This document shows positions 1 through 64,000 of a DNA stretch of 64,000 nucleotides, one piece after another. A program made the translations under genes and the position numbers. The notes below the pieces were generated by a model, which was given only the letters and a program-made list of their open reading frames with translations, did no database searches and had not been told where the DNA came from. The DNA is taken from assembly GCA_964016885.1 (NCBI GenBank), contig OZ024745.1, forward strand, positions 35,836,001-35,900,000, written 5' to 3'. Numbering within the stretch: position 1 is the first letter of the stretch; every line of letters starts with the position of its first letter. Source of the stretch: Eledone cirrhosa. Lineage: Eukaryota.

Positions 1-1065
1 GTTTAATACAAAAATAACGAAGAAAAATCTCAGGTAACAATCTAAAAACATCTCATAACTTTCTTGCTAATGAATATTTATAACTACAAATTCGGCACAA
101 TTCATTTTTTTCCATAATGCAGTTTTATATTATTGTAAGAAAGTGTTAAACAAAAAGTATTAGTAATTGATTTATTTTTAAATACTTTTATTTATGCTCA
201 AAATTATTGAAAATTGTAAACTTGTATTTGAAATAGACTAAACTTAAGCCCAAATATGTTTCGTCATGCTTTGCAATTTCGTGTTCCTAGTGTGAATGTT
301 TCTTGCTGAGATATATAACATCATAAATTTTATACAACAGGCAAAGTCAATTCTACTTGCGAAAAGATTGAGAATCTTATAGATTTTGCAAGCAAACTAT
401 TTTTGTTGAAATCTTATTTATCGATATTGCAACCTTGACTTGCCAGTAGTGAGTATTAATAGCAGTACAACAGCGTGATTCAGAATGAATGTGTAATTCA
501 TTATGTTTATATTTATTATGCTTATATGTAATGATATTAATAGGTACTCATTTTTAACTTGTATCCGTGCTTTTTGTACGTGTGTGGACTCAGTGCGAGT
601 GGACATCCTAACGTTGACGGATATCAAATAAACTGGATAATGGTGAATAGCTAGTCATCGACCTTATGAGAGACTGCACTTGATTAGATGTTATTTGCAA
701 ATAGAATATGATATCACAGTGACCAAAATCTACAGATATATATGGTTTGACTTGTCAATTGAAACAAATCAGACTGGAATGTACTCCTGGACAAATCAGA
801 CTCGAATGTATTCCTCTCAACTAGGAAGACGTATTGTATATATAGGAGAATAAATATTTGACTTACACTTAGTTTTTAAATAGGCTACCGATAAGTTTAT
901 AGGACTACTTATTATTGAAATAAAGATTCATGAGGAAAGTTCAATTTTCCTTTTTTCTATGTGAATAAAGTAATTCGGATAACTCTTAAAAGGGAGAAGT
1001 ACTTGAAATTTATTGTATTTTCTGCATATAATTTTGTACGTTTGCACTCTCTTCATGAAAATAAT

Positions 1066-1245
1066 TGTTTCTACTTTTGGCACAAGGCCAGCAATTAACC
1101 AGTACATTACTGGTACTTTATTATATCGACCCCTTAAGGATGAAAGGCAAAGTTAACCTCGACGGGATTTGAACTCAAACCATAAAGGGACGTAACTATG
1201 CTAGAAAGCATGGCGTCCAACCCTCTACTGATACTGCCAATTCAC
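1066..1245 (-). mobile_element. tRNA-derived SINE, family 1 (octopus-type)
   Basis: Shares tttctac..ttggcacaaggccagcaatt / tactggtact / atcgacccc..aaggatgaaagg..aagttaac / tgaactca with copies at 22549-22735 and 58270-58458; the minus strand has A-box-like tggcagtatcag and B-box-like gagttcaaatcc. Confidence 0.8.
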
Positions 1246-2706
1246 AATGAAATTGGATTATAATCTGAAACCACTAGATCTTTTACCGTCGATAATCCTG
1301 TCATATCGACACAATGACATCAACGTTGGCCATCTTGCTTCTAGTTTTCTATATTTCATAACTCTTCACCTCCCTGTGAACATTTTAGCTTTTTGTTTAT
1401 TATTTACTTTCCAGCGCGTATATTCTACAAAGGAGATATCAATAACCCAGCCTTGTTCGAACTTAATTTCGATTATTCAAATTGCTCACATTGTGTCTAA
1501 TTGCCTCGAGATAATGACAGCACCATTGAATTAAAATCGAAATAATATTGATTCTCAATATCTGGAATAAAGGTATTGTAGAAAAACACTATATAAAAAG
1601 TGAAGTATATATAGATATGTTCATACATTATTTCTCACGTGGCCTATAGATTTTGTATCGCTGAGTTTAATGATTCACCGACAACACCACAAAATCTGAT
1701 GTGTTTCTTCTATGGATACATGTGCTTTCGCTACTTCATTTTAATGAATTGAAGAATAAACCACGAGATAGTGGATGCTAATTGAATGATACTAGAGTTA
1801 AACAATTTGAACTATTGACGCTCAGTTTGATGGGTTATAAATCGTCGAAAAAATTCATGCTGCGTCAAACCTCCTCTACTAAAAACCCAACATTGTGTCA
1901 AAAGAAATTAAAATTCATAGACTATGTATTGGAAACTAAATATACATATGAGCATGTAGGGCATTCTAGAAAAAGCCTAAAGAATATGAGTTATAGATGA
2001 GAATCTGAGGGTGTATATTTTGTTTTGATATAAAAGTACATTGTAGATATCAGCCTAAAGATATGAAATTCTATTCATGTAGATTTTCAGGAGTTAAATA
2101 AAATATTTTCCAATAAATTTTATGTTCCACTGATTTTATTTAATTCTTAAATAAGGTTAATATTAGTTAAATAAAATACATTTCAATATAAATTGATAAT
2201 TATGTTTAAATAAATACATGGAAATTGAATATTTTTGACTGAAATCGTATAAACATTATTGACAACTGCACATGAAATTTATTAGAATGAGGTCGGCAAA
2301 TACTCCTAGTAAACCTCTTTATCCGGATATAATTTCGTAAAGAAACCAGATTCAAGAATGTATGTTTAGATTCTAAGAATTAAAAAGAATAATCTCGAAT
2401 ACTAAAATAAATTCCTCGTATTTTAAAGAATAAAACGAATATGATTAATTGCAAATTAAATTTTTCCAGAAAATTTGACTTTAAATATGAATTCTGCAGT
2501 AAGTTGTTTACTTATGGAACAACTTTTCTTTGATATCTATAATCTACCAGCTTCCATAGTATCTGAAGATTGAAACAGAATCCTTAGAATTTAATATGTA
2601 TGCTTGTATGAAGAAATATATACTTACACATGTATATATATAAATGCATACATATATATGTACACGCACACGCACATACATACACACACACAAACACGCA
2701 CACACG

Positions 2707-2755
<49 letters not shown>

Positions 2756-3395
2756 ATATATATGTATATATATTATAAAGAAAAGGAAAAATCATTGATG
2801 CATCTGGAATTAGTTTATTTCGTGTTACAAATATTCCACCGGCATGTGGCTCGAGACATGGTCATTGTATGGATCTGGCTGATTCTACTTCTGCGGGTTC
2901 TTTCAGACACGGGTATTTCTTCCGGAGCAAATTTTATCACTGGGGTGTTATCATCAAAAAACACCCTCAAAAAACCCTATTTCCACTCTTGTCATGCCAT
3001 TGGCTGTTTTTACTCCACGTCATTACAAGTTCTGGTCAGTATCTGCTGCCACACGGTTCATCAACCATTTTCCGTCCGACACATTTCGATGGAGTCATGC
3101 TGGGTTCAGTACTTCACACGTCTGCTCACACTTCAGAGTAAGCACCCGCACATACTAAAATACAAACATAAACGCACACACATGCCGACACATACCTATT
3201 TATGCATACACACACATACGCATACATGCGCAGACACACACACACCCACATACATACATCGAAGTATATATACACACACACTCTATCCCTCACTTCCACG
3301 GACCCAGTCACACACACTTGTTGATACATATCGCCACAAGCCTTCTGACGGCTGCTTACTTCGCGCCCTGTATCAGTTGGGATAAGCATATCCTA

Positions 3396-4779
<1,384 letters not shown>

Positions 4780-4808
4780 TTATATATATATATGTATATT
4801 TATATATG

Positions 4809-4840
<32 letters not shown>

Positions 4841-4877
4841 AATATATATAAATGTGTATATATATATTTATATATCG

Positions 4878-5205
4878 TAGACTCCCTTCGATCACGAATA
4901 GGCATAGGTTTGTATTTAGAAAGTTCTCCGACGAGGAACAGGCCACGGCCAGGTTTTTTTGTGGAAGACCAGCAGTCGCCCATGCATGCCAGTCTCCTTT
5001 ACCACACCCTCGTTGTTGTCCAAGTGAAAGGCAATGACCGATACAGCTTGGCACCAACGATTTCATAACAGTCTTCTACAGCTTAGTGAACTGGAGCAAC
5101 GTGTAATAAAGTGTTTCTAAAGAACCCAACGCACCACCCATTCCGTGTTTCGAACTCACAAACTTCCGATTGATAGATTAACGCACTAAACACTAAGTCA
5201 CAGCA
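4878..5205 (-). mobile_element. tRNA-derived SINE, family 2
   Basis: Reverse complement of the ctggtatgcatgggcga..gg..ttccacaaaa..gagaactttct block at 51136, 52020 and 57478; head with gtgagttcgaa B-box and a gttctt..aacacttta..ttgctccag core. Confidence 0.75.
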
Positions 5206-8200
5206 CAGTGGGATGACGCTCAGAAACACTTTATTATGTAATGTGTCTACCACATTACATAATGGGTTTCACGAAATGTTTAGACTTCGGCGACTTGAAT
5301 CCTTGAAATGAAAAGACCTTTAAGCATATAAAAGTCAATTTTATCTTCAACAACAAAAATACTGACTAACACTGTGAGATGAAAGATAATTTATTAGGAT
5401 CATAGAAATGTAATTAAAATATTTATAATTAAAATGCAGTGTAGATGCTATAAATTTTGTAATTAATTTCTGAAATTTGTAGTAGTTAAAATTATAAGTT
5501 TCTCACACGAGTCTGAAGTAACATGTAGATATGTGGAGACCATCATTAGATCTTATATAACACCATAAAACTAAATACTAATGAAATGCAATTTCAGATT
5601 ATATTAAAATTATTTGACTGATTTAAAGTTTTGCATAAGGATATTTCATTTGATTATACTACCCTCAGTGGTTAACCTAATAATTATTTAATGGAACACT
5701 ATTAGTTATCTATGTTCTCTTTCGTGTAATTGTACATATATCCGTATCTATATACCTGAAGGTAATTTTGTCGACGCACCATTTTACATCTATAAAATAC
5801 ATTCTTGTGTGGACATATATCCGTTTACCATACTAACAAATGATATGTGTATTGGAACATCTCGTTCCCTGTTGCCGTTAGATTTAGAGAGTTTAGAAAG
5901 CATTTTGCTATATATTGGTCCATTTGTTGGGAAAGATGAAGAATACTTTCTAAATATACTTAAGTATATTTAAAACAACAAGCGAAACTAATGTCTACGG
6001 GGAATACTGAAATAAGACAGGCTTACGTACATAAATGTGTGTCTTCACACACACGTCTAGCAACGTCAATATTAAATGAGGTTTCTGTAAAATACGAATG
6101 TATAACTTATTTCAGATGCTTAACGCAGAAATGTATTCATAATTTAATAAGCAATACTTACACGCTCTAATAATATGCAAAATGTTGCATCCAGATTATT
6201 CTTACAGTTATATTTGATAGGTTTATGTAGCATTTGGTTTTATATCAATCCGTAGATTGTAGACACGTTCCAGGGCGGTTATTCTTAACATCAGCAATTT
6301 ATTTGCTCATGTCTATATGGACATCCAATAACTAAGCTGCTCTCTACGTATATAAATCAGTCGTATCCTAAATGATAGACCCAATGCAGAAAGTACTAAC
6401 GGAACTTTCTCTGGGCAATGCGCTATCAACTCAGTATGCCTGATATGCCAGCCATCATGTCTGTAGCCACATTCCTATAAATTAACGGCACATTTACTAT
6501 CGAAAACTGCTATGCTGATCATGTTCCCTTCTTCCTAAAATCCCACAGCCATTCTTGGATACTGTATCCGACTCCTGCTAGACTATGCACTTACTATTGT
6601 GGAAACGCTTGGTCACCAGGATTTCATCCCATTGGAAACCCATTTCCACCATCATTTTGTATGATGATATCAATTTAAAGATGTTTAATTTAAACAACAT
6701 CAGCGAAGGTCATGGTTACAGATCTTTCCTGATGACTAACCACTATATAAATATATTTGCAGTGTTTCTATATATATTTAATGACGTTTTCTATAATATT
6801 GACTAGATTTTATTGAAGATCTTTCTTGATATATCCAACAATTAATTAGTGAACAAATATTTTATTGGTAAATACAAAAGTTGTCTTCCATAGATTCTCC
6901 CTTTTAATTAGATAATTTTCATTATATCTTCTCTTTTGGCTATCTGATATCTTACGATCACTGAACTCTCATCACCTTTTCATTTCAATTTATTTATATA
7001 CTTTTCTCCTCCCATAGCTTTATTGATTTCTATATTGTCTTTAATTCTTCATGCATTATTTTCCACAGTCTTTCATTGTTCTTTTCTACGAACCTTTATA
7101 TTAATTACTTTGCAATCTATCTGTTTATCTCTTAAACAATTATTTATTTTCAACAGCATGGATTATCCAAGAAACGGTAGATTAATTTTCTCTGACGCAA
7201 ATAACTAATAGACAAACTTAAGGCAGAAAAAATCAAAATCAAAATATTTAATGATAAGTAACAGAATTCTCGAACACGATATCCAAATATATGATACAAG
7301 CATATCCATACAAAATAGTAAAGCAGACAACGTTATATGGATATTAAAATTAAACATTAACAATATCACCTTATAACATCGAAGCTTTACTTGATCCCAG
7401 CACAAGGTATGACAGGTGGAATTTTGTGAAGCCTTGCTACAACGTATAGGGAGAAGAAACTTGGAGGAGCATGTATATATGCTTGTTTCAAGATATTGAT
7501 GATCAGATGAGCTCTTCTGAAATGGCATCTGTCCTCATTCCATACCAGCTTGGAATGACAGTGTGAGTGTTGCAAAATGATCAATGCAACTGAATCATTT
7601 CAGTACCATACACAGTTCTATGCACGAGACTGTGTGGAAGGGGTTTTCGAGACCATAGAATACAAGCAAGGGCGGTTTCCATTATAATAGGTGACTTTTG
7701 ACCAGGATGTTAGGCAGCAGGATTGAACACAGAACTAAATGCCTGCGAAGCAACCTCCTTATCCCCTCCCATATATATATAGATTTATAATTTGTATATC
7801 TTGTTCTGTTTAGAAAATGTGATCTCGACAAGATCAAACTGCGCTTTTTTTTCGTTTATATTCATGCTCCGCTTTCTGTTACGTGGGCACTATGCCTGAT
7901 GGCCTGTGCTGACTTGCATGATAACTTGGCAACGTTCGTTTACATGTTCCCTCTGCTATGCTTGCGCTGTACCTGAGGGCCAGCGATCCATTTGTAACAC
8001 AACCCGATTGTTCGTTCTGATGCTCTATCTGCTACGTGTACCATCTGCCTGATGTTCAGAGCTCGCTTGTATAATGGCCCGGCACCGTTCGGTCTCATGC
8101 TACGTCTGCTACTTGTGCGATATGCATGTGAGCCAGTGCTGGCTTGTATCGTTCCCGACAGTTCGTTCTAGAGCTCGTTCTTCAACTACGCCTGCTGTCT

Positions 8201-8457
8201 TCCTATGTCTCAGGGTTTCTCATGCATTGCGCATGATTGATTGTTCTCGTGTTCCTTCTAACACGGATGCACTGGAAATGCCCACTGGCATCTATTCCCA
8301 GTGTTCCTTCTCGGCGGCTTTACGCCTGACATACAGTGGCACTATTCACTTAGATTGACTCCGACCGTTCTGTCTCTGCACCGCTTGCATGTGTATATTT
8401 AAGATTTTCAGCGTAACACGTGTTACGTCTGATAAGAATAACAATTCGTCACATGGG

Positions 8458-8538
<81 letters not shown>

Positions 8539-8695
8539 CTCTCTCTAGCTCTCTCTCCCCCCTCTCTTTCTCATTAAATATATACCCACTCACGCTCACA
8601 AACACACTCATGACTATATATATATAATAATAAGTTGACGGACGCGGCGTATTTAACAATGCCATATATATACATATATATACATATATAGACTC

Positions 8696-8743
<48 letters not shown>

Positions 8744-8750
8744 GAGTGTA

Positions 8751-8818
<68 letters not shown>

Positions 8819-10104
8819 TTTACATCTATACGTATATATACACTTATGTAAACATACATACACCCACACACACAAACACATACACCGACACACCCACCTA
8901 TATATATATATCAGCATCATCATCATCATCATCATCTTCGTTTAATAAATATATATATATATGAACTTATCCCAATGTATAAGAGTCTATTTTTAGGTGT
9001 CAGTGGATGATACTTTGTGTTCGTGTTTGTGTATGTGGACGTGAGCTGTGCTTTTTTTTATAAATCCAGCGATATAGTACTGAATCGATAATATCAGATA
9101 ACTGAACTGAACTAAAGCTATATACATTGCTGTACACACAAATCTTCCTTTATTGTTATATACGTCATCATTTTATATTATATATATATATATATATGTG
9201 TGTGTCTGTGTTTGTTTGTGTGTGTCTCTGTGTGTGTGTTTGTCGGTGTGTGTGTACGTGTCTATGTGTGTGTGTGCACGTTTGTAAGTATGCGTGTGTT
9301 ACACTATGCATCTATTTGCATATCGATCATCTAATTTATTTATCCGAACACGCTTGGATATATTCATATTTATTAAATTGTGTACACCCACCCACACACA
9401 CACACACACACGCGCGCAAACCCACACTCAAATTCATATATATATATATATTTATATATCCTTGTTAAAGTCTTTGTGTATTTGCGCGTGTGCGTGTTGT
9501 CTATGTTGTGTTGTTTATCTTCTGTCTGCTTCTATATATGTATGCACATATAGACAACCAATCCAGAGGATACGTGCGTATTACGTTGTTTGGTATATGA
9601 CCTATTCCATCTCAGTTTCTTAAAATATTCCAGTAACCATGCAGCGAGAGGCAGAGCTAAGTCTAAATGAATAGAATGGGCGGCACTTGTAGACTTCACC
9701 AATCGGAGGTGAGACTAAATTAGAAAGGATATTCTGAGTAGTGACGCTGATATTAACGATTGCCAAAATGGCTGCGTTATCAGGAGCAGAGGTCAAATGA
9801 AACAAACAGTAAGAATTATGAATGTGTAATATCCGAGTCAAAATTGTAGCACATCACTTTCTGTGTGAAATACTTTAATGCTAAATACTTGCCAAGTGTA
9901 AAAACTGTTGTTCTTCTTGAAATATTATTTGTAACGGGTTAATGAAGGATATTAAATATTATTCCAATTTTCTGGACGGTTTCCATGAAGTCAAAGAATT
10001 GCTAGCTTATATTATCTCTGATGAAAAAGGAAACATTTTAGAAATATTTTTATTTCTGCGAAGTTTGGCTTGAAATGAAAACGAAAATTGTTTAAAAAAC
10101 AAAT

Positions 10105-10210
10105 CAGAATCGTTGCATCTCTTAACGCGTTCAGTTCAAATCTTGCTGAAGCAGATTTTCAAGGCAGTGCCCCAGCATGGCCTCCGTTTAAATAATTAAA
10201 CCAGTAAAAG
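10105..10210 (+). mobile_element. Degenerate SINE fragment
   Basis: gttcagttcaaatc B-box-like motif followed by a caaggcagtgccccagcatggcc..ccagtaaaag tail that I recall from octopus SINEs. Confidence 0.45.
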
Positions 10211-10823
10211 TGTAAACATGTTTCTCGACAATTTCCACGAAGTAAAAAAAAAAAATGCTAACTTATTATCTCTCTTAGATAAAATATAAACATTAGAAAT
10301 ATTTTTATTTCTTCATACTTCTGCTTATATTCTAAATGAAAGGTGTTTAAGAGACAGTGAATTGGTTGGATCGTTATAGCCTCTCATAATAAGCTGTAGT
10401 AGGATTTGTTCCGGCTCTCCGATCTTTTAGATCAAAACCGCAACAAGGCCGCAAAGTAATGGATACAACTAGTAAAAGAATATGAGAATAAAATACTATG
10501 AGATAAATAGAGGCGAAATATGATTTACTAATGGTATTTTGAAGAGAGGAATATATCAAATTCGATGATCTGAAAAGGGGATTCCAATTAGGACAAAATT
10601 GATTTCCATAACATAACTGAATGTGGTGATTCCTTTTGATTCTTTCAATTGAATGTTCGAGCATTCTAACAAAGTGGTCGTGCAAGACGAGAACACAAGA
10701 TATGGTCCGCTAAAGAAAAAGAGGTTTCGATGAAAATAATTATAAATGAGAAGGTGCTGTGTATATTGTTCCATACCGTAATAGCTTTTGAGTGATACAT
10801 CCAACAATTTAGATATTTGAGTG

Positions 10824-10856
<33 letters not shown>

Positions 10857-10896
10857 CTTTACACACACACACTCACAGAAACACACACACACACAG

Positions 10897-11003
<107 letters not shown>

Positions 11004-11769
11004 AAGATAGATAGGTTAGAGATATAGAGATAAGCGGGTACATGTGTATCAGGCTAAGTAGTTATCACACAGGAGAACTGACCAAATACTTGAAACAGAT
11101 TCCTTAAAGGACATACAATTGTAGTGTTAGTAATCAATGCGTCGAATTACTTCCACCACTAAAAGACACAAACACACACAAACACACACACTCACACACA
11201 CTGAGTAAAATTATCTAGTTTGACCCACCCCCTATTCGTTTCTATTAAGACTAACTTAGGTAAGAAGTTCTGATATCTAATTTATATACATCCCCTCTCC
11301 ATATCATAGATTCAGTAAAATATTGAATTGAAATTCTGTGAAGACATCCTGCGTCCCTTCTACGAAATCAAAACTTATTGCCGAGAATAAACCAACTTAA
11401 ATCCAAGTTGTTTTTGTAGGATTAAAGAGAACTGCTTCTTGCAACAAAAAGTGAAATATAAAATCCATCGCATATGAGGCACAGAGTATGCATTCCACCA
11501 AGGAAAATTCTGAGTCAAGCGAAAGATATGGGGTTATGGTGCAAGATCGATTTAAACAAGGATTCTACTCGCATCCCTACTCTTTTCGAAATCCAAGCGT
11601 GAGAAATGCATTATTTTTTTATTTGTTTTAACACGCACGTATTTTTTGTTTGACTGTGTGTACGTGAGTATGTGAATGCACCCGAGCCTGTGTTTATACG
11701 TGTGTACGCGCAATGGTGTACGTTAGCGGACAGATACACGTATGTATATTATGCTGAAATAAGAATTGT

Positions 11770-12200
11770 AATTCTTTACACTTCTGGATTCTGACAAACA
11801 GTTTTTTTTATTGGTTTTAAAACACACGCATTTTTTTGTTTGACATTCCCCACTATAAAACAAAGTGGCAAGGGAGATGCCATTCTGCAGACTCAAATTT
11901 TCCCTCTCATAACAGCTGATGGCTGACCTGCTAACACCACTACCACTACCGCCACGGTAAAGTAGGTCAGCTGGACTTGAAAATACTGATGGAAGCAACT
12001 ATAACAGGCTGACCTGTTTCTGAAAAATTTCAATAGACTTTCGGCGGGGAAGTGGTATGCCAGCTGACCAATGAGGTTGGAGCATATCCTCTGACGCTAA
12101 AATTCGTTTGTTTTTGCCCATATGATTCCACTTCCTTTGAGGACTAACAACACACCCAGAAGCTGGACGTATCGATGAATTAACAGGGTAGAACACATTA
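11770..12200 (-). pseudogene. Possible remnant of a Ginger/KRBA2-like integrase transposase C-terminus
   Basis: In-frame ORFs 11999-12196 and 11723-11998 are separated by one stop and end in GECQTKKCVCFKTNKKNC, resembling the CxTxxCxCxK Cys cluster of KRBA2/SCAND3-like transposases. Recalled motif only. Confidence 0.35.
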
Positions 12201-12387
12201 TAACACCATGTTTACCTTTTTGTCTACATTAATTCTTACTGTCTCATGAGGTCAAAGCCAATAATAGCTGTCACTGAAGTATATATAGCAGCGAATTAGA
12301 ATAAATGAAGCCAACTTTAACATGTTTGACTTACACATATTATTTTATATATATATATAGGTTTACATATACATACACTAGACAGAG

Positions 12388-13129
12388 CCATAGATATATA
12401 TATATGTTTTTGGCAACCATTCACGGTGGGGCTCAATGACGAATTAATTAATTAAATAATCATCAATCAGAACAATATATATATAAAGTAAGTCCATAGA
12501 ATCATTTGATGAAATATATACTGTATTTCTTCTCCCAATCAGCATAATCAACCACATAAAAAATCAATTAAACGAGGCTATAAGTTTAAAATGTACCTAT
12601 GAAGAAACAATACATAATAAATGATAGCTATTTTATCCGCGTTCCACAGCCACAGAAGATTTACCTAGTATTTCTAATAGCCCGTAGAAATTGACTAGAC
12701 ATATAGATAACCATACACAATTAGGTACAAAATCAAAGTTAGAAGAAAAAATGTACATAAACATACCAAAACCATGTTTCTACCCCCGTTAGGCACCAAT
12801 CACAAGCTTTCTGACTTAACCACTGGCCATGTGACAATTCTTAGCCATTTTGAATTCGTTTCTGGCAGGGATCATTTAGGAAAAATCTTTGTCCAATTGA
12901 GTTTGTTTCCTGATGATTTCGAAACTCGTTGATTTATCCATGATCGGATATTTCCAAAAAGCGAATGAAACTCGGGTGGTAGATCCCGTTAACGGTGAAA
13001 GCAGCGATTCTTTGCTTAAACTTTAATCTGTTATTTTAATAAATATTTGCCCTACGCTTCTTAAATATTTGATATATATTTATCCTTATCGAGCCCTCTT
13101 TGGATTTTAGTCTTCAAATTTATTATTAT

Positions 13130-13130
<1 letters not shown>
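12388..13130 (-). mobile_element. TA-flanked repeat, same family as the hairpin at 18043-18800
   Basis: 12480-12770 aligns directly with 18045-18335, 12390-12480 is the reverse complement of ~18705-18790, and 12880-12975 aligns with 18372-18468. Confidence 0.75.
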
Positions 13131-13204
<74 letters not shown>

Positions 13205-13208
<4 letters not shown>

Positions 13209-13765
13209 AGACGTAAAATAAGAAAATTATAAAATTAACTTACTTACTAAAATATCACTTCCAACTAATTAGTTTCTGGAATGGAGTAAATATGGTACGG
13301 TTGTAGGCAGGCCGCTGTCTTATTAGCAGACCACTTTCCACTGATTGACCTCGATGTCACGTGTTCGATTCTTTTTGAATTTGCCACAGATAGTGATTTT
13401 TTCAATTGCTTGGAATTCAGTCCACGCTTTGCTATTTCCTATCCACTGAATTATTTTTTAATAAGTTTCCAGTGTCCTCGCTTTGCATGGAAACCTACAT
13501 GAGAATAGACATTCCTGACGACGGAATGCTTCTCTATATTATTCTTCGGAAAATATATTTACTCCATTCCAGAAACTAATTAGTTGGAAGTGATATTTTA
13601 GTAAGTAAGTTAATTTTATAATTTTCTTATTTTACGTCTCTTATATTATTGTTCTGCAACCCCATGCATTGAACCACACTGTTATTAAGACAAAACCTAT
13701 ATATTTGCTAGCATTGATATGCATCTGTATGTATATATATGTTACTAGATATGAATTCTTTATTA
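13205..13765 (+). mobile_element. Asymmetric fold-back PLE-type terminus with HHR
   Basis: Perfect ~88 bp inverted repeat 13205-13292 vs 13555-13642; the right arm continues to TA near 13765 and the left arm abuts (TA)n. Confidence 0.8.
13512..13589 (+). ncRNA. Type I hammerhead ribozyme
   Basis: TTC-CTGACGA-cGGAATG...CATTCCa-GAAA-CTAATTAG-TT^GGAA: core boxes, 6-bp stem II, palindromic stem III (AACTAATTAGTT) and a short stem I. Confidence 0.7.
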
Positions 13766-13860
13766 TATATATATAGAAAGGATAAAAAGGACGATTGATT
13801 ATTCCTTCATTGCATTTATTGATAGGTGACGCACGTTTCGCCACTGATCAGCTCAAGGTT

Positions 13861-13929
<69 letters not shown>

Positions 13930-14008
13930 GTGGTAGAACACTGGAAGGTAATATACGTAGTAGGACGAGTTAGGTAGAAGTGGTTACACAACAGTTAGTT
14001 CACCATAC

Positions 14009-14046
14009 CGAGAACAATTGTTTCACCTTAGCGGATCCTCAGCTCG
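14009..14046 (-). ncRNA. Minimal type I hammerhead ribozyme (mutated twin at 15313-15349 +)
   Basis: Minus strand reads CGAG-CTGAGGA-tCCgctaaGGt-GAAA-CAATTG-TT^CTCG; the plus copy has CTGAGTA and GACA substitutions. Confidence 0.8.
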
Positions 14047-14338
14047 TAATGGACATGGTTATACGGCACAGGAAGGGCAACCGTACGAACGTACATGCGC
14101 AGAAACGGTCAGTTCCCTCAGGCAATACTAAATTGCGTGCGAGAGGTGTAAGGGAGATAACTGCAAAAGTCAGAAAGTTTCTAGTTTATAAGAACATTAG
14201 GATGATGTTGTAGTTCAATCCGGAGCTTTGTAGTTATGTAAGAGGTGTTTCCATACTTGTGGACAACGTGTGAAGAATTCAAATCTTGAGTTTAGGCAAT
14301 CGCTATTGCGTAATCTCTTTAGAATATTTATTCGTTCA

Positions 14339-14635
14339 TCAATACATAGTCCACACGGCGGATTGCCCCTTGTGTATGGCTTTCCATTGAATGGAGTAGT
14401 CTATACTTGAGTACTTGAGGGACCATACGTGGCTCGCGAGTTTTGTGGATAAACGTCTGTCCGGGTACTTAAAGGTCAAATTGTGGTTCAGGAAGCGTTC
14501 CTTAAATCGGCCCTCCGCCATACCAACATAGGAAATGACCTCCTGTGGTTGATTTGGTCGGTTGAAAGTGACCACAGCTTCATAAACTACAGCGGGTGTG
14601 TTGCATTGCTGTAGCTAACAGCGGCTTCTCGCAAC
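14339..14635 (-). pseudogene. PLE GIY-YIG endonuclease fragment (inverted copy)
   Basis: SYVGMAEGRFKERFLNH..TFKYPDRRLSTKLASHVWSLK..IQWKAI, near-identical to ORF 14858-15178. Confidence 0.88.
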
Positions 14636-14644
14636 CTATCATTT

Positions 14645-15178
14645 AGTCTCCCACTAACATTAACAGCAATAAGAAAACAAAGCGTAAGAATAGACAAACT
14701 ATCTGGTTCTCTCCTCCCTTCTCACTCAGCCTTAAAACCTATGTACGCAAAAAATATTTAGCCCTCTTAGATAGACACTTTCCCATAGGTCATAAATACC
14801 GCTCCATCTTTAACCGACACAAAGTAAATCTAGGATACTCCTGCGCTAAGAACATGAATGCCTAAGAGCAACACCCAACCAGGGTGCTCTTGCCGTAAGC
14901 CCGAAGATTGTCCCCTTCAACAGCAATACAACACACCCGCTATAGTTTATGAAGCTGTGTTCACTTCCAACCGACCAAATCAACCACAGGAGGTCAAATC
15001 CTATGTGGGGATGGCGGAGGGCCGATTTAAGGAACGCTTCCTGAACCACCAGTCGACCTTTAGGTACCCGGACAGACGTTCATCCACGAAACTCGCGAGC
15101 CACGTATGGTCCCTCAAGGACTCAAGTATAGACTACTCCATTCAATGGAAAGCCATCACTATGTCCAAGCCAAACTAG
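14645..15178 (+). pseudogene. PLE linker plus GIY-YIG endonuclease fragment (possibly Nematis-like)
   Basis: Manual translation of 14668-14856 gives RQTIWFSPPFSLSLKTYVRKKYLALLDRHFPIGHKYRSIFNRHKVNLGYSCAKNM, followed by CSCRKPEDCPL..IVYEA..SYVGMAEGRFKERFLNH..STKLASHVWSLK. Frameshifted and internally deleted. Confidence 0.9.
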
Positions 15179-17103
15179 AAACTTTCGGACTTTCGCAATT
15201 ATCTCCCTTACACCTCTCGCACGCAATTTAGTATTGCCTGAGGGAAGTGACCGTTTCTGCGCATGCGCCTTCGTACGGTTGTCCTACCTGTTCCGTATAA
15301 CCATGTCCATTACGAGCTGAGTATCCGTATGGTGACACAATTGTTCTCGGTATAGTGAACTAACTGTTGTGTAACCACTTCTATATATATATATACTTCC
15401 TTATATCATTTAGAGTAATTTTAATGTTTATATTTTAGATCCATCGGTGCTTCACCTATATTGCCATACATTCCGGATGATATGGTTGGTGTTGTTTCAT
15501 GCTATTAACATTGAATTTTGGTCAATGATCTCTGCTCAGTTATGTGCAATTATAGTCAAGTTTAACCTTTGATTATTGCCTGTATTCTTTCATCAATTAA
15601 GGAGTGGTTTAGATGTTATTAGTGTATGTTTCATCATTTTAAATCTCTAGGAAAGTGTTATTAATAAAGCCTCCATAATGAAACATTTTAACGCTGTCGA
15701 TTTTATTGGTTTAAATCTCATTTTGATGTTGGATGCCTTTGTCGGAGCCCGCCTACTCAGTTTAAGCTTTCGATGAAAATGCTATGTTTGTTTTTTTACA
15801 AATTTTGTTTATATTGTGTGTATTGACATTTTCACTGGAATTTGCAAACGCCATCGGTTATTGGAAGCATGTTTTTGGTCTTGAATTTTGTTGTTAATAA
15901 GGATAGCTTTTATTTCACCATTTCTTTAGATAATGTTAGATCTTAAATTATATGTTATAATGCATTTTATATTTTTTGTAATTACGAACAGATTAGATGA
16001 TTAGATATGATCTCAAAGACAAAATCATACGATATTCACTAAGTGTTTCGATGGAATGCTTTATTTAGATGGCATAATATAAACATAGATAGTTGTCTAG
16101 AGATTGTATGACAATTTATAACATAGCCAATGTCAATACAATTGTAATAAGTCGTTGCTGTAATCCCTACTTAGGAGATCATTTGAAATTTCCTTCGCAT
16201 AAAACTCTACAAAATGAAATAAAACCTAATCCAAAACGATTAATGAAACATGTTAGCAAGGTAACAGTTAGAACAATCCAGAAACTAATTCAGAGCACTA
16301 AATACATTGGTCATTACAATTAATAAAAATAAACCAATAGATAGTGTATTACATGAATCAAATGCATACTAAATTTAGAAAGGGTAGAGGCGATACAAAA
16401 TAAAACATTAAAGAGAAAATATGTTGCATGCAAACATGAATTATGAGTAGCTGTATGTACATGAATGGTGATGTTTGTATAATTTTACAATGTAATTATG
16501 TGGAGGTATAGAGGTAAAATAGTAAAACTTTACTAGCTCACAAGCTGAACAAGTTGCAAAAGCTAGTTTGCGGATGTGCTGTTTCCTATCTGTGTAATCT
16601 CTCCTCCAAGCCACATCAATCTCACTCAGTTTTCGTCATCTCGTTGCTAGCATTGAGACCTACCCATTGCGCAACAATGTAACATTTCTACTAATCTCTA
16701 CTTTCTTTGTGAAGTTTTTTTTTTTTTTTTTTAAATTCTGCAAACTTTCAACCGACAGATGTTTAAGTTGAACATTAGCTAAAATAATTTATAAAATGTT
16801 TTTGGCAGAATACCTTATAAAACTAAGTGACCTACAAATCACCTTTGTAATGATTTATTCTTTACAATTGAATGTCGTATTCCCAGGATCAAATCTCTGA
16901 CTACTATACGCTAGACTGATCGCTATCATTTTAATTGCACAGCACGTATCATTTGTCTTGAAGATGATATCTATTCTCAATTAAGCAGGATTGACAAGCA
17001 GTAGGAATATTGCAATGTTTAATGGTAACCATGGTAACCCTTTAGAGAGCATTGCCATTTTCACAAAAGCTAATGTCTTAAATATAATATATATGTAATA
17101 TAT

Positions 17104-17134
<31 letters not shown>

Positions 17135-18042
17135 GCAATGGACCTACATTTGTTTCCCTCAGTTACCTATTACTATTTTTTCTACAGTAGGTTACTAAAA
17201 TGGATTTAATAGTTTATATTTTTTTTAATTGTACCTAGAAATATTCCAGCACTACATCAATGAGAGAAAACATTCTGGAAATGTCTTTATGTCATCAATA
17301 TTTGAAAATACCATGGTTGAATTTTGATCACTAATTGGATATGAATGACCCCAGATAACATTCAAATCTACAGTTTACTTTTGAGAACACACTAAGATAA
17401 CTTCTTAATGATATTATGTTGTCGTATGACAAGTAAATGCTTGGCTATCTTCATGTTAGAAATCTAACGTTTAATCAAATACGCATAGTTTTAATATATT
17501 TCAGTAATGCACGCATATAATAAATTGGTTTAGTATTCTGAGTTACCGTGTGTTATCCATTACATCAAGCTGAAATATAACCATAAATTCATTGTAAATA
17601 TAACCATAAATTCATTGTAAATATAAATGTATTAATTGTAAATTCCCAAATATAAATATTTGTTTACCTGTCGTGAACATCCTTACCGGAAACAAGTTTC
17701 GAAATCAAACTTACAATAAAATAAAATAAACTAACATTCAGAACATTTAATTTGTTGCTTATGGAGCTACTGGGAGGTCTGAATAAATTCGATAAAATTC
17801 GGAAGAAATATTTCAGTAACAAAATATTCTGATTTCTGAAGGGACCACCTGTTAGGAAATACGTAAACGTAAGTGATTTGATTTGAATGCGCAGATAACA
17901 TGAGATAATAATATTTAATTTGAGAGAAGAATTGCCAGAATGGGTGAAATTATAATGAATCCTACATCTGATCGACAAAACATTGTTATGCCGGAGAAAT
18001 AAGAATGCCTGGTATAGTAGAATATGAATATATATATATATA

Positions 18043-18800
18043 TATGTAAAAATGTAGGTCCAAAGAATCATTAGATAAAATATATACTGTATTTCCTCTC
18101 CCAATCAATAAATCAACCACACAAAAAATCATTTAAACGAGGCTATAAGTTTAAAATGTACTTATGAAGAAATAATAGACAAATGATATAGCTTCTTTTC
18201 CGCGAAGTACAGCCATATGATATTTACCTAATATTCCTTCTAGCCTGTAGAAATTGACCATACATATAGTTAACTACACGTAATTAGGTACAACATCGAA
18301 GTTAGAAGAAAAAAATGTACATACACTTTACCAGAATCTTCATAATCTCTACCAACCTGCGAAAAATGTTTGAAAAATCTTAGTCCAGTCTGAGGTATCT
18401 CCTAATGAGTTCCGAGCCTCTTGGATTTATCCAAGACCGGATATATCCAAAAAGTGGATCGAAACCGGCGGTTGGTAGAGATTATGAAGATTCTGGTAAA
18501 GTTTACGTAAATTTTTTTCTCTAATTTCGATTTTGTACCTAATTAAGTGTAGTTAACTATATGTCTAGTCAATTTCTACATCCTAGAAGGAATATTAGGT
18601 ACATATCATATAGCTGTACAGGAAATACTGTATATATGTATATTCCTGTGAGGAAATACTGTATATATTTTATCTAATGATTCGTTGGACTTACATTTTT
18701 ACATATTGCTCTGATTATTAATTATTTAATTAATTCTTCATTGAGCCACACCGTGAATGGTTGCCAAAAACATATATATGTATCTATGATTTTGTCTAAT
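18043..18800 (+). mobile_element. Asymmetric fold-back insertion between (TA)n runs
   Basis: Arms ~18043-18357 vs ~18471-18705 (right arm has an internal deletion) plus an extra right tail to ~18800; related to 12388-13130. Confidence 0.8.
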
Positions 18801-18820
18801 TTATATATATACTCTTTAAA

Positions 18821-18886
<66 letters not shown>

Positions 18887-18898
18887 CTGTTTGTGTGT

Positions 18899-18930
<32 letters not shown>

Positions 18931-19669
18931 CAGATATTTCTATAACCAGTAACGTATATATAATAAAACCACAGTTATAGATTTGAAAGTCCGTGAAGGT
19001 TGTTCTAGTCCTGAAAGAGTAGTGTATCTCGGATATTATTGAGGCGGATGCTGATAATTTCCCACCACAGATTACCATAATTACATATAATGAATACCTT
19101 TACCATTAGAGCTAACAGAACGTCCACTTTAACAGCATCGTTTTATCATGGGATACGTTTAGCGAAATTCATCCTGTTGCAAATAAAAGCCCTGACAAAA
19201 CATTATTCTCCCCACCAACATATAACATACCTGACACTGAATTACAAAGCTGCGGGAATTTAAGCTACATATAAGATATCTCTATCATCAGGATACTCCA
19301 GTGTGTAAAACATGTGAAAAAACATGTGAAAACATGTTTTAACTATTTCATTATATGATTATATTAGAAAGTATTCAGTAGAATCTTAAAGGTATAGAAT
19401 AAACATTGATGATGTTTCAAGTCATTTCGACAAAGGTATTATCTGAGATGTTAGTTGCATATCGTGTAGCTTATTATATTCTTATGACAGAGCCGCAAAT
19501 ACTGAACGATTTCGCACACACACTCACACACATACACCACAAACACTCACACACATACACACACTCTGACACACAAACACACACACAACCCCCCCCCCCA
19601 CACACACACTCACATGCACACACACACACACACTCACGCACACACTCATACATATATATATATATATAT

Positions 19670-19862
19670 AACGAAGAAGTGTGGTAAGGAAACAGATGGA
19701 CCATACCGCACCAGAGTACTCAATACTTAGGGTAGTAAAGTGGGTAACAGGAAAAGGTTTGACCCCGACGGCAGAGCTCAAGCCGTTTCGACGGCTATTT
19801 CTGTCTAGAAATAGCTGTCGAAACGGCTTGAGCTCTGCCGTCGGGGTCAACATTGTTCCTCT
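19670..19862 (-). mobile_element. Family A mini fold-back (HHR 3' half)
   Basis: Palindrome 19759-19802 / 19807-19850 of agaaatagccgtcGAAACGGCttgagctctGCCGTC^ggggtc, with a long left tail to (TA)n. Same family at 25888, 46762 and 47017. Confidence 0.85.
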
Positions 19863-19900
19863 TGCTCTCTCTCTCTCCCCCTCTCTCTCACTCTCTCTCA

Positions 19901-19987
<87 letters not shown>

Positions 19988-22548
19988 CATATATACAGAA
20001 ACATATATGTTTCTGTATTTTGTTTATGCGAACAATGCCAACATATACAAATTACTCTACATGTCAAAGGATAGCGTGTGTACGGCATATGAACAATAAA
20101 CATGTATGTATGTCTGTGTGTGTATGTGTTGTATGTAGATGAGTGTGTTTCGTCCACAGTAATAATTTCCCCTTTTGATGACAGCTTTAGTATTCAAATG
20201 CCCGTCCAGTATCAATAAAAACATCTCAATATTTAAATTTTATTCTTAAATTTATATTGATTTATTCTTAAATATATTATTTCGAAGTAACTCATATTTA
20301 AATAAAGGTGATTTCATGATATTATTTTAATTTTGCTTAAAAGGAGGACTGTCATTTAGTTGCATTTCAAAATAGAGTTACTCTCTATTTCTATGACGAA
20401 CTAATGGAGGACCTTCACATGACCTGGCTGGAGAAGCAACAAATTAGCTCATGTATCGTACATTGTATAGTGCAGTACTAGAAATGCAAAAATACGCAGC
20501 CCGCCGAAAAGGCAATCCCTATTCTGAATCGAACTGAAGGTAAACAATAATAACAACAATATCATTTCCTCAAGACTTGCGCTATGTTGATTAATAGGGC
20601 TTGTTGAGCTCCTATATTTGTGCGAGAAATTATTAGTAAATATACACGTCTATATTTGTGACTTCATATGTATGTGACGGCCCCATTTTCAAGAAGTGCT
20701 ATGTCTGAGTGTATATTTAATAGATTAAAACGTATGGACACAAGCAACTATAAAATGAAGATTTCGTACTACGTCAGATGAAAAACAACATTTAAACAAG
20801 TATGTCAGAAAACAACCTACCACCCTTCATATATTATTGATTAGCGACGATTTGCCATTTATAATTATTTATTAATTAGTGTCTTCTTATAAAAGAACAT
20901 AGTATATAGACATGTGAATGAACGTAGACTTTTATTAATTACTATTCTAATTTATTTCAAATTATCTGTGATTCACTTTATTTTATGTCAGCAAAATTAT
21001 TATTTTATTCTATTCAGGATAGAAGAAGATATAACAAAATTGTAATGTATTTGACGTTAAAGAGATCATTGTTATATTTCTCTAAACATAATTATCTTTA
21101 ATTTCGAAGTAGTGAACAAAATCTTATACAGAGCAATATGTTTTTTTTTCTAAAGTCCTTACATTATTGGTTGTTAAATTATTAGGAAGAATATCTTAGC
21201 CTACGGGCGATTTAATATCAGTAAATTAGATACCACTAATATTTTGAAGGGTTGATTATGCTTTCTTCACTTGTACAGGAATGTCTTGGAATGTAGGATG
21301 CAATCTATCACAGTTAGTTGTAAGGTTTCATAAAGGATGTTACTGAAATTTGTTTCATAAGTTTATCAGTCTTCGCGCAATGCAGTTCTATTGCAATATT
21401 CTAATGAACACTTCGAATTGTTCGGAAGCATAAGCTACTAAAGGTGATAGGCGTCCCATATAACCAATTGTTGGTGCACGTAAACCTCAGGCCACATCCA
21501 TCTAAATATTTTGATTATACATTTTATCAAGATGGCGTGAGGCAAAGCTATAGAATGTGCAAAATCAGTTGATAAGTTTACATAGAAGGTAGTTTGGGGT
21601 ATAAAAGTTTGGTTACGACACATAAAACAAGAATTATTTGGATAAACGATGTATGAATTCTGAGATTGTCACGCGCAGTTTCGTTTTTCAAATCAACATG
21701 AAATACTGGGTGGTATATAAAACAGAGTAATTTACTGGTGCATAAATATTTGTTCAGACATTTGTAATTAGGATATGATCTAGACTATATGTGTATACCA
21801 CCTACCAATACCGAAGAAGTATTCTAATAAGATACATACGTATAACTTGTATAAAATCAGTATTTGTTTCGAGCTAAAACACCTTGTGTCTTATAAAAGT
21901 AATCTAAACATTTTAAATTCTAGAAGAATAGATATTTTTATATTGTATAAATGTATTAAACATTTGAACTCACCAGGACTACTGCTTAATAAAGACTATA
22001 AGGATTTTAATTATGGGCAGTAGATTTCAGAAATAGATCATACTATTTTTTTAATGAGTATAGTCTATGTTTTAATGTCTTTGGTGGAAACTATTTGGTA
22101 ATGTCCCCATGAGACAATGATTTCAGTGGTTTTATTCATAAAAGCAGAGTAAGTTTGAATTGAGATCTTTATACGAGTGGGAAGTTTACCAAGCGTGGCG
22201 CCAGGTATTACCTGCTTAGTAGTTCGTGGGTAATTCGAAGTAACAGATACCAACACACTGGGTGGATCAATAAATGGTTTGTGTGACATAACAGGTATTA
22301 TATATTTTTATTATAAAACATCCTACACACTACCAATTACACACTGTAAACATGAAACAATTCACATACCACATATTCGATACAAACAAGGCTTACATAT
22401 TAAAATCCAAAAAAGCAAAAGAGATATTGCATATAAACTCAATTCTACAAACCATCAAAGCAATAACGGAGTTATATCTGATTATCAAATCTAAAGTAGC
22501 ATGAATATTAAGAAGTAACGGTGATAATTATAACAATAATAATACATG

Positions 22549-22735
22549 TTTCTACATTTGGAACAGGGCCAGCAATTTGGAGCGAAGGAAAAATCGACTA
22601 AATCTCACCAGTGTGTTACTGGTACATTAGCTTAACGACTACAAACATAATCTCGGCGAGGTTTGAACTCAGGACGTAAAGAGACGTAACTGTATACTGT
22701 ATCGTTCAACATTAAACCGATACCGCCAATAGACC
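22549..22735 (-). mobile_element. tRNA-derived SINE, family 1
   Basis: Diverged copy of 1066-1245 (tttctacatttgg..ggccagcaatt..tactggtac..tttgaactcag). Confidence 0.7.
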
Positions 22736-22807
22736 ACATATAACACGTTACAAGTAATAATAAAAATACCAACTCTGGGAGAAGAGAAAAAGAAAGATTG
22801 AATGAAA

Positions 22808-22842
<35 letters not shown>

Positions 22843-23374
22843 AGAAGAAGAAGGGTGCGAACAGATGAAGATAATGATCAGGAAGAGGTGGAGGACAAAT
22901 ATTAAAAAACGAATTAGAGAAATAAAATAAGATATTCGAAGAAATTTCATAAATGTGAGGAAATAATACATTATTCATGATGGCATCTGGTCAGTGTATT
23001 GTCATTTATTCCCGTTTATCTTTTCAGTTGGTTTTACTTTGGGACAGCGTAACAACAGCTCTGGAGAAAGATGGTTAAAAACTATTGTTGCACATGAGTA
23101 CCTATATTTCAGGCTTCGTTAAATTCGTCTAGCTGTTTTAGAATTCATAAACATCGTAATAATGATAATATTAATAAATATCTTAAAGTAATATTTAGAA
23201 TTGTAATCATTACAATGGACGAATAATCTACCGATTATGTTTACTATGTTGAAAATATTTCATAGATATCAAAAGTCTTGACCCTCGGCATAAATGCTGA
23301 AACGCTCGTAAAAAAATGGATAACCGAGCAAACATCCTGCCTGCATGTGGCTAATGTATGAATATATTGGATAT

Positions 23375-23782
23375 ATATTATTTTTTTTTTTTTTATAGAG
23401 TTGTGATATATTAGTAAAAAGGAAAAGAAAATGGTGACAAATGTTTTCCAATGAAAAATAGTTTAATTAGGAATAAGTATAAATTACTAATAAGTATTGG
23501 TTAGTATTCAATTTAAGTTTTTACCGGTTGCGCATTTCTTATGCTTTTCGAAAATAATTTTGAGATAGAGTGCTCGTGATTTTTGCTCAAATCAGATTAG
23601 AGCAAAAATCACGAGCACTCTATCTCAAAATTATTTTTGAAAAGCATAAGAAATGCGCAACCGGTAAAAACTAAAATTGAATACTAACTAATACTTATTA
23701 CTAATTTATACTTATTCCTAATTGAACTATTTTTCACTGGGAAAAATTTGTCAGCATTTTCTTTTCCTTTTTACTAATATAT
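23375..23782. mobile_element. Palindromic insertion with HHR-like variant
   Basis: Arms 23406-23593 / 23596-23782 with almost no spacer and TA flanks. 23634-23670 reads TTTT-TGAAAA-GCATaagaaATGC-GCAA-CCGG-TA^AAAA. Confidence 0.8.
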
Positions 23783-23799
23783 ATATATATATACAGTAT

Positions 23800-25601
23800 A
23801 TATTGGTCAATTTAGTTGTAGTGATTAGTTTAGTTCTTTGCACTCTAAAATAACAAGGCTCATCACTTAACCATAATAAATGTATATTTAAACTCTACTC
23901 CGATATTGAATATTTATTCTTATGTCCATCAATAATTCACATACTCTCAGGTATTGAATGATCATCCTCCCTCGTACTTATTAAATCTGTATCCAACCCC
24001 CCACCCCCGTGTTTATTCCAACACCCATCGCCTATTAAATTTTGCTAATCTATCTCTGGCGACATTTTATTATAAGTGATTCATATTGTTACAGTAGCTG
24101 GAGAATATAATAATAATAATAATTTTATTTTTCATTTAAAATAAAGAAACATCATATATGACAAAAATAGAACATGACAAGAAATCCCATATTTACGAAC
24201 GTACAATATACAATTACCGATTCCCCACGTCCCACTTATGAGAATTTCAGCAAATGTCCAAGCCCTGCTTGTTTCAGCCCCTACTATTATTTCGGACCCG
24301 AGAGTACTGCCAAACACTCACCTTCTCTATGACTATCACACAAAACTCTCTTTAAACACCTCTCTGTATATCTACTACCACCAAATTTTCCCCTCTCTAT
24401 GTCTACCACAATACTGCTTCTTTTATCTCCCTCTCTATATCTATCACTAACATATTCTACCCCTCTCTCTATATCAATTGTCACCAAAGTCTCCGCCGCT
24501 CTATATCTACCCTACAACACTCTCTCTCATTCCTTCTCATACTATTCAACACCACAAAACTTCCCCTCTCTATATCTATCAATACCTATGTCTATCAATT
24601 CTATCAATTTCCTCCAAACTCTCCTACCCTCAACATCAATCATACAAGACTCTCTTCCAACCCCGCTCTCTATATGAATAAACACCAACATCTCCCTCTC
24701 TCTATAACAACTGCACAGAACTCTCTTCAAATCACCCTCTCTATATCAATTAACAGCGAACTCTCCCGCTCTCTACATCTACCACACAACACTCTCGCTC
24801 TCTATCCACCACCAGTCAATTCTCCTCATTTATATATCTAATATACAACATTGTCTCCCAATCCCCCTCACTCAATCAATTACCACCAAACTCTCACCCT
24901 CTCTATATCGAATATACACTACTCTCTCTATATATCAATCAATACTACATTTCCCCTTCTCTATACCACATTCAACCCCCCTCCCTATATTAATTACGTC
25001 TATTCTCTCCACTTCTCTATATCTAACATACAAAATAATCTTTGAATCCCCCTCTATATATACATTACCAACAAACTATCCACAATTTATATCTACCATA
25101 AAACTCTCTCTTTCAATACCCTTCTCTATATCAATTACCAATATACTGTCCCTCTCTTTATATCTATTACATGGTACTCCTCCAATTCCCCTCCCTATAT
25201 TAATTAACACTAAACTCTCTTCCTTTTTATATCGACCACGACACTGCCTCTCTTAATGCCTCTCTCAAATACTCTTAAGCCAGGAATACCCTCCCGCTCC
25301 GTTTTCATTCCATCCACCACCCTCTCCGCTTATTAAAGTTTACTAATCTACCACCGGTGAAATGATATTGTAAGTGATTCAGATCGATACAGCAACTGGA
25401 GAATCTAATAATAATTTTATTTTACAATAAAAAAGGAAAATATGTGACATAAAAAGAACATTATAAAAAATCCCGTATTTATGAACATACACTATACAAT
25501 TACCGATTCTCCACCATCGCTTATAAGAATTTCAGCAAATGTCCAACATCTTCCCCCCATTATCTGGGCTCTGAGTATATATATATATTGGACATTTGCT
25601 G

Positions 25602-25606
<5 letters not shown>
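23800..25606. repeat. Composite repeat: diverged ~240 bp direct repeats bracketing a degenerate CTCTCTATATC minisatellite
   Basis: 24030-24261 aligns with 25329-25547. 24310-25260 is made of ccctctctatatc(a/t)a units. Terminal short inverted repeat 25529-25547 / 25588-25606. The start motif recurs at ~26388-26435. Confidence 0.65.
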
Positions 25607-25670
<64 letters not shown>

Positions 25671-25828
25671 CAATATCGGAGAAAGCTTTTTAGCGATACT
25701 CCGGCCAAATTCCAACTCACTCAACAAACATTAGGAAATAAGTGATTATATTCCTAATTATGCGTTCGGGGTGCTAACTAAAAGTATTACGTGGAAAATT
25801 GGCTGTATTATTTCATATGAGACATATC

Positions 25829-25887
<59 letters not shown>

Positions 25888-25890
<3 letters not shown>

Positions 25891-26300
25891 AAATGTTCAA
25901 GACCCCGACGGCAGAGCTCAAGCCGTTTCGACGGCTATTTCTAGACTAAATTAGAATTGTTAGCGTGGTAAATAAATAGCCGAACTTTTCAAGAGTTAAT
26001 TCCTTATATGGGAAGATAGTTATCACAAGGATTGGTCAACATTTCTTGTAAACACAATTAAATCTTTCATTGCGGTGGGTGGGAGGTGGTGGTGGCTGAA
26101 CATGCCTGTAGAACAATGAGGGAGTGGGTGGATCCTATCAAGTTCGGCTATTTATTACCACGCTAAAAATTCTAATTAATTTCAGAAATAGCCGTCGAAA
26201 CGGCTTGAGGTCTGCCGTCGGGGTCTTGAACATTTTCCTATTACCCACTCTAAGTATTGAGTACTCTTGTGCGTTATGGTCCATCTGGTTCCTTACTACG
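25888..26300 (+). mobile_element. Family A fold-back with longest arms
   Basis: Arms 25888-25986 / 26140-26240, right tail to 26300, (TA)n on both sides. Minus strand 25901-25997 gives a full HHR-like fold with a TTGAAAA core. Confidence 0.85.
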
Positions 26301-26301
26301 T

Positions 26302-26349
<48 letters not shown>

Positions 26350-27134
26350 GCAGTGGAGGAATTTGTGAATTGGTGTGGGTTGCAAATTTGGTCAATTCAG
26401 TGTTACTGATTAGTTTAGCTCTTTGCACTCTAACATGCCCAGAAAATGCAATTTGAGTCCAAGTAGGTCAAATTACATTTACAACTTTCAATAATTATAA
26501 AGTGATTATAACAATGTGACCAATGAAATCTGCAATTGGCAAATAGTGATATGTGGAGAAAAAAGATGACATGACAAAAAAAATTTACTATGAAAGGTAA
26601 GATGATATATTACAGTGTTATCAAATATTAAGCAACATATATATAAACAAAATTCGATATGGGATAAACATAACATGTACATGGTAATTTGTATATATAT
26701 GACTGTGCGTACGTGTGTATTTATAATCATATCATTCATAATCATAAGTGTTTCTTATACTTTTGGCGTCTTCAACATATTTTCCTTTATCACCCTTCCT
26801 TTCCTTCTCTATTCCCATGTCATTACTTTAGTTTATCTCTCAATACGTCTATTTCTCTCGTTATCCCAGGCACTGTCATTTTAATCTGTCTATGTTTATC
26901 TGACTCCACATTCTATGTATTTCTCAGCGTAATTTTACTTAGCAACAAGCAAGCTTTAATTCTCAGTCACAAATATTTTCTCATATATACCTATACGCTC
27001 CCTGCCCATCTCTCACACTCTTTAATATGTTTCATGCGCACGTCTATATCAACCGCAGAAATAATCCGTATATACATACATAACGATGTAAACAAACGAA
27101 AGCTCATATATTATGAAATATAACTGTGTAGTTT

Positions 27135-27243
27135 GGCTGATACACACACATACGCACACACACGCACCCACACACACATGCACACACATACACACACGCA
27201 CACACACATATATATATATGTATGCATATATATATATGTATGC

Positions 27244-27279
<36 letters not shown>

Positions 27280-27536
27280 GTGTGTGTATGCATATATATG
27301 CATGTATGTATATATATATATATGTATATATATATGTGTGTGTGTGTATGTGTGTATATATGTATATATGTATGTGTGTGCGTGGGTATATATATATATG
27401 TGGATATATATATATATATATATATGTCTATATATATATATATATGGATATATATATATATGTTTGAATCTGTGTGTGAGTGTGCCTATACATCTATATA
27501 AGTATGTATGTATATATATATATGTGTGTATATATA

Positions 27537-27605
<69 letters not shown>

Positions 27606-27859
27606 GTGGAGGTATTATTTGGACTGTATTATATGCTAACATGTAGATTTGCTTTTCGTTATTTCTGTAAGTACACATTTTACAGAATTCAGAATATTTA
27701 TCTTAGTCACATTACCACTAATTTTTCCTTCACGGAGAACAGGATTGTAATCCTGAAAATATTTGTATTTCACTTTCTCATAGTCACTTACAAATACCAA
27801 GCAAGCCATTTGTGCATGCATTCACACGCCCATACAATTATACAAGGAAACACGCAAAC

Positions 27860-27910
<51 letters not shown>

Positions 27911-27938
27911 GATATATATATAGTTATATATATGTATG

Positions 27939-27979
<41 letters not shown>

Positions 27980-28040
27980 TTATATATATATATATATATT
28001 TATATATATAAATATATATATTTATATATATAAATATATA

Positions 28041-28082
<42 letters not shown>

Positions 28083-28090
28083 AATATATA

Positions 28091-28134
<44 letters not shown>

Positions 28135-28142
28135 AATATATA

Positions 28143-28215
<73 letters not shown>

Positions 28216-28337
28216 TTATATATATATATATATTTATATATATATAAATATATATAAATATATATATATATATTTATATATATATAAATATATATAAATA
28301 TATATATATATATTTATATATATATAAATATATATAA

Positions 28338-28369
<32 letters not shown>

Positions 28370-28376
28370 ATATATT

Positions 28377-28408
<32 letters not shown>

Positions 28409-28410
28409 TG
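27135..28410. repeat. Compound (CA)n/(TA)n/(TATG)n microsatellite region
   Basis: Direct inspection; a short non-repetitive interval lies at ~27605-27860. Confidence 0.9.
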
Positions 28411-28879
28411 TATAATATATATGCATATATGTCTGTATGTCTACGTTTGTAAGTGTGTGCGTGTGTGTATATACATGTGATTCGAATATTAAGTTATCTT
28501 GCAGTCATTTCGTAAAAATTCAAAGAAAAGCATTCAGTAAATCTTTATCAAATACAAGCGTCCAACGATCTGATTGCCAAGCCTCGACTAATCCAATATA
28601 ATCTAAAGTCATTATATTTATATATATGCCTTTTATATAACATGATCATTCTCTCTCTCTCCCTTTCATTCTCTCTCTCTCTTTTACTTTCTCTCATAAT
28701 TATTCTCTTTCTCCCTCTGCTTCTCTATATTTCAAAAATATCTCTTTGCCTATCTATAAGCATCGATTGATTTCATCTCACTCTCCCTAACACTTCCATC
28801 TCCCTCTATTTCAAACTATTTGCACACACAGACACATACAATCACATATATGTATGTTTAAACACATTCATACCAACTC

Positions 28880-28907
28880 GCACACACTCTCACATACACA
28901 CACACAT

Positions 28908-29005
<98 letters not shown>

Positions 29006-29035
29006 CCACACGCACACACACACACACACACACAT

Positions 29036-29069
<34 letters not shown>

Positions 29070-29200
29070 CTTTACATATGTATGTATGTATATATGTATG
29101 TATGTTTGTATGTATCTATGTATGTATGTGTGTGTGTATGTATGTGGGTGTGCGTGTGTGTCTACGTGTATATGCGTGTGTGTCTTCGTGTATATGCGTG
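28880..29200. repeat. (CA)n/(TA)n/(TG)n microsatellite
   Basis: Direct inspection. Confidence 0.95.
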
Positions 29201-29717
29201 TGTCTGTGCTGATTTATATGTGATTCTATCAGTATGTAACAGTATGTATGTATGAAAGTATTTATATGAATAGACACAACGAGCTAGGCACTGGTCATTT
29301 GTAATACGAAATATCGACCACCGTTAGACATCTAGACGACAATGTAAGCTATGAGCCAACCTCTTTTGGTTAGTTTTATTCTTCATGGATCGTCCTTCCA
29401 CTCTTCTACTCCGCTACTCTTACCCTCGCACAAGTCTACTATTCCTTTTCAGTTTAAGTAATCCATTGTATTTCATGGCATTTTTCTTTCTCTTTGATTT
29501 GTCTTGTTCGTTTTTAAAAAATACATTCCGTCTTTTAATTTATCACCATGGGTTCTACGCACATATACATACAAAACACATACATACGTACAATATATAC
29601 AGACACACACATATAATAAATCCATACACGTACACCTAGTTATATATAAGCATAAATATTATATATATATATATAGATGTGTATGTCTCATATATATATA
29701 TATATGTGTGTATGTGT

Positions 29718-29772
<55 letters not shown>

Positions 29773-30898
29773 CATACAAATATATATATATATATATGAG
29801 ACATACAAATACGAAAAATACCGATAGAAAGATGTTAAACGAAACGTTTTTCAGATACACATTTAATGAGTATACATATTATTCTACAACTATTCTTGTA
29901 TATACATTCATTATACGTGCAAATCACATCGGAGTCATATCACATACACGCAAATATGTATGTATGTTTATATATATATATACAGAGAGAGAGGGGGAGT
30001 GAGAGAGAAAGGGGAAGAGATAGAGTGAGCAATCGATAGATATACAAAGATGTAGATGTAGGTGTATATACAGCACTCATGGTTGTGTGCGCGTATATAT
30101 TTAATAACTATCATATATGGATAGGCTGATGCGAAGAACCACACTCTCAATAATAGAAGTAGTTATGCACTCGCTTGTAACAACATATGTACATTCTCTT
30201 ACAAATATTCATAAGTTTGTGTATGAGTGTATGTGCACATGTTGTGTTTGCGTACGTGTTTGTAGTTTTATACTATTTTTATTGTCCTCTTTCCAGGCTC
30301 TCAGTCTTCTTTTATATTATTTCTACGTTATCGAACTGTTTGGGATCCGGCTTCCCGCAGCCATCCATGAAAACTGTATGTCTTTCTAACAGTGGCAAAA
30401 CACATCAAAATATAAATGGCCGAGACGAAGTCAATCGGTGAAGAGAACGAGACATCAATCTTTGTTGCAGTCATAATAAGTAATAGTTATGATTCTATAG
30501 TCATTTGATGGCTTGGTTGGCTGCTTGACTGGTGGGTTCACTAGTCATAAAAACACCCCAGGTTAATAAGGCCAACATGGGTCGAGAAATGTATATAGAC
30601 AGTAGATAATAAGAATCTGTCTAAATTATAACTAGAGATATTTCATTTCTTCAATACTAATATTGACTTGAAAACGAAAATGAAATATTTTCGGGAACCA
30701 ATTCAATTACTTTGCGAAATTAGCTATTGTAAATATAACTCTAAACATTACAAATCATTCATTATATCATACACATATATAAGTGCCTAATTCAGTTAGT
30801 GAAATATAATAATTAACTGTTTTCCAGTATGATGCCATAACAATCTTCCCAATTTTTTTCTATCTATCTATCATTCTATCTATCTATCTATTTATATG

Positions 30899-30956
<58 letters not shown>

Positions 30957-30964
30957 TATGCATA

Positions 30965-31029
<65 letters not shown>

Positions 31030-31137
31030 GTGTGTGTGTATGTATAGTGCATATAAATTTCTTAAAATATATAAGTTTAGCCGGGTTCAATCGGGGGTAA
31101 CCAAATTAAATATAGTAAATATATATATATATATATA

Positions 31138-31405
31138 TACAAATGAATATATGATAGGGATAAACACTAGTACAAGTATATAAGTGTTTGTATTGCAAAT
31201 GACCAAGTTAGCTAGATTGAAAAATACTAATTTTAATTAGTATTTTTCAATCTAGCTAACTTGGTCATTTGCAATACAAACACGTATATACTTGTATTAG
31301 TATTTATCCCTATCATATATTCATTTGTATTACACGGCTCAGAAATATCCCTTTCTTTGAGCTATTTAATTGTAAAAGACTATTTGAGTAAAAGACTACT
31401 CTCTC
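31138..31405 (+). mobile_element. Asymmetric palindromic insertion (no HHR visible)
   Basis: Arms 31138-31232 / 31237-31330 with a right tail to TA at ~31405; the left arm abuts (TA)n. Confidence 0.75.
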
Positions 31406-31901
31406 TATATAATATATATATATATATATATAAATATAAATTAGCGAGAATCGTTTTCAGCTCAGGAATTAACGAAAATCAACGTCCAATATGTGTGGCA
31501 AGCGCTCTATGAATCGTATGAATCAGAGCTACAACATACGTTAAGGGCCAAACACACTGAGATGATGGTTAAACATATCATCCGCACAGCCAAAACAAAC
31601 GACCAAGTAATTCGGGTCAAACAATAAAAATATATCTGTTGATACTTTCCCGGACCCTGGACTGATGGTAAAATCTAGTATTGGTTTCTGCGACTCCAAA
31701 ATCATGTACTGTCCGCCTACATAAAGAATGTTGGGCTTCTGGTGAGATGATGAACAAGGAAGTCGTGTTATCAACGGGTTTTGCTCCAAGATGCTATAGA
31801 TAGTGTGGCTATTACTGACCCCTCGTGGGATTCAGCAAGGAAGACAACACCTCTATTAAGCGAATGATTCAGTTGTGTATAAAATTGCGAGAATGCAAAA
31901 T

Positions 31902-32701
31902 CGACAATTATGCAAAGATGCAACAGTTATCACTTCCTATATTGGCTACTAGATAATGTTTTGTATATAGAGCTCTACATGTGCGCATGCGTATATGTAT
32001 ATATGTCTGTGTTTGTTTGTTATATATCCGTATGAAGCGAAGAGCATATGTGTGTGTATATGTAAGTATATGATTGTGTGTGTGTGTTTTGGTCTTTATA
32101 AGCTGTAAGAATGTGTATTTCAGACCATAACAGAGCTAAAAGAACCTAGTGGGTGAATATACGCGTGCGTGTGTGACAGCGGATGAGGTAAGCATCTAGG
32201 GGTAGAGAATAATCACGAGCGTATGTGTGCAAGATTAAAGAAATTGGGGAGGGGAGATGAGATCTTTGGGGAAACTGGACCCAAGGTGGAATAACTTATA
32301 TATATATATATTCCACCTTGGGTCCAGTTTCCCCAAAGATCTCATCTCCCCTCCCCAATTTCTTTAATCTTGCACACATACGCTCGTGATTATTCTCTAC
32401 CCCTAGATGCTTACCTCATCCGCTGTCACACACGCACGCGTATATTCACCCACTAGGTTCTTTTAGCTCTGTTATGGTCTGAAATACACATTCTTACAGC
32501 TTATACAGACCAAAACACACACACACAATCATATACTTACATATACACACACATATGCTCTTCGCTTCATACGGATATATAACAAACAAACACAGACATA
32601 TATACATATACGCATGCGCACACGTAGAGCTCTATATACAAAACATTATCTAGTAGCCAATATATGAAGTGATAACTGTTGCATCTTTGGATAATTGTCG
32701 A
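31902..32701. repeat. ~395 bp near-perfect inverted repeat centred on a (TA)n run
   Basis: 31902-32293 is the reverse complement of 32309-32701, with about four mismatches seen by eye. Confidence 0.92.
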
Positions 32702-35689
32702 ACGTATGGTTTAGTTATATTAGTTGATTAATTCCCAATTTCTAGAATCTCATATACACCTTTTTTCGCTTAGGTTCTGCTGTTATCTGTTATACATGTA
32801 ATGCTAAAGGTGTTAGATTCTATAGTTGAATAACTGAGTATATCGTGGCTTTAGACTTGTAGGAAGATATACAATTTGAGTGATATCTAACATAGATGGT
32901 GAATATCATTAGGGAAGACGGATTAAATGTTTCGGGACTAAGTCTCCGCAGGCCTAAATCAGGAGCCACCGGTAAAGAAGATCTCAGTTCCGGGTCGGTG
33001 GATTGGCAAACATATTAAAGATTCGGGCGGGATAATTTACATTATCTGATTCGTGTTTGTGCGTTCTGAGTTCACACCTTATCTCCTTCTGCCAAGAGTT
33101 ACAGCCAGCAGATAGTATCATCATTGGAAAACGCAATGGTCATATTTCCTTGATCCAATCTGATGATCGGCCCATGTCCTTTCTTTTGACGTAGGGAAAA
33201 CTGCCAGAATAAAAACATAAACACGGAGGTTTCTGATTTGTTTTATATGAATTAAAGACTATGCTTTTGGTAAAATTGTAGAAACCTTGTACTTGGAATG
33301 AATGGCTTAAATAACTTAGTTGAAGAAGGTTAAATGACCAATAGTATATGTCTACGATATTCATAAAACCTTATAGAAGATATATTTAATTTAAATAGTG
33401 TCTGCATTTGTGACGTGCAGAACTGTACAAATAGAATTCATTTCTACAGGCTATATTCTAGATAGGTTAGAGGAATCTATTGAATAATATATGATAGTGA
33501 ATCTAAACATTTGTATTGCCATTCGTTCAGAACAGACGAAAATGTACATAGTACTTCAGCTTGTGAAAAATAAGATTGTGTCCTAATAGAATATGTGAAG
33601 AGAATAACTAATAGAATTTGCAAACGAGGAATGGGGAATGTGTGTATTTATATAATGGACTGTAAGTAGGGGAGAACGGGTTAAGTTTTAGGGTGGAAGG
33701 AAACCCCAGAATTTAAATGGGTACATTAATCACAACGTATAATAAGCAACTGAGATAAGCAGAAACATTTAGAAATAAAATAGCTAAAATATTTAAACGT
33801 AATAGAATAAAATCTTTGTGAACAAAGATAAAAATAGTTACAATAAGAAGAATGTATACTAAATCATTCTAAAATAATTTTCCTAAAACTTTATTCATGA
33901 AATCTATGCAATCAAAGTGAATTCATAAAATATAAACAATACCAGAAGGGCGTACTCATTAATGTCCCAGTATTTAGCACGGACGTGGAGGTTATAGTAC
34001 TGAATTAGAGTCACTTTAGTTTTGCATGAATTTATTATTAAGCATAATGTATATATGATATATAAGGATTATATTTTACTTCTTACAATTTTGTGTTTTT
34101 CGGTGGAACAAATTACCAGTTAATTAATAAGACCGATATAATCCTCTACACGTCCTATTGCACTGACGCATATGCCACTATAAAGGCATATTAACATTGA
34201 TATACATCTCATATTTATTACTGTACTGTCATTATGATGCTATTAAATATGTTATCTAATCGAGAGATAAATCACCAAGGTCTTCTGAATAGCCTATATC
34301 CACAGGATTAATTAATTTTAAACGAATAAGTTCCCATATTTTCGGTTTGGAGGAAAACTCCTGAACACATACATTCGAACAGAATTATGAGGAAGATTTA
34401 TCGACATTTACAAACATATGTCTGAAATATACTTGAAATATTTTATGATTAGAAACTTTCAAGTAGTTACATAGGTAATAGTGCTTATATGCAGTAGCTA
34501 CCAAACATCTCCGTGTACATAATAATTTCGTAATATTTTAAACTACGCTCTTCGCTCAAAATGTGTTTGGTTATTCTTGTTGTTGGTGTTTAAATTCAGG
34601 TGAAGACTCCTTGATCAGACTTGTTTCAAAACAGTTTATCCGCCACTTCCTCGTCTTTACGTTATCTAAGGCTACGTTATCTAAGGCACGAACATGTGTC
34701 ATTCCTTCTTTGAAAATAGTATTATGTGATTAAGAACAATTTCACTCTTATTTTCTGCTAAATGAGACACGACCACACAAACCACATTCGGTGACAGACT
34801 GCTACTTACAGGTAATTGGAGTTATCGTTTCGACACAGTAATTGTTTCAGAAATGGTTTAACCGTAAGGCATAAAACCTGCGCCACACATAGCATACCTA
34901 GTGACATGTATTTGAAAATTTCTGAAGGTGTGTGGTTTAGAAGTTAGGGCGTACCCGAAATTCAAAGGAACACTGTTATTAAACAAAGTCATGCATTTTC
35001 TTCTTGAGTACTAACTTGTCTGTGGAATTCTGGTAGTTAATTTCACAATTATCACAGTTCCGTTATTCGGTAAACTGGAACCCGCGCCACAGGAACTGAT
35101 GGAGATTCAATTCACACAGATTGGAAAAGCTGAACCAAATAACTCAACCCCGAGCAGTGTATCATATTAAATTGGAATAAATATTGACAATAATATACAT
35201 ATATACACAGAGTATGTCTATATTTAATTAATATTTCAACAGCACAAGATAACTTTACGGTGATTTAGTGTATCATAATAAAACCATTTATAACGATTTA
35301 CATCTCGTATTTTTGTGAGTGTTTCGAGGACGTATTATAAGCATTTCAACTATATTCTACTATATATTGTAACCTTATTTTCCTCCAACCTATTTATGCT
35401 GGCAACGTATATTATTTGCTACACAGCCACTTACATTCAACTATGGTGTATTTTCTATAGAAAACATAAAATTATTCATCATAATATTTACGAAAGTACC
35501 GTACATAGAGATGATAGAGTTTCCCATGACACAGAAGTGTGTATATATAAATACAAAATTCAGTACGAGCAGACACACACACGCACTCACACATGCACAC
35601 ACATAAACACTTACACACACACTTCACACATACACACACAGATACATCCACACACGCGCACATATATATATAAATATATAAAATAGGTT

Positions 35690-36700
35690 GTGTAGTCGTA
35701 GTTGAGCATAATCCCGGGGAGTATTACCTAAAGGAGGAGTAAGAGGACAGCTAGGCCAGAGGAAAAAGAAATGATATATTATGGAGTTGAAAGGAAGATA
35801 TAATTAGTTCAAATAAGTGACATAAAACTTGTTTAAAATGGTCAAAGTTTTGTGTTTTATTGTTCTTTTTATCTATCGTTAGGATAGAGGTGTAGATAGG
35901 TGTGTGTGAGAGTGAGAATCAGGATTAGAATTATAAAAGAATAAAGTTTGGAATTAAAACTGATTATTATATTTACTGTAGGCGGTAGTTGAAGGGTAGC
36001 ACTTTCGGATCTATGACGGTTCTTCAGATTGGTTGTTTATATTTGGAAAATCCATTTCCGGTCGGATTAAGTGTTCAGATGATTTAGGGTTGATTCTCGC
36101 TTCCTAATGAAATGCGCCTCACCTTTGGTGGCATATAATCTCTGTTTGTTCTGCTAGTATTCTTCTTGTGATGCTTCTTCGACATTCGTTTCTGTACTAG
36201 ACCTTTGCGCTTGGTGGTGTTGTCTTTTGAAAGTGTTCCTGCAATCTGTGTTGTTATTGTAATTTTCTGGAACCCGTGTAGTTGACCCGCATGTGCAATT
36301 TAGCTCGTTTCTTATGCATGTTTGCTTTGTTCAATACTGATATGTAGGTAATGCTTTCGCTGATAGACCATAGCCATAGGGAGAAGGGATGTTTTTCATG
36401 GATCTGTGAGAGGTCTTAGTTATTGGCACTGAAATTTCGGACCGTTTGATACATTATATTAGACGTGTTTTCTGTTTGTTCACAGTGGTATGACAGGTTA
36501 ATCTAGACACAGTTTTTACCTTTGTCTTTGTCTCGTTTCTTTCTTTCTTCCCTCATGTCTCATTCTCTAGCATTTCCGTTTCTCCCTGGTATTTTTTCTC
36601 TAACTTTTCTTATTGTATGGTCTCTCGTTGATGTCTTTCTCCTTGTTGGTTTTGGGTATTTTTATCTTTCGCCGTTGGTGTTGTTGGCTTGAGAGCTCTT
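35690..36700 (-). mobile_element. Highly decayed Penelope-like element 3' end
   Basis: Minus-strand remnants CTCG(V)NYTG and EAHFIRKRESTLNHLNT* (GIY-YIG C-terminus), followed by a degenerate CTGAAGA..CGAAA near 36000-36030. Confidence 0.5.
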
Positions 36701-36934
36701 TTGGTTACTGCTGGAACTAAGAATGGTGGTTGGTGCTGGAGTAGTGACTATGTTCAAATCATTTTGTCACCTCGCATACAATATAAACGCAGCGTTCTCC
36801 GTAGCTTCTTCTCGAAAACAATTTCCGCAAACGCACTAGGGTGGCTTCGCCGCATCTCGTATAATTGCACTGGATTAACGCATTTCTCATTACGATTGAG
36901 CGATATACTCTGTGTATGATGTATGTATGATCTG

Positions 36935-37070
36935 TTTTACTAGCTAAGTTAACTGGAGCAGCGTGAATTAATGTACCATGTCCAATGACAAAATAATGCC
37001 ATTGTGTATTGAACTCACGACTTTACGATCGCGAACCAAATAGCCTAATGAATAAGCTACGTCCCTTCAC
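36935..37070 (-). mobile_element. SINE family 2 head fragment
   Basis: aactggagca.cgtg and gaactcac motifs match 5090-5200. Confidence 0.55.
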
Positions 37071-37379
37071 ATAAATTGTTTATCATAAATTCCTCCCTAA
37101 TGGGAAAATATGTAAAGGAAATTAGCATATAACGCGAGACAAGCATATTAATTAAATTCTTTCAAATTATATGGTACGAGATTTCGAAACTACCCAGTTA
37201 TGACAGCACCTCATCAGCATCATATTAAAGAAGCTTATTTGTAGCTGTAACCTTTTTGATTCGATTATACAATACTCATACGTACATACATACATACTTA
37301 CATACATACATACATATACACACATACATACACAAATACATACACATATAAACATATACATGTACGCACACACACACAG

Positions 37380-37432
<53 letters not shown>

Positions 37433-37482
37433 GAGACACCGACAAGCATACACAATCACAAATATATATATATATGTGTGCG

Positions 37483-37516
<34 letters not shown>

Positions 37517-38411
37517 AGTGTATGTGGATTTGAGTGTATGTGTATTTATAGCTAGGCTACACTATAAATACAGACATATAGGTTCGGATGGTATTGGAAT
37601 GGAAGAAAGCATAAGGTAGATTATCGCCGTAGTTTCCGCGTGGATAGAGAGTGAAGCGTCGCTAAATTGATACACGGCAACCGGAAATTTTTTTCCATCA
37701 CATTTGCCTTCCGTCTCAGGACAGCAATAATTGCTTCTGACAGGTTGAAATCTGCTACATACAATCTGTGAAGTAATGTTATATCCTGTAGATATTTATA
37801 AATAGAAATGTTAATGCTGCAGCCAGCTAGACTTTACACAAACACACTCACACATAAACACGCACAATCACACACCTAACACTCCCAAAACACATACACA
37901 CAAACAAACTCACACACACATGCACTCATATATGCACAAACAATCATAAATAAACAAATATTTACACAGAGAAGCAGACAGACATATGCACACACAAAAC
38001 ATGCACATGCGCACACAAGCTGATTTCTTAATTAAACATTTAACGATATGTCAGCATATATTTGTTTAGACACAACGACATGGATTCATTTACAAACAAA
38101 CACACGTACTGTATATACATATATACGTTTCATATATATTTATATATGTGTATGTATGTATATATATATATATATATATACATACACACACTTGCACATG
38201 TGTGGGTGATTATCCATGCATCTAAGTGTAGGCATGTTGGCATGTGTGCCATTCTATATGAAAATATATGTATATACTATTTATTTCTGTGTTCGACTTT
38301 GTACAACAGAGGAAGACAAAAGGAAATTATTTCACACATACACGCTCATAACTCCCACCCCCACATATATATATACATAAACACACACACATACATATAT
38401 ATATATACATA

Positions 38412-38545
38412 TAAAATTGGTGTTAGATGCTTAAAGCGCCCGTATGCGGTAGGCCGCTTTAGCACTCGATGCTCTCATAGAGCAGAGTATGATATCACAA
38501 AGAAAAGAGAAACAGTGTTGCACTGATTCTCTTTTCTTTGTGATA
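38412..38545. repeat. Micro fold-back between (TA)n and (CA)n
   Basis: tatcacaaagaaaagagaa-acagtg-ttg-cactga-ttctcttttctttgtgata at 38493-38545 with an ~80 bp left tail. Confidence 0.7.
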
Positions 38546-38780
<235 letters not shown>

Positions 38781-40623
38781 AAGTATATATCCCTACACGC
38801 AAAAAGCGTCCAGGGACACATGTATTGTCCAACCATATGCCAATGTGGTTCAATGGCAGGTTAATAATTTAACGAGCCAGAACATATATAATCAAAGTTT
38901 AGCAAATAAGAAAAAGTTTCAAAATAAATTTCAAAAAATTCACTGTACTCACTATGGTCACCTTTACCGAATCGGTTTCGAGTCTCAAAAATAAATGGAC
39001 AGTCCTTGCGGCCTTCCATTGAAAAGATAAACTCTCGTCAGAAGGTTCTTTTCACTCGGAGAATATAAAATTCCCGAGTTCAAATTACGAACTAGCGCTA
39101 TTCCTAATTGTTCCCGAGATGAGAATGAATGATGTGGAAGCAATTCTGTCCAGTGCCGTGTGTAAAGATAGAAGCAGAGACAGGGAGGTCAGTCTACTAC
39201 CACTATAAATAGCACAGTCAAAACGCCAAATTTTATCTCGACCAAGAGAATAATAAATATATATTAGAAAGTGAGGTTTTTTTTTAACAAAATGAAAAAT
39301 AACCGAGGTGTCCTACACCAATGAAAGTATAAGGAAAAAAGATGAAATCGAAAATGCAACTGGAGTCTTTTTTTTTTAAAATATATTTACTTATTTGGTT
39401 CCTTTACCGGTTTCTCAGTTCTTCTACTTTTCAAAAGTACAGTTGAGATGGAGGGTCTGTGGTTTTTCTCACATCTGGTTGGTCTTTGAATGTTACTTGT
39501 TTCATATGGAGAAAAGTGGCTCGAAATCCCAGGTTTTTAGAGAAGTTGTTTGATTGGTTGGTGAATGAGTATAATGAATTTCGCGCCAGTTCGCGTTACA
39601 AAGTTTTTCAAACAAAGGAGGAAGGGGGGTGAGTGAAGTTTGGTTGGTTGATGCAGTCACGTGAATAAGCACATTAGCTTTCGCGCCAGTTGGTGTTTGA
39701 ATTTCTTTTTACTTAAATAAAAGTGGCTCACGAAGGCTTCTTTTTATAAATGTAATTTGATTGGTTATAAATGAAATTATGACTGTCACGTGAGCAAGTA
39801 CATTAAACTCGCACCCGTATTTTGGAAATTTTATATCCATTTACAGAATTTTGTTCCAAACAAAAGATAATGGTTAAGAAAAAAGGGATGGAGAGAGTTG
39901 TTCTGAGTATGACTGATGTGCTGAAATGTAATTTGATTGGTTATAAATGAAATTAAAACTGTCACGTGAACATGTTCATTAAATTTCGCGCCCGTATTTG
40001 GGAATTTATTTTGCAGCCTTTTAGAGAATTTTGTGCCAAACAAAAGATAATGGTCAAGAAAAATTGGATGGGGAGATTGTTCTGGTTCAGTGAATATGGT
40101 TGGTGTGCTGGAGTGTCAGAATTCAGACTTTCTATTGAAATAAAGAAAGTATAGATATGTATGTTTATTTGTGTGCGCGCGTGTGTGTGTGTGTGTGTAG
40201 GAAGATGATTCTATTAGTAGAAATGGGGGGGGGGGGTTGTGTGTGTATGGGTGTTATGTGTGCATGTGTGTGGGAATATGGTTAGCATGTTAATATGTTT
40301 ATATATATATATATTGTGTGTGTGTTGTGTGTGTGTCTGTGTATGTGTGTGTATGTGTGTGTGGGAGTATGGTTAGCATGTTGAGATGGAGAGAATATAT
40401 ATTTTTTTTGTGTGTATAGGAAAATGATTCCGTTAGTAGAAATGGGGGAGGGAGTTATATTGTGTGGAGGCTGTTGTTAGCATGTTAAGGTGTTCGAGTA
40501 TTAACGTATGTTGAGGTTTATTTAGTTCTGGTTTTTATTTTCTAAAGTAGAAGGTGTTATGTGTGTGTGTATATATGTGTCTGTTTGGATGGTTAGCATG
40601 TTATGGTGTTGACATAATGTATA

Positions 40624-41020
40624 TTAAACTATATTTAATGCTGGTCTATATTTTTGAATAAACATATTTTCCTTATTTATTCGTATTTTTCTGTTGAAAT
40701 TTTCAGCGCAAAGATAAAATGGGAAGACTTGGAATTTGGGTGTCTTATTACTTGCGCATATGTCTAGATGTGCGCTTAGTGGTATCTGTCTCGTGGTTGG
40801 ATCTCGTAATCGTTGGCGATGAACTGTCATTCTGTTTCTGAGTGTGAGTTTAGTTTGTCCTATATAATCTTCATTGCATCATTTACATTTAATGGCATAA
40901 AGTAGATTTTTTTATGAGCAAGTGAAGCAAATTTTTACAGCAAGATTTTGTCCTGATTGAAATGTATACGTGTTGCCACAATTAGAACGACCACATTTTT
41001 TGACAGTTGGTTGTGGGTTT
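40624..41020 (-). pseudogene. PLE Cys-linker plus GIY-YIG endonuclease (Neptune-like)
   Basis: PTVKKCGRSNCG..YAIKCK*CNEDYIGQTKLTLRNRMTVHRQRLRDPTTRQIPLSAHLDIC..FPFY..KENMFIQKYRPALN, with stops and frameshifts. Confidence 0.88.
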
Positions 41021-41095
41021 GTTCCAAATAAAACAAGTAACATTCAAAGACCAACCAGATGTGAGAAAAACCACAGACCTTCCCTCTCAACTGTA

Positions 41096-41131
41096 CTTTT
41101 GAAAAGCAGAAGAACTGCGAAACCGGTAAAG
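41096..41131 (+). ncRNA. Hammerhead-like motif, TTGAAAA core variant (twin at 39402-39437 -)
   Basis: CTT-TTGAAAA-GCAGaagaaCTGC-GAAA-CCGG-TA^AAG; stems I and II and palindromic stem III are all present. Confidence 0.65.
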
Positions 41132-41205
41132 GAACCAAATAAATATATATATTTTAAAAAAAAGACTCCAGTTGCATTTTCGATTACATTCCTTTTCCCT
41201 ATATA

Positions 41206-41264
<59 letters not shown>

Positions 41265-41360
41265 GAAGTAATTCCGTCGGAAAAGTCCAGGAAAAAAGAA
41301 TGCTCTATGTAGGTAACAAAGCTTAATAGTTATGTAATAAACAACATAAGGCAATTATTC

Positions 41361-41414
41361 CATTTACCAGTGGTTTCTTAAAAGCAGAAAATGTTGCTTT
41401 CAATCATCAGAATG
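41361..41414 (-). ncRNA. Type I hammerhead ribozyme
   Basis: Mirror of 41500-41553 with an intact core. Confidence 0.85.
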
Positions 41415-41499
41415 AAAAAATCCTGGGCTATTTATTGATATTGGATTCTTTTTTTTTTTTTTTTGGAATCCAATATCAAAAAATTGACCAGGATTTTTT

Positions 41500-41553
41500 C
41501 ATTCTGATGATTGAAAGCAACATTTTTTGCTTTTAAGAAACCACTGGTAAATG
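41500..41553 (+). ncRNA. Type I hammerhead ribozyme
   Basis: CATT-CTGATGA-TTGAAAGCAA-catttt-TTGCTTTTAA-GAAA-CCAcTGG-TA^AATG: perfect core, ~10-bp stem II and 4-bp stem I. Confidence 0.88.
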
Positions 41554-41581
41554 AAATAATTGCCTTATGTTGTTTATTACA

Positions 41582-41644
<63 letters not shown>

Positions 41645-41650
<6 letters not shown>

Positions 41651-42618
41651 TGAAACAAAATGAAAACGAAATTTCATTTCTCACTCTTAGTATGGCACTT
41701 ACTTAAATGTAAGTATGCATGTATACGTACATACATATATGTATACAGACGTACAGTAGCATGCACATATATATATATATATATACATATATACATACAT
41801 ATGCATACAGGTACACATACATATATGCACGTATCAGTTTAGCGGCGCTTATTATAACGTCGCTTTGTTCGTTTGTAAACAAACTGAACAGCCTGAATTT
41901 ATGCCATACGGTGTTAAGGCAACCACGTCACCTTTTTGTTGCCTTAAACCGTATGGCATAAATTCAGGCTGTTCAGTTTGTTTACAAACGAACAAAGCGA
42001 CGTTATAATAAGCGCCGCTAAACTGATACGTGCATATATGTATGTGTACCTGTATGCATATGTATGTATATATGTATATATATATATATATATGTGCATG
42101 CTACTGTACGTCTGTATACATATATGTATGTACGTATACATGCATACTTACATTTAAGTAAGTGCCATACTAAGAGTGAGAAATGAAATTTCGTTTTCAT
42201 TTTGTTTCAATTTATCGTTTTCGGTATGCCTGACCGATTTAACTCACTCAATATGCAAATTAGGCTGCTCAGCCGTTAATTTTCATAAGGAAAGTATATA
42301 CTTTCGAACGTTCAACTATCTGGCAGATGGGTAAGCGGTGCTGATGATAGCTAACAAGCTTGAAACTAGTACATCGTTCCTGTGTCAGTGTTGAACAAAA
42401 AGGTGACGTGGTTGCCTTAACACCGTATGGCATAAATTCAGGCTGTTCAGTTTGTTTACAAACGAACAAAGCGACGTTATAATAAGCGCCGCTAAACTGA
42501 TACGTGCATATATGTATGTGTACCTGTATGCATATGTATGTATATATGTATATATATATATATATGTGCATGCTACTGTACGTCTGTATACATATATGTA
42601 TGTACGTATACATGCATA

Positions 42619-42622
<4 letters not shown>
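41645..42622 (+). mobile_element. Non-coding retrozyme-like ~470 bp partial tandem with inverted 5' arm
   Basis: Arms 41645-41923 / 41938-42215, direct repeat 41938-42150 = ~42410-42622, HHR at 42336-42376, (TA)n on both sides. Confidence 0.85.
42336..42376 (+). ncRNA. Minimal type I hammerhead ribozyme
   Basis: CGGTG-CTGATGA-tAGCTaacaAGCTt-GAAA-CTAG-TA^CATCG, with palindromic stem III ACTAGT. Confidence 0.88.
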
Positions 42623-42660
<38 letters not shown>

Positions 42661-42879
42661 TATATATATACATATATATGTATATATATATATGTATATA
42701 TATTATATATATATATTTTTATATAGATATATATATATATAAATATATATATGTGTGTGTGTGTGTATGTATGCATGTGTGTATGTATGTATGTATGTAT
42801 GTATGTATGTATGTATGTATGTATGTATGTATGTATGTATGTATGTATGTATGCATGCATAGGCAATAAAGAGAATTAA

Positions 42880-44260
42880 AAATAACTCTGCCGGCATTAT
42901 CGACAGATTTCCCGCTAGTGTCCTGAAGTTGTTTCAATATCAACTTTCATCTTATCTGCCTAATCTCTGGAGCCATACCCTAGAAGTAGGATATATCCTT
43001 GAAAATGTTGTATCTCAGTATGTCAAAAAATGAAACATCTTCCCAACAGTCAATTACCGTCCGATTACCCATCTTATATCGCAAGAAAACCCAATGTGAT
43101 GGTGTGATCGATAAATCAATTCCTTAAAATAACCTACCTGAATTTCAAACAGTATTGTTTCCCTAATTACAAGGATAACTTAAGGCAATTTCTGCATCTT
43201 GGTCAGGGTTTCAACACAAATATTATTCAAATTGATTTCAGGATGAGTATTGACATTATGTTGAGGAGGGTATGCAAAATTGAAGTCTGTTTTCACATAT
43301 TACGTTGGAATAAGTGTGTTCTGGTGAACACAATTCTGCATGATGTACCGCAAGCTCGGTATATATATTAGTGCCTTCCAAAAACACACAGTGATGGACC
43401 CACATAACTTCCTTATTTATATTAACTACCAGAAAACCACCATTCAGGTGGTTTTCTGATGGCGTGTGTAGCGTGTATATTGATACACGGAAGTGTTGAC
43501 ATCACACACTCTCTCTTTGAAGTGGTGGTGGTGGTGGCAACGATATACCGGAAGTGCAACTTTGGAAAGAAGTCAATTTTAAATTATTTATTTTTACGAA
43601 ATTAATTTTGTTTACGAAATTTAGTAGATAAATTATGTAATATTGATTCATTATTTATTCGAAGTAATTCAACTTATTTTACTAACGGGATAAAAAATAA
43701 ATAAACCGTACGCAGTCCTGCAGACCTTCCTTTATTATAGTTTAGATGACAATATAGCCATCTTCAGGCACAGCAATATAAGAATCTTCGCATATGAATT
43801 CAGGCTTCACTTAGTCATAAATGGAGTAGGAGACCGGACATAACTGGCAGCCACTCAACGGGTGAAACAGAAAAAAAATTCTTTCTAAACGAGGGTAAAT
43901 TGGAATTAATTCACTTTTGAATAGATGATGCCCGTAATTTACGTGTATCATTTTCCTCATGGCATCCAGTAATGTTGCCCAAATACATATTTATTTAAAT
44001 GGAACTCACATGTCATAACAGCATAACGACACTGCTATGTCACCTCCACTTCTCCTTGTCTCTTTAATGTCATACCAAAATATATAAAGAGAGAAAGATT
44101 TGCCATGAAATACAAAAGGACACTTGGGTGACAACAACTTTTTACTGGAGTGTATAAAAACATGATTGGAAAGATGTCACCATGTGTCCTTATTACTTTA
44201 GACATGTAGGCATGTCCTGGGTCCATATTGGCTGAAACCAACCAAACTAATCAAAGTAGT
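42880..44260 (+). mobile_element. Decayed LINE (CR1/L2/Jockey-group) RT fragment interrupted by a Helitron
   Basis: Remnant motifs NYRPITHL (~43052), DVPQA (~43342), GP..FLIYIN|D across the Helitron, and WNSHV (~44000). Confidence 0.6.
43426..43746 (-). mobile_element. Non-autonomous Helitron
   Basis: Minus strand starts A|TCTAAACTATAATAAAGG and ends with hairpin cagaaaaccacc-tgaat-ggtggttttctg then GTAG|T. AT target, no TSD. Confidence 0.75.
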
Positions 44261-44282
44261 ATATATATATATACATATTTTT

Positions 44283-44955
44283 TTAAGAGAAGTCACACTT
44301 TTTCTGAAGATTATGATAAGAAAAACCGAACCGGACAATAATAGCAGGAAATTCGAACCAGTTCCTTATTACTGTCTTCTGACGAAGGGCGTTTACACAT
44401 CGAAAAAAATATATATTTATATATATTTTACAACACGTTTTACCACAGTCGTAAAACCTCTTTCGGATTATCTCCCTTTCGCTTCTCTCTCTCACTTCCG
44501 GTTGCTTGTGTCTCTCTCTCTCTCTTCTAAGATGGAGTCGACACGCTAATACCGTCCTCTTGTTAGCGCATCCTACCAGGCTTATGTCTATCAGGTTTGC
44601 TATAGCTTATCCTATTTTTTCACGGTTCTCCTTTACATGTTCCTTTGTCTTGTGTCTCCCCACGATGGGATCTGTTCACCTGTTGTTTTTCTCCTTTTTC
44701 TCCTTTTTCTCTTTCTTTCTCTCTCCTCAGCACCTTTCACCCTTTGTTCTTTTTCCTCTTTTACCCCTGGCATTTTGATTAAGAAAAGGCCTCGTGCGCA
44801 CCGTGGATCGCTACTTTTATCCTGTAAATAATCACCGAAACATCAGGATCACCGATTACAGCTGACGAAGGAATATTTCTTAATTTCTCCTCTTGTTCCG
44901 TGCAAGCCACCATCCTAAACCTTGTTTTTAGTAACCACACAGTTCCTTTCGTTTA
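44283..44955 (+). mobile_element. TA-flanked non-coding PLE-terminus-like repeat
   Basis: Pyrimidine-rich body with CTGACGAAGG at ~44379 and 44862; architecture resembles 3627-4677. Confidence 0.45.
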
Positions 44956-44974
44956 TATATATATATATATATAT

Positions 44975-46723
44975 ATTGTTATATTTGGGGAGGGTCATAT
45001 TTGCGTAATATTGCCAGAATTAATAACAGAACACACTCACTGTTTGGTTGGTTTTCGCTTCTCGCTGTCTTTTATATATATATATCTGCGATCTAACTTA
45101 CTCGGTCCTCAATGTTGCCATTGACTGACCGGCGGTCAAAAATAATACAGATACAATATAGACAAACACATATATATATAGTTTACATAATTTACATAAA
45201 TCTTTCGTTGCACATCTGCAACATCGTCAGTGGTGTTATATTCATTGTTCCTCCTGTTGTGTTGTATGTCTACGCCATTTTTTTTTTTTTGTTCAGTCTG
45301 TCTATATATTTATTTATTTATTTGCTTGTTTGTTTATCTTATTTTATTTTGTCTTCTTTGCGCATGCGTTTGCGTGTGTGTATAGTGTTATGTGTGATGT
45401 GTGACTAGTGTGTATAGTGTTGTGTATGCTGGGTGACTAGTGTGTGTTTATGTGCTTGTGTATGTATTTATTTATCTTATTTAATTTAATTCAATTTACT
45501 TATACTTCTCTTAGGTCAGTGTTGTTTGTTTGGGTGTTGTTGTTGTTCCACTCATTCTTTCTGTTTAGCTTTGGTCTTCTAATTTCTATTTCACTGGCCT
45601 CTCTGATTTGCCTATCTGCTGGGTCATTCCTATGTTTAGATATTATTCTAATTTCTATGTTGTCTATGTTACCGTCATGTTGTTGTCTAGCATGTTCGTA
45701 TAGTACTGACCCGTTTTTTCGTCCTTTTAGTTCCCCCCAGTGTTGGTCTATCCTTTCACCTATGCTACGAGCTGTCTCACCTATGTATGTTGTTGTCGTG
45801 TTTCTGCAAGTACCCTCTGTACATATTATGCTATAGACTACGTTTCTAGTTTTACAGTTTATCCGGGGGTTCACCTTACATATGATACATTTCCTATTGG
45901 TACAGTGGGTTTTCTTAAAGGGGTAGGTTTTGCTGATCAGGGATTTTATGGTGGTTCCTGGCTTTTCTACCACCTTTATTTTTAAGTGGGTCTTTCTCAG
46001 GGCCTTTCTACACTGGTTAGCTAATTTCCCTCCAGGGGTGGCGTCCACAAACATGACACTCTGATATCTCTGGTTGTCGTACCATGATGTGGCCTTCCCT
46101 ATCTTATGTCTAGCCCTATCTAAGCTATTCCATGATTTGCTCCTGTATAGTGGGCAAATTCCTTTCATGTCCAGTTCTATGAGGGTCTTATACTTTTCCA
46201 TGGCTCCTTCGTATACTCTGACTCTGTCTCTTTGGTTGTAGCCAGAGAACTGCATGCGGTTGATGAAGTGTTGGATGTGTCCTTCCATTTCTGTTGGGTC
46301 GCACATGCTGGACACATTCTTCATCACTCGTACCAAATCTGCGATCAGAATATTAAACTTAGCACTACTGGACATTGCTGAGTTTTTGAGTATCAGGTAT
46401 TTGGAGGCCATGGGTTAAGCATAGTGTGAGTGGAGAATTTGGGCTCTCTCGTCTATAGTGTTAATCCAGAGTTCTGTGTCTAATACAGGTAGTCTATTGT
46501 TAGGGTGTTTGGAAGGGAAGTCTATAGTTACAGTTATACTCTGGTGTATGGAATTAGCTATCTGCTGGATGCTTTCCATCGTGCTACGTTCTAAATCAAA
46601 CTTGTTAGTGCTCTCTAGTGGGGGTGTTCTGGCAATATTACGCAAATATGACCCTCCCCAAATATAACAATATCTGTTTCGACACACGATTTCATATAAA
46701 AAACCTCGCAAAACTAATTCATC

Positions 46724-46725
<2 letters not shown>
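44975..46725 (-). mobile_element. 5'-truncated PLE (probably Naiad-like) with inverted terminal copy
   Basis: 45 bp inverted repeat 44975-45019 vs 46627-46671, extra right tail to TA at 46725, and an internal RT/GIY-YIG ORF. Confidence 0.88.
45500..46600 (-). pseudogene. PLE RT C-terminus/thumb, Cys linker and GIY-YIG endonuclease; one nonsense codon
   Basis: IDFPSKHPNNRLPVLD..HSHYA*PMASKY (TAA at 46415-46417 joins the two ORFs in frame), SGY, SVMFVDATPGGKLA, KVVEKPG, CTNRKCIIC..C..NVVYSIIC..YIGETARSIGERIDQH..RQIREA..PKLNRKNEW. Confidence 0.93.
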
Positions 46726-46761
<36 letters not shown>

Positions 46762-46764
<3 letters not shown>

Positions 46765-46954
46765 AATAAGTATGACCCCGACGGCTGAGCTCAAGCCGTT
46801 TCGACAGCTATTTCTGGCTAGTTCAGAAATAGCCGCCGAGACGGCTTGAGCTCTGCCGTCGGGGTCATACGTTTTCCTATTTACCACTCTACTACCCTAA
46901 GTATTGAGTACTCTAGTGCGTTATGGTCCATCTGGTTCCTTACCACAATTCCTT

Positions 46955-46960
<6 letters not shown>
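46762..46960 (+). mobile_element. Family A fold-back
   Basis: Arms 46770-46814 / 46824-46870 with a right tail to (TA)n. Confidence 0.85.
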
Positions 46961-47001
<41 letters not shown>

Positions 47002-47016
47002 CATGTATATATATAT

Positions 47017-47155
47017 GAAAAGAGTCAGGACCCCGACGGCTGAGCTCAACCGTCGATTTCCTGACTCTTTACCTATTACCCACTCTACTACCCAAAAGTA
47101 TCAAATACTCAGGTGCGTTACGGTCCACCTGGTTTCTTACCACACTTTCTTTGTT
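47017..47155 (+). mobile_element. Family A minimal inverted insertion
   Basis: gaccccgacggctgagctcaa (inverted end) joined to the tail acctattacccactctactaccc..tccacctggtttcttaccacac. Confidence 0.75.
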
Positions 47156-47234
47156 ATATATATATAAACATATATATATATATATATATATATTCATATA
47201 TATATATATATATATATTCATATATATATATATA

Positions 47235-47314
<80 letters not shown>

Positions 47315-47446
47315 TTATACCAATGCATACATACTTACATAAATACATAGGCCTCCTACGTACAAACAAGTATATTCATACACACCATATATAGTTATCG
47401 AATGAGAAAGGAGAGTTAGAGAGAGAGAGATAGATAGATAGAGAGA

Positions 47447-47489
<43 letters not shown>

Positions 47490-48181
47490 GAGAGTGTGAG
47501 AGAGAGAGAGATAGAGAGAGAGAATTAAATAGAGACGAAAGCGAGAGATATATTGATACAAAATGAAGAGAGAAAGTGGGGAATATCACTATAAGGAGAT
47601 CATATATATGAATATTAAATACTTTCAATATATTTTAAATATTTCCCATTAAGTTTACTGAAGAGTTGCAGGGAAGAAAAACCTTTAGACTTTTCCGGGG
47701 AATTTGCATTATAAAATAAATATAACTAATAGATAGATAGATAGATAAATAAATAAATGTACTATATATTCTATGTTACTTATTTTGAACAATAACAGTT
47801 GAATTTGATATTTGGTTGGTTCAGTCAGCTGAATGGTCTCGTTTCAGTAGTTTTACAGTTTTAGTGTTTCGAAAAATTGTTTTTTTAATGCTATTACATA
47901 AATGTAAGTTGTCATTCACCTCTTTCTCAATTCTTTTATCATTAAAACCATGCGTCTATAATGCTACATTTTTTGTGTATATTTCCTTTCACAAGTATTT
48001 ACTTATTTATTGTTCTTTTTCTAACTCTAACCTCGATTATTATTACATATTTGTTTAGTATACAGGATCTATTAGTCTACCCAACTGCAAAATTCATTTT
48101 AATGTGTTACAAACACACAGATACGTACATATGAGCATAACTTTATGTTCATGAATATACATACATAAACACACACACTCA

Positions 48182-48252
<71 letters not shown>

Positions 48253-48336
48253 AAAGGTAAACAGAAATAAAAACACAATCGGTACAGTATATGGAAGGTA
48301 TATATTAGGTTAACGCTTGATATAGCAGGAAGAGGG

Positions 48337-48372
48337 TCTTAACGTTTCGGACGCCAGTCCTTCATCAGAAGA
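48337..48372 (-). ncRNA. Minimal type I hammerhead ribozyme in a PLE-type 3' end (~48245-48600)
   Basis: Minus strand reads TCTT-CTGATGA-a-GGACtggcGTCC-GAAA-CG-TT^AAGA, about 95 nt from (TA)n. Confidence 0.85.
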
Positions 48373-48744
48373 AAGAATGAGAAATAAAATAGATTGAGGG
48401 GACGGGTGGGATGGAATTGGAAAAAATGTCTTTAGATAAAAATAACAGGTCCATTCATGTTGACATCTCTTGAAAAACTGTTGGTGCTGGCGTTTTGCGT
48501 ATGATTTATTTTTTAGAAAAGTGGATGATGGAGCGCATCTACCTGAAATGGGAAAAAAACGTTTTGTAAAATGAGCTATACATGAGCACGTGCGTAAGCA
48601 TGTGTTTGCGTGTGTGCTATATATATAGCCCGAGAAACAATTGTAATATGTCCAATAAATTCCTTTCGTCGCAACACTGACGCTCTTTTTTCTTTTCTGT
48701 GATATATATATATATATATGAACATCTAATATTTAAAATTAAAT

Positions 48745-50030
48745 TTCTGTATAATCTTTTGTGGCGCCCTATATAACTTTCTTTGTGAAGGGAATGTTAC
48801 AACCTTTCGTCCATTTCTCAACATGACTTTGATGGTTAACCGCGTTCCTGGGATGCTGATGGAGCTATGAAACTTTCTCATATTCCACAACTTCAACACT
48901 GCCTTTCTGTTCTTCACCGACTTCATAACTCTCTTTAATATTTAGAGAATGTTCCAAGCTGAATTTCCTGTTGATGTTGAGTAATATCATTTTATTGATT
49001 AATAGTGATATATGGTGACTATCCAAGTGATCTCTCCATGTCCCCAACGTTAGCCTTTATTCCTCATTTTCAGTCTCTAGCTTTGATTTTGAAAAGCCTT
49101 CTGTCGCTAAATTCGATTACTGTCTTCCATGCCTCAAACGATTATTTCCTTTCAACAAAGCGCTTGATTTATTCTATTTACCTTTCTATAAAGTCCTTTT
49201 GCTTCATTTGGTAAAGAAAGGCAAGCTTGTCTTGTACCTTGATGAACTTCTTGATGTTGGCCTTATTTGGACTACTTTTCTTCTAGTCAGATGCTTTTAT
49301 AAAAGCTTCCCATTTCTCAATAATCCCTTTTAATTCCCATCGCACTATGCGTTTGACAGTTGGCTTGATCATAATGCACTTAAAAGCAGCTTCAAACCTG
49401 TGACAGCTTCAAACCAAGTGAATGCATATGCATTGTAGGTGTCTGGGTTCATAGGTAACGATCAGAATCATGAGTTTCGTTTTATTACTTACATTCTGTT
49501 ACATTGCAGAGAGTCTAATATTATCTGACATGATTCTGTGATTAAGAGAAATGTTGTCAAATTTGAAGGCGGTATTCCGTCACTTCTTATGGGAATCTCC
49601 CTTAGCTTTGAAGGTGTTGGTATATGTGATAGTCCATATTTTCACCTTTCACTTTTGATATATCATGTTTAGGCATATAAATGGATTTTCAGCAACGGAT
49701 TCATACAGATGTTCATCATTCCTATTTGTTGTATCACGGAAACTCTATTTGTTTGTAACAGTCTGGCCACTATGAGAAGTCTCCCTGAATCATCAAAACA
49801 TTGCGTCTTTGAAAATGTTGTACACGTGACGATAACTCCTGATAGAATGTGGCGTCTCTTTTATCGAACACAATAGTGGGACTGTAGCAAGCAGTGACTT
49901 TGAAACAAGGGTTGCCATTAAATATCATTGTCATCATTCGTGCTTGTATTTTCTCGTTACTGTTTAATGAACTTTAAAGCACGCGAGCTTAGAAGTATTC
50001 CCATACATCCTATGACAGAGTTGTTAGATT
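48745..50030 (-). mobile_element. RTE-clade LINE fragment (APE endonuclease to start of RT)
   Basis: Minus-strand remnants GCMGILLSSRALK..EKIQARMMTMIFNGNPCFKVTACYSPT, KNRKA and NAVNHQSHVEKWTKGCNIPFTKK..DYTEI. Confidence 0.8.
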
Positions 50031-50129
50031 ATATACTTCTAACGTTAATTGAGAAGATGAAAGGGAATGGCTTCACTCATAAATAAGCGAGGAGGAGCCA
50101 ACGCTATTCAGCAGGGACAATTACAATTG

Positions 50130-50720
50130 ATGTCTACACAGTCTGCCTTGTAATGATATCGGATACACCACATGAAGCAGAATCTCAGCTACACAGTATG
50201 TAAAAGTAGGTGTTATGAATTCACTAGCTCCTAAAGCTCTGAGAGAGCTTAACCAGCTAACCTATCTTGGAAGCAATGTCTCAAAAAAAGGTCTCACTGA
50301 AAGTGAAATAGAAATACACGTCGGCGAAGCATCGGATGCTTTGGATAAGCTTACAGTCAGTCACGCTCTACGGATGTACATGGGCACTCACTAAGCGACT
50401 CGAGAAAAGAACTGCCTTAATATGCACAAAAATGCTCAGGGTGGCTTTAACATATCATAGAAGCAAAACCTTACAAAAAAAGCAACTTTACAACCATCTA
50501 CCTACAATGTATCATGTCATGCGAGGAATGAATTTTCAGCAATATGTGTTGTGGACACAAAAGCATGGCCACCCAAATGTGATCAAACCTCACAGAACCT
50601 ACATCAAACAGCCGTTGGAGCATGCAGTCTGGTGGATCTGCCACGAGCAATGGACGACCGAGACAGATAGTGAGGGATGATCATGGTAATCGTTGCAGTC
50701 AGCACACCAAAATGATGCTT
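50130..50720 (+). mobile_element. RTE-clade LINE 3' end
   Basis: TYLGSNVS, TESEIEIHVGEA, LYGCTWALTKRLEKR..TKMLRVAL..QLYNHLP..LWTQKHG..RTYIKQ, and a remnant ATG-repeat tail. Confidence 0.8.
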
Positions 50721-50759
50721 ATACTGATATATATATATATATATACACATTACATATAT

Positions 50760-51110
50760 ATTCATTTAGGTTTGTTGGTTCACCGGTGGATAGAATTGGT
50801 CATTCCATTTGTGTTGTTGGTGGTGCGAGTACGGAGTTAATTATTATAAAATAACAAGAGGCTGGACTGGTGTAATTCCTTAAAAGTTTATTATACTATG
50901 AACATTTCAATGACCGGGTTCAGTATGCATACAGTGACATCACCAGGTAGTCGAAATTTAACAAAGGAATATAATCCATAATAAATCCTTTGTTAAATTT
51001 CGACTACCTGATGATGTCACCGGATTCATACTGAACCCGTTCATTGAAATGTTCATAGTATAATAAACCTTTAAGGAGTTACACCAGTCCATCCTCCTGT
51101 TATTTTATAA
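50760..51110. mobile_element. Palindromic insertion with HHR
   Basis: Arms 50843-50968 / 50986-51110, left tail to TA near 50760, right arm abutting (TA)n. Confidence 0.85.
51005..51060 (+). ncRNA. Type I hammerhead ribozyme
   Basis: TAC-CTGATGA-tgtcacCGGATTCAtacTGAACCCGttcatt-GAAA-TGttCA-TA^GTA; the mirror copy has CTGGTGA. Confidence 0.65.
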
Positions 51111-51135
51111 TATATATATATATATATATATGTAT

Positions 51136-51290
51136 TCGCTAGGATAAAATTGGTGCAATGAAGAGGGAAAACTGGTATGCATGGGCGGTTGTTGATCTTC
51201 CACAAAAACACTTTGCGCGGGCTTGTACGTTGGAGAACTTTCTCGGTGCCATACCCCTATTTCTGCATATCTTAAGGTGGTCTTTACCCT

Positions 51291-51292
<2 letters not shown>
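51136..51292 (+). mobile_element. SINE family 2, 3' part
   Basis: Close match to 52160-52315. Confidence 0.8.
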
Positions 51293-51361
<69 letters not shown>

Positions 51362-52019
51362 ACGTTTGTTAAAGTGATGGTGTGTGTATCGTTTTTCCGT
51401 AGATGACATCTCCTTTGTTAAGAAAATACATAATATAATGGCACATAATTTGAGAAAATTCTCGAGAAATCTTATATAATATTGTTCGATAGTGTGAATG
51501 AAAAGAGTCTGGATTTTCCATAAATAGTCAGCTATGAAAATAGAAAAGTATCGCTGGAAATATTCAACTCGAACGTCGATATAATAGCGTGCTTTGTCAC
51601 TTGATACAAAGATACAAACTGAACATGTGTAGTAGAGAACTAACCAAAATAAATGAATCTAAAGCAATGACAGCAACAGACACCTGGCGCCTCTCGTCTT
51701 CGTTAGACCTATATGATTTGTCTCTGAACTTATATAATTTGCCTCTGAAAATGTGTACGTTTTCATATACTTTGGGGTAATTCTGGAGATAAGATTCTAT
51801 ATCTTTACAGTCGACATTATCCACATGTCTTGTTGTAACTACGAAGGAGGAAGTTAGGTGTAATGATATATGTATAATTCCGATATCATCGATAACATTG
51901 GCATTTTCAATTAATTCCTCTTTCATTCAAAGCAGAATTTATTTGTGGATATGGATGAAATTAAATATTCTATTTCTTTATACGTGAATGTGGGTGAATT
52001 AACAGTTAGAATTGAATTG

Positions 52020-52315
52020 ACAATCGTGAAGTTGTGAGTTCAATTCCCAGACTGGTTGATGCGGGGTGTTCTTAAACAAGATACTTTATTTCAACTTGCT
52101 CCAACTGTAGAAATGACTTGCCGCATCATTAGTATGGCGCTCTATCGATCATTGCCTTTCGCTTGGATAAAATCGGTGCAATGAAGAAGGAAAACTGGTA
52201 TGCATGGGCGATTGTTGATCTTCCACCAAAACACTTTGCCCGGGCTTGTACGTCGGAGAACTTTCTCGGTGCAAAACCCCTATTTCTGCATATCCGAAGG
52301 TGGTCTTTAATCTCT
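52020..52315 (+). mobile_element. SINE family 2
   Basis: gtgagttcaattccc B-box, gtgttcttaaacaagatacttta core, and the shared 3' body. Confidence 0.8.
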
Positions 52316-54044
52316 TATATATATTGAGATAGGGGTAATAGACTGTGTCAATATGTATATAAATTTACATGAAAACCTACGTATTTTACTGTCAATTGAA
52401 AAGCATTTAAAATATCTTTAATCGATTTTCGAACCTAGTTGGTTGCTCACCAGAGGATACGTATGGCATCTAAACAATTACAAAGAAAAACATAACCGTA
52501 TATAGCCTATCTCTATAGTAGTATGGTATGTTTCGGCTGCTTAGCACGAAATATATATATCACAATTAAATACATGCACGAGCGCTAACAATATTCGAAA
52601 TAGTACGTCCATAGAAGGGAAAAGACTGACTTTTGAAAATGTACCAAGACCATCCCAGTTAACACACGAAAGAAAAGAGCCTCCCACGCCAATTTCAGAG
52701 GATGTGGAGGGCCGAGTGTCGATAGAAACAATGATAAACAGATCCCAGCGGTAGGCATTATTCGTGGCTTTGCGGAAGTGGTCAACAATTTGGCGTGGTG
52801 CATTATAGGCGGACCATAAAACTACATGAATTCAATAGTCGAATGTAACATTTAGTGCTGATCCCGTTTATCTCAATCTCCTTTGAGCCACAACGGAGTC
52901 ACTACTGCCCACGTATGTGAGTGGTTCTCTCGCGATAGGTAATCCACGTTAAAAAAGTTCATCTGAATGGCACATTTTCGATTCAGTTATTTTGTAAGTG
53001 AATGGAGTAGGCTTAGTCAACTAGAAACCTTAAGTGTGCATCTATATACGTCCTTCTTATTCTCGTTATGTACTGTGAAATTTGTATCACAGGATCTTGC
53101 CAGGTGAACAAATATCCGTTTTCGCTTTTTTAGGTCTCCCTCAACCCACCCAAAATATCAGGCAGCGTGGAGATTTTGAACACGAAACATTACGCGTGTT
53201 TTATATTCAACCATGCTGTATTATATCTTGTTCAATTTCTCTTACTTCTTGAAGAATTAAACTCCGCTAAAGGGTGTGGCGTATTCTGCAATTATTCGTG
53301 GTTCCAAGAATAATTCTTCCCCTGAGGAAATCACAGTCGAGAGATCTATATATATAAGCAAGTTATGATAGAATACATTTTATCTCTATCTTGATTGTGT
53401 ATTGCCAGAATTAGAGTATTTTTTCTCATTTAATTTTAATGTATAATATTGCTACTTTGAAAGATATCTCTCATTGAGATGTTTAAGTATTAGAGATTAA
53501 TCAATCTTTAATTAATATATATATGCGTATATATATACCTATCTAACCAAACACATATACACATATATATATGCATGTATTCATCTTTGTGGTGGGGGAG
53601 GGAGGGGGGATGAACACAAATGAGTGCGTTCGTGTACATGTGCAAAAGTGTTTACACATTTGGCCATGCACAAATATGTGTATGCATATTTATTCGGACA
53701 AATGTTCTTTTATAATTATCATGTATGATCGTGTTTCCCAGTTGTCTTTAACGTAATAAACAAATCAAGGTCTACTCTACTCAGGCTTCCTTTTTCTAGG
53801 TTCTGTTCCTTATGTGTCTTCATACAGCAACAAACTTACGGGTTTCTCGATAAATAGGAGACAAACGAAGAGTTTCTTTGAATATATGAAAAAAATACTT
53901 TCTTGAGTTACACTGCAATATGAATACTATATAATATATATAAATATAGTTCCTAGACTGGTAGACCTTTCAAAGCTTTGAAAAAACTACAAGGTTATAC
54001 ACATTTTACCTTCATATGATAGATATATTTATCGATCTATCTGC

Positions 54045-54130
<86 letters not shown>

Positions 54131-54639
54131 TCATACTATAGAAACGGCTTCTACAGGACGTCTATCTATGTATCTATCACTATCTATGTCTATCTATCTA
54201 CTTACCTAACTATGCAAATATATATTACACACACATACTTATATATTTGGATACATATACGTACATACATGCACCCCACATATATATCTATGTATAGGGT
54301 TTGTATGAGCGTGTATATGCGTGTATGTGTATCTATAAGTGTGTATCTACTCACATGTGAATATATATATATATATATCAGATATATCTCTTTCATCTAT
54401 CATTTAACGGTTTTATGTCTTCCATGTATTTTCAATGTTTTTGTTAAAGTTTGTTTTATCTAGGATTTATTAATCCTGTCTTTGCTGATTGGGAGATCTA
54501 TGAATATTTTAGGCCTTTCTTATCTGTCGGTTTTTAATAATTGTTTCTATGAGAGCGGGGCTGTCTATAATAATGATGTGAGTAAGAACTGTATTGCCTA
54601 TGGCAATAATGATGTGAGTAAGAACTGTTGAATGATTTT

Positions 54640-55250
54640 ACAGAAGGTGGAGGTGGTAGACGTAATGGAGCTGGTACAAGTGGTGGTTGTAGGGAAGATG
54701 GTGGTTGTATTGATGTCTGAGGTCGGAGTTATGGAGTTGCGTTGTTGTTGAAGGTGGTGGTTGTGGTTGTTTGTGGTGATGATGGCAGATAAAATGGAGA
54801 TGCTAGTGATGGTTGTAATGATGCTTTAAGGAGTTGTGCTGGTGATGATGTTGATGGTGATTGATCTGATGGTGCTAGTGATGTGGTGCTATGAAATATA
54901 TGTGTCTTTGATAGTGGCAATGGTAATGATTTTGATGACAATATGAATGAAGTATGTTTATGGTGTTTATGATAATGTCGACAATGTACATGTTTATTTT
55001 CTTGATGATGATGTTGGTGTTGTTGAGGATGATGGTGAACATGATGGTGGCAATGGTGATGACGAAATTCCTCCATACTATCATTATTTCAGTCTTCGCC
55101 ATCATGAAAGTGACTCACTCTCATTTTTCGAACCACAGATTTCGTCATCATCATGGTGAATTCATAACGCTACTGGTGGTATCGATCCCTATCCTACTGT
55201 TCATCATCATTAACATCCACATCGTCAGTAGCAGTAGCTTCTTCATCATA
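54640..55250. repeat. Degenerate GGT/GAT/CAT trinucleotide low-complexity tract
   Basis: Direct inspection. Confidence 0.75.
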
Positions 55251-55328
55251 ACATATATACTTTTTTATCAGACATTTCATTTAGGACTTCCGCTTTGATA
55301 AAAACATCAAACACGCTACTTCAATGTT

Positions 55329-55758
<430 letters not shown>

Positions 55759-56354
55759 CATATAATGTTACTTTTTATATTTTAGTTGGGAGGTTTATTT
55801 CATATCATTTTATATTTCAATTTTTCTAGCTAACAAAAATGTAGATGAAAAAAGATATAGCCACGACAACAAGAACAACAACAGCGCCTGAAAAACTTCA
55901 ATGCCTTTACTGGAATGAACTGTGTTGCAAAGAATGTGACCAGGAAGTCAGCCCTAGAATAATTTCTTCCTTTCCTCCCGCCCGTCTCTGTGTCTAGGAA
56001 AATAATTAATGGACGCTACTATTACTCCTTTGAAAACACCTTGAAAAAATGCAAGAATATTATATTTGTCATAATACAGTGATCTCCGCATCTTCATTTT
56101 TATACACCTCCGCCTTCCTTTCGCAATATGATATAAATCAATAATGTACTCTATCGGCCGCCATTATTGACAAAACCTTAAATTCAACAGCCACCACCTC
56201 TACCTCCATCTCCACATCTCTCATATAATATAACAACACCAATTACAACAGCAATCTAACCAACAACAGCTTAAACAACAACACTAACGTTGATACAAAC
56301 AGAACCAACAACTGCGATAGGAGCATACCCAACACACAAAAGAAGAAGCGTATT

Positions 56355-56452
56355 GAGGAGGAGGAGGAGGAGGAGGAGGAGGAGGAGGAGGAGGAGGAGG
56401 GGGAGGAGGAGAAGAAGAAGAAGAAGAAGAAGAAGAAGAAGAAGAAGAAGAA
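56355..56452. repeat. (GAG)n(AAG)n polypurine microsatellite
   Basis: Direct inspection. Confidence 0.95.
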
Positions 56453-56780
56453 ACAGTTCAGGAAAATAAACAAAAAAAATTAGTCAAATTGGGTTTGGCA
56501 ATATGATACGAAAAATGTATAGCGGCAACGGAATGACTATTTTAACATCAACAGCAATAACGATAACAATGATGAACAAAACAAAAAAGCTTCAAAACAG
56601 TAACAGCAGGAGTAATAACAATAACAACAGCAATATCATCAACATGAAGACCACCAGAAGCTCCCATTAAAAACGCAATGCACAGACTGTTTAAATGTGT
56701 CACTGTGTTTTATCACATTTCTCTTATATACGCAACAAAACACAAACAAAAAAAACACAGAAAGATAGTCAGATAAATTG

Positions 56781-56849
<69 letters not shown>

Positions 56850-57477
56850 TGTGTGTGTGTATGTGTAGGTGTGGGTGTGTATGTGAGATAGAGAAAGAGA
56901 GAGAGAAAGAAAGAAAACAGTGTGTATGTGTGTGTTTGTGGGGTGTGGGAGGTAGAGGGAAAGGAATTAAGAGAAAGCTCGATAAGCACGAATCATGGTA
57001 CATTTTATTGCACACGTGAACACAAATAAGTGCACTAAAACATATATCTATATATCGATCTGTATGATCAGATGTATATAATATATATATATATATACAT
57101 TTTACTCAGTTTATATATACTGTTTACTTAGCTGAAGTACTGGTTCTTAATTGACAATTATAATGTCACGTTGATAAACAGCTAATGACTTTGTAACTAT
57201 TAGAGGAAATAAACTTCGTTTAGGGACACAGCACTATGGTAATGGACGTGCGTCTACATGTGAGAACACAGATACCTAAATATGGATTGTTACACGATGA
57301 CCCCACTCCCCACCCCACACACAGCCCCGGTGGACAGGATGGAGAAGGCGTTCCCCGGGAGGATGGCAAGGGAGACGCGCTGTAAAAGCCACCCCAACTC
57401 GCGGGATTCACACCTGTTGCTGGCCAGCTCAGCGCCTATGGTGATCAGTAGGGAGGTAGCTCTAGAGCCGAGGATAG

Positions 57478-57685
57478 TGTAGAAATGAGCTGCGACGTCA
57501 CTGGTGCCAAGCTGTATCGGCCATTGCCTTTCCCTTGGGCAACATCGGTGGCGTGGAGAGGGGTGCTGGTATGCATGGGCGACTGCTGGTCTTCCACAAA
57601 ACAAATCTTGCCCAGGCTTGTCCCTCGGAGGGAAACTTTCTAGATGCAAAACCATGGTCATTCGTGACCGAATGGGACCAAAAGA
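57478..57685 (+). mobile_element. SINE family 2 body
   Basis: ggtgccaagctgtatcgg.cattgccttt...tgcatgggcgactgctggtcttccacaaaa matches the reverse complement of 4900-5060. Confidence 0.8.
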
Positions 57686-58170
57686 TATATATACATATAT
57701 ACCAGAGACATCCTGGGTGAATCAGGCTGCTCATTGCCATCTCAACGTGTTCAACCCATTAAAATAGATTTCAGCTTATTTAAGAAGAATTTAACGAAAG
57801 CCTGTGCTTCAAATTCATTGTTTCATTACTGACAGAAGCAATAGGTAGTTATAATTCAAATGTATTTGAAATTATTTAGAATTCATCACTCAACACATCT
57901 ATTTATATAGTGAGAATGCATTTATGTTATTTATTTTGCGTATTATATTATTTTATAGGTGTCACAAATGACAACAAAAGAATGAAGTCTGAGATTACCA
58001 GAGTTAGGTTGTCGATGAAGACAGAAGTCGATGACGAAATATGATATCGATAAGATAGGATGAGAGCGACACATGATAAGAACAATTGCCATAAGTTTGT
58101 GAGGAATGCTTGGCTTACAATCGACTGATGATGGCTGCAAATGATGATGATGATGATTATCATAAGTTGA

Positions 58171-58268
<98 letters not shown>

Positions 58269-58269
58269 G

Positions 58270-58458
58270 TTGTTTCTACGTTTGGCACAAGGCCAGCAAT
58301 TACCCAGTGCATTACTGGTACTTTATTTTATCGACCCCGTAAGGATGAAAGGAAAAGTTAACAACGGAAGGATTTAAACTCAGAATGGCAAGGGCCGTAA
58401 CTCTATGCGTCAACGCATGGCGTCTGACGCTCTACCGATACTGCCAATTCACCGCCCT
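58270..58458 (-). mobile_element. tRNA-derived SINE, family 1 (near full length)
   Basis: Minus strand begins ggcggtgaattggcagtatcggtagagcg (A box) and matches 1066-1245. Confidence 0.85.
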
Positions 58459-58741
58459 TATATATATATATATAATAGTAAAAGTAGAAGATCAACGCGA
58501 GCTTTGTGGTTTCGGATAGTTGTCTCTTTATATATATATATATATATAGATTTAGGGTTATGTATGTAATAAAACCTTTTATGGTAATATATTTTTTATA
58601 CAAACTTTAAATAGTGAAAGATAGTCATTAATTACTATCTTATTACCAGTAAGATAAATAGCTCAATGTAATAACATCGTTTGTTTTACAGAGCAGTTAT
58701 ATAGAGATTACAATAATCAAAGTTCAGTTTAAATCATTTAT

Positions 58742-58790
58742 TTGCTTACAATTGTTTCCTCCAAACCGAGGTTTGGATTCTTCGGAGCAA
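58742..58790 (-). ncRNA. Type I hammerhead ribozyme (CCGAAGA core)
   Basis: Exact mirror of 61716-61764. Confidence 0.8.
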
Positions 58791-61715
58791 CTATTTAGTG
58801 ATCTATAACATAATTGACCTCCTTTCCAACACAAGAGACATATAAAACATATGCACATATTGATCCACAGTGGGATGACATCCATCAAAATGATATAGCA
58901 TGGCAATTTACATATAAAGGTTAAAGGATAAAAATAAAAATAAAAATATAAATAAAAATAAAAATAAAAATAAAAATAAAAATAAAAATAAAAATAAAAA
59001 TAAAAATAAAAATAAAAATAAAAATAAAAATAAAAATAAAAATAAAAATAAAAATAAAAATAGAAATAAAAATAAAAATAAAAATAAAAATAAAAATAAA
59101 AATAAAAATGAAGCATTGGCAGTCTATGAAGATAAAGCAAGAGGAAAGTTTAGAGTAGTCAGTGCATGAAACAATCTCACGTGTAGCATGCACGTGTGTC
59201 TTATTTTTACAGGATTAGAGTGCGTCAGAATGTTATTTGCAGGGTCAGGCAGTTGAAGCAGGCAATCGATATTATTATGTGGGCTGAATTATTAAATCAT
59301 TTATTCGCATACACCTGTATGATATACAGTCCCGAATGTAGAGAAACACCAAAATATCAAAAATTTCAAACATATAAACCGTATTATATCGTAGGCAAAA
59401 CAGTACCACTGTCTTCGCGCACACCACCACTCACATAATCCATGAGACGCAATATATAGAACACGGGTCTATCATATAATTCACGATGGTTCAGCATATA
59501 ACCAAGTTATAAACCGTATCTTGTCGATTCTTAATTAATAGATCATGTTGTTTAGTTTGGTGTGATGATATTATATTCCGGAAGTGTCTGTATGACCAAG
59601 GGGAATTAATGCGTAAGGGGAGGTAACTAGCTGGTTTTCTTAGTTAAATTTATTATCCTAAATTACATTAATGGTGTTTCAAATAAATGCCTATCAGTTG
59701 ATGTTATAACTAATTTCTAGATTATGTTACTTATTTATAGGTTACAGTGTTGTCTATTAAGAAGTACTAAGTTGTATATATCAGGATGATTACCTTCTAT
59801 TAAGGGGTGTCATATCTGAACATTCCATAAGAGGTGTCAGACCCCCAAATCAATGTTCTTTGTAAATGTAATTCCTCCCGCAGGACCTGGCATGGTCCTA
59901 TTATTATATATGACTGCCGGTAGGCTCTGGGTCATTGTATGTCTGAATCCTTGGTAAATCTGAATATCTTCAGGATGGTCCGGAGATCAAATTTCTCATA
60001 TAAAGACACCAGTCTGGCCATCAAGCAATAGATTACCTACCATCTCATATATAAATTAAATTAGGTATCTTATCTACAAATTAGAGTGGAGTATATTAAT
60101 AGGTACTAAAGGAGTTCATATCATGATGATTACAATCTGGAGATCAAATCTCTCATATAAGGACACCAGTCTGGCCATCAAGCAATACATAAACTCCCAT
60201 CTCACATATAAATTAAGATAGGTATCTTATCTACAAATTAGAGTGGAGTCTATTAATACGTACTAAAGGGGTTCATATCATGATGATTACAATCTAATAT
60301 GGAGTGCCACACCTGGGCAATCTATAAGAAGAGTCAGACTACAAAATTAATTATATGGGTCTCACTACTAATAATGGTCTTATTATCATACAAGACTCCC
60401 GGCAAGTTTCAGGTCATTGTATGACTGCATCCCCGGTAAACTCACCAGGGTGGTCCGGGGGCCAGTTCTCTCATCAAAAAATACCAATCAGGTCACCAAG
60501 CAACACAGAAACTCCTAACTCATGTATCACCTGTGCATAATTCATTGAACTGATCGGATAGAGTATATATACACATAACAATAAGATTACCTACTTAATC
60601 ATCAATCTATCTCATGGTGGCATTCCATGCACAGGATTATGTTATCACAACCAATACCGTGTCTACAGTTTATATTAAACATATATTTGTGCAATGCAGT
60701 TTAAGTAGTCCACGGCCGAGATATCAGAATTAGAAGTACATGGGGGTATCCCCAGGGTAGATGGTACTAAAATGCTGCCAGTATTACCCTTAGAGTATAA
60801 ATTAGTTATAACATCATATGATAGGCACTTATTTGAAACACCATTAATGTAATTTAGGATAATAAATTTAACTAAGAAAACCAGCTAGTTACCTCCCCTT
60901 ACGCATTAATTCCCCTTGGTCATACAGACACTTCCGGAATATAATATCATCACACAAAACTAAACAACATGATCTATTAATTAAGAATCGACAAGATACG
61001 GTTTATAACTTGGTTATATGCTGAACCATCGTGAATTATATGATAAACCCGTGTTTTATATATTGCGTCTCATGGATTATGTGAGTGGTGGTGTGCGCGA
61101 AGACAGTGGTACTGTTTTGCCTACGATATAATACGGTTTATAATATGTTTGAAATTTTTGATATTTTGGTGTTTCTCTACATTCGAGACTGTATATCATA
61201 CAGGTGTATGTGAATAGATGATTTAATAATTCAGTCCACATAATAATATCGATTGCTTGCTTCAACTGCCTGACCCTGCAAATAACATTCTGACGCACTC
61301 TAATCCTGTAAAAATAAGACACGCGTGCATGCTACACGTGAGATTGTTTCATATACTGACTACTCTAAACTTTCCTCTTGCTTTATCTTCATAGACTGCC
61401 AATGCTTCATTTTTAATTTTATTTTTATTTTTATTTTTATTTTTATTTTTATTTTTATTTTTATTTTTATTTTTATTTTTATTTTTATTTTTATTTTTAT
61501 TTTTATTTTTATTTTTATTTTTATTTTTATTTTTATTTTTATTTTTATTTTTATTTTTATTTTTATTTTTATTTTTATCCTTTAACCTTTATATGTAAAT
61601 TGCCATGCTATATCATTTTGATGGATGTCCATCCTCTGTGGATCAATATGTGCATATGTTTTATATGTCTCTTGTGTTGAAAAGGAGGTCAAGTATGTTA
61701 TAGATCACTAAATAG

Positions 61716-61764
61716 TTGCTCCGAAGAATCCAAACCTCGGTTTGGAGGAAACAATTGTAAGCAA
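61716..61764 (+). ncRNA. Type I hammerhead ribozyme (CCGAAGA core)
   Basis: TTGCT-CCGAAGA-aTCCAAACctcgGTTTGGAg-GAAA-CAATTG-TA^AGCAA: 5-bp stem I, 7-bp stem II and palindromic stem III. Confidence 0.8.
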
Positions 61765-61795
61765 ATAAATGATTTAAACTGAACTTTGATTATTG

Positions 61796-61904
<109 letters not shown>

Positions 61905-62076
61905 TGGTACCATGGGCCCAGCACTATATGTCAATAATTGTCACAAGCGTAGTGTTTGTACCAGAGTTTTCAAGTCGCTGGCTGGACTAAAAAATCACAC
62001 TTGTTCAGCGCATCGGTAGGGGTTCTCCTACATGAATATAACGTAGTGGCCATACTCGAAAACAAGTTAGCAGCCA

Positions 62077-62140
<64 letters not shown>

Positions 62141-62386
62141 AAAGATTGTGAGAGAGAACAAGAACCAAATAATGTATAGAGGAACGCAAAAATAGATAAA
62201 TGAATGACAAAAGAAAAACCAAGTAATATAAAAATATCTATTTACAAAAACAAAAAGAGAAACACAATCAGAATGACAGACACGGAACTGAAACGAAATG
62301 AACGAATGAAATGAATAAACAGAAGGAAGAGCTTACGTGTAGACGAGTTGGTAGTGGGTTGAAGAAAATCTAAAGAAAAACTATAC

Positions 62387-62433
<47 letters not shown>

Positions 62434-62917
62434 CGGGAGGCAGACTAATACTTATGAGCTAGACATTCTGAGATCAAAAGATTTCTAGTGTAGTCATGTA
62501 GATTTGAACTTTTGTTTTTATTGTCAGCGTTTATGCAATGTCTTTTTCCGTTGTATGTGATATCGTCACGAACATTGATATCATAAATACTATTGCTAAG
62601 TCAGTATAACACCAATGTCTATTGTATATTGTGCTTACTGTATTCGCAATATGTTTATTTTGTGGATTTATATTATTCAAATCACATTCGTGTATTTATA
62701 TTTACATACAGTATCACGTAGCAAGAGGTAAAGACACGTACATACAAAAACCTAAGAAGAAACGCATGCACATACACATGTTTACTTGTAAATTAATGTA
62801 TTTCCATTTCAGTCATCGTATGTACACACAGACAGAGACACAGATAAAGACGCAGACATACACACATATGTGTGTATGTTTGTGTGTGTCTGTGTCTCTG
62901 TTTGTGTGTGTGTGTGT

Positions 62918-63007
<90 letters not shown>

Positions 63008-63594
63008 AAATATACATGCTTATTATAATAGATATTTTGAATGTATATCTATCTATTTAGATAACCGAAAGATTACAAACTCTTCTCTCACTTTATATCA
63101 ACACACCCGAAGTAACTCCTACTTCGTCTCCCCTCTCCCCAATCATATTGGAGGAGTGAATAAAATAGAAAGGGTGAGAAAATATTTGCGTATGTGTGTC
63201 TGTGTTGTATTTTGGTAGTCGCCTGGGCTGTCTGGTGTTCGGTGCCAAACAATACTTCCTCGCATGTAAGGTGACGTCAATGTACATCAGATAGGCTAGT
63301 TGTTCAACTATGACGCGCAAACATCACACACATTTCATCATAGGCTCGTTTCATGGAGGCTAATCTGTAGCTAAAGATCTAAGACGTAAACTCCTAGAAA
63401 TATCAGCCAAGTTCTCCGAGATCATAATGTAATGTGATTAACTAGGGAAGAACAAATTGGTAAATGTCATCTTATATCTACACAATATATATATATATTA
63501 TAAATATAAGCTATCGTCGTATTTTGACTAAAAAAAATTATTTAGCCTGATAGTGGGGTTAAGAACCCTCGGAGAAATGGAAAAAAGATGAGTA

Positions 63595-63667
63595 TTGACG
63601 TAGATGGGAGTCGAACCCAGATCTTTGGTTATCCAGACCACTGTACTACCATTACACCAAAACATCA
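63595..63667 (-). pseudogene. tRNA-like sequence (SINE-type head)
   Basis: TGATGTT..tggtgtaatgg (A box)..TGGT-CTGGATA-ACCA..TGGG-TTCGACT-CCCA..TACGTCA; imperfect cloverleaf. Confidence 0.7.
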
Positions 63668-63869
63668 CCCGTCTTCTTCCATTCAAATTAGAAGCTATAA
63701 TCTTAGCAACTGTAATGTCAAGTAAGAATATTTTCGAAACAGCGAGCGAGTTTGAAATTATAAATATAAGCTATCGCCTTATTTTGACTAAAGAAATTAA
63801 AGAAATTATTCTTACTTGACATTACAGTTGCTAAGATTATAGCTTCTAATTTGAATGGAAGAAAACAAG

Positions 63870-63942
63870 TGATAGGTTGGTGCAATGGTAGCACAGTAGT
63901 CTGGATAACCAAAGATGTGAGTTCGACTCCCATGTACGTCAA
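63870..63942 (+). pseudogene. tRNA-like sequence (inverted copy)
   Basis: GTGCaatggtaGCAC D-arm and gagttcgactc B box. Confidence 0.7.
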
Positions 63943-64000
63943 TACTCATCCGTTTCCATTTCTCCGAGGGGCCTTAACCCCACTATCAGGCTAAATAATT

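Follow-up and report, generated by a model that had tools for sequence, protein, structure and literature searches.

What is the short repeated unit with a hammerhead motif that lies between two (TA)n tracts in the genome of Eledone cirrhosa, and by which route did it get there? We analysed the surrounding window, a stretch of 64,000 nucleotides (assembly GCA_964016885.1, contig OZ024745.1, positions 35,836,001 to 35,900,000), together with related loci throughout the genome. The reading that we favour, with a probability of roughly 60%, is that the window locus is a truncated insertion of a high-copy retrozyme, which would be transcribed from its own snRNA-type promoter, processed into circles by cutting as a dimer, and pasted into (TA)n tracts by the RT/endonuclease of a Penelope-like element (PLE), most likely one of the Hydra clade.

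Anatomy of the insertion and extent of the family

The insertion consists of two arms, a minus arm of 296 nt and a plus arm of 684 nt, that are enclosed by a (TA)31 tract on the left (41586-41647) and a further (TA)n tract on the right (42622-42657). These tracts are the presumed target flanks, and nearly all of the family ends listed likewise pass into (TA)n. The inverted arm (41645-41940, minus strand) is 5'-truncated, and its outer 3' end lies at a point termed E2 and carries a 65-nt tail; the direct arm (41938-42621, plus strand), equal to 1.44 units, has its outer 3' end at a second point, E1, without the tail. As read from the sequence, both arms meet at an inversion junction with the 3-nt microhomology GTT (41938-41940). 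Within the direct arm, on the plus strand, the unit comprises an internal TA/TG microsatellite-like segment, the length of which differs between units (42030-42098), and the tail from E1 to E2 with its T-runs and a predicted hairpin (42150-42215; ends mapped in the family). By analogy with PMC11167929, we infer that the tail region is where reverse transcription initiates.

The unit has a period of 474 nt at the window copy and of 472-474 nt in the family. Where the unit copies overlap at the window locus, a 1-nt deletion and a 2-nt TA slip are the only differences between them, and six-frame translation of the insertion yielded short or microsatellite frames only and no real ORF. The original prediction of a monomer of ~470 nt, present in about 1.45 nearly identical tandem copies plus an inverted arm and devoid of an ORF, is thus borne out. 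Its further statement that each unit contains one hammerhead describes the family correctly and fails at the window locus, where the 1.44 units contain a single hammerhead. Since there is only one, release of a monomer from cleavage site to cleavage site is impossible from the window copy.

In the 3.0-Gb assembly, the exact 34-letter hammerhead pattern has 12,275 matches and the reversed control 0, and a pattern of the promoter region has 11,042 matches. A cephalopod origin agrees with the microsatellite content and with a neighbouring protein, for which Octopus vulgaris supplies the best named relative (60%). The loci that we sampled comprise the first 100 hammerhead matches listed and further loci, partly from the promoter-region pattern; counts are given as insertion groups, some of which are fragments of a single insertion that later insertions have broken up. 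Tandem copies, as anticipated by the original prediction, are indeed found elsewhere: among 83 groups sampled on C1, the number of hammerheads per strand is one in 55, 2-9 in 25 and zero in 3, and the longest arrays on one strand hold 7 (L031) and 9 (L191) hammerheads. The identity of the sampled copies to the window copy spans ~80% to 100%, so the family is old with young members, and the window copy is among the youngest set. Contigs with the unit were also encountered in three other organisms (1-6 contigs at a depth of ~5-19) and were not read as horizontal transfer.

Sister families occur in the same genome. A young sister retrozyme (L094, 4300-7101; G000:C1:56,387,100-56,389,900) has a 467-nt period, at least five near-identical units and a hammerhead with a canonical G-C closing pair in helix II. 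At G000:C1:143.34-143.79 Mb, eight near-identical sister-family copies lie ~50-100 kb apart, which suggests a large tandem segmental repeat.

The window also holds several other elements. Directly left of the retrozyme, on the same TA tract, lies a second, unrelated tail-to-tail element (41326-41588), whose 123-nt arms each contain a hammerhead (at 41410 on the minus and at 41504 on the plus strand) that has a helix II of 9-10 bp. A 5'-truncated PLE, abundant elsewhere, occupies 44980-46745 on the minus strand; its 304-aa frame (45500-46414) shows a thumb, a Cys linker and a GIY-YIG-like domain, and the element also carries a hammerhead-like motif of its own at 45230, as well as a short inverted arm whose tail measures ~54 nt. 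An inverted pair of a 146-nt TA-flanked element (39370-39515 and 41018-41163) recurs at other loci, once at a retrozyme 5' junction (L053). Two weak tRNA matches in opposite orientation (63596-63941), with similar sequence in L235, probably mark a tRNA-derived SINE that was inserted in the form of an inverted pair.

Integration ends and a candidate Penelope-like partner

Is the end structure of the window copy a property of the whole family? In the family, the 3' ends lie at one of two fixed points, E1 (~42149) or E2 (~42215), which are separated by 65 nt, and are followed by (TA)n; 68 E1 and 62 E2 ends were listed, with some loci listed twice. The (TA)n that adjoins the insertion ends is either target or added TA. 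We grouped the insertions into 43 simple two-armed, 46 single-armed and 4 complex ones (93 groups). The simple two-armed groups combine one E1 with one E2 in 32 cases and two alike ends in none, and 11 have an unclassifiable end. The rule of one E1 and one E2, with the tail at one end only, therefore holds in 32 of 32 classifiable two-armed groups. At the 5' side, 81 ends were resolvable among 131 arms; they are scattered, with 18 in the tail region. They do not accumulate at the cleavage site, where 1 of the 81 lies (2.5 expected), and show no significant excess near the predicted transcription start (8 versus 4.8 expected among the 81 resolvable ends).

PLE insertions with an inverted arm, and with the tail restricted to one end, have been described (PMC8557442), and PMC11167929 reports that the PLE protein, a predicted dimer, cuts both strands and that reverse transcription starts at two internal sites that flank the tail of the PLE. 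The rule of one E1 and one E2 is what would be expected from priming at both ends of one cut, with a different site used at each. The 5'-truncated inverted arms, the partial tandems and the two fixed ends in all classifiable groups agree with the PLE-style integration signature that had been proposed for this locus, and we are highly confident that the unit was moved by PLE machinery. At the 5' junctions of L052, L087 and L198, retrozyme arms are fused to other small TA-targeting palindromic elements, which suggests that the two arms of one insertion can derive from different RNAs.

Which PLE would supply this machinery? Pieces of PLE ORFs are present in 35 of 85 loci (Hydra in 22, two linker-bearing families in 13 and 9), and the linker-bearing families appear Neptune-like. 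Direct joins of unit and PLE at the 5' junction occur in two of the 85 loci, both with Hydra PLEs. In L062, the left arm is the 3' end of a Hydra PLE with its tail, and the right arm runs from the Hydra ORF into a unit that ends at E1; in L056, the unit is joined directly to a related Hydra family. Both chimeras break the PLE ORF. The L062-type PLE has a tandem period of 3,918 nt and many 821-aa open frames, at 97-98% identity, among 150 scored matches at 97-100% identity. This young, high-copy PLE, found with intact 821-aa frames in tandem at L257 (G000:C3:26,523,000-26,532,999), is the candidate partner. Its motifs, RWT (RWK-like), DKT, CNCRIKNKC (CxCX5C), CNLC (CxxC) and CLH (CxH) with a C-terminal endonuclease, would place it in the Hydra clade. 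Few mollusc families figure in the description of this clade.

Two chimeras with Hydra against zero with other PLE families are suggestive, though Hydra pieces are also the commonest nearby. By-eye reading found other non-coding TA-targeting elements as partner arms as well. At the DNA level, the unit has no similarity to the Hydra PLE (best E 0.57), and Pfam gave no match in the window PLE fragment or in the Hydra fragment. We put the odds that the Hydra clade is the partner slightly below even. As parent or partner, we rejected the window PLE ORF (45500-46414) and the linker-bearing PLE family of L048, L052 and L067, which have different hammerheads and ends and no direct junction with the unit.

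Hammerhead motif and promoter-like boxes

The hammerhead of the window copy (42334-42378, plus strand; core 42341-42347 and 42362-42365) is of canonical type I, with a helix I of 7 bp, a helix II of 4 bp with a U-U mismatch at its base and the palindromic helix III ACTAGT (42365-42370). From this fold, cleavage is predicted at 42371/42372, the same GTA^C position as was given in the original prediction. The motif had also been called a canonical minimal hammerhead, of which the first word stands and the second does not. According to the definitions in PMC4209133, the canonical metazoan type I has a helix I of 6 bp, a helix II of 4 bp and a short palindromic helix III, and the minimal PLE hammerhead has no helix III, a helix II of 7-8 bp and a helix I of 4-5 bp; the window motif differs from the minimal form in all three helices. 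Rfam returned no hammerhead in the window at gathering score (best HH9, 16.9 bits, E 0.6), and its miRNA matches there were discarded as microsatellite or hairpin artefacts. Despite the sub-threshold score, the exact genome matches against none for the reversed control place the hammerhead far above chance.

The motif also appears to be maintained. Among 45 insertions that were not picked by hammerhead, 0 of 11 core sites are lineage-variable versus 87 of 260 other sites (p 0.019), and helix I covaries in full between the window family and the sister family L094. Of 28 motifs examined, 14 have a perfectly palindromic helix III; 7 could not be parsed and 7 are imperfect, mostly old copies. Five different palindromes were found (ACTAGT, ATGCAT, ACATGT, ACAGCTGT and ATGCGCAT). 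A palindrome that is kept in sister families with differing sequences would suit dimers, as originally proposed, and supports selection for dimeric cleavage as put forward in PMC4209133. In the vertebrate study bioRxiv 10.64898/2026.07.22.740005, cleavage was obtained in only one of nine predicted retrozymes.

The distant 467-nt sister family L094 and the window unit share little beyond an octamer-like box, a TATA box, the hammerhead core and the tail. Because this sparse overlap includes the octamer-like box and the TATA box, we compared the unit with the genome's own snRNA genes (loci L099, L100, L101-L123, L154, L162-L190 and L262-L275). The pattern TATG[CG][AT]AAT[TG]AG at -76 to -78 together with TATA at -30 is present in five U6-class promoters (three U6 locus types, one U6atac and RNase MRP). 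Box-less U6 copies (L112, L113 and one in L042) and 7 of 8 U6atac copies, which are likely retrocopies, were set aside before counting. The pattern [TC]CAGT at -55 to -58 is found in all of the 15 distinct U1/U2/U5 upstream regions displayed (8 distinct U1/U2 types from 28 loci and 7 distinct U5 from 14 loci), and these 15 have no octamer-like box within 95 nt. As observations on the genes themselves, U1/U2/U5 promoters show AATTA near -90, TCAGT at -56 and a TATA-like box, U6-class genes show an octamer-like box at -77 plus TATA, and a tandem cluster of more than 30 U6 genes lies on C19.

The retrozyme unit has three boxes on its plus strand. The octamer-like box TATGCAAATTAG at -72 (42252-42263) consists of the same 12 nt that stand upstream of a U6 gene in L100, the TCAGC box at -56 (42269-42273) occupies the position of TCAGT in the genome's U1, U2 and U5 promoters, and motif comparison identifies the TATA box TATATA at -30 (42295-42300). 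From the comparison with snRNA genes, the transcription start is predicted at C|A, 30 nt after the TATA box (42325). The spacing from octamer to TATA is 42 nt versus 46-48 nt in U6-class genes, i.e. ~5 nt closer, and octamer, TCAG and TATA together occur in no real gene examined. The three-box arrangement is a predicted hybrid promoter.

Several observations bear on whether these boxes are used. The two-box pattern occurs once in the window, in the retrozyme, and once in 1.34 million strand-bases of flank, in a sister-family copy. In 65 insertions picked by hammerhead and not by promoter, variants common to at least three insertions fall on 2 of the 49 sites in the promoter and on 85 of the 260 sites elsewhere (Fisher p 8e-6). 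The combination of a variant box, TATA and the hammerhead core has 761 genome matches from several divergent families, with 0 for the control. Among 27 sequences examined, which represent about five families, are non-independent and have their octamer-TATA distance fixed by the search pattern, 23 carry a TATA-like box within the interval scanned for it and 21 of these 23 a TCAG-like box at -54 to -59. We consider the promoter likely to be functional.

Proposed life cycle, competing readings and known relatives

In the life cycle that we propose, transcription would begin ~46 nt before the cleavage site and read into the next unit, two hammerheads would pair via helix III and then cut, and the cut monomer would be ligated into a circle. 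A PLE protein, predicted to act as a dimer, would cut both strands of a TA tract, so that one target end could prime at E1, and E2 would serve the opposite end. Each of the two cDNAs would span a random number of units, and microhomology would join them.

Does the template have to be a circle? Thirty-five multi-unit insertions contain 366 variants common to all units, 308 singletons and 44 partial ones; among the 366 fixed variants, only 9 are confined to a single insertion. When the two arms of an insertion are compared, no other insertion is closer to an arm than its opposite arm in 13 of 28 cases, and the opposite arm ranks in the top three in 20 of 28. Because variants are mostly all-unit or singleton and arms match closely, most arrays appear to be clonal, which is what rolling on a single monomer would produce. 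The same insertions could instead stem from linear read-through transcripts of master arrays that are mobilised by PLEs, with a hammerhead that is slow or otherwise used and with no circle formed. Such templates would account for the position-shared variants in L191, L034 and L031; in L191, the longest array, variants are common to non-adjacent units (five variants between units 4 and 9, four between units 0 and 2), which a single monomer circle does not predict. They would also agree with the report that the hammerhead is dispensable for PLE insertion in vitro (PMC11167929). The geometric fall of array length fits linear and circular templates alike. However, 5' truncation shortens arrays in each generation, so arrays must be regenerated, which is difficult to reconcile with linear templates given arrays of 7-11 near-identical units, and L046 combines 7 units and 11 shared variants with 3 singletons. 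The invariant hammerhead core and the palindromic helix III kept across families argue in the same direction. We thus consider a circular RNA template the probable one, by a modest measure, and a purely linear one unlikely. Divergent RT-PCR would be no proof of circles, since genomic tandem arrays carry the same junction, and three sequencing runs with a contig depth near a million, as for genomic DNA, were set aside as uninformative on circles.

The origin of the unit and the polymerase that transcribes it allow alternatives as well. The unit could be a detached pLTR of an unfound autonomous PLE that then spread as a satellite by unequal crossover, and there is precedent for such an origin: according to bioRxiv 10.64898/2026.07.22.740005, 24 of 57 Xenopus retrozyme families are homologous to annotated TEs, nearly all of them PLE termini. 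Our inspection covered about 100 loci out of several thousand. In none of 93 insertion groups does the unit stand as the 3' UTR or pLTR downstream of an ORF with RT and GIY-YIG, so the permanent attachment to a PLE ORF that was named as speaking against the original prediction is not what we found. In addition, both arms can be multimeric with the same variants, in line with the arm comparison above, and arrays end at E1 or E2 like fresh insertions, which together make a detached pLTR very improbable. As to the polymerase, the promoter could be of U6-type Pol III, such that most transcripts end at the T-runs of the tail and rare read-through RNAs transpose. The 12-nt box shared with a U6 gene and absent from all 15 displayed U1/U2/U5 upstreams and the TATA box at -30 point that way; RNase P, moreover, lacks an octamer and has TCAGT ~66 nt ahead of its Rfam match, so this box may not specify Pol II and the argument about the polymerase is weakened. 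On the other side, of 129 internal units that run on into a following promoter, 42 contain T5-T12 runs, with lengths like those of the terminators of the genome's U6-class genes. The transposed RNA must have crossed these runs, which favours Pol II. E2 lies a few bases past a T-run, the spacing from octamer to TATA deviates from U6-class genes, and the TCAG box sits where U1/U2/U5 genes have it. We lean toward Pol II over Pol III, and regard a Pol III cycle fed by rare read-through as improbable.

How does the retrozyme of our preferred reading compare with known systems? As described (PMC7229834; PMC7761336), metazoan non-LTR retrozymes are short, low-GC, non-coding tandem repeats with a canonical type I hammerhead per unit and without LTR, PBS or PPT. 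The present family likewise has short, low-GC tandem units, a type I hammerhead in family units, no coding capacity and no LTR, and axolotl HHR_Amex2 even has the same U-U mismatch at the base of helix II (PMC7229834). The unit is slightly longer than the 150-450 bp of metazoan retrozymes (PMC7229834) and lies inside the 51-972 bp of vertebrate retrozymes (bioRxiv 10.64898/2026.07.22.740005). RNA circles were shown for the former (PMC7229834) and are predicted for the present family. According to PMC7761336, retrozymes seem to be without promoters or motifs that point to a partner; the present family, in contrast, has conserved boxes, fixed ends of reverse transcription and inverted arms. Vertebrate retrozymes also are hammerhead tandems that co-occur with PLEs, for which PLE machinery was proposed on the strength of co-occurrence and pLTR homology (bioRxiv 10.64898/2026.07.22.740005). 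Here the link consists of chimeras and integration scars, and the unit has no homology to the candidate partner. The text of that study does not contain the words promoter, tail or mollusc.

An internal promoter in a hammerhead satellite has precedents. As cited in PMC2220036, newt satellite 2 has an snRNA-type Pol II promoter (Coats, Zhang and Epstein 1994) and a schistosome satellite has a Pol III promoter. Unlike these satellites, as known via PMC2220036, the present predicted promoter includes a TATA box and is common to divergent invertebrate families. EN+ PLEs of the Hydra clade (Craig et al. 2021, PMC8557442) and Poseidon PAc (PMC11167929) resemble the family in their partial tandems, in an inverted arm that is 5'-truncated, in a tail restricted to one end, in (TA)n targets and in a hammerhead. 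In contrast to them, the present unit has no ORF, a tail of 65 nt versus 30-40 nt, a hammerhead that is canonical and not minimal, and a predicted snRNA-type promoter.

In the literature searched, mainly open-access main texts, no cephalopod retrozymes and no such promoter arrangement are described. The claim that this locus is the best single candidate for an undescribed element is overstated: the window copy is one truncated copy among thousands, and its class has already been described (PMC7229834 and bioRxiv 10.64898/2026.07.22.740005). The original prediction did not include the predicted snRNA-type promoter, the rule of one E1 and one E2 end or the chimeras with Hydra PLEs. Given that the class of retrozymes is not new and that newts provide a precedent for a promoter within a hammerhead satellite, the family is an extension and no new kind. 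A more far-reaching proposal, a superfamily of transcriptionally autonomous animal retrozymes with a hybrid snRNA promoter, a dimer-only hammerhead, circles, a dimeric Hydra-clade PLE, two priming sites on opposite strands and sometimes two RNAs, we can offer as a speculation that is rather unlikely to hold in full.

In PMC7761336 and bioRxiv 10.64898/2026.07.22.740005, the transcription of retrozymes and the retrotransposon that mobilises them are open questions. The present family offers handles on both, namely promoter boxes with a predicted start, two fixed start points of reverse transcription and a young, intact candidate partner of the Hydra clade. The rule of one end with and one end without a tail constrains the mechanism of PLE integration itself. 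The snRNA promoter grammar of this genome is usable for native guide-RNA expression, and about 12,000 dispersed predicted snRNA-type promoters could affect neighbouring transcription.

Follow-up and report, generated by a model that had tools for sequence, protein, structure and literature searches.

Penelope-like elements (PLEs) insert as partial tandems with an inverted, 5′-truncated arm and a tail at one end, and Naiad and Hydra use (TA)n targets (both in the text consulted of PMC8557442). According to the consulted part of PMC11167929, the PLE protein cuts both strands and extends them, using two RNA sites between which the tail is defined; the origin of the tail and of the inverted arm is called unresolved (PMC8557442, PMC11167929). 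Animal non-LTR retrozymes, which are tandem non-coding units of 150-400 nt thought to be moved by PLEs, have a type I hammerhead in every unit as their defining feature (consulted text of PMC7229834; 10.64898/2026.07.22.740005). Sm-alpha and Sj-alpha of Schistosoma are tRNA-derived, tandem, non-coding and high-copy, with a tRNA that is not simply a 5′ head; Sm-alpha carries a hammerhead that cuts its multimers, and two-armed, tailed insertions are not described for it in the text consulted (PMC6765202, PMC2770079). The TRIMp3 elements Helenus, Ajax and Cassandra are LTR elements with a PBS, a PPT and 5-bp target duplications (consulted part of PMC10886601).

The 267-nt family analyzed here has in common with PLEs and their passengers (Naiad, Hydra, Chlamys/MRC1) the partial tandems, the inverted 5′-truncated arm, the one-end tail, the (TA)n target and the lack of a visible duplication (PMC8557442, PMC11167929, PMC3846280, in the parts consulted). 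Unlike the PLEs known from those texts, it has neither an ORF nor a hammerhead and carries an internal tRNA mimic on a stalk. It resembles the retrozymes and the Schistosoma repeats in the general features listed above but lacks the hammerhead of retrozymes and Sm-alpha, and it differs from TRIMp3 in its PLE geometry: in place of an LTR-internal-LTR layout there are head-to-head arms and no internal part. The family behaves as a non-autonomous PLE and lacks the features that define a SINE, a retrozyme, Sm-alpha, TRIMp3 or a MITE. In a literature search, with the Repbase and Dfam libraries outside its range, we found no hammerhead-less, tRNA-bearing PLE passenger described, nor does the consulted text of PMC13282606 describe such an element. 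The family implies that a PLE passenger does not need a hammerhead, and with it PLEs would join SINEs and TRIMp3 among the carriers of small-RNA-gene sequence.

A two-armed insertion between TA runs

The window, the 64,000-nt stretch of DNA that was analyzed (G000:C5:35836001-35900000; host genome size 3.0 Gb), truncates the element, as the preliminary description had recognized. Inspection of the downstream sequence placed the whole element, of 592 bp, at 63498 to 64089 (1501-2092 of locus L001), its end lying 89 bases beyond the window at another TA run. It consists of two head-to-head arms of the non-coding unit with a TA run on each side; the left arm comprises about 1.2 units and reads leftwards, and the right arm comprises about 1.1 units and reads rightwards. 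The features are as follows.

63486-63497, no strand: (TA)6 target microsatellite, left flank (sequence; TA-end counts in the family)
63498-63810, minus: left arm of 1.2 units in tandem, its 3′ end facing out at the fixed B site (unit 267), 5′-truncated at about unit 215 in the second pass
63498-63757, minus: a complete unit of 260 bp (family length 267)
63739-63780, minus: predicted hairpin with a bulge (helices of 5 bp and 3 bp around a 3x1 loop); the B end lies in its AU-rich loop, and a tandem junction is needed to complete it
63667-63684, minus: leader strand of the predicted 18-22-bp stalk beneath the tRNA
63596-63666, minus: tRNA-like domain, unit 92-162, with short variable loop and anticodon GGA (ARAGORN, Rfam)
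63649-63659, minus: A box (sequence)
63607-63617, minus: B box / T-loop, A58 at 63611 (sequence)
about 63598-63612, minus: family break-off hot spot just 3′ of the T-loop, unit 146-160 (arm-stop counts)
63575-63594, minus: trailer strand of the predicted stalk
63581-63586, minus: T run 3′ of the tRNA, T6 here against T5 in the majority of copies; resembles a Pol III terminator and belongs to the stalk
63802-63810, no strand: head-to-head junction; the arm alignments share up to 9 nt (microhomology)
63802-64000, plus, on to 64089: right arm, 5′-truncated at about unit 23, passing the B site to a 43-nt tail and then a TA run
63871-63941, plus: second tRNA-like domain, with the T run broken in this copy (Rfam)

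A tRNA-like cassette within a terminally redundant unit, and an inverted arm next to TA, had been noted previously, and both are borne out. The fold at 63596-63666 was called by ARAGORN at 63595-63667 and scored 35.2 bits against Rfam RF00005, the second copy at 63871-63941 scored 29.6 bits, a direct repeat (63497/63757) recurs after 260 nt, and 63802 marks the start of the inverted arm, with (TA)6 at the left flank of the element. The unit length, previously put at about 261 bp, is 260 in this first unit because of a deletion, and 267 nt in the family. The A and B boxes were assigned by comparison with their consensus. No open reading frame of 100 aa was found across the element, so that the RT and GIY-YIG reading frame of an autonomous PLE is absent.

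Searches of the host genome with a 503-bp query gave 164 matches from the best 40 of 3565 first-look candidates, which is far above chance but is not a copy number; nor are the 638-3565 first-look candidates per query. In DNA fetched for other reasons there were no copies in 314 kb and two in 181 kb, and a 22-nt motif of the family had no match among the metagenome contigs searched. In total, about 200 insertions were surveyed, all of them best-scoring matches and not random copies, and they fall into three subfamilies with units of 267 nt (a), 256 nt (b) and 276 nt (c, at 64-67% identity). The first set, 76 insertions at 75 non-redundant loci from three DNA searches, favors long, tRNA-bearing copies. 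Unit positions refer to the tRNA strand and to the numbering of the 267-nt unit.

Insertion geometry and the search for a coding partner

The PLE-like geometry proposed from the window alone recurs throughout the family, with its tandem units, inverted 5′-truncated arm, one-sided tail and TA targets. In the first set, 60 of the 76 insertions are head-to-head, 16 are single-armed and none is tail-to-tail, and in the roughly 200 insertions of all three subfamilies the arms lie 3′-out on the tRNA strand. Outer ends in the first set fall at two sites, the B site (unit 267) and a tail site 34-44 nt farther on; the tail measures 35-43 nt in a and b and about 50-60 nt in c. One B end was paired with one tail end in 39/44 two-armed copies of the first set (22 expected; p 6e-8), a count that omits 16 two-armed copies with an unclassified end. 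Further samples gave 17/18 (6 of these 18 overlapping the first set), 15/15, 5/6, 2/3 and 18/19, for an overall 91/99 classifiable two-armed copies once the six shared loci are removed. Furthermore, a TA run adjoins 104/120 outer ends in the first set, as against 492/3938 control 30-mers (12.5%); both flanks of the element are TA runs, a target duplication is not visible, and the inner joins in the first set mostly overlap by 1-5 nt. Fixed ends outside and ragged ones inside point to the tRNA strand as the template. The unit is passed more than once in 12/80 arms, which would fit a multimeric or circular RNA, and arms that consist of the tail alone, ending at the B site, are not in excess (3/49, 1/47, 2/42). 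A passenger of 267 nt with many young copies offers statistics that are beyond the reach of long elements.

Based on these features we consider it likely that this tRNA-mimic family is copied in trans by a PLE RT/GIY-YIG protein, probably by priming on both cut DNA strands, with start sites separated by about 40 nt on a single RNA longer than the unit, which agrees with the pair of start sites and the two-strand priming of PMC11167929. The geometry and polarity of the insertions, their fixed 3′ ends (two) and variable 5′ ends, and the microhomology at their joins are observed in the copies themselves and form the first step of such a route. In the second, the template would be the tRNA strand of a multimeric, circular or terminally redundant RNA and not a Pol III monomer. 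If so, the family would provide a minimal substrate for the study of PLEs in vitro. A GCT(A) that begins a helix strand lies about 10 nt beyond both start sites in all three subfamilies (window 63739-63747 and 63693-63707, minus strand) and may guide the start of copying. The hairpin at the B end is not, by itself, unusually stable (z -1.6). At one locus (L122, 1132-3912), 10.2 units of 272 bp, 3.1% apart, follow one another in the same orientation; this array is a possible source of multimeric RNA.

The absence of a canonical hammerhead, also part of the preliminary description, was upheld by several searches: the CUGANGA core was not found within one mismatch on the tRNA strand, no hammerhead core occurs in the template strand of a, b or c, and an Rfam scan gave no match to a ribozyme family. 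A CTGATAG...AGAAA half-core was rejected as a hammerhead; it lies on the strand opposite to the template, has no stem III and is lost in c.

The host genome is rich in coding PLEs. Among 80 PLE loci (30+20 with GIY-YIG and 30 Hydra-like) there was no autonomous partner with matching ends and no Naiad was recognized, and because none of the 80 shares the ends of the unit, we infer PLE mobilization from the geometry. Comparison of three short motifs with the supplement of PMC8557442 gave only three chance-like matches. Two candidate partners were discarded. A 39-nt match (E 0.027) beside a Poseidon-like PLE in L266 proved to be a c copy; it is nested in the TA run at the end of that PLE, whose hammerhead core is canonical. 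The other, an 11-nt resemblance of the c tail to a 3′ region of Neptune-like type, was set aside, since the TA run there is internal to the Neptune-like element. The surveyed loci also include PLEs with open frames of 636-1096 codons (L247-L250), which we take from their motifs to belong to the Neptune-like clade; another Neptune-like family with an internal (AT)n run ahead of its true end; and an abundant Hydra-like family (L121, L141-L170) whose two ends are separated by about 170 nt and whose hammerhead-like motif has the core CTGATAG.

The tRNA-like domain and the template RNA

Twenty events separate subfamily a from subfamily b, with none in the tRNA and T run (unit 92-176; P 0.0005 if events were uniform), and single copies decay evenly, at 2.9% inside the tRNA versus 2.4% outside. 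The identity of a and b in the tRNA despite this even decay suggests either selection on source elements only or one homogenizing recombination. Relative to a and b, 9 of 71 tRNA positions are changed in c; four of these changes lie in stems and keep or improve the pairs, and five, the loss of A58 among them, sit in the anticodon and T loops. The anticodon is GGA in a and b and GGC in c. A Ser anticodon without a long variable arm is atypical. A functional tRNA gene would have a fixed identity and be under selection in each copy; neither is found, and the domain is not a working tRNA. No parent tRNA was identified by comparison with 16 host tRNA-like hits (best identity 36-48/73), and phage hits were weak. 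Ten of the 16 best host RF00005 hits (L173, L175-L183) belong to one TA-flanked repeat family of about 1.7 kb that contains inner inverted repeats (about 180 nt) as well as an internal tRNA-like gene of 53-72 bits and variable anticodon, and that looks like a non-autonomous DNA transposon with a captured tRNA; L172 and L174 (G000:C1:243.65-243.68 Mb) hold tandem tRNA-Thr(AGT) genes, 5-7 per 3 kb.

The sequences on either side of the domain, a leader and a T-rich trailer, are predicted to pair as a stalk of 18-22 bp (-19.0, -23.0 and -24.5 kcal/mol). Among 2000 shuffles, one attained this energy for a and none for b, the stalk is weaker on the opposite strand, and in c a matched 2-nt insertion is present on both of its strands. 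When the three consensuses were folded, cloverleaf and stalk were both recovered, and four further predicted hairpins are conserved with indels in their loops, the B end lying within one such loop. A single-sequence fold of unit a gave 0.9 for the T-arm, 0.12 for the acceptor, 0.03 for the D stem and 0.08 for the anticodon stem, and RNAalifold applied to 12 decayed copies favored a long rod over the cloverleaf. Pairing of leader with trailer can hinder RNase P and RNase Z. In a fourth step, the tRNA domain would act mainly as a folded RNA mimic whose stalk would block both enzymes; promoter activity of the domain is possible and is not required by the data.

The preliminary description had speculated that tRNA processing generates the ends. 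This was not supported, as no ends accumulate at +1 or at the RNase Z site: the fixed ends lie about 105 and 140-148 nt 3′ of the tRNA, and the RNase Z site is a stop in 1/80 arms. The view that these copies are not ordinary SINEs was substantiated, since the copies do not begin with a tRNA head and inner ends near tRNA +1 number 1/118 in the first set and 3/26 in a length-unbiased sample. Most arms that reach the tRNA start (23/26) continue past +1; together with the 12/80 multi-pass arms and the single RNase Z stop, this indicates a template longer than a +1 monomer and uncut at the tRNA ends. A tRNA-less junction of leader and trailer, sought with one strict exact pattern, had 0 matches.

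A Pol III-driven tandem RNA had also been proposed, and an alternative built on it is in our view possible but doubtful. The tRNA would here be chiefly an internal Pol III promoter, read-through of the first T5 into the next unit and a stop at the second would yield a terminally redundant RNA, and the enzyme would make longer arms by jumping between the two tRNA copies, all of which is compatible with copying by a PLE. In its favor, a and b both have perfect A and B boxes, with no change between the two subfamilies, and the T5 is the only run of T4 or more on the template strand (12% of shuffles have at most one). Yeast Pol III often reads through primary terminators (10.1101/2021.08.27.457903, consulted in part), and Cassandra and Sm-alpha offer precedents (PMC10886601, PMC6765202, likewise). 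However, a T5 or longer stands 9 nt 3′ of the tRNA in 207/224 segments, ends do not pile up at +1, subfamily c has spread with a B box damaged by the loss of A58, and the stalk needs a leader that would be absent at the first tRNA of a transcript starting at +1.

Break-off at the T-loop and the origin of the two arms

Break-off points were counted in a second set, retrieved with the 3′ 90 nt alone as query (28 loci of a, 26 of b, 17 held-out and 61 of c) and on that account unbiased for arm breaks below unit 177; complex loci (4 of a, 3 of b, 1 + 1 held-out and 7 of c) were skipped beforehand. In a and b together, arms stop below 177 on their first pass in 62 cases, and 33 of these stops lie at unit 146-160, just 3′ of the T-loop, which is 6.4 times the rate elsewhere. 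This bin was chosen after inspection; among held-out copies the counts for it are 10/11 in a and 2/6 in b. For all arms reaching 160, the stop is in 146-160 in 45/85 (a and b) versus 8/56 in c (Fisher p 3e-6), and the rate ratio of this bin in c is 0.8. The 3′ strand of the T-stem, the 3′ strand of the acceptor and three 4-nt palindromes are identical in c, whereas its T-loop lacks A58; therefore microhomology alone is insufficient for the peak, and the intact T-loop would account for it. Subfamily c is also older (93% to its consensus), has two T-loop base differences and may have been copied by another enzyme; its age or its enzyme could likewise underlie the contrast.

Outside tRNA, T-loop mimics that carry GUUCRA are substrates of TRMT6/61A methylation, and the positions at which m1A cuts cDNA short are imprecise (consulted text of 10.1101/202747); the GUUCRA motif is present in a and b and absent from c. 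The stop peak lies 4-5 nt short of the position expected for a block by m1A58, and arms that read through show no significant excess of substitutions at A58 (3/71 vs 19/923, p 0.2), so that a folded elbow or cleavage in the T-loop could also be responsible. We propose that, as a fifth step, the intact T-loop would halt the enzyme, probably via m1A58 or the folded elbow, and that the cDNA end would be trimmed back to the nearest microhomology. The break-off thus likely records a copying enzyme stalling on folded, possibly methylated RNA, and if it reflects m1A58, genomic copies preserve a record of RNA modification.

The two arms of an insertion are related to one another. Mixing of a and b within an insertion was seen in 0/84 classified cases (57 aa, 27 bb; 12 unclear), rare variants are common to both arms in 24/380 as compared with 0.9% in control pairs and to the tandem units of one arm in 28/229, and the stops of paired arms are correlated (both in the hot spot in 9, one in 7, none in 17; p 0.002). 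These data suggest that one source RNA or locus would stand behind both arms, as the third step of the route; gene conversion could also cause the variants common to both.

Such variants would equally be expected if the inverted arm arose by self-priming (fold-back) of one nucleic acid strand with an enzyme of the same class, a model stated in the consulted part of PMC3846280, and symmetrical junctions at 4-nt palindromes are present in 7/32 B/tail insertions. We nevertheless judge fold-back to be unlikely. Of the two arms, the B arm is the farther-reaching one in 18 insertions and the tail arm in 7. The same palindromes occur in c, which has no hot spot, and in 9/32 insertions each arm carries sequence that is missing from its partner, which means that neither arm is a copy of the other unless the center was later deleted. 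A foldback or MITE-like element acting at the DNA level, or a common tRNA SINE that was rearranged once inserted, would share the long inverted arms and TA flanks but is highly improbable, given fixed ends that are unequal in 39/44 copies in place of equal terminal inverted ends, a variable center, tandem passes, a polarity that follows the tRNA strand, conservation of RNA-level structure on one strand and ends that do not start at the tRNA.

Copying in trans by a PLE protein can be extended to a more specific picture, which we offer tentatively and regard as doubtful in its entirety. The family would represent a class of Penelope passengers with a stalk-protected tRNA mimic in place of the hammerhead, posing as an uncleavable pre-tRNA; m1A58 would be written as the break-off point of thousands of insertions, and the arms would reflect two enzymes priming both DNA strands from one RNA.

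Individual loci provided further observations. At L221 (1501-2112), 42 nt (unit 162-203) are repeated eight times within an arm, and at L236 (856-1590), 58 nt (unit 95-151) are repeated six times; both local repeats are bounded near the ends of tRNA helices and perhaps represent repeated template slips. At L123, the insertions at 753-1285 and 3166-3698 are nearly identical, lie 2.4 kb from each other and share their right flank, which reflects a local duplication. Finally, besides the nested c insertion, L266 (3392-3560 and 1-151) contains an unselected b-type copy with a symmetrical junction at unit 157, inside the hot spot.
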